Below are positions 1-64,000 of a DNA stretch of 64,000 nucleotides, piece by piece. Each line of letters starts with the position of its first letter. Position 1 is the stretch's first letter. Source of the DNA: Mobula hypostoma (taxonomy: Eukaryota); NCBI RefSeq assembly GCF_963921235.1, contig NC_086097.1:156180001-156244000 (forward strand), written 5' to 3'. Both the position numbers and the translations under genes were made by a program. Below the pieces are notes generated by a model. It made no database searches, was not told the DNA's origin, and saw only the letters and a list, made by a program, of their open reading frames with translations.

Positions 1-400
1 TGGATTGAGGAGGCATTCGAGCAAAAGAAAGCCAAATACCAGGAGTGGTAGAGCAGTGCCAGAGACAGGAGTTAACAGCCCAATGCGAGCCTATAGAGGT
101 GGCTTATAGAGGTTGTGTTGGCTGCTCACTCTGCACAACCTGCTCTCTCCTTAGCATTACTGGGTTGAAAAGAAAACAGCCATCAGAACCATCACAGAGG
201 CTGCTGAGCAAGCCTCCAGATGGTTATGGGTTAAGAGTTATGACCCATGAATCAGTGCTGCTGGGAAACATACTGGGGCCTGAATATACTAGCTTTGTTG
301 CATGGGTGAGGGTGCCTGATATTCAAAGACCAAAAACACCCAATGACCTCAGGTTACATCACTGATGATGTGTCACAGCGCATCCTAGGATGTATCTCCG
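1..400 (+). mobile_element. 3' end of an RLE-type non-LTR retrotransposon (HERO-like), frameshifted
   Basis: Across two frameshifts reads WIEEAFEQKKAKYQE / VEQCQRQELTAQCEPIEVAYRG / IRTITEAAEQASRWLWVK, the C-terminal restriction-like endonuclease region. It is followed by a 3' UTR containing cacccaatgacctcaggttacatcactgatgatgtgtc. Confidence 0.7.
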
Positions 401-429
401 CATCACGATAAATGATCAGGATGAAAGCA

Positions 430-1195
430 AGGGTGTTTTGATAAGAAAGCTTGAAGATGAGACAGACGTGGGTAAAGTTCTGGATATTGAGAATGGTTGT
501 CAAAGGATACAGCAGACAATAAATAGTTGTAAATACAGGCAGAAAAATGGTTGATGAATTTTAATTAAGACAAATATGAGCTGTTGGATTTTTGTATCAA
601 ATGCAATAGGTAAGAATATAGTAAATGTCAGGATTCTAAGGAGCATTGTTGTACAAATTGATCTGGAGGAGCAAGTCCACAGCTTATGGAAGTGGACAAG
701 GGTGGTAAGGAAGGGATAAAACATGCTTGCCTTTATCAGCTGGGTAACTGGATATAAAAGTCAGGAAGTCAAGCTATTACTGAATAAGTCTATGATTAAG
801 TTACATTTGAATGGCCTAGGCTGCAACTTTGATTAATTCTATAAGAAGGATATGAAGGATTTGAAGAGGATGTAGAGTTTTGTTACCAAATGTTGGCAGG
901 ATGGGATTGTGCTTTCCATCAAACTTGCAGTGTTTTTGTTGGAGCATTGGAGACTGAGGGGAAACCTGTGAGAAGTATATAAAATTATGAGCATCGACAG
1001 AACAGATAAAGCCTTTTTCCCTCAGGGTGAAAATATAAATTATTAAAGGGGATTGTTTGAATGAGATATGTAATGTGGGTTTTCTGCTCCGGGAGTTTTA
1101 GTTGCCTGGAATCACCACCGGGAGAAGTTGTGGAAACAGATACAAGAGAATCATTTAAGAGGAATTTGGACAGGAACATGAAGAGGCAGGACGTT
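430..1195 (+). mobile_element. Old degenerate CR1 LINE 3' part
   Basis: Decayed similarity to the RT C-terminus and 3' end of younger CR1 copies in this window; no intact ORF. Confidence 0.65.
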
Positions 1196-1359
1196 AATTT
1201 TTTATCCATCTTACAAAACCACCAAAGTCACTTCCTTTCAGTCCTTCCATGAACTGTTATGTCGGGCCTGAAGCTATGTCAGTATTCATCAAGACACATA
1301 TAATATCACTGTGCAAACGCAAGACACTGATGCTTATATTGATCATATCACTTACATTG

Positions 1360-2290
1360 AATCAGAAACAGAATCAGAATCAGGTTTAATATCACTGGCA
1401 TATGTCATAAAATTTGTTAAACTAGCAGTAGCAGAACAATGCAATACATGATAAATATAGAAAAATAAATAAATTACAATAAATATATGTGCGTCTTAAA
1501 AAGTTAAATTAAAAATTGTGCAAAAATAGAAAAAAAAGTGAGGTAGTGTTCATGAGTTCAATGTCCATTTAGAAATCTGATGGCAGAGGGGAAGAAGCTG
1601 TTCCTGAAACATTGAGTGTCTTCCTTCAGGCTCCTGTACCTCCTTCCTGATGGTAACAATGAGAAGAGGGCATGTTCTGGGTGATGAGAGTCCTTAATAA
1701 TGGACGCCACCTTTCTGAGGTATTGCTTCTTGAAGATGTCTTGGATACTAGGGAGGCTAGTACCCGTAATGGAACTAACTAATTTTACAACTTTCTGTAG
1801 CTTCTTTCAATCCTGTGCGTTAGACTCCCATACCAGACAGTGGTGCAGCCTGTCAGAATGCTCTCCACTGAACATCTATAGAAGTTTTCGAGTGTTTTAG
1901 GTGACAAAACAAATCTCATCAAACTCACAATGAAATACAGCCACTGTCTTCCCTTCTTTATATGGTAGCTGCATCAATATGTTAGGACCAGGTCAGATCT
2001 TCAGAAATATTGACACCCAGGAACTTGAAATTGGTCACTCTACTTCCAATCCCTCAATAAGGATTGGTTCACGTTCCCTCATCTTACCCTTCCTGAAGTC
2101 CACAGTCAGCTCCTTGACCTTACTGACATTGAGTGCAAGGTTGTTGCAGACACCACTCAACTAGCTGGTATATCTTGCTCATTTATGTCTTCTTGTCTCC
2201 GTCTGAGATCTGCCAACAATGGTTGTATTATCAGCAAATTTATAGATGGCATTTGAGCTGTGTCTAGCCACACAGTCATGGGTATAGAGA
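1360..2290 (-). mobile_element. Rex1/Babar-like LINE, 5'-truncated
   Basis: (ATCAGA)n tail at about 1361-1382; the minus strand encodes AIYKFADNTT near 2240. Same family as the copies at 25415, 39455 and 42660. Confidence 0.85.
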
Positions 2291-2309
2291 TTGTGTAAGT
2301 GCTCCTGTG

Positions 2310-2515
2310 CTTCCCTTATCCATACCTTCTTGGTCCTCACTACTGGTGCTGCAGTCTTCAGTCTCTGCCTATACTCAGGGAGTAGAAGTACAGCCAGGTG
2401 ATCTGACTTTTCGAAGCGTGGGCATGGAATAGCATGGTAAGCACTCTTGATGGTGGTGTAACAGTGATCCAGAGTGTTGTTTCCTCTGGTGCTACAAGTG
2501 GTTCATTGATGATAA
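2310..2515 (-). mobile_element. Rex1/Babar endonuclease-region fragment
   Basis: Minus strand reads TCSTRGNNTLDHCYTTIKSAYHAIPCPRFEKSDHLAVLLLPEYRQRLKTAAPVVRTKKVW (APE C-terminal SDH motif). Confidence 0.75.
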
Positions 2516-2619
2516 TAATTTAGTTACTTTTTCAAGCTGCCTGGTTAAAATCCCTCTAAATAATGCAGAATGTGTCAGGGTGTGTTGTTTCATGCATGTT
2601 GATAACATCGCTCGGAACA

Positions 2620-2885
2620 TCTAGAGTCAAGGAAGTCAAGAGGAACCCTATCCCTGGTGTGGTGACGGGAGATGGGGTGAGGATAGATGTGTGCAAAATG
2701 GAATAGCTGCGTATGAGGGCAGTGTTAATGGTCAGGAAGGAAAGCCTCTTTCTTTGAAGAAGGAGGATATCCTAGTAGTTCTGGAATGAAAAGCCTCATC
2801 CTGAAAGTGGATGTGGTGAAGATGGAGGAACTGAGAGAAGGAGATGACAGTTTTACAAGTGACTGGGTTGGAAGAGGTGTAGTTC
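2620..2885 (-). mobile_element. Penelope-like element fragment
   Basis: Diverged match to 33730-33975 (aggaggatatc...ctggaatgaaaagcctcatcctga). Confidence 0.7.
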
Positions 2886-3329
2886 TCTCTGGATTTCCAG
2901 AATCTGCACATTTTTCATGTTTGCGTTACAAAATCACATATTCACTTCCTTTCTGTCCTTCCATGAACTGTCATTTCAGATCTGAAGCAACTTTGGTATT
3001 TATCAAGATACATACAATATCACTGTGTAAAGTGAATTCATTGATGCTTAGATTGATCATATCCCGTGTAGGTGAGTTTGTTCGATACACAAGGGATTTC
3101 AGTTGGTTTATGCCAATTACATGCCATATCTAGACAATAGGTGAGCAAGAGTGATCCAAAGCATCCTGTGTTTTTGGTAATAAATGCTCTCATTGTTGCT
3201 CTTTCTGCATAAACAAGGTGTTCATCTTCAGCTCTGCTGGTATCCTACTTATCCCATCTTTCTCATTTATTGTCTACTGTTCATTCAAACAGTCATTCAA
3301 GTGTTTATTCTACGATTCGTTCACGCAGT

Positions 3330-4448
3330 CAACACCACATCAGAGTGTGTGCCTACGAGAATATACCTTACATACCCAAATCAAAAGCCATGGATGAACC
3401 AGGAGATTTGTTATCTGCTGAGAGCTTAATGTGTGGCATTCAATTGTGGTGATCCAGGACTGTACAAGAAAGCCAGGCATGAATTACAGAGGGCTACCGA
3501 AATATCAAAAGAACAATTCCAATTGGTGTTAGAGGTGGAATCGATATGTGTCAACTCAAAATGAAACTTAACTTCACAAGCTCACTCCCAGATGAAATTA
3601 ATGCCTTTGAGGAGATTTTGTATGTCACCAAAGACACTCACAAATGTCTACAGATGTATCTTGGAGAGAATTCTAACTGGCTATGTCATCATCTGTGGGC
3701 ACGTGGCCAAGTGGTTAAGGCATTGGACTAGCAACCTGAAGGTCGTAAGTTCGAACCCCAGCCGAGGCAACGTGTTGTGTCCTTGAGCAAGGCACTTAAT
3801 CACACAGTGCTCTGCGACGACACTGGTGCCAAGCTGTATGGGTCCTAATGCCCTTGGACAACATTGGTGTTGTGGAGAGGGGAGACTTGCAGCATGGGCA
3901 ACTGCTGGTCTTCCATACAACCTTGCCCAGGCCTGCGCCCTGGAGAGTGAAGACTTTCCAGATGCTGATCCATGGTCTCGCAAGACTAACAGATGTCTTT
4001 ATGTCATCATCTGTATGGAGCAAGGGGTGGTGGTTGGGCACTGCACAGGATTGAAAGGAGCTGTCGAAAGTTATGAACTCAGTCAGCTCCATCATGGGCA
4101 TAAGCCTCCACAGCATCCAAGACATCTTCAAGGAGCCATGCTGCAAATAGGTGGCATCCATCACCATGCCCACTCCTCGTTACTACTACTAGGGAGCAGG
4201 TACAGGACCCCGAAGACACAGACTCAATGATTCAGGAATAAATTCTTCCCCTCTGCCATTAGATTTTGAACATTGAACCCATGATCACTACCTCACTGCT
4301 ATTTTTTCTCTGTTACCATCGATGAATTAATGTAACTTTTTAAAAATATGTATATGCTTCTTACTATAACTTACAACTGTCATTAATATGTATTGCAAAG
4401 TACTGCTACCGCATAACAACAAATTTTACGACACATGCCTCTGATTCT
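3330..4448 (+). mobile_element. Internally deleted Rex1/Babar LINE remnant interrupted by a SINE
   Basis: YPNQKPWMNQEI motif at about 3370-3410; RT C-terminal remnant; 3' end acacatgcctctgattct. Confidence 0.7.
3697..3999 (+). mobile_element. tRNA-derived SINE, full length
   Basis: Pol III A box TGGCCAAGTGG (3704-3714) and B box GTTCGAACCC (3749-3758); perfect 15-bp TSD TATGTCATCATCTGT at 3682-3696 and 4000-4014. Confidence 0.9.
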
Positions 4449-4479
4449 TCCCGTAACCTATGGTGCCCACACAAATCAA

Positions 4480-4690
4480 TAACTTAAAACCTCCACTTTA
4501 AATATAACCAGTGGCTTGGCTTCCATAGCTGTCGATGGAATTGAATTCCACAGTTCACACCTTCTGGCTAAACACATTCCTCCTCATCTCAGTTCTAAAG
4601 GGGCATCATTCTATTCTGAGGCTGTGCCATCTGGTCCTAGACTCCTCCACTATTTGAAACATCCTTTGATGTCCACTCTCCCTACCCACT
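4480..4690 (-). mobile_element. CR1 3' fragment
   Basis: Decayed match to CR1 ORF2 end (gaattccacagttcacac, ctggtcctagactc). Confidence 0.6.
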
Positions 4691-5449
4691 TCTCTCAATG
4701 CTGTGAATATTTGTTCAAGTAGTTGTAGGAGCATGGGAATCCACTGATACGAATAGGCACAATTGTTCTCCTTGCAGCAAAGATTGATACAGGATCCCAC
4801 TAGTTTAGAATGCTGCTTAAATAAGTTGCTAATCATTCAGATTTCTATCGTGTTTATTAATTTTGATGCCAATTTTGAGCTTGTTAATTTTGCTCCTGGT
4901 TAGATAAATAAAAGAGTCAATTCTGGTAACAGAAAGATTGCAAGAGAAGAGAATAAGGAAACACAAGTGTGTTCTGTAGGTGAAGAAGTAAGTGCTGACA
5001 TTCAGAGGAATTGACATAAAGAGGGAATTTGGCTGATAAATTACAATCACAAGTGTGTACTTATTCAGATCAGAAGAGTGGAAGAAGAAATCAAAATCTA
5101 AATAGAGTAGAGATGCAAGATGGGAGACGCATCTTGGTCTGGTGGTGAAACTATCTGCAGTAATAGGAGCAAACAGTCAGGGCAGTGGAGCATAAAGAGA
5201 TAACACAGAGCATGGCTAGCTTTTGTGTGATATGCTCAGATTGCTCACTTACTGTAACTGGGATGTCTTGGGTATGGTGATTGTTTATCACAGCAGATCA
5301 CTCACGCATAATAAATCAGGTCTAATTTACATTAATGTTGATGAATTCTCCAACAGATTAGTTGAGCCAAATAACTAACATTGTGATGTAGCTAAAAATC
5401 TGCTCTGTGGTTTCAAGCTTTGAAACTTTAGGTACTTGCATCCATTAAG

Positions 5450-6480
5450 TTAGCTTTCATGTAGCCTGTCCCTTTTGTACAAGTCATACCTTCCCCAGAA
5501 GAGATCACATTGATCCATAAATCTGAAACCGTTCCCCCTAAACCAGTTCCTCAGCCACGCATTCATCAGTCAAAACGTCCTCACGGGCACGTGGCACAGG
5601 CAGCAATCCAGAGATTGCTACCTTGGGGTTTCTTCTTTTCAGCTTTCTACCGAGCTTTCTACATTCTTTCTTCAGGACCTCCTCTCTTTTCCTTTCTATG
5701 TTATTGGTATTGATATGTGCCAAAACATCTGGCTGCTCTTCATCCCCCTTCAAAATGCCATGGACATGATCCAAGATGTCTCTGACCCTAGCACCTGGGA
5801 GGAAACATAGCATCGGGTTCACTCTACTGCATCCACAAACACTCCCATTTAATTTAACTATGAAATCTCTTATCATAACTGCATTCCACCTCTGCCCCCC
5901 TCTTCACTTCTGAGCTGCAGTGCCAGACTCAATGCCAGAGACCAGGTCACTGCACCTCCCCCCAGTAGGTATCCAAAACAGTATATATTTTATTGAGAGG
6001 AACAGCCACAGGGTTACTCTGTACAAGCTGCCTATTGTCCTTCCCTCTCTTGACAGTTACCTGCCTCTTGTATCCTAGGGGTTACAACCTCCCTGTAGTT
6101 CCTGTCAATCATCTCCTCAGTTTCCTTTATGAGCTGAAGGTCATTGAGTTGCATCTCCAGTTCTATAACACCTTCTTTGAGGAGCTGCAGCTCAGTGCAC
6201 CTTGGTGTAGATGTGGTTATCTGAGAGGCTAGAAGTTTCCCAGAATCACACAGCTGCTGGAGCCATTCTTATTGCCCTAGCTATACACTTACAGATGAAG
6301 AATGAGCAAGAAAAATCTTACCAGGGACTTATGTTCCTCACGCCTATTATTTCCCAATCTTGTTGAGCCAAAGCTAAGAGTATCCCCACTCTAAAACTGT
6401 CCCACAATGACCTCTTTGTTTGCTCCTGCTTTATTTTTATTTGACCTTGCTAATGAATCTGAAACTTCGATTGGCCGCTG
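5450..6480 (-). mobile_element. CR1 5' UTR plus ORF1 (SGNH esterase-like), degenerate
   Basis: ORF 5538-5876 has LPGARVRDI...QPDVLAHINTNNI...ISGLLPVPRA, homologous to the copy at 57570-58885. Confidence 0.8.
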
Positions 6481-7740
6481 TCCATGCTCTGTAAAAAAGG
6501 TTATGAAGCGCTGATTTTTAAGGAGGTTCAGTTGCTTGGCATTCAGGATAAGATAATAAATTGGATTAGACATTGGCCTTGTGGAAGAAGCCAGACGGTA
6601 ATAGATGGTTGCCTCACTGACTGGAGGCCTGTGAATAGTAGTGTGCCGCAAGAATCGGTGCTCGATCCACCTTTGTTTGTCTCTACATCAATGATGTAGG
6701 TGATAGTTTGGTAAACTGGATCAGCAGATGTGAAGATAACATCAAGATTGGGGTATGGTAGGCAATGAAGAAGACTATCAAAGCTTGCAGTAGGATCTGG
6801 ATCAGTTAGAAAAATGGGCTGAACAATGGAATTTAATGCATTTTGGAAGGAAAGACTTACAAGGTGAGTGGTAGGGCACTGAGCAGTGTGGTAGAACAGA
6901 GGGATCCAGAAAAACAGATCCATAATTCCTTGAAAATGGCATCAGATGAGCATAAAGAAAGTTCTTGGCACAATGGTTTTCATAAATCAAAGTACTGAGT
7001 ACAGGGGTTGGGGTGTTATATTGAAGTTCTATAATATGTTGGTAAGGCCTAATTTAGAGTATTGTTTGCTCTGCTGGTCACTTACCTACAAGAAAGATGT
7101 AAATGAGATTGAAAAAGTGCAGAGAAAACTTACAACAATGTAGCAGGACTTCAGGATCTGAGATAAATGGAAAGGTTGAATAGGTTAGGACTTTATTCTC
7201 TGGAACGTAGAAGAATGAGGAAAGATTTGATAGAGGTATAGAAAATGTAAGGGGTATGAATAGAGTACATGCAAGCAGTCTTTTTTCCACTGAGGTTGGG
7301 TGAGACAACAATAGAGGTAATGTGTTAAGGGTGAAAGGTGAAAGGTGAAAGGTTCAAGGGGAACATGGTGGTGGGGGCGGGGAGGACATCTTCACTCAGA
7401 ATGTAGTAAGAGTGTGGAACAAGCTGCCAGCAGAAGTGGTGGATGTGGGTTCAATTTTAACATTTAAGAGAAATTTGGAGAAGTACGTGGATGGGTGACC
7501 TGGAGGTAGCTGTGGTTAATGGTAACCGCATTACCCAAAGCAAATGCTCCACAGCCGGATGTAGTTTATCGTCATACCCAGGAGCGTATTAACCATGGTT
7601 GTACTGGAGATGAAATATAAGAAGTGGCTTCCCCTTGCTTGCTTCCGATGCAGTGTCTTTACAAGACGGGTGACCCTGAACATTGTCCTATTAAAAGGAT
7701 CTACTGCTCAGCGTCTGAGAAGCAGGAACCATCGATTGTG

Positions 7741-8596
7741 TGTTACGAGAATACACATAAAATTAAGATGTTTGCTGGCCTGGGCTAGCATCAGTGGCAT
7801 CAGCAGTTGGTCTGCCACCTGCCCTCAGGGGAAGGAGAGATAAGGAACAATGGAGCAGCGTCTGGAGATGTGTAATGGAGGGACGTGGGAGAGGGAGCTG
7901 TCTGGAGCGGCTCCCCCTTTGAACCCTGAACTGTTTGAAGTGGTGGACAGGCGATACCCCAGCAGGGGGATAAAAAGGGACAGGTTCGCTAAGACAGACA
8001 CACACGCCACCCGAGGTAACGAGACCCTGGAAGCGGTACGCTTCTCACGAGTGGGTGAGAAGTACCAGACAACGACCAGGGTGGAAAGGTACGATCAGCG
8101 GGAACCCGGTGTGTGTCCGCCCTTGCCTGGGTGCCGGGTTCACTGCAGAGGATCGACCGCATCTGGAGGAGGGGTCACAGTCGGTGACCTCAGGTGACAT
8201 CACCAAGGACCCGCCCAAATGCTGTTTGTGAGCCATCCCGCTGGTCTGTGAGTGAAGCCGTTCTGAATGATCAGTTGTTCCTATTCTGTCTCTCTTCCCC
8301 CACCTTGTCCATCGCCATGGCAACGATTACTGCGAACTGAACTACAAACTGGACTGAACTTTGAGTCATTTTGAAATTGGTCATTTACCCCTAGACAACG
8401 ATAGAGCTTGATTGATGCTGTTATCTTAATTCTGTGCACATGTGTGGTTATCATTGTTGAATTGTTGCATTTATTATCCTTTCGATTACCGTGTTGCTTG
8501 TTTCTTTAATAAAACTTTCTTAGTTCTAGTACTCCAGACTCCAACTGAGTGATCCATTTCTGCTGGTTTGGCAACCCAGTTACGGGGTACGTAACA
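7741..8596 (+). mobile_element. Solo LTR of a Gypsy family related to the element at 49711
   Basis: TGTTAC...GTAACA termini, 4-bp TSD TGTG (7737-7740, 8597-8600) and AATAAA at 8508. Extensive similarity to the reverse complement of the LTRs at 49711 and 53833. Confidence 0.92.
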
Positions 8597-8711
8597 TGTG
8601 TTACTCACAACTTGCCTCCTACTTCATCCACCACCTGCATTCCGTGGCTTCACTGTAACCCAAGTAGGGAGGCTAACAGGTGCTACACCTTGCCTAAGGG
8701 TGACCTGGAGG

Positions 8712-9456
8712 ACTTCAAGAACTATTCACTATAGTGGCAGCAGAAAATAATCGCAGAGGCCTCTCAATCAACACCAGGAAGACAGAAAGCATGGTCATCT
8801 CCAGAAAGACAAACGTCCCACAATGTGTGATCAAGATCGGAAATACAGACATCAAACAAGTCAACAAATTCAAATATCTTTGCAGCCTAATAACAAGTAA
8901 TGGCAGGTGCAACACAGATATCAAATACAGAATAGCAACGGCGAAAGAAGCTTTCCAAAAAATGAAGACCATATTAACAGACAGAAAGATGAGCATGTAC
9001 ACTAAAAACAGAATACTGCAGTGCTACATTTATTCTATCCTGACTTATGGAAGTAAATACTGGACCATTTCTCCAGCAATGGAAAAGAGACTAGAAGCAG
9101 CTGAATTATGGTTCTACAGGGGAATGTTAAAAATATCATGCACCACACACACATCAAATGAAGAAGTTCTCAGAAGAGCCCAAGCAGTTCGATCACTCAT
9201 ACCAACAATAAGAGGAAGACAACTCAGATTCCTAGGACACATCATGCGGAAAGATGAACTAGAAAAACTCATACTCTCTGGAAAGATTGAGGGGAGTAAA
9301 CCTAGAAGAAGACCTCGGCTTATGTACATCAAAAGCATAGCCAGGTGGCTACACATCGAGGAAATGGAAGTCATCCAAAAAACGAAGGATAGACCTATAT
9401 GGAAAACCATGGTCACCAAAGTCCGCATCGGATATGGTACCTAGACAGACAGACAG
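8712..9456 (+). mobile_element. RTE-clade LINE 3' end (ORF 8734-9444, post-RT region)
   Basis: GLSINTRKTESM, FKYLCSLIT, YSILTYGS, RQLRFLGHIMR and GKIEGSKPRRRPR motifs; (AGAC)n tail. Confidence 0.9.
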
Positions 9457-10777
9457 ACATGGATGGGAGGGGTATGGTAGGAATGGAACCAGGCAGCATA
9501 ATAGTTCAGCACTGGCCTGATGGGCCAAAAGGCCTGTTGCTGTGCTGTAGTGTTCTATGAATCTATGACTGAAAGGTTGTGAAATGATGATAGAATTTCT
9601 AAGACAATATATTTTCAAAACTCAGACTATTACTCTATAATAATAAATAAACTCCTGAACAAACTTGTCAAATTCCAGAGTAAGTTCTCACCAGTTAATA
9701 ACAAATAATAGAGAAGGCTAACAAGAAGAAGTAAAATTTGCTGAACTAATATTGCTATTCAGAATAGAAGGGAGTACTATCATGATGGAGACAAATTTTG
9801 ATCTGATTTCCTACATAATCAGATCCTATAAATAATTTGTATAAAACTCTGGCATTTCTAAATATTCTAGCCTTTGCCTTTTGTACCTGAACCATTAGTC
9901 ACATCATAGTTTACAGACCATACTCCGTAGTTTTTCTGTCAACTGCCATATGAGAACTTCAGTGTGTCTCCCTTGGTTTAATTTGAAACACTTTTTAGCA
10001 GAGTTCCCTTTGCATGCACGTAAAGAAGGCAATTTGCAACTAATGAGTGCTAGTGGCATAAAAGGCCCAGTGGAGCACCCTCACCACTAAGTGGGAAGGC
10101 TGCCAGCTTAAACTTCACTCCAGAGGTCTGAGAACAAAATCTAGGACAGAAGCAGGTTTATACTGCAGGAAGTTACTATATGTCTTTCAGATGAGGTGTT
10201 GAAACAGGGCAATTTGCTCTTTCAATTGATTAAAAGACACTATTGTGTTGTTTTTCAGAGAAAGGTAGTGTGGCAGTGTTCTGACAACTCAGAATACAAC
10301 ACAGAAATCTGACTTCATATTTAACAAGGGCATCTTAAACTCAGTAAATAATCTGGAATTGAGAAAAAAATTCTCCTTAATAATGATGAAGCTATTTGAT
10401 TATTCCTAAAATATAACTTGATATAATTTGATTCATTAATGTGATTAGCTCTGAAATGACCTCGCAAACCATGATAGGCCTTCTCAGAGTCAAGTGGATT
10501 TTACCACTGTTGCCTGCATCCAAGAAAATGAATATAATGAAATTTCTTCCCAGAATCCTAACCTCTTGAACAATGTTTAAATAGTCACTGATTTAATGAT
10601 GCTTGTGCGATCAGGAGCAAAAAAAAAGAATAAGCTGCGGGAGGAATTCTGGGCCAAGTAGCACCTATGAAGTTGAATGAATTTGTATTGAGATCCTGCA
10701 TCAGTGGCTTTTAAGGAAGCTACCTTGTTATGCATTAACGCTGGTAAAAAAAAAAGCATACTTCATTGTCAGTTATT

Positions 10778-12500
10778 TACATAGAAACATAGAAAATCTA
10801 CAGCACAATACAGGCCATTCGGCCCACAAAGTTATGTTGAACACATCCTTACGTTAGAAATTACCTATGGTTACCCATAGCCCTCTATTTTTCTAAGCTC
10901 CACGTACCTGTCCAGGAGTCTCGTAAAAAAATCCTATCGTATCCGACTCCACCACCACCGCCAGCAGCCTATTCCATGCATTCACCACTTTCTGCGTAAA
11001 ATATTTACCCCTGACATCTCCTCTGTACCTTCTTCCAAGCACCTTAAAACTGTGCCCTCTCATGCTAGCCATTTCAGCCCTGGGAAAAAGCCTCTGACTA
11101 TCCACACAATCAATGCCTCTCATCATCTTATACACCTCTATCAGGTTACCTCTCATCCTTCGTTGCTCCAAGGAAAAAAGGCCGAGTTCAGTCAACCTAT
11201 TTTCATAAGGCATGCTCCCCAATCCAGGAAACATCCTTGTAAATCTCCTCCACACCCTTTCTATGGTTTCCACATCCTTCCTGTAATGAGGTGACCAGAA
11301 TTGAGCACAGTACTCAAAGTGGGTCTGACCAGGGTCCTATATAGCTGTAACATTACCTCTCGGCTCCTAAACTCAATCCATGATTGATGAAGGCCAATGT
11401 ACCATATGCCTTCTTAACCACAGAGTCAACCTGCGTAGCAGCTTTGAGTGACCTATGGACTAGGACCCCAAGATCCCTCTGATACTCCACTAATACTATA
11501 TACCATTAATACTATATTCTGCCGTCATGTTTGACTTACCAAAATGAACCACCTCACACTTATCTGGGTTGAACTCCATCTGCCACTTCTCAGCCCAGTT
11601 TTGCATCCTAACAATGTCTCACTATAACCTCTGACAGCCCTCCACAACCTTTGTGTCATTAGCAAATTTAATAACCCATCCTCCACTTCCTCATCCAGGT
11701 CATTTATAAAAATCACAAAGAGTCGGGGTCCCAGAACAGATCTCTAAGGTACACCACTGGTCACAGATGTCCGTGCAGAATATGACCCGTCCACAACCAC
11801 ACTTTGCTTTCTGTGGGCAAGCCAGTTCTGGATCCAGAAAGCAACGTCCCCTTGGATCCCACGCCTCCTTAGTTTCTCAATAAGCCTTGCATGGTGTACC
11901 TTATCAAATGCCTTGCTGAAATCCATATACACTACATCTACTGCTCTACCTTCATCAATGTGTTTAGTCACATCCTCAAAAAATTCAAACAGGCTCGTTA
12001 GGCATGATCTGCCTTTGACAAAGCCATGCTGACTATTCCTAATCATATTATGCCTCTCCAAATGTTCATGAATCCTGCCTCTCAGTATCTTCTCCATCAA
12101 CTTATCAACCACTGAAGTAAGACTCACTGGTTTATAATTTCCTGGGCTATCTCTACTCCCTTTCTTGAATAAGGGAACAACATCTGCAACCCTCCAATCC
12201 TCCGGAACCTCTCCCATCCTCATTGATGATGCAAAGATCATCACCAGAGGCTCAGTAATCTCCTCCCTCACCTCCCACAGTAGACTGGGGTACATCGTGT
12301 CCAGTCCCAGTGACTTAACCAACTTGATGCTTTCCAAAAGCTCCAGCACATCTTTTTTCTTAATGTCTGCATGCTCAAGCTTTTCAGTATGCTGTAAATC
12401 ATCCCTACAATCGCCAAGGTCCTTTACCGTAGTGAATACTGAAGCAAAGTACTCATTAAGTACCTCTGCTATCTCCAGTTTCATACACACTTTTCCACTG
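10778..12500 (-). mobile_element. CR1 LINE, 5'-truncated, frameshifted RT
   Basis: ORFs 11744-12490 (PEDWRVADVVPLFKKG, QHGF, DFSKAFD, SGVP) and 10893-11273; tail acatagaaacatagaa. Confidence 0.93.
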
Positions 12501-12559
12501 TGAATTTACTGTGAAAGTTCCTAAGGTAACAAGTCTGATTTAAACCTTGCTCATTTCCC

Positions 12560-12786
12560 TTTTAATGGACACTATCAGTTTGGTACACACTACTAATTTA
12601 TTGCACAGTCCCTGTTCGATAAACACAGATTTACTGAATGCATACCATTGAATTTAGCGTACACTGCCAATTTAATATTCACAAATTAATTTATACTCAC
12701 TGCCAATTATTGTATAATTCTGTTGATTTAATACACACAAAATTCAATATACACTGTCAATTTAATGTATACTGCCTATTTAATGC
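12560..12786. repeat. Degenerate AT-rich minisatellite (about 19-bp unit)
   Basis: Recurrent acactgccaatttaat, tcactgccaattattgtat, acactgtcaatttaatgtat and actgcctatttaatg. Confidence 0.6.
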
Positions 12787-13264
12787 TTCTGCATTCTCCA
12801 GTAGGGAGATAGGTTTCCCCATTTAGGCAAAAGATGTTGAAGTAAAGTTTAGAACTTGATTTTATGCCATAACTCTTATGATTTTAAAACACCTTGGATT
12901 GCCTCATAACTAATAAATGATTCCTGAACTGTAGTCTTATTATTCCAAGAAAATGCATCAGCAAATATTAACACAGAAAAATGCTACAAAATGATGTTGT
13001 GTAGCAGTTGATCATTTCAGAGTTGTTATTTGAACTATTAAATATTGAACTCCCCATCAAGAAGACTCCCTTCTATTTTACAAGTAGTGGTCTGAAACCT
13101 TTTAATTCCACCTTGAACGGGCCAGGATTTATATTCATATCTCATCCAACAGATGCACCTATGACAGAAAAATACTCTTTTATTGTAACACTGAAGAGTT
13201 TACCTGGCTCTAATGTAAAAGTGCCAAGCAGTTGACAGTCACTGCCCATTCCGTTGGAGGTTGT

Positions 13265-13640
13265 TAATGAGTACATTGAGGCATCCATTGGTCAGAATTG
13301 ACCATACTATTGTGCCCCGGTGGGTGGTCTAGATATACAAGACTAGGTAGTACGATATGGAGAGCAAGCTCCCCCTCTCCATGCATCTGATGAACCCAAA
13401 GGAACAGCAGAGGCCAACACAGTTTGGTACCCGAAGAGTCGCAGGACTTGCCAGTCAGTATTGAACTCAATGTAGGACTGCCTTAGAGACTCCAGCTCTG
13501 GATTTTTCCCTCGGTGTTTATTCCTGAAGCCTTTCTCTTGAGTGGGTATAGTGACAAGGCCGTAGAGATTTAAGATCAGAGTTTTCCTTCTCCTAGGTGA
13601 GCTGCCAACCACAGCTGACAAAACCCATTTGCCCGAAGTA
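13265..13640 (-). mobile_element. Probable RTE-related 5' UTR or SINE-like repeat
   Basis: GC-richer block resembling recalled fish RTE-type 5' regions (gagtgggtat, gagttttccttctcctag). Recognition from memory only. Confidence 0.4.
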
Positions 13641-14106
13641 CAACTAATACCATTATCAATGAAGCAAGCATGGACAAATTTAGAATGTCAATAACGATTA
13701 TTATAACCGTTGAAAAAATGTGTGCATTCTAATAACTGTTTTATTTTCCAAAGTATTGACTATGTTCAGTGATTTATTCAAGTGAATTAAGGAGATTAAA
13801 CCATTTTACAATTAAGTGAATAATTGGAATACAGACCCATCAAATCAATCTCTGTAAGCAGATGTCATGAGAGGAATGCATTAATGAGAAAGTGAAATTA
13901 AGTGAGATCTTCTTTTATCAGTTGCTATAATCCTTCTGGCCTTTGAAAGTTTCTGTGGTTCAATGAGTTCTTTTAGTGGATGAGGCAACAGTGGACTTTA
14001 TGTTTCACAGTACTGAGACAGTTACCTCGTTCTGTGGAACAATACCCCAAATGGACAAACAGCTCTGATGTTAATATGCCATCATAACTATACTTTCTCT
14101 AAAATA

Positions 14107-14655
14107 TACTCAGGGGCCACTTTATTAAGTACCTTCAGAACATTATAAATTGGCCACTGAATGTATGTTTGTGGCCTTCTCCACTGTAGCCCACCCACTT
14201 CAACATGTTATGTGCTCAGAGATGTTCTTCTACACACCACTGTTGTAACACATGGTTATTTGAGATACTGTCACCTTTCTGTCAGTTTGAACTAGCCTGG
14301 CCATTCTCCTCTGAACTCTCTCATTAATAAGTCATTTTTGTTTACAGAACTGCTGCTCACTGGAGGTTCTCTTTGTTTTCCAAACTATTTCCTTTAAGCT
14401 CTAACGACATGAAAATCCCAGGAGATCGGCAGTTTCTGAGATACTCAAACCATCTCGTGAGGCATCAACAATCATTCTGTGGTCAAAGTCACTTGGATCA
14501 CATTTCTTCCCCATTCTGATATTTGGTCTGAACAACAAGTGAACCTCTTGAGCATGTCTGCACACCTTTATGCATTGAGCTGCTGCCACTTGGTTGGCTG
14601 TTTAGATATTTGCATTAATGAGCAGGTGTACTTTATAAAGTGGCCGTTTCATGTA
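14107..14655 (-). mobile_element. Non-autonomous Tc1/mariner DNA transposon
   Basis: Imperfect TIRs tactcaggggccactttattaagtac and gtactttataaagtggccgtttcatgta; the minus strand encodes the Tc1 N-terminal HTH MGKKCDPSDFDHRMIVDASRDGLSISETADLLGFS. Confidence 0.85.
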
Positions 14656-15316
14656 CATTCTATGGTTACTGTTTGGTGAATTGCATGCAGATATTAAAAT
14701 GAAACACTCAGATTAACAGAGATGTTTGTCCAATGATGACAACAATTGATAGGCTCTCCTTTGACCTTCTTGGCTACTTATGATATCTGACATTTACCAA
14801 ACTGAAAAGTTATGCTAATGTGAATGAAAGACAATTCGAACCTAAAATAGAGTGTGGTAAAGGATGCAGGTTTTAGAACTGAAGTTAATATTGTTGAAAG
14901 AATTGTTTGATTAATCCCACCACCTTATTCTCCAATCACAGACCTGCCTATACACACAACGCAGCAAATCATTTTGACTGTTCACCCAATTGCTTTTGTA
15001 AAAAGTTACTGTTGAGTCTACTTCTACCATTCCACAGTACTGCAAAGCCTCTAGGTCTCCAGCAATTTAAATCTGACATCTCCACCTTACCTGACAAGAA
15101 AGATAACTTACTTAGTTTACTAAGATTTCCCAATTTGAATCCAGTGCCTCTTTCAGACTAGTCTTCAAGTCCAAACCAATAGATTGTACATTCACATGCT
15201 CAGTTCATAGTTCAGGGACCTCAAGGTTACAAGCAGACATTTTTGTTCATTTGATAATTCAAAGAGGAACATAACATGCAAACAGGCCCTTTGGTCAGTA
15301 AGTTCATGCCAACCAT

Positions 15317-16952
15317 CAAGTCAAGCCAAGTCACTTTTTATTGTCATTTCGACCATACCTGCTGGTACAGTACACAGTAAAAATGAGACAGTAGTTTTCA
15401 GGACCATGGTGCTACATGAACAGTACAAAAACTACACTGTACTATGTGAAGCAACACAAAACTACACTAGACTACAGACCTACCCAGGTCTGCATAAAGT
15501 GTACAAAACAGCGCAGGCATTACAATAAATAATAAACAAGACAATAGGCACAGTAGAGGGCAGTAGGTTGGTGTCAGTCCAGGCTCTGGGTATTGAGGAG
15601 TCTGATGGCTTGGGGGAAGAAACTGTTACATAGTCTGGTCGTGAGATCCCGAATACTTCGGTGTCTTTTGCCAGATGGCAGGAGGGAGAAGAGTTTGTAT
15701 GAGGGGTGCATGGGGTCCTTCATAATGCTGTTTGCTTTACGGATGCAGCGTGTGGTGTAAATTTCTGTAATGGCAGGAAGAGAGACCCCGATGATCTTCT
15801 CAGCTGACCTCACTATCTGCTGCAGGGTCTTGCGATCCGAGATGGTGCAATTTCCGAACCAGGCAGTGATGCAGCTGCTCAGGATGCTTTCAATACAACC
15901 TCTGTAGAATGTGGTGAGGATGAGAGGTGGGAGATGGACTTTTCTCAGTCTTCGCAGAAAGTAGAGACACTGCTGGGCCTTCTTTGCTATGGAGCTGGTG
16001 TTGAGGGACCAGGTGAGATTCTCGGCCAGGTGAGCACCAAGAAATTTGGTGCTCTTAACGATCTCTATGGAGGAGTCATCGATGTTCAGCGGGCAGTTGT
16101 CATTCCGTTTCCTCCTGAAGTCAACAACCATCTCTTTTGTTTTGTTCACATTCAGAGACAGGTTGTTGGCTCTGCACCAGTCCGCTAGCCGCTGCACCTC
16201 CTCTCTGTATGCTGACTCATCATTCTTGCTGATGAGACCCACCACGGCCATGTCATCGGCGAACTTGATGATGTGCTTTGAGCTGTGTGTTGCAGCACAG
16301 TCGTGGGTCAGCAGAGTGAACAGCAGTGGACTGAGCACACAGCCCTGGGGGGCCCCCGTGCTCAGTGTGATGGTGTTGGAGATGCTGCTTCCAATCCAGA
16401 CTGACTGAGGTCTCCCAGTCAGGAAGTCTAGGATCCAGTTGCAGAAAGAGGTGTTCAGGCCCAGTAGGCTCAGCTTTTCAGTCAGTTTCTGAGGAATGAT
16501 TGTGTTGAATGCTGAACTGAAGTCTATGAACAGCATTCGAACGTACGTGTCTTTTTTGTCCAGGTGGGTTAAGGCCAGGTGGAGAGTGATGGCAATGGCG
16601 TCGACTATTGAACGGTTGGGATGGTATGCGAACTGCAGGGGATCCAGTGAGGGGGGCAGCAGGGTCTTGATGTGCCTCATGACAAACCTCTCGAAACACT
16701 TTATGATGATGAATGTGAGTGCGACGGGATGGTAGCTGTTGAGGCAGGACACTGAAGACTTCTTCAGCACGGGAACGATGGTGGCGACCTTGAAGCATGT
16801 AGGAACGACAGCGACTCTCAGGGAGATGTTGAAGATATCAGTGAGAATCTCAGCTAGCTGGTCTGCACATCCTCTAAGCACTCTGCCAGGAATATTGTCT
16901 GGTCCAGCAGCCTTCCGTGGGTTGACCCTGCACAGGGTTCTCCTCGCATCGG
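15317..16952 (-). mobile_element. Rex1/Babar LINE, 5'-truncated, young
   Basis: (CTTGA)n-like tail; contains an open RT ORF. Confidence 0.92.
15574..16881 (-). CDS. Reverse transcriptase portion of Rex1/Babar ORF (435 aa, truncated copy)
   Basis: [37 protein letters not shown] and KFLG motifs, uninterrupted. Confidence 0.85.
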
Positions 16953-17028
16953 CTCAGTCCTATTTTTAAGCTCCCTACTGACTTATCAAATTTCCCAAAT
17001 GAAATTTACAGTGCCAAATGTCCTGTTT

Positions 17029-17825
17029 ACATAAGAACATAAGAAATAGGAGCAGGAATAGGTCATCTGGCCCATCGAGCCTGCTCTGCCATTCAATAAG
17101 GTCATGTCTGATCTGGCCATGGACTCATCTCCACCTACCTGCCTTTTACCCATAACTCTTAATTCCCCAACAATGCAAAAATGTATCCAAACTTGTCTTA
17201 TGTATATTTACTGATGTAGCCTCCACTGCTTCATTGGGCAGAGAATTCCACAGATTCACCACTGTCTGGGAAAAGCAGTTCCTCCTCATCTCCATCCTAA
17301 GTCTACTCTTCCGAATCTTGAGGCTATATCTCCTAGTTCTAGTCTCACCTACCAGTGGAAACAACTTTCCAGTCTCTATCTTATCTGCCCCTTTCTTAAT
17401 TTTATATGTTTCTATAAGATCTCCTCTCATTCTTCTGAATTCCAGCGAATACAGTCACAGGCGATTCAATCTCTCCTCATAGTCTCACTCCCTCATCTCT
17501 GGAGTCAACCTGGTGAATCTCCTCTGCACTGCCTCCAAAGCCTCCTCAAGTAAGGAGACCAGAACTGCACTCAGTACTCCAGATGTGGCCTCACCAGTAT
17601 CCTGTGCAGTTGCAGCATAACCTTCCCGCTCTTAAATTCAATCCATCTAGCAATGAGGTCAACATTCCACTTGCCTTCTTGAAAGCCTGCGGCACCTACA
17701 AACCAACCTTTTGTAATTCATGCTCAAGCACTCCCAAGATCCTCTGCACGGCAGCATGCTGCGATTTTTTTTTTTACAATTTAAATGATAATCTGCTCTT
17801 TCATTTTTCCTTCCAAAGTGGATGG
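17029..17825 (-). mobile_element. CR1 3' fragment
   Basis: MRGDLIETYKI...RRNCFSQTVVNLWNSLP; tail acataagaacataagaa. Same subfamily as the copy ending at 63100. Confidence 0.9.
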
Positions 17826-18024
17826 CCTACCTGTGTCCTGATCACTGACTGCATTTGAGAGAAACTACTCCTGCTTCAGACTTTCACTAAAATGTTAATT
17901 CTATTTCTCCTTCTGTAGATGCTACTTGAGCCTCTTATGTTTTTTTTATTTCAGACTTGCAGCATCTGCAGTTTTTGTTTTGATTTTCACTTGTTGATGA
18001 TGGTACTTAGGGACAAATGCTGAT

Positions 18025-18698
18025 GAGGGGGGAGAAGATGGCGGCGCGACAACAGCATGCGCGGCCACTTCGGTGATGAATATCTGTTATCTGTCAAGTA
18101 GGGGTCCGTGCACAATTCTGATTTGATGGAAACAGACGTGAGAGCGTGGAGGAACATCTGGAGAAACTTCTGAAATGCCCGCTTCACTGCCGCTGCTACT
18201 GTGTGGTAACTGGAGTCTCTGGAGCTGAATGCCCCGAAATCCTCGGCTTTGCGTGTTTCAGCGGCCGGGGAGGGGTCGAAGGCACTCGGCAGAGGATGGC
18301 GCTCGGGAGGCTGTATTGGAGGGGCTGGTCGGAAGCTCGAAGTTTTCGGACGGATGGACTCAGTCGGCTGTGGTCGGCTGTTTCCAAGGTATCGGCAAGT
18401 TGACGGTGCCTGGAGGTTTATGGCAGGGAGTTTCTCCCGTTTGCCGCCATTATCGGGGTCTCGGGGGTCGATTGACTCGGAACTTTGAGACTTTTTTTTA
18501 CTGTGCCCATGGTCTGTTCTTTATCAAATGATGGTATTGCTTTGCACTGCTGTAACTATATGTTACAATTATGTGGTTCTGTCAGTGTTAGTCTTTGGTC
18601 TCTGGAAAAACATTGTATCATTTCTTAATGCATGTATACGTTTCTAAATGACAGTAAAAGAGGACTGAGTGTTCTCATAATCTAATCTAATCTAATCT
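18025..18698 (+). mobile_element. Non-coding CpG-rich retroposon with Rex/Babar-like ends
   Basis: Starts near AAGATGGCGGC, has a CpG-rich body and AT-rich 3' UTR, and ends in a (CTAAT)n tail; no recognisable protein. Confidence 0.55.
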
Positions 18699-19842
18699 GG
18701 ACACTTTACCTGTTAGAAATGAACAAATCACAGAAAAAAAATCTTGTACTGCTTCAAGTGGAGGTTGCACACTTGACCAGAATTGGGAGATCTCCAAGTT
18801 GTTGAAAAATAATAAAATGATGATAATGGTTTAGGTAGGGGTGGGGGGGGGTCTAGTGGGAATGAAGCAGTGTTGGGGATTCAGAGAGTGTGTTACATAA
18901 TTGAGTGAATCTGGTTGACAGTTGTTCTCCTTCAGCCAGAATGGTGATACTCCTGTATGGCCTTATTGTGTATCCCTTATGATCTAGCACAGCCATTTAA
19001 AATGTGCAGAAGTCTTCCAGGGCTTGACAGAAAAAATATGGAGCAAATGGCTCTCCTCTCTGTATGTCCAGAATTAGCATTCCCAGTCTCCTAATGAAAT
19101 ATATACCATTATGGACAAAAATAAGCACTATATCCTTCACCCAGGACATATTGTATCTTTAGAGTTCCCTATCCACAGTATATTCCATACAAATTATTAG
19201 ATTTATAAATATTAATGGAATCCAAACATAAGGGGTTAATGCCTGAAAGTGATGCTGCGATACAAGATTAGCCAAGATATTACTTAATGATGTAGAACAG
19301 GGGTCGGAAACCTTTTTGCCTCTGTGGGCCGGATCGCGTATTAATGAGCGGATGGTGGGCCAGATAAATGCCATAAAAAACTTGAAATATGGCAATTATA
19401 CATTTTTATACATCTAGTTATGTTTTGCCTCAAATTAATGAATAACGCATGCTAGAAAACCATTGCTGCTTAACCAAGGATGCCAATTAGTAATCAAAGA
19501 TCTGAGTTTAGTTGCAATTTATTTCAATCAAGGCATCTTTTGAATCTAGTAAAAGGACACAAAGAATCTTTAAACTTAAAACGTATGAACATGATGCTCT
19601 GAATGGTGGTAAAGTAAGTATAATAAAAAAGAAAGTTTTAATGCGAACAGTCGATAAATCAGTGTGAAACTTGATGCGGTTTGCGGGAATCTAGTGGCCA
19701 AGTGTCTTGGAAATTTCGGCACTCAGTGTCTACCTTCCTGCGTTTTGCGTTCATTGCCATTGGAATTTTTTTCTTTGATTTTATTTCGAAAGGCGAGTTA
19801 TTCAACAAGTATCGTAGCACATGTAAATATCTGGATATTTAG

Positions 19843-22414
19843 TACAAGGCTGTGTACTCAGCCCCCTGCTGTACTCATTGTACACCCATGATTGTGTAGC
19901 CAAGTTTCCATCGAACTCAATATACAGGTGTCCCCCGCTTTTTGAACGTTCGCTTTACGAAACCTCACTGTTACGAAAGACCTACATTACTACCCTGTTT
20001 TGCTTTCAGAAGGTGTTTTCACTGTTACGAAGAAAGGCTGTGCGTGATAAAAAATCAGTGTGCGCCCCGAGCAGCCACTCTGCCCCGGATTCCGAATGGC
20101 ACTGCTTTAACACGTTGCATTGAGCAGCCGTTAGCAAGATGAGTTCTAGGATGTCGGACAAGCCTGAAAGAGTAAGAGTGTTACACTTAGCGTAAAACTA
20201 GACATAATTAAGCGTTTTGATCGTGGTGAACGAAGCAAGGACAAAGTGAGTTTGGCTTGTGGAAGTTGACCAAGATGATGTTGAAGAGGTTTTGGCATCC
20301 CATGACCAAGAACTGATAGATGAACAGCTGATACAATTGGAAGAGGAAAGGATAACAATTGAAACCAAATGCAACTGAATGCAGTAAGTGAAGCAACTGC
20401 GTGAGATTTTCGCTGCAATGATAAAGTACGACTTTAATTTTGAAAGGGTACGTAGGTTTAGGGGATATTTGCAGGATGGTTTGAGTGCTTACAAACAACT
20501 GTATGATAGAAAAATACACGAGACTCAGCAGTCAAGCAAGCCTTCCACATCAGCCACAGCAGACGACGAACCTCGACCTTCGACATCGAGGTGGGCAGTC
20601 ATAGGAGAAGATGAGCTGCCTGCCCTGATCGACGATGAGATGACACCCCCGTGTCCCACCACCCCAACACCCGGGCCCCGGACAAATACTGTACCGAATC
20701 ACGAAGAACGCAGCGGTAGCCGGGAGGCACACAGCACATCTTTAAGAAAAAAGCCGAAGTAAACATGCTAATTAATTAGGTGCCGCCGACACGTAATTGT
20801 CAGCCCAGAACAGAGGCGATTCAATCGGCAATCGGCACTGATCTGGGCCAACAATTACGTGCTGGGCAGCACCTAATTAATTAGCATGTTTATTTCGGCT
20901 TTTTTCTTAAAGATGTGCTGGGTGCTTCCCAGCTACTGCTGCGTTCTTCGTGGCAATGTTTCGGGTCGGCAGCCCAGAGGGTGGGGGCCACTGCACCACC
21001 CAGCCTGCGACGACTCAGTCTAACACACCATCATCAGTCTGCTCAGCGCTGTTTTCCCAATTCCGGTAAGTGATATTACACTGTACATACATTATTTCTA
21101 CTTTATATAGGCTGTTTATTTTTACGTGTTATTTGGTAGATTTGGCAGCTTCATAGTTTAAAGGTTACTGGAGAGCGCGTTTATGCCAACAGCGCTTGCG
21201 TGAGATTTTCTGGCGACAGTGCTTGCGTGAGATTTTTGCTACGGAGATCTGTGCAGGCAATCGTTGTAGAGAAGTACGTATTTCTACTTTATATAGGCTG
21301 TGTATTTATCATATCATTCCTGCTTTTACTATATGTTACTGTTATTTTAGGTTTAATGTGTTATTTGGCATGATTTGGTAGGTTATTTTTGGGTCTGCGA
21401 ACGCTCACAAAATTTTCCCATATAAATAAATGGTAATTGCTTCTTCGCTTTATGACATTTCGGCTTACAAACCGTTTCATAGGAACACTCTACCTTCGGA
21501 TGGCGGGGGAAACCTGTATAAGTTTGCTGATGACACAACAATTGTAGACCGTATCTCGGGTAATGATGAGTTTGAGTACAGAGAGGAAATTAAGAACCTG
21601 GTGGCATGGTGCGAAGATAATAACCTATCCCTAAACGTCAACAAGACGAAGGAATTGGTTATTGACTTCAGAAGGAGTAGCGGACCGCACGGCCCAATTT
21701 ACATCGGTGGTGTGTAAATGGAACAGGTCAAAAGCTTTAAGTTCCTTGGGGTCAATATCACAAATGACCTGACTTGGTCCAACCAAGCAGAGTCCACTGC
21801 CAAGAAGGCCCACCAGCGCCTTTACTTCCTGAGAAAGCTGAAGAAATATAGCCTGTCCCCTAAAACCCTCACTAATTTTTATAGATGCACCGTAGAAAGC
21901 ATTCTTCTAGGGTGCATCACAACCTGGTATGGAAGTTGTCCTGTCCAAGACTGGAAGAAGCTGCAGAAGATCGTGAACACGGCGCAGCACATCACACAAA
22001 CCAATCTTCCGTCCGTGGACTCACTTTACACTGCACGCTGTTGAAGCAGTGCTGCCAGGATAATCAAGGACATGACCCACCCAGCCAACACAATTGTCAT
22101 CCCTCTTCCCTCAGGGAGAAGGCTCAGGAGCTTGAAGACTCGTACGGCCAAATTTGGGAACAGCTTCTTTCCAACTGTGATAAAACTGCTGAACGGATCC
22201 TGATCCGGATCTGAGCCGTACCCTCCAAATATCCGGACCTGCCTCTTGTTTTTTTTTGCACTACCTTACTTTCCATTTTTCTATTTTCTATTTTTGATTT
22301 ATAATTTAAATTTTTAATATTTACTATCAATTTGAGCGGGAAGCGCAGAATCAGCTATCACTGTGATGGTTGTACGTTCTAGTATCAATTGTTTGGCAAC
22401 AATAAAGTATAAAG
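19843..22414 (+). mobile_element. Rex1/Babar LINE 3' part nested in the hAT element
   Basis: [27 protein letters not shown] joins KFADDTT after removing 19925-21518; tail taaagtataaag; probable TSD TATTTAG. Confidence 0.88.
19925..21516 (+). mobile_element. Tigger/pogo-like DNA transposon, internally deleted
   Basis: TA TSD and TIRs CAGGTGTCCCCCGC / GCGGGGGAAACCTG; remnant peptides SVTLSVKLDIIKRFDRGERSKD (CENP-B-type HTH) and DDVEEVLASHDQELIDEQLIQLEEE. Confidence 0.88.
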
Positions 22415-25414
22415 TATTTAGCGTGGATTTCTTGTTAAAATGAAGTAACGCTGTTTCTGTTTACAAATTTGAACGATCCCATCTGAAAACCTGCGCATGC
22501 ACATAGAGTATCTAATACATATTAATAAGGTAGTCTGCCTTCCCATTGTCCGTATATACCAGTGTTTGGTTTGGAACAAAACGGAACCTGGGGCCAGTGT
22601 AACAAGACGCCATGCATGTCTATCAGTGTGGTTGCATGAAACACTCAGAATAAGGAAAAATCGCTCACGGGCCGGATAAACATAGTATCCCAATATTTGC
22701 TCGCTGGCCGGTCAAAATACCTTCGCGGACCGGATTTGGCCCACGGGCCGTAGGTTGCCTACCCCTGCTGTAGAAGCTACGAGGGTCTGAATCACCACCT
22801 GTTGATTCCATTAGAGTGATTTTTGGGTTTAGGACCTATACATTTAGCAATTGACTTTGGCTACCAGTCTTCATATCTGAAAAAGAATTGTGCATTCAAT
22901 TCAGAGTGGAGCTCTGAACAAAGGGTTCCTAAAAGCTGTGAATCCCAGTCCAGACAACGCTGATTAAAGTTCACTTGGATGTCTGTGATGTGGCTATGAA
23001 TCAGGAAGTGTGAAGATTGTATGTAGTTTCAAAGAAAGCACTGTCTATAAATTGTAAATATGGAGTTGACCGTTGATGTTTGGCACATAATATATCGAAC
23101 CCTTCTTTGGGCCAGCAGGCCACCAGAAGTGTCCCCATATGATACCTGCTGTACCTTGTTTTGTCGAATAAAGAAGCTGCTTTGTATCTACCAGTAATTT
23201 TCTCCTGTGACTTCATTCACTCGACAACAATTCTACTTCTTTTACTCATATAATCCAATATAATACACACCATTAATTAGAAGTCTAGTGCCGTATGGTT
23301 AGAGCTTACCATATTACTAGTACAGTCCAGGGTCCACACAAAATACATTGCATGTGACACCTATGCACAAAATAACCATGTGAAATCAAGTTTTATTTTT
23401 AATTCCAATATGGAACAGTCAGGAATATTACAATAATAATAGAATTGAAGCTTAGTTTATTCTGAGGTGGATATATAAAGTCATTTAATAAGAGGAGAAC
23501 TATTTTCCGAGATTGAAGGCCAATATTTATGCTTCAAATTGTACACAAAATAAATGTACTTCAGGAATGTCCTGAATGTGAAATGATTATGTTTTGAAAC
23601 ATAATCTTTAGTGTGTATAATTCAACTTGATTACAGAAATACAGCAACTTTAAACTATTCAAGGCATTCAATGACATGACGTGCTTTTCACATAGCTGAT
23701 AGTGGAGAGGTACAATGCTGATAGACTTGTACATTAACAACGCTTCTGCACCTCACTTGAAGTTGCTAAAAAAAACTGGTAGAAAATAAAACAATCTGAT
23801 ATTTGTACTAATGCTGTGCCATTATTTTGATAGAATAATCTGCATCTTTACCCCTTTCACTACTCTGATTCAGCTTAGACCAGTTATCACAGTCCAGAAA
23901 CAGGTCTAATGTCCCTCCTGGTTTACTTTCTCTTTTGCTGCACCTGCTCCATATACCTGTGTTTTACTACAATTAGAAACAAAAAAGCCTGCCACAAAAA
24001 TTTTACGTAGAATTGTATAAAGCAGTACAAAACAGTCTGTAGAAAAACAAAAGCTGTTTTCTCAACTATGTTCAGCTGTTTAAATTATATTTTCAGGTAT
24101 AATATTGAACTGGGAGCAACAGAAGTCACAGTATCTATGCAACATATTTGGCTTCTCTCTGAGTGAATCAAGAGATTGTAACAACGGGGTGCAATGTAAT
24201 TTGCTCTCAATTGGCGGATACCTGAGAAGTAATAAGTTACTTCCTTACTTTTACTGCATGACAGCAACAAGAATTCTTTTGTACCATATGCCTGTGGTGG
24301 GAGGTTATTCAATTACTCAGTAGCAAGCCTTTATCACTCAGCAGACTGCTTCCACTGAAGTAGTTAACGTAGCCACTGAGCATCTATTTGATGATCACGA
24401 CTCGTGTTCTCCTCTGAATGGAAGCCAAGGTCATTGGCTCAGCAGAGCATTCAGTCTTCTGTGGCAGATGGTGGCTGTATCAGTGAACAGAACTATATAC
24501 TGCATCTAGTGATACTAAATGACAGATGTGCATCAAAGTGTGCTTCTTCTAAACGAATCAAAGATGGTAAAAGAAAACTTTTGTCACAAACAATGACACT
24601 TATTTTCTGCAAGACATGAAAATCATGTTTAATATGGCTCAAGTAAAGTTGCTTAAATTATTGTTCTGAATTTTCTTGTGAATCCAGATTAGATTTTCCT
24701 GATCACTGCATCCCACGTAATCAAGTATTCCCAATTAATCTGCCTTGTGAGACATTGTTAAAGGTCTTGCTAAAGTCTCTGTATACAACATCCACCACCT
24801 TGCCCACATCAATCGTTTGCCACCTCTTACAAATGCTAAATAAATCAATTACAGTATACATGTATTGAATAGATTAAAAATGCTATGTGATTTCTCCTTC
24901 AGAAAGCCATGATGTCCATTTTAATCAGACCTTGCCCTTTGAAATACTAGCAGATCCACTCTCTCAGAACCCACTCCAGTAAATTTCCCATCGCTGATTG
25001 TCAGCTTGTTTATGCTTGAAGCCTTTTCAAAATAAAGACACAACAAGCAATATCTGATTGATCTCACTCTGCTTCAATATTAATTGTACTGATTTTAGTT
25101 CTAGCTCTACAGTGAATATAACAGGTTAAGTTATATATTACTTGTGGAACAAACTAGCAGTCAGTATTCCTTTTCTCTGTGAGTGGGTATGGTTACAAAG
25201 CTTAATGTGCTTGCATCAATGATGTCATCATGACAATCAAAAATCTGAGAGACCTGGGGATTAGGGTCATTTAAGAAGTCTGGCAACTTTAAGTTTTGGG
25301 CATAAAGCATATTTGTAATGTGAGGGCAGTGAATAGTGGCAGCGAATTTGGTGCAGTAGGAAGGCAGAGGGAGAAAAATAATACAACTTGAGTTAGTGAG
25401 GCTCCATCCAGAAG

Positions 25415-26732
25415 CAGAATCAGAATCAGGTTTATTATCACTGATATGCATCATGAAATTTGTTAACTTAGCAACAGCAGTTCAATGCAATACACAATAC
25501 AGAATATAGAAGAAGGAGAAAAAATAATAAAATCATGATAATAATAAATAAATAAAGTGCAGTATACATATGTTGATCAGATGAAAAATTGTGCACAAAA
25601 CAGAAATAATATATACTAAAAAGGTGAGGTAGAGTTCATGGGTTCAATGTCCATTTAGGAATCGGATGGCAGAGAGGAAGAAACTCTTCCTGAATCACTG
25701 AGTGTGTGCCTTCAGGCTTCTGTACCTCCTACCCAAAGGTAACAGTGAGAAAAGGGCATGCCCTGGGTGCTGGAGGTCCCTAGTAATGGACGCTGCCTTT
25801 CTGAGACACCGCTCCTTGAAGATGTCCTGGGTACTTTGTAGGCTAGTACCCAAGATGGAGCGGACAAGATTTATAACCCTCTGCAGCTTCTTTGGGTCCT
25901 GTGCTGTAGTCCCCCCACTCCCATTACAGACAGAGATGCAGCCTGTCAGAATGCTCTCCATGGTACATCTATAGAACTTCTTGAGTGTATTTGTTGACAT
26001 GTCAAATCTCTTCAAACTCCTAATGAAGTATAGTCACTGTCTTGCCTTCTTTATAACTGCATCGATATGTTGGGACCAGGTTAGATCCTCAGAGATCATG
26101 ACACCTAGGAACCTAAGACTGCTCACTCTCTCCACTTCTGATCCCTCTATGAGGATTGGTTCGTGTTACCTCGTCTTACCCTTCCTGAAGTCCACAATCA
26201 GCTCTTTGTCTTATTGACGTTGAGTGCCAGGTTGTTGCTGCGACACCACCCCACTGGTTGGTATATCTCACTCCTGTACGTCCCCTTGTCTCCATCTGAG
26301 ATTCTACCAACAATGGTTGTATCATCTGCAAATTTATAGATGGCATTTGAGCTATACCTAGCCACACAGTCATGGGTAAAGAGAGAGTAGAGCAGTGGGC
26401 TAAGCACACACCCCTGAGGTGCACCAGTGTTGATCGTCAGCAATGAAGAGATGTTATCACCAATCCGCACAGATTGTGGTTTTCTGGTTAGGAAGTCAAG
26501 GATCCAATTGCAGGGGTAGGTACAGAGGCCCAGATTCTGCAACTTCTCAATCAGGACTGTGGGAATGATGGTGTTAAACACTGAGCTATAGTCGATAAAC
26601 AGCATCCTGACGTAGGTGTTTGTGTTGTCCAGGTGATCTAAGGCTGTATGAAGAGCCATTGAGATTGCATCCGCCATTGACCTAATGTGGCGATAAGCAA
26701 ATTACAAGGGGTCCAGGTCCTACCTGAGGCAG
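25415..26732 (-). mobile_element. Rex1/Babar LINE, 5'-truncated
   Basis: ORFs 26198-26677 ([19 protein letters not shown]) and 25695-26015; (ATCAGA)n tail. Confidence 0.92.
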
Positions 26733-27517
26733 TTTACCTGGAAATGTCAAACAATATGTGTTACTAAGAGCATGAGGAAGTAAGTCAGGAGATGTGCCAC
26801 TGATATTAAACATGGAAGTATGCATGAAAGCATAACTCATGAAGTAGTTGCCCAGGCAAATTTGTAAATGATGCAAAGCAAGTCAGATATGGTGATTGAC
26901 ACTTTACACTCTGGGATAAATGCATTTCCCATTACATAGCACGAACATAATCAATAAAGCAGGGTAGAAATTTTATGTCTTCAACTTCAGTTTGGTTCGT
27001 CTGCCTTGAGGCAAAAGATTGTGGGTTCAGTAACCCATGCCAACACTTGAGCATTTATTAAGTAGCTACTCAACTAATGACATGAAACATTCCCTCTTAT
27101 TTTGCAAAGTAAAGTGCATTTTTTCCATTTGCAGTTCTATACTCTGCTCTCTAAAAATAAATTACATAGTATATCATGACTGCTCCATGTACCCTTTCTG
27201 TATATAAAATACTGCTGTATTTGCTCAAGTAACATCAGTAGATTCATCTCAGTGCAACTCATCATGTGCAATGAGATTTCAGAGGTTTCTGTAAAATGTG
27301 ACATGCCACCCAAAAGTTTGACTTTCTCAGCAGCATTCATTATTTTCAAAGGGAACTAATTTAATTCGAAATGCAAAGCTGTCACTGTTCATATTGACAA
27401 TTCTCTTACGAGTAATCATGTCCAGTGGATCTGTACAAAAAGGAAAAGCTGAAGTCGAAGACCTTGCTGTGTGTGTCGAATCTTAGCATGTTCCAGACAT
27501 AGACCAGTGGTGCAGCA

Positions 27518-27855
27518 GACAGCACAGTGGAAAACCTAGTAGAACTGCTACCTCACAGTCCCAGTCACTTGGGTTCAATCCAAACTTCAGATGCTGTAAG
27601 GAATTTGTATGCACTCCCTGCAACAGAGGGGACTTTCTTCTGGTGTGGTGGTTTCCCCATGCTTCCCAAAGATGCATAGATTAGTAGGCTGATTGGCCAC
27701 TGTACATTCTGCCTAATATACATAAGTACATTAGAGTCAGGGTGAACTGGGTGGTAGAGTTAAGGAGAAGATAAAATGTGAAATTGATGCAACTGGTGTA
27801 TGAAGATGTGCACATGTTAAGTGGGCTATAGTATCTCTTTATATGCTGTACAGAT
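27518..27855 (+). mobile_element. Diverged tRNA-derived V-SINE (HE1-like)
   Basis: tRNA-like head with gggttcaatcc B box, then V-domain-like ggtttcccc...cccaaagatgcatagattagtaggctgattggccactgta. Confidence 0.7.
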
Positions 27856-28126
27856 CTTATTTGTAGGAACTGTTTCCCTCATGATGAGTTAAGATGTTAA
27901 GATGTCTTCAGAATCTTCCTATTCTAAGCACAGTAAAGAATACTTGACCTATCTACTGTGGCTCATTAGGGCCCTTGTGCATTGTTATCTACACACAATG
28001 CACTTTCTCTGTAACTTTAACATTGTATTCTGCATCCTTTTACAGCATTTCTTTGCCTTTGTGCTATCTCAATGTACTTGGTGCAGAATGGAGTGCAAAA
28101 CAATATTTCCCCCCTGTATTTCAGTA

Positions 28127-28472
28127 ATAGAGTCACAGAGCCATAAAGAAGTACAGCAGAGAAACAGACCCTTCAGCCAAACTAGTCCATGCTGAAACTA
28201 TTTAAATAGCCTGCTCCCATCAACCTGCACGGGAAGCATAGCCTTCCAGACCCCTACTATCCATGTACCTATCCAAACTTCTCTTACAACATTGAGCTGC
28301 CACCACTTGTGCTGGAAGCTCATTCCACACTGTCCCAACCCTCTGAGTGAAGACATTTCCCCTCACGGTCCCCTTAAACCTCACCTTTCACACTTATCCC
28401 ATGATCTCTGGTTGTAGTCCAACCAAACTCAGTGGAAAAGCCTGTTTGCATTTACTATATCTATACCCCCCA
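28127..28472 (-). mobile_element. CR1 3' fragment
   Basis: CR1-type 3' UTR and ORF end; a second very short end of the same type lies at about 28681-28742. Confidence 0.7.
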
Positions 28473-30959
28473 CATAGGATAATAACAAACCATTTACCAA
28501 TATTAATTATATTCTTATGAGATTTAAGGAGGTTCCTTGGCCTATCTGGTCTGTGTGACTTCTCAGCATTCAATGAAACTTGGTACTCAGGGGAATCAGG
28601 AAGTTGAGCTCAAGCAAATTGTCAATAAGTATTGGAAGTCTCTTTCATGGCTATGATTGTGATTTGATCATCTCATGAAGTTAGAGTCATAGCAAAGTAC
28701 AGCACAAAACAGGCCATTCAGCCCATCTAGTCCATGCTAAAGATTTGAAATAAAAGACATTTGGTTGAATACTGCACATGGAAACAAATATTCCTTACAA
28801 GAGTTAAATGAGATACAAATATAATTGGTGATGTTGTGAGGCCTTATCATCCCAGATGTTACAGACACGCTCCGGGAGCAAAACTGTCATTTGTTAGACT
28901 TCATGGTGTCCCAGAGGCCAGCTGAGATACAGCTGGAAGTGGTTGGAGTCCAGATGTCGAAAACTGAATTCACTGTGAAATTGATGCTGCCATCTGCAGG
29001 ATTTTGATTATGATAAAAGGTCACAGAATTTCAGAGCATAAAGCTTTTTGTGAATCTGAATGTATAATGAAAGACTAAGAAATGGGTTACTTGAGAAGAC
29101 ATGGTAATCATAATATTTTTTGATTCATAATCCATTTGAATACATTTCCTATAATGATAAAATTCAATCAGAGCAGGTAAATTTTGATGAATATGCACCT
29201 AACAGAGATTTACTGAGCAGTAGACGAATGGAAACAAAAATAAATATTTGAACTCACATAATGCTGCTCTTGACTGAAGAGTTCGCAAGGTCCTTTATTG
29301 TGTCCATACTGGAAAAATGACAGCCAGCACACAAGTCTCAACCTCCTGGAAACAGTGAAGTAATAAAGATAAAATTTTCTCTTTTAGAAATATGATTGAA
29401 GAGTCAACGTAACAAGTACACTGGAGACAAAATTCTTGCTTGTTATGTTTTTTCTCTTTCAAGTGCATCTGAAAAATCAGCTATCACCTATGTTCAAAGG
29501 CTACACCAACAACACCTCTATGATTCATCAGTATTAGAGTGTATGCTTTAGTTATTTTGTTTCAGTTGGTGGGCTGAGAGCCAGAAACCTTTGATTCAGT
29601 GGTGAAAGAATGTCACCAGCTGATCCCAAGGGAGGTCTGACTTGAATGACTTGAATGGGGGTTGTCAGTCCTCGTGCCTAGTTTAACCTGCGGCAATGTC
29701 ATCAATAGATTTCCAAGCCAGAGGTAAGAAGTCTTAAGAGGTTTTCCCTGTCTTATTGGACTCCAGGGAACAGTTCACTGGTGCATGGAAAGCCAGTAGC
29801 AAGGCAGAAGATGCTGCTGCTGTTTTAAGATATCCCACTGGTGGATGCAGGAACTTCATATGCAAAACATGGATGAGTCTCAGTACAAAATCTACCCTCT
29901 TGAAATCTTAGTGTGCAAGTGCGCTTACGTGTTTTACCTCTCAAACTTCCTCAAGAGAGGTGGTATTTCCCAAATATTCCTTCCTTTGCCAAAATAGTTT
30001 TCAGCAAACTTTTTCAACTGCATTCAAAGCCTCTGTAAGTCACAACTACCCAATCTTATCTTCTTTGTGTTGTCAGTTGAACTTTCACCTCACTTGGCCT
30101 GCTAGTTTGCATTCCAACTCCTTCAGCCTGGCCATACCTATTCTTTGTGTTCCTCATTACTAACGTCGATGTTGTCTGGCAATTCTTTCATCTGCTATGT
30201 TTCCTAAGATTATATATTTGTTGAGTACCTTAGGTGCCTGATTACTTTATATCAACTATTTTTCATTATTAATTCTCGTCATACAAAATTTTGCCTGCCT
30301 ACAATGACTCACATGTCCATTATTTACAGTGCATCCCTTCCTCTACCTATGTTAACGTTAATTAACTTATTTGTTGCTAAACTCTTGTTCCTGAGATTTC
30401 CTTATTTCATGCCTCTTCTATGCCAGTACTCAGCCACTTGCTTCATAATAAGGTTTTCCTGTTCCATTATTTGATTAGTACTGCTCACTTCATGCTCATT
30501 ATTTATTGATGTCTTCTCCATACTGTTCATCAATACTTATTGAATGCTCACCTCTTTCTAATTCTGTAATTATTATATCCATACTTGCTTCACCTAACAC
30601 ACCACTCATTTCTGCTCCACCCATTTCCTATTATTAATTATTTCTTCCCTGAATGCATTTAAGATTCTAAACTGCTAGTCTATCAGATTGGTTTATCCTC
30701 AACATTGGCCATATTTATGAACTGTCATCTATTCTGTCATTTTATTATCCACACTCAATGAATAAGGAACCCGATAATGATGATAAAACAATAATCTTGG
30801 ATTTGTAAGGTGCTTGTATCACCAGTTGAGATGGTACCAGCATACATTGCTCCCTCAGTTGACATCTTCCAGATAGCAAATCTGGGACTGTTTGAGCTTG
30901 TGATTTACAGTTTGGAGATTATTTCAGTGACCCAGCACTTTGCTGTCTCTGAGAAGATT

Positions 30960-31677
30960 CCAGGAAGTGAGCGTGTACTCGGATGGCCTCGATGAAAAGA
31001 ATCTTCGCGATGGGACGCGAGCTGATGTTCGACTCCACTTTGCCATTTAAAGTGTCCATTAATTGCTGATTAAAGCGTGGAGGAAGATTGAGACATTGAA
31101 GCGAACGCGGAAGGTGAGTGAGCGTTTCAGCGACAACCACGTGACTCTGGAGGAGGAGTCTGTGAGTGACCTATGGCTGTGCAGCTCACGGTGGCAAGTG
31201 GGTAGGCCTCTCTGCCTCGTGTAGTGTTGCTCCTTTCCGATGAATGTTGGTGATATTGTAGATCATGCCATAGTTCTGAGTTTATGGATCGGACTGCTGT
31301 GTTTATGGACTGTGGACTTTTTCCAGACTTATGGTTTTTATATTCTGTGTTTTTTTAATCACCTGTCCCTTTCCTGTTTTGTTGTGCAAGGGGAAGGTGT
31401 TTGGGGATTAATATTCTATTAGTGCTTTGTTAGTTTTTTGTGGGGAAAGCGTTGTTTTTGGGGGTTCATATTCCTGTTCCATTTTGTGCAGGGGGTATGG
31501 TTTAGTGGATTTGATGATCAGGATGCCATTCTTTTTTGTGTAGAGGAAGGGTGGGTTTGATGTTTCTCTCTAAATGACTTTCCTGTTCTTTCTTTGTTTT
31601 GTGGCTACCTGGAGAAGACAGATTTCAGAGTTGTATAGGGATACATGTTTTGGTAGTAAGTGAACCTTTGAACCTTA
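30960..31677 (+). mobile_element. Non-autonomous retroposon with Rex-type 3' tail
   Basis: CpG-containing head, GT-rich body, and end gagaagacagatttcagagttgtata...gaacctttgaacc resembling the reverse complement of 56098-56180. Confidence 0.5.
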
Positions 31678-32099
31678 GAAATCTAATCCAAAGTGATCAG
31701 AGCTGATTGAATACTTAAACATATGGTCATTGTAGTTAAAAATGGACAAAAAATAAAAGCCATTCAGGTCAACAATGAAGCAAAAGTTATAGTTGATGTA
31801 TTTGAAATTATAACAAAAGAAGTTGGATTTACCTCAGTCCAAAAGGTTACTAACAAAAAGATGAACTCCACCTTCCCTTCCCTTACACCAGTGCTGTCTG
31901 ACTGAATAGTGCCAGGATTTATGATGTGGGGTGGTGGTTGGGCAAGGCTGAAATCCATCCTTAAGCAAAGACATATAACGTAGTCTGTGTGAAGAAAGGA
32001 TGGATGTAAATATCCTGAAGATGTTTCCATAAATATTAACAAGATAGTTACAGAAACAAAGATTTCAGTGACAATATAAAACTGAAGTTGGAACAAAGA

Positions 32100-32334
32100 G
32101 TATAAGACTTACGAGTAGGAATAAGCCATTTGGCCCATCGAATCTGCTCCACCATTCAATCATGGCTGATCCTCTTTTTTTCCCTCCTCAGCCCTACTCT
32201 CCTCAATCTTTGATGCCATGTCCAGTCAAGAACCTGTCAAGCTCTGCCATAAATACACCCAATGACCTGGTCTCCACAGCTGCCTGTGGTGATAAATTCC
32301 ACAAATTCATCACCCTTTGGTTAAAGAAATTTCA
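32100..32334 (-). mobile_element. CR1 3' end fragment
   Basis: ccatttggcccatcgaatctgctccaccattcaatcatggctgatc matches the reverse complement of the CR1 3' UTR at 43770-43850. Confidence 0.75.
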
Positions 32335-32701
32335 CTTTAGCAAAGAAAGAGAGAAATTGCTGGGTAATTCAAGAACTGACAGAAGCTTATTCAAAATATA
32401 GGGCGGCTTATCATATACAGTATACTAATAATTTAGATGACATACAAATAGCAAACAGCAAGCTTACAAATGAGACCAAAATGGTGGTTAGCGAAGATGG
32501 TTGTTTAGGTCAAATCAGGACTTACATAAACCGGGAAAGTGGGCAAAGGAATGGCAGATGGAATATAACGCAGGTAAATGTGAAGTGATTTTGATTCAGG
32601 AAAGCTAAACAGGGCAGGACTTACACAATAAATGACTGGTTGACATTTTGAGCCAAGACCCTTCATCAGGACAGATGAAGGGTCTCTGCCTGAAACAATG
32701 A

Positions 32702-34308
32702 AAACACGAGAAAATCTACAGATGCTGGAATTTCAAGCAATGCACATAAAAATTGCTGGTGAACGCAGTAGGCCAGGCAGCATCTATAGGAGGAGGTACA
32801 GTTGATGTTTCAGGCCGAGAACCTTTGTCAGGACTAACTGAAAGAAGAAATAATAAGAGATTTGAAAGTGGGAGGGAGAGGGGGAGATCCGAAATGATAG
32901 GAGAAGACTGGAGGGGGAGGGTTAAAGCTAAGATCTGGAAAGTTGATTGGCAAAAGGGATATGAGAGGATCATGGGGCGGGAGGCCAAGAGGGAAAGAAA
33001 GGGAGAGGGGTGAAGCCCAGAGGATGGAAAAGGAGTATAGTGAGAGGGACAGAGGGAGAGAAAAAAAAAATAATAATAAATAAATAACAGATGGGATACA
33101 AAGGGAAGGTGGGGCATTAACAGTAGTTAGAGAAGTCAATGTTCGTGCCATCAGGTTGGAGGCTACCCAGACAGAATATAAGGTGCTGTTCCTCCAACCT
33201 GAGTGTGGCTTCATCTTGACAACAGAGGAGGCCATGGATAGACATATCAGAATGGGAATGAGACGTGGAATTAAAACGTGTGGCCACTGGGAGATCCTGC
33301 TTTCTCTGGCGGACAAAGCATATGTGTTCAGCGAAACGATCTCCCAGTCCGTGTCGGGTCTTGCCAATATATAGAAGGCCACATCGGGAGCACTGGACGC
33401 AGTATATCACCCCAGTTGACTCACAGGTGAAGTGTCGGCTCACCTGGAAGGACTGTCTGGGGCCCTGAATGATGGTGAGGGAGGAAGTGTAAGGGTATGT
33501 GTAGCACTTGTTCCGCTTACAAGGATAAGTGCCAGGAGGGAGATCAGTGGGAAGGGATGGGGGGGGGGAATGAATGGACAAGTAAGTCGCATAGGGAGTG
33601 ATCCCTGTAGAAAGCGGAGGGGGGGGGGAGAGAAAGATGTGCTTAGTGGTGGGATCCTGTTGGAGGTGGCGAAAGTTATGGAGAATCATATGTTGGACGC
33701 AGAGGCTGGTTTGGTGGTAGGTGAGGACAAGGGGAACCCTATTCCTAGTGGGGTGGTGGGAGTATGGGGTGAGAGCAGATGTGCGTGAAATGGGAGCGAT
33801 GTGTTTGAGAGCAGAGTCGATGGTGGAGGAAGGGAATCCCCTTTCTTTAAAAAAGGAGGACATCTCCTTCGTCCTGGAATGAAAAGCCTCATTCTGAGAG
33901 CAGATGCGGCAGAGACAGAAGAATTGTGAGAAGGGGATGGCATTTTTGTAAGAGACAAGGTGAGAAGAGGAATAGTCCAGGTGGCTGTGAGAGTCCATAG
34001 GCTTATAGTAGACATCAGTAGATAAGCTGTCTCCAGAGGTAGAGACAGAAGGATCCAGAAAGGGGAGGGAGGTGTTGGAAATGGACCAGGTAAACTTGAG
34101 GGCAGGGTGAAAGTTGGAGGCAAAGCTAATGAAGTCAATGAGCTCAGCATGCGTGCAGGAAGCAGCGCCAATGTCTTACTCTCTTACTCTCTCTTACTAT
34201 CTCTTCTTTCATTTAGTCCTGATGAAGGGTCTCGGCCCAAAACGTCGACTGTACCTCTCCTGTAGACGCTGCCTGGCCTGCTGCGTTCACCAGCAGTTTT
34301 TATGTGTG
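32702..34308 (-). mobile_element. Penelope-like retroelement, 5'-truncated, with inverted pLTR
   Basis: RT C-terminus plus GIY-YIG ORF; pLTR at about 32702-32860 and inverted partial copy at about 34190-34308; 16-bp flanking direct repeat CTGCCTGAAACAATGA. Confidence 0.9.
33117..33998 (-). pseudogene. Penelope RT thumb/linker and GIY-YIG endonuclease (293 aa remnant)
   Basis: DSHSHLDYSSSH, NAIPFSQF, RVPLVLTYH and GVIYCVQCSRCGLLYIGKTRHGLGDRFAEH motifs. Confidence 0.88.
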
Positions 34309-34719
34309 CTGCCTGAAACAATGACTGTTTATTCCTCTCCATTGTTGCTTCCTGACCTGCAGAGTTCCTCCACCATTTTGTATTATGAGTTTTATAAAAT
34401 CACAGACCTAGATAATGTGGATGGTCATGGTCTCGTTCCCAGTTTAGGGGAATCTAAATCTGGAGGCCATAGGTAAGATGGGAGGGCAAAGGTTTATAGA
34501 GTGCCTGAATGACAACTTCTTCACAGAGAGCGCTGTGGGTACGTGGAATGATTTGTCAAAGGAAGTGGTACAATTACAATGTTTAAAGGATATCAGTCCT
34601 GATGCAGGGTTTTCAGCAGACACAATCTTACAATTCCTTCTCTTGCCCCACAGGTGCTGCTTGACCCATTAAGTTACTCCAGCAAAGCATTGAATGACAC
34701 TTGTTTCAAAAGATGAAGG

Positions 34720-35050
34720 TAAAACCAGATTTACTTTCAAATGCACAAATACACGTATACAGAAATTCAATGAAAAACCTGCAGTGACATTACAGGAACA
34801 AAGCAGCAGGTAAGCAGAATTCACAAGAAGAAACATCAATAAAACATGGATTGCACACATTTTTTACAAGAAAGAATATGATTAGAACAAAAAAAAGTCA
34901 TTTTAGCGCAAGGAACTCAAACTGGTCAGTGTTGGAAAGCTCTAATGATTAGCGATGCGCCATCTGGTTCAAGAACCAAATGACTGAATGGAAGTAGTTG
35001 TTCTTGAACCTAGCGCTGTGGAACTTCAGACTTCTGTACTTCCTGCCTGA
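34720..35050 (-). mobile_element. Rex/Babar 3' end fragment
   Basis: SGRKYRSLKFHSARFKNNYFHSVIWFLN, equivalent to the C-terminus of the 15574 ORF. Confidence 0.7.
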
Positions 35051-35831
35051 TATACACATAACCCACAAAAAACTCAATGGACTTCTATTTCTTACTGTCA
35101 GAACAGATCTGCAAGGTTCCACGAAAGTCTCCAAAGAACAATACATTTACCTTTAAACATAACCGAAAGAGTAGTTCAAGGCAATAAGCACCAAGATTCA
35201 GCAGTCTTTATGTGCATGATAGTGACAAATTCTACCAGTTGTAGCTTACTTCTGTTACAATTTTTCTTAGCCAACTGTTCATTATAAGGAACAGCAAACA
35301 ATATTAATCAGATAAAGAACTTAAAATTGTGCATTTGAGTACTGCATACTCACTCTTTTTTTAAATTTAGAAATGTGAATACTACAGAGAATTACATGTT
35401 GGAGCTAACTTCTGTATTCACTCTGAAGAGAATGTCAGCATTCATTTGCGCAAAATAACGTATAATGAGTTAATCTATCCCAGCGAAGGTTTATTTAGAA
35501 AGCTCTCTGCTTAATCATTGAGTTAATTGAATGTATTAGTGTGTTAATTGGATTAATATTGTTTTGTGAGCTGAACATGGTGTTACATAAGGACATCTGA
35601 TTGACAAGATGAGATATTATTGCTTTCTCTTGTCCCATGAGAGCAAGTCTCCTGTGAGGTAATTCATTAAGGAGCAATAATGCTTAAAGTTATTCAACAG
35701 CTCACTTTCATAACTCCGAGTTTTGATTAAATTGATATTAAATAGAAAAGTATAACAGCTCTCAAGAAATTTTCATCTCATCAATTCAAGATGTAATTAA
35801 ATTACAGTTAATCAGTGAGCTACAAGTTAGA

Positions 35832-38514
35832 ATAGAAACATAGAAACATAGAAAATAGGTGCAGGAGTAGGCCATTCGGCCCTTCGAGCCTGCACCGCCA
35901 TTTATTATGATCATGGCTGATCATCCAACTCAGAACCCCGCCCCAGCCTTCCCTCCATACCCCCTGACCCCCGTAGCCACAAGGGCCATATCTAACTCCC
36001 TCTTAAATATAGCTAATGAACTGGCCTCAACTGTTTCCTGTGGCAGAGAATTCCACAGATTCACCACTCTCTGTGTGAAGAAGTTTTTCCTAATCTCGGT
36101 CCTAAAAGGCTTCCCCTCTATCCTCAAACTGTGGCCCCTCATTCTGGACTTCCCCAACATCGGGAACAACCTTCCTGCATCTAGCCTGTCCAATCCCTTT
36201 CGGATCTTATACGTTTCAATCAGATCCCCCCTCAATCTTCTAAATTCCAACGAGTACAAGTCCAGTTCATCTAGTCTTTCTTCATATGAAAGTCCTGCCA
36301 TCCCAGTAATCAATCTGGTGAACCTTCTTTGTACTCCCTCTATGGCAAGGATGTCTTTCCTCAGATTAGGGGACCAAAACTGCACACGATACTCCAGATG
36401 TGGTCTCACCAAGGCCTTGTACAACTGCAGTAGTACCTCCCTGCTCCTGTACTCGAATCCTCTCGCTATAAATGCCAGCATACCATTCGCCTTTTTCACC
36501 GCCTGCTGTACCTGCATGCCCACTTTCAATGACTGGTGTATAATGACACCCAGGTCTCGTTGCACCTCCCCTTTTCCTAATCGGCCACCATTCAGATAAT
36601 AATCTGTTTTCCTATTTTTGCCACCAAAGTGGATAACTTCACATTTATCCACATTAAATTGCATCTGCCATGAATTTGCCCACTCACCCAACCTATCCAA
36701 GTCACTCTGCATCCTCTTAGCATCCTCCTCACAGCTAACACTGCCACCCAGCTTCGTGTCATCCGCAAACTTGGAGATGCTGCATTTAATTCCCTCATCC
36801 AAGTCATTAATATATATTGTAAACAACTGGGGTCCCACCACTGAGCCTAGCGGTACCCCACTCGTCACCGCCTGCCATTCTGAAAAGGTCCCGTTTATTC
36901 CCACTCTTTGCTTTCTGTCTGCTAACCAATTCTCCACCCACACCAATACCTTACCCCCAATACCGTGTGCCTTAAGTTTGCACACTAATCTCCTGTGTGG
37001 AACCTTGTCAAAAGCCTTTTGAAAATCCAAATATACCACATCCACTGGTTCTCCCCTATCCACTCTACTAGTTACATCCTCAAAAAATTCTATGAGATTC
37101 GTCAGACATGATTTTCCTTTCACAAATCCATGCTGACTTTGTCCGATGATTTCACCGCTTTCCAAATGTGCTGTTATCACATCCTTGATAACTGACTCCA
37201 GCAGTTTCCCCACCACTGACGTTAGGCTAACTGGTCTATAATTCCCTGGTTTCTCTCTCCCTCCTTTTTTAAAAAGTGGAGTAACATTAGCCACCCTCCA
37301 ATCCTCAGGAACTAGTCCAGAATCTAACGAGTTTTGAAAAATTATCACTAATGCATCCACTATTTCTTGGGCTACTTCCTTAAGCACTCTAGGATGCAGA
37401 CCATCTGGCCCTGGGGATTTATCTGCCTTCAATCCCTTCAATTTACCTAACACCACTTCCCTACTAACATGTATTTCCCTCAGTTCCTCCATCTCACTGG
37501 ACCCTCTGTCCCCTACTATTTCTGGAAGATTATTTATGTCCTCCTTAGTGAAGATAGAACCAAAGTAATTATTCAATTGGTCTGTCATGTCCTTGCTCCC
37601 CATAATCAATTCACCTGTTTCTGTCTGCAGGGGACCTACATTTGTCTTTACCAGTCTTTTCCTTTTTACATATCTATAAAAGCTTTTACAGTCCAGTTTT
37701 ATGTTCCCTGCCAGTTTTCTCTCATAATCTTTTTTCCCCTTCCTAATTAAGCCCTTTGTCCTCCTCTGCTGAACTCTGAATTTCTCCCAGTCCTCAGGTG
37801 AGCCACTTTCTCTGGCTAATTTGTATGCTTCTTCTTTGGAATTGATACTATCCCTAATTTCTCTTGTCAGCCATGGGTGCACTACCTTCCTTGATTTATT
37901 CTTTTGCCAAACTGGGATGAACAATTGTTGTAGTTCATCCATGCAACCTTTAAATGCTTGCCATTGCATATCCACCGTCAATCCTTTAAGCGTCATTTGC
38001 CAGTCTATCTTAGCTAATTCACATCTCATACCTTCAAAGTTACCCCTCTTTAAGTTCAGAACCTTTGTTTCGGAATTAACTATGTCACTCTCCATATTAA
38101 TGAAGAATTCCACCATATTATGGTCACTCTTACCCAAGGGGCCTCTCACGACAAGATCGCTAATTAACCCTTCCTCATTGCTCAAAACCCAGTCCAGAAT
38201 AGCCTGCTCTCTAGTTGGTTCCTCGACATGTTGGTTCAAAAAACCATCCCGCATACATTCCAAGAAATCCTCTTCCTCAGCACCTTTACCAATTTGGTTC
38301 ACCCAATCTACATGTAGATTGAAGTCACCCATTATAACTGCTGTTCCTTTATTGCACACATTTCTAATGTCCTGTTTAATACCATCTCCGACCTCACTAC
38401 TACTGTTAGGTGGCCTGTACACAACACCCACCTGCGTCTTCTGCCCCATATCGATTCCACATCTTCCCGGCTTATGTCCTTCCTTTCTACTGCGTTAATC
38501 TCTCCTTTAACCAG
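35832..38514 (-). mobile_element. Young CR1 LINE, 5'-truncated within the endonuclease
   Basis: Tail (ATAGAAAC)n on the plus strand; long uninterrupted ORF2. Confidence 0.95.
35930..38449 (-). CDS. CR1 ORF2: partial APE endonuclease plus complete reverse transcriptase (839 aa)
   Basis: VYRPP, MGDFN, LGKSDH, KSPGPDG, YRPVSLTS, QHGF, DFQKAFD and SKFADDTK motifs with no stops. Confidence 0.93.
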   Translation of the reverse strand: MGQKTQVGVVYRPPNSSSEVGDGIKQDIRNVCNKGTAVIMGDFNLHVDWVNQIGKGAEEEDFLECMRDGFLNQHVEEPTREQAILDWVLSNEEGLISDLVVRGPLGKSDHNMVEFFINMESDIVNSETKVLNLKRGNFEGMRCELAKIDWQMTLKGLTVDMQWQAFKGCMDELQQLFIPVWQKNKSRKVVHPWLTREIRDSINSKEEAYKLARESGSPEDWEKFRVQQRRTKGLIRKGKKDYERKLAGNIKLDCKSFYRYVKRKRLVKTNVGPLQTETGELIMGSKDMTDQLNNYFGSIFTKEDINNLPEIVGDRGSSEMEELREIHVSREVVLGKLKGLKADKSPGPDGLHPRVLKEVAQEIVDALVIIFQNSLDSGLVPEDWRVANVTPLFKKGGREKPGNYRPVSLTSVVGKLLESVIKDVITAHLESGEIIGQSQHGFVKGKSCLTNLIEFFEDVTSRVDRGEPVDVVYLDFQKAFDKVPHRRLVCKLKAHGIGGKVLVWVENWLADRKQRVGINGTFSEWQAVTSGVPLGSVVGPQLFTIYINDLDEGIKCSISKFADDTKLGGSVSCEEDAKRMQSDLDRLGEWANSWQMQFNVDKCEVIHFGGKNRKTDYYLNGGRLGKGEVQRDLGVIIHQSLKVGMQVQQAVKKANGMLAFIARGFEYRSREVLLQLYKALVRPHLEYRVQFWSPNLRKDILAIEGVQRRFTRLITGMAGLSYEERLDELDLYSLEFRRLRGDLIETYKIRKGLDRLDAGRLFPMLGKSRMRGHSLRIEGKPFRTEIRKNFFTQRVVNLWNSLPQETVEASSLAIFKRELDMALVATGVRGYGGKAGAGF

Positions 38515-39454
38515 CTGAAAGAAGAGGCATATTCAAATAAAATGAAACCTGATAATAAAACAGTGGCACAGCTTTTCTTTTGATAATGTAAGGATAGTGT
38601 AATAGAAATAAAAAATAATCTGAGAAAACTGAAAAGGCTATCATATTTAAACCATTTTTTTATTAGTGTTGAAGCAATTGATCTTAAAAAAATTATGAAA
38701 TGTTTATGCAGTATCATCTACAATGTGCATTAAAATATAAAACTTTATATCCTTTTTCAAAATGAAGTGGTTAAATATCAGCTGTGTAAAGAAAATATAA
38801 AGATAAGGTGACTAGCTGGATTTAATATCAATAGATAAAAGTAATGGAGAGTAACAGTGGGTATTAAGATAAATCCCCAGGACCTGAATGTTTACACCAT
38901 CAAAGGTATCTTAAGCAGAAATCAAGCATGAACTTCAAAATAGATTGCAATAGTGAAAATCTGAATGAAATACAGGAAAATTTCATGATGCCAGACAAAA
39001 TGAATGAAAAGAGAAACAATTAACAGCTTGTATCTGTAATACTTTGTCAGAACTGCAGACCTTAACTGCTGATTGTTCATCTTTCCACAGATGCTACTTG
39101 ACATGTTGAGCTCCTCCAGCAGTTTGGCACACAGAAAATACTTCAGGAACTTAGCAGGTCAGACAGCATCTATGGAAATGAATAAAAAATTGATATTTCA
39201 GGCGGAAACCCTGCATCAGGACTGGAAAGGCGAGGAGAAGAAGCCAGAATAAGAAAGCGGGGGGAGGGCAAGGAGCACAAACTAAAAAGGTAATAGGCAA
39301 AAGCCAGGTCCAGATTCCATCAAATATAGTCACTTGGGTCTCCTAATTTAACCTTGTGTTTGTTAACACCAGTAAGAATGAAACAGTTCTGTTGGTAATT
39401 TACATAGACATGGATGAAATTTTGCAGCTTTTGTAACTTTGAGCAGTCATGTTT

Positions 39455-40352
39455 CAGAATCAGAATCAGAATCAGAATCAGAATCAAGTTTATTATCACC
39501 GGCATGTGACGTGAAATTTGTTAACTTAGCAGCAGCAGTTCAATGCAATACATAATCTAGCAGAGAGAGAGAAAAAAAACATAATCAATAAACAAGTAAA
39601 TGAATTACATATATTGAATAGATTATTAAAACTATGCAAAAACAGAAATACTGTACATTAAAAAAAAGTGAGGTAGTGTCCAAAGCTTCAAAGTCCATTT
39701 AGGAATCGAATGGCAGAGGGGAAGAAGCTATTCCTGAATCGCTGAATGTGTGCCTTCAGGCTTCTGTATCTCCCACCTGATGGTAACAGTGAGAAAAGGG
39801 CATGTCCTGGGTGCTGGAGGTACTTAATAATGGATGCTGCCTTTCTGAGACACCATTCCCTAAAGATGTCCTGGTCAGGCTAGTACCCAAGATGGAGCTG
39901 ACTAGATTTACAACTTTTGCAGCTTCTTTTGGTCCTGTGCAATAGCCCCTCCATACCAAACTGTGATGCAGCCTGTCAGAATGCTCTCCATGGTACAACT
40001 ATAGAAGTTTTTTGAGTGTATTTGTTGACATGCCAAATCACTTCAAACTCCTAATAAAGTATAGCCATCGTCTTGCCTTCTTTATGATTACATCAATATG
40101 TTGGGACCAAGTTAGATTCTCAGAGATCTTGACACCCAGGAACTTGAAGCTGCTCACTCTCTTCACTTCTGATCCCTCTATGAAGATTGGTTTGTGTTCC
40201 TTCATCTTACCCTTCTTGAAGTCCACAATCAGCTCTTTCATCTTACTGACGTTGAGTACCATGTTGTTGCTGTGGCACCATTCCACTAGTTGGCATATAT
40301 CACTCCTGTAAGCCCTCTCTACCAACAATAGTTACATCATCAGCAAATTTGT
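39455..40352 (-). mobile_element. Rex1/Babar LINE 3' part
   Basis: (ATCAGA)n tail at 39455-39486; RT C-terminal ORF 40038-40328; truncated at KFADD. Confidence 0.9.
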
Positions 40353-41960
40353 AGACTGATGGGACCGAAGGCTAACAAATCCCCAGGTCCAGATGGTCTG
40401 CATCCTAGGGTACTAAAGGAGGTGGCTCTGGAAATTGCGGATGCATTGGTGATCATTTTCCAATGTTCCTTAGATTCAGGATCAGTTCCTGAGGATTGGT
40501 GAACGGCTAATGTTATCCCACTTTTTAAGAAAGGAGGGAGGGAGAAAACAGAACTATCGCCCTGTTAGCCTAACATCAGTAGTGGGGAAGATGCTAGAGT
40601 CCATTATTAAAGATGAAATAGCGGCATATCTTGATAGCAGTGATAGGATTGGGCCGAGCCAGCATGGATTTACCAAGGACAAATCATTCTTGTCTAATCT
40701 ATTGGAGTTTTTCGAGGATGTAACCAGGAAGATAGACGCGGGAGATCCAGTGGATGTGGTGTACCTTGACTTTCAGAAGGCATTTGATAAGGTACCACAT
40801 AGGAGATTGGTGGGTAAAATCAGAGCTCATGGCATTGGGGGGAGGATATTGACATGGATAGAAAACTGGTTGGCAGATAGAAAGCAAAGGGTAGCAGTGA
40901 ATGGGTGTTTCTCGGAATGGCAGGTGGTGACTAGTGGGGTGCCACAGGGCTCGGTATTGGGACGACAGCTGTTTATGATTTACGTCAATGATTTAGAGGA
41001 AGGCATTGTGAATAACATCAGCAAGTTTGCTGATGATACTAAGCTGGGTGGCAGTGTGACATGTGATGAGGATGTTAGGAGAATTCAAGGTGACTTGGAT
41101 AGGCTGGGTGAGTGGGCAGAAACTTGGCAGATGGCGTTTAATGTGAATAAGTGTGAGATTATTCACTTTGGGAGCAAGAACAGGAAGGTAGATTATTATC
41201 TGAACGGTGTGGAGTTAGGTAAGGGAGAAATACAAAGAGATCTAGGAGTACTTGTTCATCAGTCTCTGAAGGTGAATGAGCAAGTGTAGCAGGCTGTGAA
41301 GAAGGCTAATGGAATATTGGCCTTTATTACAAAGGGAATTGAGTATAAGAGCAAGGAAATCCTTTTGCATTTGTACAGGGCCCTGGTGAGACCACACCTG
41401 GAGTATTGTGTGCAGTTTTGGTCTCCAGGTTTAAGGAAGGACATCCTGGCTGTGGAGGAGGTGCAGCGTAGGTTCACTAGGTTAATTCCTGGGATGTCCA
41501 GACTGTCTTACGCAGAAAAGTTAGAGAGACTGGGCTTGTACACGCTGGAATTAAGGAGATTGAGGGGAGATCTGATTGAGACATATAAGATTATTAAGGG
41601 ATTGGACAAGATAGAGGGAGGAAATATGTTCCAGATGCTGGGAGAGTCCAGTACCAGAGGGCATGGTTTAAGAATAAGGGGTAGGTCATTTAGGACAGAG
41701 TTGAGGAGGAACTTCTTCTCCCAGAGAGTTGTGGAGGTGTGGAACGCACTGCCTCAGAAGGCAGTGGAGGCCAATTCTCTGGATGCTTTCAAGAAGGAGC
41801 TAGATAGGTATCTTATGGATAGGGGAATCAAGGGTTATGGGGACAAAACAGGAACCAGGTATTGATAGTAGATGATCAGCCATGATCTCAGAATGGTGGT
41901 GCAGGCTCAAAGGGCCGAATGGTCTACTTCTGCACCTATTGTCTATTGTCTATTGTCTAT
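40353..41960 (+). mobile_element. CR1 LINE RT and 3' end with a few stops
   Basis: ORFs 40510-41289 and 41296-41865 in the same frame (SKFADDTKLGG); tail (CTATTGT)n. Confidence 0.93.
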
Positions 41961-42659
41961 AAAATGTGGACATGAGATATCCTTGGCAAATAAAATAAAG
42001 AAGAAGCTTAAGAAATTCAGTAAGTATATTAAGCACAAAAGGATTATGAGAAAGAGAAAAGGCTCTAATAAGGATTAGTGTGGTAATTTATTAGTGAAGC
42101 TGTGGGAGATGGGCAAGGTTTTAAATTAATCCTTCTCGTCAGTATCTTGTGTGGAGATGGTCATGGATGTTAAGACAATCAAGGAAGAGAACAGTGATGT
42201 GTTGAAATATATCAATCTTTCAAAAGAGGAAGTGTTGTTGGCCTTGTGGATAAATCCCCAGATCCAGGGCAAGTGTATTCTAAGTCATTGTGGGAAGCAA
42301 GGGGAAGAATTTGTTGGGGCACTAGCAGAGAGCTTTGTACCTTCCTTAGCTATGGGAGAGGAACCCAAGGACTGAAGGATGGCTAATATTGCACTTTTAT
42401 TTAAAAAAAGACTCCAAGGACAAGACATCGAACTAGAGAATGATGAGTACAATGTTATAGTGGGAAACTGATTATATGAGATTCTGAGAGATGGGATCTA
42501 CTGGATCTGGAAAGGCAAAGGCTGATTGGGGATAGTCTGGTTTTCATACAACAGGAAGGATGTGATTAAATTAGAGAGATTCATAAGGATGTTATCGGGA
42601 CTGGAGGACTTAGATTAAATGGAGATTTTGAAAAGGCTGGAAATGTTTTCCCTGGAGTT

Positions 42660-43307
42660 GGTTGCAGCCATAAAGAAGGCAAGGCATTGACTATACTTCA
42701 TTAGGACTTTGATGAGATTTGATATGTCAACAGAAACACACAAAAACTTCTATAGATGTACCGTGGGGACCATTCTGATAGGCTGCATCACTGTCTGATG
42801 TTGGGGGAGGGGCGTGGGGGCTACACAGGACCGAAAAAAGCTGCAGAGGGTGATAAATTTAGTCAGCTCCATCTTGGGCACTAGCCTACCAGGTACCCAG
42901 GACATCTTCAGGGAGCAGTGTCTCAGAAAGGTAGCATCCATTATTAAAGACACCAAGCACACAGAGTATGCCCTCTTTTCACTGTTACCATCAGGTAGAA
43001 GGTACAGAAGCCTGAAGGAACACACTCAGCAAATCAGGAACAGCTTCTTCCCCTCTCTTATCTGATTCCTAAATGGACATTGAACCCATGAACACGACCT
43101 CACTTTTTTTAATATACTGTATATTATTTCTGGGTTTTTTTGCATGATTTTTAATCTATTCAATATACATATACTGTGACTGATTTACTTATTTATTTTT
43201 ACTTTTATTCTTCTATATTATGTATTGCATTGAACAGCTGCTGCTAAGTTAACAAATTTTACGAAACATGCCGGTGATAATAAACCTGGTTCTGATTCTG
43301 ATTCTGA
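42660..43307 (+). mobile_element. Rex1/Babar 3' fragment
   Basis: QDRKKLQRVINLVSSILG...SGRRYRSLK; tail (TCTGAT)n. Confidence 0.88.
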
Positions 43308-43387
43308 AGGAGGCTGAAGGATGAACGTAAAGAAAGTTATAAAATCATAAGGTGCACAGATAATGTGTATAGTCACTGTGCTTTTCC

Positions 43388-43861
43388 TAGAATGAGAGGG
43401 TTAACATATGAGGAACGTTTATCCGCTCTTGGACTGTATTCCTTGGAGTTTAGAAGAATGAGGGGAGACCTCATAGAAACATTTCGAATGTTAAAAGGCA
43501 TGGACAGAGTGGATGTGGCAAAGTTGTTTCCCATGATGGGGGAGTCTAGTACGAGAGGGCATGACTTCCGGATTGAAGGGCGCCCTTTCAGAACATAAAT
43601 GCAAAAAAATTTTTTTAGTCAGAGGGTGGTGAATGTATGGAATTTGTTGCCACGGGCAGCAGTGGAGGCCGTGGAGGTCATTGGGTGTCTTTAAGGCAGA
43701 GATTGATAGGTATCTGAGTAGCCAGGGCATCAAAGGTTATGGTGAGAAGGCAGGGGAGTGGGACGAAATAGGATAAAATGGATCAGCTCATGATAAAATA
43801 GCGGAGCAGACTCGATGGGCCGAATGGCCTACTTCTGCTCCTTTGTCTTATGGTCTTATGG
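43388..43861 (+). mobile_element. Young CR1 3' fragment
   Basis: GLTYEERLSALGLYSLEFRRMRGDLIETF; tail tcttatggtcttatgg. Confidence 0.88.
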
Positions 43862-46450
43862 TAGGGGTGTCAAAAGCTAAAGGCATACATTTAAGATGAG
43901 GGAGTAAAGATTTAAAGGGGATCTGCTTGCCAGATTTTTTCACACAGAGGGGGTTAGAAATATTAAGTAAGCTGCCAGGTGCAGTAGTAAAAGCCGGTAT
44001 ACCTGTAACTGCAACATTTAAAGGTGATTTATATTTCATGGATAGGAAAGGTTTAAAGGAATATGTACCTATTGCACACTAAAATACGCTGTAGAGATAT
44101 TTTTCAAAATCACTTAGTATGCTAAATATTTGTTAATTATTAGTACAGATCAAATCAAATGGAAAACAAGAGAATGCACATTCACAGAATTAATATCAAT
44201 TGTGAATAGCTTGAAATTTAGATAGCAAGATTTTAGTCATAATACCAGTTTAAGTATTTCTTGCAGTATTGTAGCACTCCTTTATTACTGTCTGGGGTGT
44301 GATTGAATTAGTGTCTAAACTGTTACTTTTCCTGGTGTTTAACTTTCTTTGTGCTTGCATATACATTTGTATAATCATCTATTTGTCTGTAAATGTTCAG
44401 TGAATATTCAGTAATTTGTAGCATAGCTGGTTCCGTACTTCGTAGTTTTTTTGTCTGTCAGTCTGAGAAGTCATGGTAGTGTAAATCAAGATGGTCCTTG
44501 TTTCACAGGCTCCTCTTATCAGAGAAGGTTCCCTTAATTCTCCAGATTGAACCAGTTTTCAGTATAACAAAAGACCAGGAGATAGGTTCTTTGTTCGAGT
44601 GGTGTTGTGTTACTTGTTCAAGTGCTTTACTGTTATTTCTTTATTATGAACATCTAACAAAATATCTGAAACTACAAGATTTGTGCCTCATTTTTGACCT
44701 CTGAAGAACCTTCAGCACAATGTCCACAACCAGATCTGACAGAATACTCATCATCACTTCAGACAGGACGACCACCTTTTGGCAAAATAACAATACTGAG
44801 CTCCGTATCCCCCTGAGGCAGGAAAAATGTGCTACCTGCATGGAGTAAGTAAAACAAAAAAATTGTAATCTCTGAGTCATTTGGTTGGAAATCACAGACA
44901 AAGGCAAATAGTTTGCCCTAAAAGCAGATTAGAAATTATCCAAAATGCTCAACACACAGTGATTGCAGCGGCAAAAGAAGCAGGAAGAATTTATTAATTA
45001 TTGAAACAGTTGGTACAACATTCTGAGATATAAGATTAAGGAGAAAGGATTACTGCTTCACTAATCTGATTATAATGTGAGGCAAGTGTTTTGTGTTTTG
45101 ATTAATGGTGCTCCTGCATGCTTGAGTGTATCATGTTGTGATTTAAAATGTGCATATGCTTTTGAATTTAAATATAAAAACAGATTTTCTCAATTTGATA
45201 CTTGGCAGGGTTTTTTTTTGCTTTTTTATTGAATGCAATTGAATTTGTAGCGATGCTAGAGGTGACTCAGAAGTGGGGAACAAAATCAGTCAGGTTAAAA
45301 TACAAGTTGAGAGACTTGCGGGGTGCATTGCACAGACACTAGACACAATAAAATTGGCCATTTCAACCATTGGCCTGCTGTTTGGAATTTAATAGCACCC
45401 AAGGATGAATCATCCTTGGATACTAGGCCAGCTTTGCATAAAGGAAGTATTTCACAAATCCAGCATTACTAAGTAATGAACTAAATCCAGTTCTGTAGGT
45501 AGGTCAAGGTCTCCGCAGGTGGAAAGCCCAAGGTGTGACTGAGCATTGCAAATTGAAAGGAAAGGTTGAGGGTGAGGACTTTTGGTGGAAATCATGGCTG
45601 CTGGTGGAGAAGGGTATTTGGATATGGGGGTTGACAAGTCAGATAGCTGTGATAGCTTGTTGGGGTAGGGATTGGATAAGGAGAAAGCTGGTAGATTCAG
45701 AGGATTGTGATTGTAGCCTTGAGAAGTATTGGACATCCTGAATGAGTGTAGATGACAGGCTGGGATGGGTTGAGGGATGTTTGCATTCTACTTGGGAGAC
45801 ATTGATTTATGGAAATGTTGGAAGGGGGTGGTGAATGGGAGCCTGAAGGCAGTATGTAAACAATTTACGGGGAATCTGGGTGCCTGTTGCACATCAGGAT
45901 CTCCGATTTGATTTCCAGTCAACTTTTGAAAATAATATGCCAGCGGTGATTTTCAAATCATCCAAAGAGTTAAAAGGAGAGAGATATACTCCATGAATAG
46001 AATTTCTCTGTAAAATTCAGGCTGTGTCTTATTAATCAAGTTCCCTTTTATAACATTCTTATCATCTGCATCTCTTTAACCTTGATTGAAACTTCTTTTC
46101 TTATAGCTGAGATTAATTTAGGTCAGTTTTTGTAACATACTCTGTTTCCTACCTCTTTTGTATGCTATGTTTTTTGAGATAAAATGGTCCTTCAATAACG
46201 AGTCAGAAAGCTTTAGGTTCAAATCTTATTCCAGACCACAAATATCTTATCTGCCATGTTCTAGCAGTACTCTGGGATTGCTGCACTGTCAGAGGTGCCA
46301 ATCAAAATATTAAACCAAGGCACTGCCAACTCTGAAATTAAACAAAAACATTTTGGCATTATATCCATGGAGGGCTTTGGAGAGTGTCCTTATGTCCTGA
46401 TTGTTTTATCATTAATCAACTTCACTAAAACAGAAAATGGAAAGAACAAA

Positions 46451-46740
46451 GTTGAAGTTTCAGGCCAAGACCTTTCATCAGCCTCAGCCTGAAATGTCAA
46501 ATCTTTATTCCTTTCCATGGATGCTGTTTGACCTGCCAAGTTCCTCTAGCACTTTGCGTGCATGACTGGATTTTCAGCATCTAATCTGCAGAATCTCTTG
46601 TCTTTGTGAAATGAAAGGCAAAAATACTGCAGGTGCTGAAATAAACAGAGAAAAGGAGGCAAACACTCATCAGTGGAGGTAGCATCTGTGGAACGAAAGC
46701 AAAGTTAATCTCAATGCCACAGACCCTTCATCAGAACAAG
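46451..46740. mobile_element. Cluster of short Penelope pLTR fragments in alternating orientation
   Basis: Matches to the pLTR at 32702-32860, including gatgctgtttgacctgccaagttcctctagca and two cttcatcag-type motifs. Confidence 0.7.
46457..46481 (-). ncRNA. Minimal hammerhead ribozyme core (Penelope-type)
   Basis: Minus strand reads CTGATGA A AGGT CTTG GCCT GAAAC, giving the conserved CUGANGA and GAAA boxes around a 4-bp stem II. Activity unknown. Confidence 0.55.
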
Positions 46741-47134
46741 GAAAGAGAGAAAACAAATTAGCATTCAGTAATAGAGAAGGTACAGAGGAATAAGTAGAAC
46801 AAAAGGAACAGTGCGATAGAATGAGAACGAATGAGTTAATGCGGCATTTAGACATGCACCAAGCTTCTTTCTCTGTATTACAAGTTGATAATAGCAGGGC
46901 TGTGGGATTTGTCCATCATTCTAGGTTATGCTGATGCAGAGATGTGCACTAAGTCGTGAATGGATCTCAGACAGAAGTTAACAGTTCTGACACAGAAAAA
47001 AGGAGCGAGTCACTTAAAATCCAAGAATTTGGAAGACTGAAGTGTACCCAGACAGAAGTGGGGTTATTCCTTAAACCTGGACTGGGTCTTTTTGCAACAT
47101 CTCAGGAGACTACAGACCAAGAGGTCAAAATATG

Positions 47135-48676
47135 AGTGCAACCTGCACTTTGGTTAGCTCTGAGGCTGAAGTATGTAGGTGTTTCCAACAAGTGGACAGC
47201 CGCGAGGCTGCGGGACTGGGCGGGATCCCAGAGCGGGTACACAGAGAATGTGCGGCACAACTGCTGGTGTGTTTGCAGACATTTTTAATCTCTCCCTCTA
47301 CCAGTATAGAGTGCCCTCCTGTTTCAAAACATTCACCGTTGTCCCTGTACCAAAAAAGACCAAGATAACATGTCTGAACGACTGGTGTCCTGTCACATTC
47401 ATCTCAATAATAAGCAAATGATTTTAGAAGCTGGTCAAGGATTACATCTGCAACACGTTACCACCTACAATTTGCCTACTGACATAACTGATCGACAGAT
47501 GATGCAATAGCCACAGCTCTACACATGGAGAAGAACGAAGCTTATGTGAGAACGCTGTTCTTGGACTACAATTCAGCATTCAACAGAATAATTGCATCCA
47601 GGCTTGACAAGAAGCTCAGAGACCTCGGCCTTCACCCTGCCTTGTGTAGCTGGATCCTGGACTTCCTGTCAGATTGCCAGCAGGTGGTAAGAGTGGGCTC
47701 CCTCACCTCTGCCCCTCTGACTCTCAACACAGGAGCCCCCCCAGGGCTGTGTCCTAAGCCCCCTCCTGACTCTCCGTACACCAGTGAGTGTGCCTCCACC
47801 CACAGCTCCAATCTGCAAATTAAATTTGCAGATGATACTACATTAATTGGCCTTATCTTAAATAACAACGAGGCAGCCTACAGAGAAGAAGTCATCACCC
47901 TGACACAGTGGTATCAAGAAAACAACCTCTCCCTCAATGTCGCAAAAACAAAGAAGCTGGTTGTGGGCTACAGGAGGAACAGAGGCAGGCTCATCCTTAT
48001 TAACATCAATGGATGTGGGGTTGAGAAGGTGAACAACTTTAAGTTCCTCGGCATACACATCACCGAGAATATCAGGTGGTCTGTATATATCGGCTGTGTG
48101 GTGAAAAAAGCACAACAGCACCTCTTTCACTTCAGACGGTTGAGGAGGTTCAGCATGAATCTCCAAATCTGAAGAACTTCCTATAGGGGCACAATTGAGA
48201 GCATCCTGACTGGCTGTATCACTGCCTGGTATAGGAACTGTACTTCCCTCAATCACAGGACTTTGCAGAGAGTGGTGTGGACAGCCCAGCACATCTGTGG
48301 ATATGGACTTCCCACTATTCGGGACATATACAGCGACAGGTGCGTAAAAAGGGCCTGAAGGATCGTAGGGGATCAAACTTTTCCAGCTACTACCATCCGG
48401 GAAATGGTAGCACAACATTAAAGCCAGGACAAACAGGCTCCGGGACAGCTTCTTCCATCAAGCCATCAGACTGATTAATTCATGCTGACACAATTGTATT
48501 TCTAATCTATATTGACTGCTCTGTTGTATACCTTGCTGTACATACTATTTATTACAAATTACTATAATTTGCACATTGCACATTCAGATGGAGAGGTAAC
48601 ATAAAGATTTTTACTTCTCATGTATGTGAAGGATGTAAGAAATAAAGTCAATTCAATTCAATTCAGTTCAATTCAG
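47135..48676 (+). mobile_element. Rex1/Babar LINE RT and 3' end, frameshifted
   Basis: ORF 47525-48172 (LDYNSAFN, KFADDTT, FKFLG); (AATTC)n tail. Confidence 0.9.
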
Positions 48677-48924
48677 AGAATTAAAGCAGGGCACTTTGAT
48701 ACCATGGAAAGTACCATTGAAATGGAGATGGATATTTCTTTATTTACTTACCAGCTAATGCTAAACTTAAAAGCTATTAATTCACAGATTACTTTCAAAT
48801 GTGTTTGTGATGTGAAAGGATGTGTGTGAAAATAAAAAAAATTACTTGTTAACTCTCATCTCTCCCGATCAGTCCTAATTGAAGACGGAAAAATGTTCTC
48901 TTAGGAGGGAAATAAACACTCAAT

Positions 48925-49335
48925 GTTGTTTGAGTTGGCTGAGATCCTTCATCAGGATTGGACAGGAAGGGGAAAGAAACCAGAATCAGAAAGTGGCGAA
49001 AGGGGAGGGAGTAGATTGGGGATCACTTCGTCGAGCCATTTTGCTCTGTCTGCCACAAAAGGTGGGATTTCCCAGTGGTCACCCATTTCAATTTGACTTG
49101 CTGTTCTCATTCCAACATGTCGGCCTATGGCCTTCTCTACTGTCATAATTAGGCGACAGTCAGGTGGAGGAGGAACACCTCGTATTCCATTTGGTTAGCC
49201 TTCCAACCTGATGGCATGAACATCGATTTCTCTAACTTCCAGTAATTTCTCCCCCCTCCCCCTTCTCTCTTACTCCCATTCTCCATTCTGGTTTCGCACT
49301 CAACTCTTCTCTTTTCCTTAACTGCCCATTACCTC
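48925..49335. mobile_element. Penelope fragments (inverted pLTR, then GIY-YIG end on plus strand)
   Basis: ccttcatcagg on the minus strand at about 48950; the plus strand encodes EEEHLVFHLVSLQPDGMNIDFSNF. Confidence 0.75.
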
Positions 49336-49710
49336 CCGAGGGATATTGAGTCCACAGAGGAAGTAGAAGGAACAAATCAACAAGGAACAAATGAGGTGCT
49401 TGAGAAGTATAGGAAATGAAAGTGAACATTTAAGAGTGAAATTAGGAGGGCTGAAAGAAGGCATGAGGTTCCTCTGGTAGATGGAGGAAGAGAAACCCAA
49501 GGATGTCTACATTTATACTAAGAGCAAAAGGATAACAAGAAGATGAGAGTGGTCATCTCCCCAAGGAGCTGAAAGAGATGGCGGAGATCTTAAATAGATT
49601 TTTTTGCATCAGAAGGTGGTGAAAATGTGCAGTGAGCTGCCAGCAGAAGTATAGGACGTGGGTAATTGTAATTTTAAAATTGTAATTTTTTAAGAGAAGT
49701 TAGTGAAGAT

Positions 49711-50613
49711 TGTTACATACCCCGTAACTGGGTTGCCAAACCAGCAGAAATGGACCACTCAGTTGGAGTCCAGATTACTGGAACTAAGAAAGTTTTATTC
49801 AAGAAATAAGCAACACAGTACTCTAATAGTAAGGATATAAATGCAACAGGTTAGCAATGAATGAACACACATGTACACAGAACTAGGATAATAGGGTTAA
49901 TCAAGCTCTATCACAGTCTAAGGGTAAAATGATCAATCACAAGTGACAGAGTTCAGTTTAGTTCAGTTCACAGTAATCGCTGTTGTGCCATTGGAGAGAG
50001 AGAGAGAGAGAACGAATGAATATTCAAATTGGATTCCAAACAGACCTTCGATATTCCTTGCAGTCAGCTTTCGGGCGAGCCCTTTGTAATGTCTTCTGAG
50101 GTCACCGACTGTGACCCCTCCATTCCAGATACGATCGCTCCTCGGTGTGAACCCGGCACCCAGGCAAGGGCGGACACACACACCAGGTTCCCGCCGACCG
50201 TATCTTTCCACCCTGTGCGTCTATGGCTGGTCCCGCGACCAGCCCTCCAAAACTCCCACCGACTTGTGGGGGCGCACCGCTTCCAGGGTCTCGTTACCTC
50301 GTGGTGTCGTGAGTGGTGTCTGTTGCCTTAGTGAACCTGTCCCTTTTTATCCCCCCTGTTGGGGTATCGCCTGTCCATCAGACTTCAAACAGTTCAGGGT
50401 TCAAAGCAGCCGGTCCTGACAATACTCAGACCGGTGTCTCCTTCCATTAAACTCTCTCGTCTCTTCATTAACATTTCCAAATGCTGCTCCATTGTCTTAC
50501 TTATCTCTCTCTCCTGAAGACAGGTGGCAGATCAACTGATGATCCCATTTGTGATAGCACAGGACAGTTAACATCTTAGTCTATGTGTACTTTTGTAACC
50601 CTCTTTTGTCACA
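49711..50613 (-). repeat. 3' LTR (903 bp)
   Basis: Direct repeat of 53833-54711, adjacent to the PPT. Confidence 0.95.
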
Positions 50614-50625
50614 CCCCTCCCCTTT
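50614..50625 (-). promoter_or_regulatory. Polypurine tract
   Basis: Minus strand AAAGGGGAGGGG immediately before the 3' LTR start TGTGACA. Confidence 0.9.
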
Positions 50626-50699
50626 AAGGATTTTTACTGGGGTAAAAATTACAAGCATGAGTACATTATTAGATACACACAAATATACATCTTCATCAG

Positions 50700-52094
50700 C
50701 TATTTGGCTAATACAGAGAATTTTAAGTTGTCAACACCTGACAGACAGTCAGCAATCACATTTTCTGTTCCTTTTATTTGTGTTATTAATAATCCTCTCA
50801 AACCAGGCTCCAACTTAGTAGACTTCATAGTGGCCGAAGACACTAATGAATTGTGATCAGTGTAACTTCTCAGTGGTTTTCGCCCCGGACACAGATAACA
50901 AGGGTCGTCCCATACCAACTTAGCATTCTTTGGCAAGGGCTTTGTAAGAGGGTGGGTACTAGCCGCAAAGTTGTTTTTTTTTCTGCAAAACTTCCGATAG
51001 TACCCCACCATCTCCAAGAACCTTCTCAGGGCTCTCTTGTCTGTCGGGGTGGGGACTTCAGCGATAGCCCGCACCTTAGCTTGCATCGGAGCCAGCTGCC
51101 CCTGTCCTACCACAAATCCCAGATAAGTGACTTTTTCATGGCTGAATTCACTCTTTGCGAGGTTTACTGTCAGTCTGGCTTCAGACAGCCGTTTAAACAG
51201 TGCCACAATGTGCTTTCCCCACGTGTCATTCCAGACCACTACATCGCCAATATACACTTCTGTGTTCTTTAGCCCTTTTGTCACTGAATTAATCATTCTG
51301 TAGGGATGTTGCTCACTAGGCTGACCTGATGTGACAACAGCTCCATGTCCCAGCTCTTTGCATCGCCTCATGTCGTCTAGACCTACGTGCGCGTGCCATT
51401 TAATTAGCTTTATCAATGGCCCACTTTGTTCGGGGGTTAGGTGAGAGACCTTATCAGCAAAATGGGTCAAAACAATAGACATCTCCCATTTGGTTGGCAC
51501 CACACTTATCTTTTCAAAATGGGCCCTCCCCTTCTCAGGTGGCACCCTAGCCTCATTAATTTTCATGATATCACCAGCTAGTTCTGTTCTCTGATCGTGG
51601 TGGGCTTTTAACATGTTAATAGCCTCTAACTGTGTTAACTCACGTCTGCAAATGTCAATAACATCCTTCCTCCTGTGCAGCCAGTAAAACTCTTTCATGA
51701 TTCTGCCAACTGTTTCCTTCCCCCCAAAATGTCCACCGAGGGGTATCTTGTGGGCCAGGTTAAGAATCTCATCCCCATAATTTTTTGGCACCATCCCCCA
51801 TTCCTCATCTGCAGGTACGGTACTTGGTCTCCCCTTCTTCCTTAGCACTCCCTCCTCCACACAATAGCCTACTGGCTCCGTTTTCACCGTTGCTTCAGAG
51901 AGAGCTGTCTCCGCCGAAACCATCACCTCCTCGTCTTGCTCCTGTGCCTGTACAAAATCCTTCCTGGTTAATGCTAAGTCTGCCTCAACTCCCTCACTTC
52001 CTCCTGTTTCACTACACTCCTTCTTTTCACTTTCTACCTCCTCCTGGTATAAGGCTGGTAGAAACGTCTCAGCTAAATTTACTTCGGCAGTCAT
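50700..52094 (-). CDS. Deleted pol remnant: integrase Zn-finger, partial RT, RNase H tail (464 aa)
   Basis: AHKIPLGGHFGGKET...FYW, QHPYR, VYIGDVVV, LTVNLAKSEF, VTYLGFVV, LRRFLEMVGYYRKF, YTDHN and KGTENVIADCLS motifs. Confidence 0.85.
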   Translation of the reverse strand: MTAEVNLAETFLPALYQEEVESEKKECSETGGSEGVEADLALTRKDFVQAQEQDEEVMVSAETALSEATVKTEPVGYCVEEGVLRKKGRPSTVPADEEWGMVPKNYGDEILNLAHKIPLGGHFGGKETVGRIMKEFYWLHRRKDVIDICRRELTQLEAINMLKAHHDQRTELAGDIMKINEARVPPEKGRAHFEKISVVPTKWEMSIVLTHFADKVSHLTPEQSGPLIKLIKWHAHVGLDDMRRCKELGHGAVVTSGQPSEQHPYRMINSVTKGLKNTEVYIGDVVVWNDTWGKHIVALFKRLSEARLTVNLAKSEFSHEKVTYLGFVVGQGQLAPMQAKVRAIAEVPTPTDKRALRRFLEMVGYYRKFCRKKNNFAASTHPLTKPLPKNAKLVWDDPCYLCPGRKPLRSYTDHNSLVSSATMKSTKLEPGLRGLLITQIKGTENVIADCLSGVDNLKFSVLAK

Positions 52095-53733
52095 TCAGGA
52101 CACACGCCGAGTCTCTGCGCGAACGGGATGAACCTGTGAGTCCATGGGCGGGGCCTCAATGCTGGCAGGCTGACCTGTCAGTCTCACTGCCGAGAACACA
52201 ATTCCCCCGGCGAGGTCATTACCGAGCAAGACTTCCACGCCTTTCATCGGTATTTCGGGCCTCACCCCGATCGTGACTAGTCCAGAGACCAAGTTGCTTT
52301 GTAGGTGTATCTGGTGCAAAGGGACTGCCTCTGTCCCTTTTCCAATGCCTTTTATGACCCTGACTTTCCCAGTCTCGGTCTCTGAACTAAAGTCTAACAC
52401 ACCCTTTAATATCAATGACTGACACGCTCCCGTGTCTTTCCAGATCCATACTGGAACTGGGTTTAACCCCTCCTTCACCGACACCAATCCGGCTGAGATA
52501 AACCTCTCGCACCCTTCCTGAACTTTGGCAGACCTTTCCTCTCCTAGCAATTTGTTTACCAGCTCACTACAGCCAGTCGAAATCGCCGTTTTTCTTTTTC
52601 CCGTCTCCTTCTTTGGGGCAAAGCACCTGCACGCAAAGTGTCCGACTTTCCCACAATTATAACAGACGACCCCAGGAGACTTCCTACCAGACTGCTCCTG
52701 GTCTACCTTATCCTTCTCACTAGTCCCCGGCTTACTTATTGACTTTTCCGGTGGACTCTCCCCGCCATCCTGACTACCCTTCTGGTAGCCTTTACTCGGG
52801 GCAAACTTCATTTTATGCGTCAACGCGTACTCATCCGCTAACTTAGCAGTTGCGGCTAACGTGTCTGCCTCTTTCTCATCTAGGTAGGGTCTCATACCAT
52901 CAGGGACACAACCTTTAAACTGCTCAATCAGGATCAGCTGTAGCAGTCTGTCATAATCCCCATTTACCCCCTTCGAGGCACACCAACGCTCACAATATGT
53001 CTGCATCTCACGGGCAAACTCTAAATACGTGCGGTCCCACTGTTTCCTCGAATTCTGGAACGTCTGCCGGTATGCCTCCGGGACCAACTCATAAATCCTG
53101 AGGATGGCCTCTTTCACCACCTCATACCTCTGGGCATCTTCCGCAGACAAAGCCGAGTAAGCTTGTTGGGCTTTCCCTTTAAGTACACTCTGAAGCAAAA
53201 CAACCCACTTATCCCTCGGCCAGTCCTGACTTGCAGCAACTTTTTTGAAATGGAGAAAGTACCGATCCACCTCGGTATCGTCAAATGGGGGAACCAGCCT
53301 AACCTCCTGGGTCGCCCTGAACCCTCCACCTTGGTTCGGCATGGGCCCCTGCTCTGCCATCATCTTTAACCTCTCCAGCTCGAATTCCCTTTCCCTCTGT
53401 TTCTCTTCTCGCTCCAACTGCCTCTCTTCTCATTGTTGTTCTAACTGTTTCTCTTCATGTTCCCCGGAACGCGTGCTCGAGTCTCAGTTTTTCAAGCTGC
53501 ACCTGTACTGCGTCTCCACCAGGTTTTCCAATAGATATCACCTCCAGCTCCCCTTGGGGAAACACACCTTTAGATACATAGTGCTCTACGATAGCTCTGT
53601 GCATCTCCTCTCTCCTCATTGTCGACTTCCCCTTAACAAGATTCAACCGTTTGGCCACAGCTGCCTATTCCGTTTTCCTGGCATCCTCTAATGTCTCCAA
53701 GGTCGGCGCCTTTAGAAATTCCTCAATCTCCAT
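52095..53733 (-). CDS. Gag (capsid/SCAN-related region, CCHC knuckle) plus aspartic protease; N-terminal part disrupted
   Basis: Open over 52095-53417: VPPFDD, WVVLLQSVLKGKAQ, LIEQFK, CYNCGKVGHFACRC, DTGA and LLGNDL. The likely original ATG is at 53733 (MEIEEFLKAP), followed by a stop and a frameshift. Confidence 0.85.
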
Positions 53734-53809
53734 TTCTGCTGTTTGCCTTTTCTTTCTTTCGGGAATTTTAACCCAATCAATTTACCCCGTCCCAAATTTA
53801 GCATTCGAA

Positions 53810-53828
53810 ATCCCGGACGAGAACCCCA
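53810..53828 (-). promoter_or_regulatory. Primer binding site, tRNA-Pro-like
   Basis: Minus strand TGGGGTTCTCGTCCGGGAT, 4 nt after the 5' LTR, versus canonical PBS-Pro TGGGGGCTCGTCCGGGAT. Confidence 0.85.
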
Positions 53829-53832
53829 CTTA

Positions 53833-54711
53833 TGTTACGTACCCTGTAACTGGGTTGCCAAACCAGCAGAAATGGACCACTCAGTTGGAGTCTGGATTAC
53901 TGGAACTAAGAAAGTTTTATTCAAGAAATAAGCAACACAGTACTCTAATAGTAAGAATATAAATGCAACAGGTTAGCAATGAATAAACACACATGTACAC
54001 AGAACTAGGATGATAGGGTCAATCAAGCTCTATCGCAGTCTAGGGGTAAAATAATCAATCACAAGTGACAGAGTTCAGTTTAGTTCAGTTCGCAGTAATC
54101 GCTGTTGTGCCGTTGGAGAGAGAGAGAGAGAGAGAGAACGAATGAATGTTCAAATCGGATTCCAAACAGACCTTCGATATTTCTTGCAGGCAGCTTTCGG
54201 GTGAGCCTTGACCCCTCCGTTCCAGATACGATCGTTCTTCAGCGGTGAACCCCGTACCCAGGCAAGGGTGGACACACACACCAGGTTCCCGCCGACCGTA
54301 TCTTTCCACCCTGTGCGTCTATGGCTGGACCCGCGACCAGCCCTCCAAAACACCCACCGACTTGTGGGGGTGCACCGCTTCCAGGGTCTCGTTACCTCGT
54401 GGTGTCGTGAGTGGTGCCCGTTGCCTTAGAGAACCTGTCCCTTTTTATCCGCCCTGTTGGGGTATCGCCTGTCCATCAGACTTCAAACAGTTCAGGGTTC
54501 AAAGCAGCCGGTCCTGACAATACTCAGACCGGTGTCTCCTTCCGTTAAACTCTCTCGTCTCCTCATTAACATTTCCAAATGCTGCTCCATTGTCTTACTT
54601 ATCTCTCTCTCCTGAAGACAGGTGGCAGATCAACTGATGATCTCACTTGTGATAGCACAGGACAGTTAACTTCTTAGTCTATGTGTACTTTTGTAACCCT
54701 CTTTTGTCACA
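53833..54711 (-). repeat. 5' LTR (879 bp)
   Basis: Direct repeat of 49711-50613, lacking about 29 bp near 54208. Confidence 0.95.
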
Positions 54712-55084
54712 AGATACATGGATAAAAGTGGTATTTAGTGCTATGGTTCAGGTGCAGGAAAATGGAACTAGGCAGAGAAACAGATCAGTCTGAACTAGAT
54801 GGAGTGAAATACATGTTTCTGTGCTATGACTATGACTATAATTCATACTGTATTTTAAGTGGCATTTAACATTAATGGGGAGAAATGTGAAGGGAAACAT
54901 TAATTAGAAAGTAGCTTAGCTCCATATTATCTTTTTTCATGGAATAGATTACATGCTTGAGATAAAAAGTAGCCAGAAGATCCTAAGACCAAGTATAAAA
55001 CATTATGGAGTATTTATCAGATGAGGATTGCTCTCTCATCTAATACTTGAGCACTTATCTCTGATAACTAAGCATTGTTTTAAC

Positions 55085-55890
55085 ATTGAGCATAGAATGG
55101 TATACTGCAGTAACAGCCACTTATTCCCGTATTTGTGATGACCACAATGCTAATTTAGTCTAACCCTACCTGCCTATACTTTGTCTGTATTGCTCTATTC
55201 CCTGCCGGTTCATATGTCTGTTGAAATGCGACTTCAATATTGCTGTCATCTTCTTCTATTATCTCCTCTAGCAGGATGGTCCAGGCAACTGTCACTCTCT
55301 AAAATAAATCGGCCTCATACATCTCCATTAAACTTTCCTATCTTTCTACTCTGGGAAAAGAATCTGACCACTCTATCTATTTATAAACTTGTATCCATCT
55401 CCTCTCAGCCTCCAATGCTACAGAGAAAAAATCCACACAAATTGCTGGAATAACTCAGCAGGTCAGGCAGCATCTATGGAGAGGAATAAAGAGCCAATGA
55501 TATTTGGATTTAAAAAATCCAACTCTGTCATACCTCTGCTTGTAACTATAACTCTAAACCAGACAGCATTTTGGTGAATACCTCTGCACCCTTTCCAGTG
55601 CTTCCACATCCTTCCCACAGAGTGAAATGCACACAACATTGCAAATGTAACCCAACTGAATTTTTAAGCAGCTGCAGTATGAGTGCCTGGATTTTATACT
55701 CAAAGCCTCGATCAATGAAGGCAGCATGCTGCATGTTTTCATATCCACTCATGTGACACTTTCAGCGAGCTATGGACTTCCATTCTCTCTATACATTATT
55801 GCTCCTACGTGTCCCTTTTATTGTATATTTCCCTCTTGCATTTAACCTCCCAAAATGTGCCTCACAATTGCCTATACTTAACTCTATCTG
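55085..55890 (-). mobile_element. Old CR1 3' part with a short Penelope pLTR fragment inside (about 55430-55500)
   Basis: Minus-strand remnant KDVEALERVQR; pLTR-like ctggaataactcagcaggtcaggcagcatctatgg. Confidence 0.6.
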
Positions 55891-56097
55891 CCATTTCGGA
55901 ACCTGGTAGTGTGGGACTTAAGGCTCCTGGACCTCCTTCCCGATGGCAGAAGAGAGAAGAGAACGTAGCACTCACCAACTGTCACACTGTCTGCAAACTT
56001 ACTAATCAGCCCAGCTGTAGTTTCAGGTGGATCATTTTCTATGTATCACCAGCCACAGATTTTCCTGTAAATTGTTCTAATTAACAGGCTACAAACG

Positions 56098-56740
56098 CTT
56101 CAAGGGATTCAAAGTAGATTTATTATCAAAGTATGTGCACAGTATACAACTCTGAGATTCGTCTCCCTCACAGACAGTCAGGCACAAAAGAAAACCATGA
56201 ACCAGTTCAGACAAAAACATCAAAACTCCTCCACCACGCGCAAAAAACAAATCATGAAATGCAAATGGCAACAAGAAAGAATGAAGGGAAAGACAGAATT
56301 TAAATCACAAAATCAAAAGAGTTCGTATTAGCTTCAGCTCAATGTTCATTATCTGCAGGGTGCCCCAATTCAAAGTCATCCAAAATCGCAACAGAAAAAG
56401 AAACGACCAGAAACAAATTATAATGTGAACTACAGTTCAATCCACAATCTGATGATCAAGAACTTTGACAGCATTAAGGGAAAGAGAGACCATTAAAATG
56501 CAGGGACCTTCCCTCAGGAGGAGTGAGCAAGAGGGAGAAAGAAACCATCACATGCAAGCACCTTCTTCAGGTGGCTGTGAGTGGGAGGGAAAGAGGAGAC
56601 CATCACATGCAAACTCCTTCCTCTGGCAGCAGTGGGTGAGAGGCTGGTAGACTCGTCTCAATGTTTTTAATCTTCCTCGACATTTTAATTGGTGAGATCA
56701 GTGAGAAATAGAGTCGGTAATGGGTTTGTGCTCCTGTCTC
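56098..56740 (-). mobile_element. Non-autonomous retroposon with Rex-type 3' tail
   Basis: ttcaaagtagatttattatcaaagtatg...tatacaactctgagattcgtctcc end; internal repeats of gagaccatcacatgca. Confidence 0.5.
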
Positions 56741-57123
56741 TAAACACTTCATATTTTTTAAGATTTCAGCATGAGGTTCTGATACTTTTTCACTTCTGTT
56801 ACTTTCTGTGAAGTTTACTCAGGATTTCCAGTAGTTAAAACATGGAATATAAACATCCATGCTATAAGAGCTCATTGCTCCTGCAGAGCCTCACTAAGTG
56901 CCTGTGTGAGTTACAGACAAGGCTATGATGTTAAAGTTCTAATTCTCCAAGACTATTCACCATCTATGATACACTTATGGATAAACCCTCTACAAACAGT
57001 CCTGAAGAAGACAACCAATTAAACTTTGCAATGTTGTGTCAAACAAGTGAGAAGTATACTAAGATACCATTTAGAGCTGTTCCTCCATTGTTGTCGTGGG
57101 TTAGTTTTAGAGTGGGAGGCTTT

Positions 57124-57563
57124 AGAACATAGAACATAAAAAATCTACAGCACATTACAGGCCTTTCAGCCCCCAAAGTTGTGCCAAAAATGTAACCTAC
57201 TCTAGAGGCTGCCTAGAGGTTTCCTACCGCATAGCCCTCTATTTTGTCTTTAAAGATCCTATTATATCTGCCTCTACCACCTTCGCTGGCAGTGCATTCC
57301 ATGCACCCACCACTCCCTGTGCGAAAAAGTTACCTCTGACATCACCCTTGAACCTACTTCCAAACACCTTAAAACTATGCCCCCTCATGTTAGCCATTTC
57401 TACCCTGGGAAAAAGCCTTTGGAAATCCAATAATCAATGCATCTCATCATCTTATACACCTCTATCAGGTCACCTCTCATCCTCTGTCACTGCAAAGAGA
57501 AAAGGCCAAGTTCACTCAACCTATTCTCTTAAGGCATGTTCCCCAATCCAGGCAACATCCTTG
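57124..57563 (-). mobile_element. CR1 3' fragment inserted in the 5' UTR of an older CR1
   Basis: QRLFPRVEMANMRGHSFKV, same subfamily as the 10778 copy; flanked by GCTTT on both sides. Confidence 0.85.
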
Positions 57564-58885
57564 AGCTTTGGCTCAAAAAGTTTTGACAAGAATAGGCTTG
57601 GGCAAGCACAGACAGAGGTTCTAAGTGAGTTGTCAGTAAGTTTTCATTTTCTCTTTCTTTGTCTATATCTTGTGCAGTGAGAATGGTTCCAGAGTTAGTG
57701 CTCTGTTCTTTATGTGAGATGTGAAAACTCTTGGAGACGTCCAGGCACCCTGATAGCTACATCTACACGAAGTGCATCAGGCTGCAGTTCCTTAGCAACT
57801 ATGCTAAGGAGCTGGAGCTGCAGCTTGATAACCTTTGGGTAATATGGGAGAATAAGCAGCTGATAGATAGGAACTACAGGGAGGTAGTCACTTCTAAGCT
57901 GCAGGAGGCAGGTACCGAGGTGACTCTGAGGAGAGGGAAAGGGTTATACAGTCAGAGCAGAGAACCCCTGTGGCTGTTATCCACAACAATAAGCATATCA
58001 ATTTGGACACTGATGGGGTGGGCGAGGGGATGACCTACTAAGAGGAAGCTGCAGCAACTGGGTCTCCAGCACTGAGTTCGTTTCTGTGGCTCAGAAGGAA
58101 AGGGGGAAGAAGAGCAGTATAGTAGTGATAGGGAATTCCATAGTTAAAGGAACAGACAGGGGATATTGTGGATGTAAAAGAAACACTGGATGATATTTTG
58201 CCTCCCAAGTGCCAGGGTCAGGGATGTTTTGGATCAGGTGCACAGCATTCGAAAGGAGGAGGGTGAGCAGCCAGAAGTTGTGGTACATATTGTATAGGAA
58301 TCAATGACATACAGTAGGTTAGAAATGGGAGAGTTTCTGAAAAGAGAATATAGAGGGTTAAGTAAAAAGCTGAAAGGCAGGACCTACAGGGTCATCTCTG
58401 GATTGCTGCCTGTGCCAGGTGCCAGTGATTTAGCAGATGAATGCATGGCTGAGGAATTGGTGCAGGGGGCAGGGTTACAGATTTCTAGAAAGTTGGGATC
58501 CTACTGGAAAATGTACGGCCTGTACAAAAAGGAAAAGCTACACCAGAAGCTGGTTGGGGGGGGGACCAACATCCTTAAGGGCAGGTTATCTAGAGCTGTT
58601 GAGGAGGGTTCAAACTAATTTGGCAGGGAATGGGAAACAGAGTGATGCGTGAGGATGGGGCAATTAATTTACACGTATATGCAGTGTGAAATGAGATTGT
58701 AAAGAAGGCTAGCAGATGATGGGGCAAAATTACATTCAGTGGGATGAGTTGAACTGTAACACTGCGTGGGGCAAAATTGAAAAGGATGATGAATACAGGA
58801 CTGAAGGTATTATATAAGAATGCACACATTATACAGACTGGGGTAGATGATCTTGTAGAGTAATTAGAGATTGGGAACATCACTG
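57564..58885 (+). mobile_element. CR1 5' UTR, ORF1 (Zn-finger plus esterase) and ORF2 start, degenerate
   Basis: TKCIRLQFL...KELELQLD, VVIGNSIVKGTDR, ISGLLPVP, MNAWLRNWCRGQGYRFL and GLKVLYKNA motifs. Confidence 0.8.
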
Positions 58886-59060
58886 ACCATAAAGACCCTG
58901 ATTGAAGTCATGTATATGCCTCTAAACACCAGCCTGAAATACTGACTATTCATTCATTTCCATAGATGCTGCCTGACCTGTTGAGTTCCTCCAGCATTTT
59001 GTGTGTGTTACATCAGAAATGTCATAGGTAATCAGGAGTCTAAAATTCCTCTACTACAGT

Positions 59061-59921
59061 TGTAACATACCTCAAGGAGATCTTGTGAGAATGATGTAAT
59101 GGTCTTTTGGAGGTCACCTGATGTAATTTTCCTGCCGATGTGAGGTCACGTGACGACATGTTCACCACGCATATAAAAGGGAAGACCTCTGCTGACGCAG
59201 TTTGTTTTTCCAGCTAGAACATTAGTCAGAGTCTCCGCTCCGTTGCGTATTTGCTTTATGACGCAGTTTCATTTTCACAACAGAGTTTTACATTCTATTG
59301 TAAGGTACAATAGTGCTGGACTGGCAGTTTACGCAATTTCTGCTAGATTTGTTGATGTACCTTTTTAGTAGTATTGGAGAGGGAAGATTTTATCAAAGTA
59401 CAGGACCTGAAGGATTAAGAGAAGTTGGTATCGTTCGGCAGTTTAACAAAGGATCGACCTTATTGAGTCTTCGTTGAAGAAGTAGCGACCTGCATCAAAG
59501 ATAACTCCTGCCAAAAGATGAAAGGAAGTTCATGCAAGGTTTGCTCTCTAGAAATAAAGGTCCAACGGTTAAGCCGTTTATTTCCTTCATTGTGAATCCT
59601 TTGGACAGAACCAGCAGGAAAGTTGCATCTATGAAGAAATCCTTCTCCAGAGAAGTCTCTCCCAATCGAATGTATAAATCTCTTGGACTTTCACATTCAC
59701 CATTTTAAGAACTGTGTTTGACTTTACCGCCTTAAGAACTGTTTTCGCATTTATTGCTTTAAGAACCAGTACCGAGTGACGGTTTGTTGAACAGCTGCAT
59801 AGCGGTTAACTTCCGGTTAAGGTTTTTGTTCGTTTTTTATTGTTTATCAGTGTTTAATAAATGTTTGGTTGTTTTATATAACCTGACTCGATTGATATTC
59901 GTTGTTGCCAGTTACGTAACA
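59061..59921 (+). mobile_element. Solo LTR of a second family (861 bp)
   Basis: TGTAAC...GTTACGTAACA termini, imperfect TSD CAGT/CAGC, TATAAAA at about 59172 and AATAAA at about 59856. Confidence 0.8.
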
Positions 59922-61566
59922 CAGCAGCTGCCCATTTGTTGTCCAAAATCTTCATGAACAGAAGTTGAAAATTTACCTGAACTGATTAATGTTGAAGACT
60001 TTTGGATATTCAATATACCTATTCAATTTGCCCACCGTCATTGGTGGAAAAAAAATGAACAATGAATATTTTATCTCTATTCTACCTTAAGGAAAATATT
60101 ATCCAAGCATATTCCTGTATTTCCTTAGTCTTCACAGTTATTTCTAAATAGGAATCAGGAGTTGAAATTCTGACTGCCTTGTGTAATTGTTTTAGGGCTG
60201 CCAGTGACTAAAGAGCTGTGGCACAATCAAGAAGGGCAGAAAAGTGTTATTGAAGAAGACATTTAGGCATGTTTCTTCGATGCTTAAGAAGTGCTGTAAG
60301 ATATACTGTTCAATGCATTAATAAATGCTTTATTTAATAATTGATCAAGAGGACAGAGACAGTGGTAAAGACAAGTTGCAGATCAATAAGTGGCTAGGTA
60401 TAAATGAGCAAGTATAAATACCTACTCAACACTTGATTTATCTTGTCTTCTTACCAATTATCTTCAACCTTGGAGAGGGAGGTCATGGAGTGCAGGGAAA
60501 TGCCCTCCAGTATAAATCTTGTTCCCTAATCAAGATATTAATACACAGCAAACTTGCAGGATTAAAGGAAAGATATTGAGAAGTGAAATGAAGCAATGAT
60601 CAATACAGTATGATGCTTTCTGGGTACAATGATGGGGCCATTAGCTTGGTTAATGAATCTGAGATTGCATTCTATTTTGTCAAGGGAATACCTGCCTTCT
60701 CCAACTCCCAAAGTAATAACTTAGCTATTAAGAGATTAGGTGAATCTCTATGTTCTGGAACCACAGTCTCTTAGGAATTACACTCAGCCTGCATCAGGTC
60801 TTATTTCAATTGTAAAGCCATCAAAATCAACAGTCATAAAAATACACCTATTGTCAAGGTCATTATAAATCAGGAGAAATGCAGGTGAACTCAAGGTGCA
60901 AGTTACTTTAACGCTAATACACACATCTGTTCCATCCACTTCTTCATGATTTGCTGGGTGTCTTTGAGTTGAGCAGCACCAGTGTTTCTTCCTGCATAGA
61001 TTTCTTTCTTGGTGATGAGACAATAGGGATGAAGAGAATAAGAAATTAGAGACACTCAATAAAGTGCTTCTTTCAATTTTTATCAGAGGATCTGCCTTAC
61101 CATCGGTAACAAGTAATGGAAATTTAAAGGAAATGTAAATTGTAACAGATATAATACAGGCTTTTGTTTCTTACTCTCATACAATACCAAAATCCATGAT
61201 CGTACCACATCCCCACAACACATCTAACCATTCAAAGATTTAATCCAGGTGGTTGGTTGTAACCGCACAGGTCTATTGTAAGTGCAAATGTGTCACCATT
61301 GGCAACAAGTTCTATTCTTTCTGCTTTAATTTCATGTGTTATAGCAGCCTACTAAATTAATATAGACACCTGCTATTTTTATTCCTCTTCCTGTTTTACC
61401 CCGAGTATCATGTTGGCACATCAGGCCCTTCTTGCCATACTAGGTGTCCACCAACTTACTATTCTCTGACTTCTTCATTTGTGGAGTGACCATTGAACTG
61501 GAGTATTTCACATTTTGTGTGTCCTGCAATGGCTCAGGAGCTTATTCTGCATGCATTAGGTATATG

Positions 61567-63101
61567 ATTTTGGTAAATGATTGCCAACACTCCTACTATA
61601 ACCTCCGCCAATTCCCTCAGCAGGGAATCAGGACCAGGGGACTTCAGACCCTCTAGACTCTGGGCAGGTCCCAGCAGATTGAATGTCATGCCATTTTTTG
61701 AAAAAGGGTGTAGGCAAAAGACAGGCAACTATAGGCCAGTTTGCTTAACATCTGTAGTCGGGAAAATGTGTGAAGCTGTCATTAAGGAAGAAATAGTGAA
61801 ACATTTAGAAAGGAGTGGTTCCATTAGACAGACGTTGCATGGATTCAGAAATGGTAGGTTCTGTTTGACAAACTTACTGAAGTTCTTTGAGGACATAATG
61901 AGTGCAGTGGATAGAACGGAACAGGTGGATGTAGTAAACTTGGATTTCCAGAAGGTGTTCAATAAGGTGCCGCACAAGAGACTTATAAATAAGATACGGA
62001 TGCATGGAGTTGGAAGAAGTGTATTGGCATGGATAGTGGATTGGTTAACTAATAGAAGGTAGAGAGTTGGTGTTTCTCCAGTTGGCAGTCAGTGGTGAGT
62101 GGGGTGCCGCAGGGGTCCGTGCTGTTTACCATTCATATTGATGATTTGGAAGGAGGGACTGAGTGTAGCGTAGCAAAATTTGCTGATGACACTAAACTGA
62201 GTGGAAAAGCAAATTGTACAGAGGATGTGGAGATTCTGCAGAGAGATATAGATAGGTTAAGTGAATGGGCCAAGGTCTGGCAGATGGAATACAACATTGG
62301 TAAATGCAAGAGCCTCCACTTTGGAATGAATGATAGAAGAGCAGATTATTATTTAAATGGTGAAAGATTGCAGCATACTGTTGTGCAGAGGGACTTGGGA
62401 GTGCTTGTGCATGAGTCGCGAAAAGTTGGCTTGCAGTTACAACAGGTTATTAAGAAGGCGAACGGGATGTTGGGCTTCATTGCTAGAGGGATTGAATTTA
62501 ATAGCAGGGAGGTCATGCTGCAACTATACAGGCTTCACCTGGAGTACTGTGTGCAGTTCTGGTCTCCATACTTGAGGAAGGATATACTCCCTTTGGAGGC
62601 AGTGCAGAGGAGGTTCACCAGGTTGATTCCAGAGATGAAGGGGTTAACCTATGAGGAGAGATTGAGTCGCCTGGGACTATACTCTCTGGAATTCAGAAGA
62701 AGAAGAGGGGATCTTATAGAAACATACAACATTTTGAAAGGGGTAGATAAGATAGAAGTAGGAAAGTTGTTTCCATTAGTAGGTGAGACTAGAACTTGGG
62801 GACATTGCCTCAAGATTCAGGGGAGAAGATTTAGAACGGAGATGAGGAGAAACTGTTTTTCCCAGAGAGTGGTGAATCTGTGGATTTCTCTGCCCAGGGA
62901 AGCAGTTGAGGCTTCTTCACTAAATATATTTAAGATACAGTTAGATAGATTTTTACATAGTAGGCGATTTAAGGGTTATAGGGAAAAGGCAGGTAGATAG
63001 GGCTGAGTTTACGGACAGGTCAGCCATGATCTTATTGAATGGCGGGGCAGGCTCGATGGGCCGGATGGCCTACTCTTGCTCCTATTTCTTATGTTCTTAT
63101 G
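61567..63101 (+). mobile_element. CR1 LINE RT and 3' end with a short inverted 5' segment
   Basis: Sense part from about 61651 (LDSGQVPAD, YRPVCLTS, AKFADDTK) with tail ttcttatgttcttatg; antisense part about 61567-61656; TSD TATGATTTTG. Confidence 0.9.
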
Positions 63102-64000
63102 ATTTTGTTTTTAAAAACTGATAAAATGATCAACTGATACAAATACCACGAGATTTGAGGGCCTTCACTTCTTCCTTGAACAGGGCTTAATCTTCCAAAA
63201 CAAACTTTTCATCTGGCTGAATTCTCACATTAATCAACTTCCTCCAACTTTATTCACTTTCGCCAGATTGAAGTTACATTTTTGGAGGTTAAATGCAGAA
63301 GGGAAATACAGAGTATACAGCGGGAGCATTGATAAACTGAGAGATGCTGGGTGAAAGTGAATAGCTTCTGAAAGTGGCTCCTTGTATGGCCCCAAGTATG
63401 GCTATTTTTCAGTGTAATATGTGGAATATTTTTTTGTTTCAGTCTTTTAAGTCTGCTCCTATCAATAAATGCATTGGTGTTGTTGCACTCATAGAAAACT
63501 CAAAAATGTTATAATTTTTGTCAGCATTTTCCACCCTGCTTTCACCTCCACTTGGTACATCTCTGACTGTCCCTTCACTTTCCAGATCTCTCCATTTTTA
63601 CCTCAGGGTACAGACTCATCACAAACAACCATTACATGCCATCAGACTCCACAGGCATATAGACTTAACTTCGTCTACTTCGGCCTCCCATAAGGACGTT
63701 GTTTGATTTTTTCAGCTCCTCTGCCTTCTGTCACATTTGCTAGTCAATGTTGACCCGCAGGACAAAGGTGATGGAGAATTCAACACAGTAAATGTCAAAG
63801 GTTGGTGGTTGCGTCCTTTCCTGTTGGAGATGATTATTTCGCAGCTGTTATCTGCTGCTGATTTATACCTGAATGTTGTCTAAATCTTGATGCATGCAGA
63901 TGTGGACTTGCTCATTATCTGAATAATTGCTAACAGAACTATTTTATATTGTACAGATTTAAAAAAAAAATCCTGTAGACTGTCTACTCAGTTAGAATAT

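Follow-up and report, generated by a model that had tools for sequence, protein, structure and literature searches.

Retrotransposons of the Gmr1 type are described as carrying integrase ahead of reverse transcriptase (RT) and RNase H (bioRxiv 10.1101/2025.03.03.638093). LTR elements that lack autonomy but retain Gag are already known, among them IAP I-delta-1, Quinta and Bik. In the mouse, IAP I-delta-1 has an open Gag-Pol fusion that is reported to be active in cis (PMC6466679), wheat RLG_Quinta and the "semi-autonomous" RLG_Sabrina are proposed to supply Gag and to receive their enzymes from a partner (PMC11302176), and the zebrafish Bhikhari families (Bik-1, Bik-2) are presented as Gag-coding non-autonomous LTR elements with a host developmental role (PMC12067270). 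For the defective interfering RNAs of mouse hepatitis virus and equine arteritis virus, translation rather than the encoded sequence is reported to be needed for propagation (PMC4395149).

The window analyzed here, a 64,000-nucleotide stretch of the Mobula hypostoma genome (contig NC_086097.1, positions 156,180,001 to 156,244,000), holds an element that resembles Gmr1-like Ty3/Gypsy elements, represented by the full-length P0004 of Pristis pectinata, in its SCAN-type capsid, CCHC knuckle, protease, single ORF, 4-bp target site duplication (TSD) and placement of integrase before RT/RNase H, but which lacks the integrase core, the first half of RT and most of RNase H. Like IAP I-delta-1, it belongs to a successful non-autonomous family that arose by deletion and kept Gag and Pol fused in an open ORF; however, the mouse element, an ERV, lost a single 1.9-kb piece from within gag-pol, whereas the Mobula element is a Gypsy with three deletions inside pol that leave Gag and protease whole, and its remnant has diverged by about 40% (amino acids) within the lineage. 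RLG_Quinta and RLG_Sabrina are likewise Gypsy derivatives with Gag and without RT and integrase, but they come from plants and have a known partner (Cereba in the case of Quinta), and Quinta is reported to join GAG to a domain of unknown function where the Mobula lineage has a continuous Gag-PR-pol-remnant ORF. Bhikhari has no pol at all and a demonstrated host developmental role, in contrast to the Mobula element with its pol remnant. The defective interfering RNAs are those of RNA viruses in culture, and the likeness is one of mechanism, not of family. No description of the Mobula family was found in literature titles and abstract starts (Repbase, Dfam and subscription journals being outside that scope), and it may already stand in a repeat library.

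Structure of the Element

The features of the window are collected in Table 1. The element is bounded as the preliminary description had it, with TG...CA-ended LTRs, a polypurine tract and the same TSD on both sides, and its LTR-to-LTR internal region, put there at about 3.2 kb, measures 3219 nt. The two LTRs are 4.6% apart (874 aligned nt, 29 transitions, 10 transversions, K2P 0.046). The primer-binding-site-like stretch presumably matches the 3′ end of tRNA-Pro, apparently imperfectly. The solo LTR of a related subfamily elsewhere in the window is an independent insertion. Contigs of run X3 enter the LTRs from the flanks by 26 and 29 nt, short of the 31 nt demanded by the overlap rule, and give only a hint that the insertion is also present in organism B.

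Table 1. Coordinates of the element and related features, counted from the first nucleotide of the window.
Feature	Position	Strand	Remarks
Solo LTR, related subfamily	7741..8596	+	75% identical; own TSD TGTG
TSD AGAT, left	49707..49710	.	4 bp
Gmr1-like Gypsy element	49711-54711	-	with 4-bp TSD, LTRs, polypurine tract
3′ LTR	49711..50613	-	TG...CA ends
Polypurine tract	50614..50625	-	read from sequence
Pol remnant ORF	50700..52094	-	464 aa, stop-free
RNase H stretch, out of frame	50795..50827	-	flanked by two mutually cancelling shifts
RNase H deletion junction, about 50898	50895..50900	-	about 86-87 codons gone
RT deletion junction, about 51297	51294..51302	-	about 128 codons gone
Integrase deletion junction, about 51645	51642..51650	-	about 289 codons gone
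Stop codon between gag-pro and pol remnant	52095..52097	-	relatives read through
Gag-pro ORF fragment	52098..53429	-	444 aa; capsid/SCAN, CCHC knuckle, aspartic protease
Aspartic protease	about 52179-52499	-	by motif and alignment; DTG at 52428-52436
CCHC knuckle	about 52629-52670	-	
Capsid/SCAN domain	52812-53081	-	Pfam
Gag N-terminus, broken here	53430..53733	-	two stops and a frameshift
Primer-binding-site-like stretch	53810..53828	-	4 nt past 5′ LTR
5′ LTR	53833..54711	-	
TSD AGAT, right	54712..54715	.	4 bp

In the upstream ORF, Pfam recovered the anticipated SCAN domain (PF02023, 45 bits against a cut-off of 27) and a zf-CCHC match of 19 bits, under its cut-off of 20.8, and found no match to a protease; a PDB search returned only zinc-knuckle matches at E 0.003 or weaker and SCAN at E 0.57, again with no protease match. 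The remnant ORF comprises the pre-integrase linker, a partial H2C2 finger, the integrase tail, the second half of RT and the end of RNase H, so that integrase stands upstream of RT/RNase H as in Gmr1, and relatives carry rve ahead of RVT_1 by Pfam profiles. Integrase_H2C2 is matched over positions 1-48 of 59 and RVT_1 over positions 157-204 of 205 only, below cut-off; neither rve nor RNase H has a Pfam match in this ORF. The deletions read from the letters alone thus hold when measured against full-length P0004: the zinc-finger start is joined to the integrase tail with loss of the second Cys of H2C2, the DDE core and most of the C-terminal domain, the first RT motifs and most of RNase H are gone, and YIDD reads YIGD. 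Without intact rve, RVT_1 and RNase H, the element is unable to be autonomous.

Gag-pro and the pol frame had both been described as open. This is true of the pol remnant, and not of gag-pro in the window copy, which has stops at 53665-53667, 53430-53432 and 52095-52097 and a frameshift at about 53461-53471, and is therefore dead. Three stops in about 1000 codons fit decay after insertion, about 1.0-1.35 being expected per 450 codons at 2.3%. Gag-pro is open in five M. hypostoma gene models of 939-1004 aa.

Recurrence and Origin of the Deletions

The integrase junction occurs in 20 of 480 stored proteins, the RT junction in 16 and all three junctions in 12; the 20 junction-bearing proteins belong to M. 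hypostoma (17, on 13 contigs that differ in length) and M. birostris (three), and to no other species. The same deletions lie at many loci in two Mobula species, as the notion of a lineage had implied, and the alternative that they are private to this locus is rejected. DNA contigs of three public runs, differing by 7-16% from the window, span the RNase H (X18 record 20), RT (X1 record 5) and integrase (X16 records 11 and 13) junctions; summed contig depth is not copy number and was left out as such. A further contig, X1 record 3, reaches into the region of the RNase H junction and, judged by its coordinates, also satisfies the 31-nt rule. Introns of gene models were rejected as an explanation, since the stretches are absent from the DNA of the window, and matching gaps of 12 and 45 nt occur in DNA contigs. 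The deleted members form one clade beside an undeleted Mobula relative in both trees (100/99), and independent origins of the deletions were rejected on this ground. The trees are made up only of relatives with the Gmr1 domain order, the cod Gmr1 sequence and non-Gmr1 outgroups lying outside them; the undeleted pairs of the two trees are unmatched lineages, and their branch ratio was not taken as a control. Among stored Mobula proteins no intact autonomous partner was found, only the partial or damaged undeleted P0251, which is cut short within the integrase core, and P0406, which lacks the first RT aspartate. A scan of metagenome contigs with gag gave 34 pattern matches, none of them a confirmed relative.

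Protein Constraint and Possible Selection on the Reading Frame

Members of the deleted lineage share 93-95% identity in capsid and nucleocapsid, but only 52-71% in the pol remnant. Between the window and P0001, identities are 158/170 in capsid (CA), 63/66 in nucleocapsid (NC) and 87/106 in protease (PR), and 84/132, 54/103 and 80/113 in parts of the remnant; 86 full-length elements compared with P0004 average 50% in CA, 48% in PR and 56% in RT-C. Relative-rate counts for P0001 versus undeleted elements were 1 vs 4 in CA and 14 vs 10 in PR (not significant), against 39 vs 5 in the pre-integrase part (p=1e-7) and 21 vs 4 in RT-C (p=9e-4); the RT-C of the window, with one outgroup, was not significantly faster (14 vs 7, p=0.19). 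Conserved columns are unspared in the remnant (53/86 vs 118/205, p=0.6), where the same comparison between undeleted elements gives 35/36 vs 32/65. Between the window and P0250 they are spared (78/84 vs 169/214, p=0.003), and the early remnant would therefore have been constrained or have exchanged sequence with helpers. These comparisons show Gag and protease evolving as though under constraint and the protein sequence of the remnant as mostly free. Of the selection for an open polyprotein that had been proposed, the part concerning capsid, nucleocapsid and protease is upheld; in the remnant the constraint looks like one on frame or length only, and not on residues.

At the observed divergence, 7.8-10 stops would be expected neutrally in the remnant; the window remnant has none, nor have the 11 proteins that reach the end of the family, and a neutral path of that length would be free of stops with a probability of 3e-4 to 4e-5. 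The length changes common to at least two loci, 13 small and three large, all keep the net frame. Since protein databases hold only open frames, the in-frame count is inflated; DNA contigs are not filtered in this way, and the gaps in multi-copy contigs (12, 45 and 87 nt) are all multiples of three, those of 1, 2 and 19 nt lying in shallower contigs. The sole lineage-wide frameshift falls within the last 40 codons or so, and the remnant is translatable to roughly 90-190 nt from the 3′ LTR in the coordinates of the window copy. Of the 20 proteins with the integrase junction, nine stop early, and the ORF of the young M. hypostoma subfamily ends at the out-of-frame RNase H stretch. One shifted ending is common to P0003 and P0008 and another to P0258 and P0409, through either recurrent slippage or the spread of frame-broken copies.

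A Proposed Lineage with a Translated Spacer

We favor, with moderate confidence, the reading that the element in the window is one defunct member of a Gmr1-derived Mobula lineage, long-lived, multi-copy and non-autonomous, that supplies Gag and protease and keeps its pol remnant as a translated spacer. The comparisons show that integrase, RT and RNase H lost their catalytic cores in a single ancestor, whose descendants reached many loci as a ladder of subfamilies, with capsid, nucleocapsid and protease kept under constraint and a remnant drifting near-neutrally in amino acids yet translatable. The element would supply its own Gag and protease and package its own RNA, while a co-expressed autonomous relative of the Gmr1 type would provide integrase and RT/RNase H; more tentatively, the remnant may serve as a translated spacer. 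With gag and pol sharing one ORF, a premature stop would turn about 1.4 kb and part of the LTR into 3′ UTR; the RNA would then be open to nonsense-mediated decay, or have its translation uncoupled from packaging, so that selection would purge stops and frameshifts and be indifferent to the encoded residues. Free drift of sequence in a remnant that mostly stays readable to near its end suggests that translation of the remnant matters, and not the protein made.

Three other explanations were weighed. The remnant peptide may itself work in cis, by tethering the element RNA, recruiting helper RT/integrase (with, for instance, the thumb of RT or the N-terminal part of integrase) or giving a cleavage context to the protease, for which the Gag-Pol fusion reported for IAP I-delta-1 (PMC6466679) is a precedent. 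The retention of conserved RT-C columns (33/36 in the window, 32/36 in P0250) and the sparing of conserved remnant columns between these two point the same way, but the youngest and best-amplified subfamily has dispensed with the zinc-finger cysteines, YIDD and 18 aa of the RT palm, has no Pfam pol match and leaves conserved columns unspared, and we regard such a function as unlikely. More doubtful still is a frame that is not selected at all, in which microhomology during template switching, database bias and lucky master copies made the pattern and only Gag-PR and cis signals mattered. The residues Arg-Met occur on either parental flank of the RT junction, and Arg-Arg/Arg-Lys are found to either side of the integrase one; such same-frame microhomology at two of the three large junctions would favor in-frame joins without selection. 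The crayfish gene model P0284 is joined at the identical RT place, and the two shared frame-broken endings agree with this account. It is opposed by the 13 further small length changes that keep the frame, by the improbability of a stop-free neutral path and by the gaps of the deep, unfiltered DNA contigs.

The remaining explanation shifts selection to the host, which would retain Gag-PR as a co-opted or restriction-type Gag, or as a domestication in progress, while the copies spread passively. SCAN has been proposed as a derivative of the Gmr1 capsid (bioRxiv 10.1101/2025.03.03.638093), zebrafish Bik Gag proteins are credited with host roles (PMC12067270), and RefSeq models more than one transcript at several of the loci. 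Dispersed TSD-flanked copies, a solo LTR, a ladder of subfamilies and neutral post-insertion decay nevertheless speak for selfish spread, and no single conserved orthologous locus was seen; we hold host retention to be highly improbable.

A separate stingray clade, made up of P0146 (Hemitrygon), P0147 (Hypanus) and P0148, has an open tail of about 300 aa which resembles a degenerate duplicate of gag-pro. It is possible, with chances that we place a little short of even, that a single-ORF Gypsy element cannot simply drop pol, since translation of its RNA must run almost up to the 3′ LTR, and that rays hold two independent solutions, the Mobula remnant and the stingray tail.

Implications

On the reading of a lineage with a translated spacer, the Mobula elements separate two types of selection in one ORF, acting at the protein level in capsid, nucleocapsid and protease and apparently on the frame only in a remnant of 1.2-1.4 kb, and a ladder of subfamilies in two species preserves the record of both. 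What keeps defective retroelements translatable, be it avoidance of decay, translation-coupled packaging or a cis-acting fusion like that of IAP I-delta-1, becomes testable here with genome and RNA data alone. For the annotation of rays, this transposon family accounts for at least 20 Mobula proteins with a SCAN domain that RefSeq lists as "uncharacterized" or under a wrong name.

Structure of the Element

Alignment of the two LTRs of the Gmr1-like Gypsy element (see table) over 874 sites shows 39 differences (K2P 0.046); the polypurine tract and a PBS-like stretch, a putative tRNA-Pro match, lie where expected, and the internal region measures 3219 nt. LTRs, polypurine tract and target-site duplication are as noted in the preliminary description, which had also correctly read three deletions, in integrase, reverse transcriptase (RT) and RNase H: approximately 289, 128 and 87 residues are missing relative to P0004, a full-length reference from Pristis pectinata. 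Pfam searches of the pol remnant found a truncated H2C2 domain and the last quarter of RVT_1, and neither rve nor RNase H; the upstream ORF gave SCAN above the cut-off and a zinc knuckle slightly below it. The element is not autonomous by the usual definition, and its domain order and SCAN capsid agree with those described for Gmr1-like elements (bioRxiv 10.1101/2025.03.03.638093).

Features of the window and DNA contigs bridging the deletion junctions (X, public sequencing runs)
Feature	Position	Strand	Remarks
Element	49711-54711	minus	
LTRs	49711-50613; 53833-54711	minus	
Target-site duplication	both flanks of LTRs		4 bp, AGAT
Pol remnant ORF	50700-52094		464 codons
RNase H stretch	50795-50827		out of frame
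Gag-pro stops	53665-53667; 53430-53432; 52095-52097		window copy
Gag-pro frameshift	near 53461-53471		window copy
ERQEKERELE-type repeats	about 53400-53470		also P0001-P0128
Integrase junction bridged	X16 records 11, 13		among 32 records listed
RT junction bridged	X1 record 5		among 32 records listed
RNase H junction bridged	X18 record 20		among 32 records listed
Solo LTR	7741-8596	opposite to element	75% identical to element's LTR; own TSD TGTG
LINE ORF	35930-38494		854 codons, stop-free; endonuclease and RT matches; presumably CR1 type
Inverted copy of LINE ORF	40538-41865		73% similar
352-codon frame	33117-34175		weak GIY-YIG match (E 0.009, below cut-off); presumably Penelope-like
LINE RT fragments	15574-16953; 26198-26701; 47492-48172		first: RVT_1 and ALKBH8_N matches

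Repeats similar to the 352-codon frame seem to adjoin the element's left side, and 49200-49400 is very deep in contigs. No host exon emerged in the window from these analyses.

Recurrence and Origin of the Deleted Lineage

Protein collections and public DNA contigs show the same deletions at independent loci. Among the best 120 of 144 matches, the four of high coverage are M. hypostoma proteins (858-966 aa) with the same gaps. A motif census of 480 proteins, whose motifs were drawn from known sequences and would miss more diverged carriers, recovered 20 carriers of the integrase junction and 16 of the RT junction, with 12 proteins having all three junctions. The 20 integrase-junction carriers comprise 17 M. 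hypostoma proteins on 13 contigs that differ in length and three from M. birostris; 11 reach the family's end and nine stop earlier. In five gene models (P0001, P0122, P0125, P0128 and P0396) one uninterrupted ORF, 939-1004 aa long, runs from the Gag start to that end; the ERQEKERELE-type repeat of the gag coiled-coil varies in copy number among loci, in frame. Among contigs of four public runs from four organisms, those bridging the junctions diverge from the window by 7-16%. The host is probably a Mobula ray or a near relative.

In trees of RT-C (the second half of RT) and Gag-protease, all deleted members group together in a single clade (100/99) adjoining undeleted Mobula sequence, the deleted state being assumed in the Gag-protease tree for P0469, P0475 and P0121, which end before the junctions. 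Both trees branch ladder-like from window-like forms to a young subfamily of M. hypostoma; its complete members share approximately 96-97% identity in the remnant. Two Mobula relatives are undeleted, at 72-76% identity to the corresponding parts: P0251 covers Gag-protease and the beginning of the integrase core, and P0406 covers RT and RNase H; both are partial or damaged, and no intact helper was found. An undeleted Hypanus relative, P0144, retains rve. Five RefSeq models (P0001, P0127, P0406, P0407 and P0249) bear the host-gene names MACC1, UBE2G2, HSPB1-associated protein, TRIC-A and mucin-6-like while being wholly or partly Gmr1 or clustering with it; they are likely insertions in those loci or chimeric models.

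Three stingray proteins, P0146 (Hemitrygon akajei), P0147 (Hypanus sabinus) and P0148 (ENA), keep SCAN-Gag and a protease motif; Pfam found no pol in them, and they form a separate branch (100/100). Their open tail of approximately 300 aa has weak similarity to gag-pro, at 24-26% identity (E 2e-9 and 2e-7 when three sequences were compared, 0.002 for P0148). These three proteins may represent a further non-autonomous lineage that carries another kind of filler.

Decay and Constraint

Gag-pro, described earlier as open, carries three stops and a frameshift, and the window copy is dead. Decay of 2.3% per LTR predicts approximately 1.0-1.35 stops in every 450 codons; the copy has three in its approximately 1000 codons, while its remnant is free of them (chance 0.28-0.38). 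This is ordinary post-insertion decay, and the open remnant of one copy therefore proves little. The pol frame does lack stops, as first reported; a short RNase H stretch within it is out of frame between two cancelling shifts. Differences from contigs over 49200-55200 are skewed on the plus strand in all four runs (T>C at 66-80 places vs. A>G at 36-42), which amounts to an A-for-G excess in the sense strand of the window copy.

Between the window and P0001, a deleted M. hypostoma member, identity is 93% in capsid, 95% in linker and nucleocapsid and 82% in protease, vs. 64%, 52% and 71% in the remnant parts; full-length elements show no Gag excess (capsid 50%, protease 48%, RT-C 56%). The protease DTG motif and CCHC knuckle are retained, and relative-rate tests detected no acceleration of capsid or protease. 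The P0001 remnant is strongly accelerated (39 vs. 5, 21 vs. 4), as is the window remnant significantly in the pre-integrase linker (21 vs. 5) and RNase H end (11 vs. 2), whereas for its RT-C one outgroup gives a significant result (18 vs. 5) and the second does not (14 vs. 7). When the window was compared with five deleted members, positions conserved in full-length elements had been lost no less often than variable positions in four cases (P0001, 53/86 vs. 118/205); P0250 is the exception, sparing conserved columns (78/84 vs. 169/214, p=0.003).

The remnant nevertheless keeps its frame: at its divergence 7.8-10 stops are expected (chance of none 3e-4 to 4e-5). Thirteen small length changes 3′ of the protease and three large ones are each common to at least two loci and keep the net frame, although some, scored on protein, may be paired, cancelling shifts. 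In DNA contigs, which carry no open-frame filter, the gaps listed of 12, 45 and 87 nt fall in deep contigs or joints and those of 3 and 9 nt in shallow contigs, while contigs with gaps of 1, 2 and 19 nt are shallower. The sole lineage-wide frameshift lies within the last ~40 codons. Other points count against a maintained frame. Protein sets are biased toward open frames, and frame-broken endings are common to two locus pairs (P0003/P0008 and P0258/P0409). Two of the large junctions could be accounted for by same-frame microhomology, and a Gmr1-like model from the crayfish Procambarus clarkii (P0284) joins QxxY-R to mid-RT R-M at the place of the ray RT junction, a join that may be genomic or an intron of the model.

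Proposed Mechanism

The Mobula deleted family is real, and Gag-keeping non-autonomous LTR families are already known, as reported for wheat (PMC11302176) and zebrafish (PMC12067270); they also occur in mouse. No description of the Mobula family was among the papers listed by literature searches.

Sequence comparisons establish a monophyletic, multi-copy lineage whose Gag-protease is constrained and whose remnant drifts yet stays mostly open. The main rival reading would make its product a cis-acting fusion protein, as reported for mouse IAP I-delta-1 (PMC6466679). Under the preferred reading, the lineage very probably spreads with borrowed RT and integrase, itself supplying Gag and protease. 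Its remnant, drifting in sequence, would rather likely serve as a translated spacer, an idea that the clade of three stingray proteins fits.
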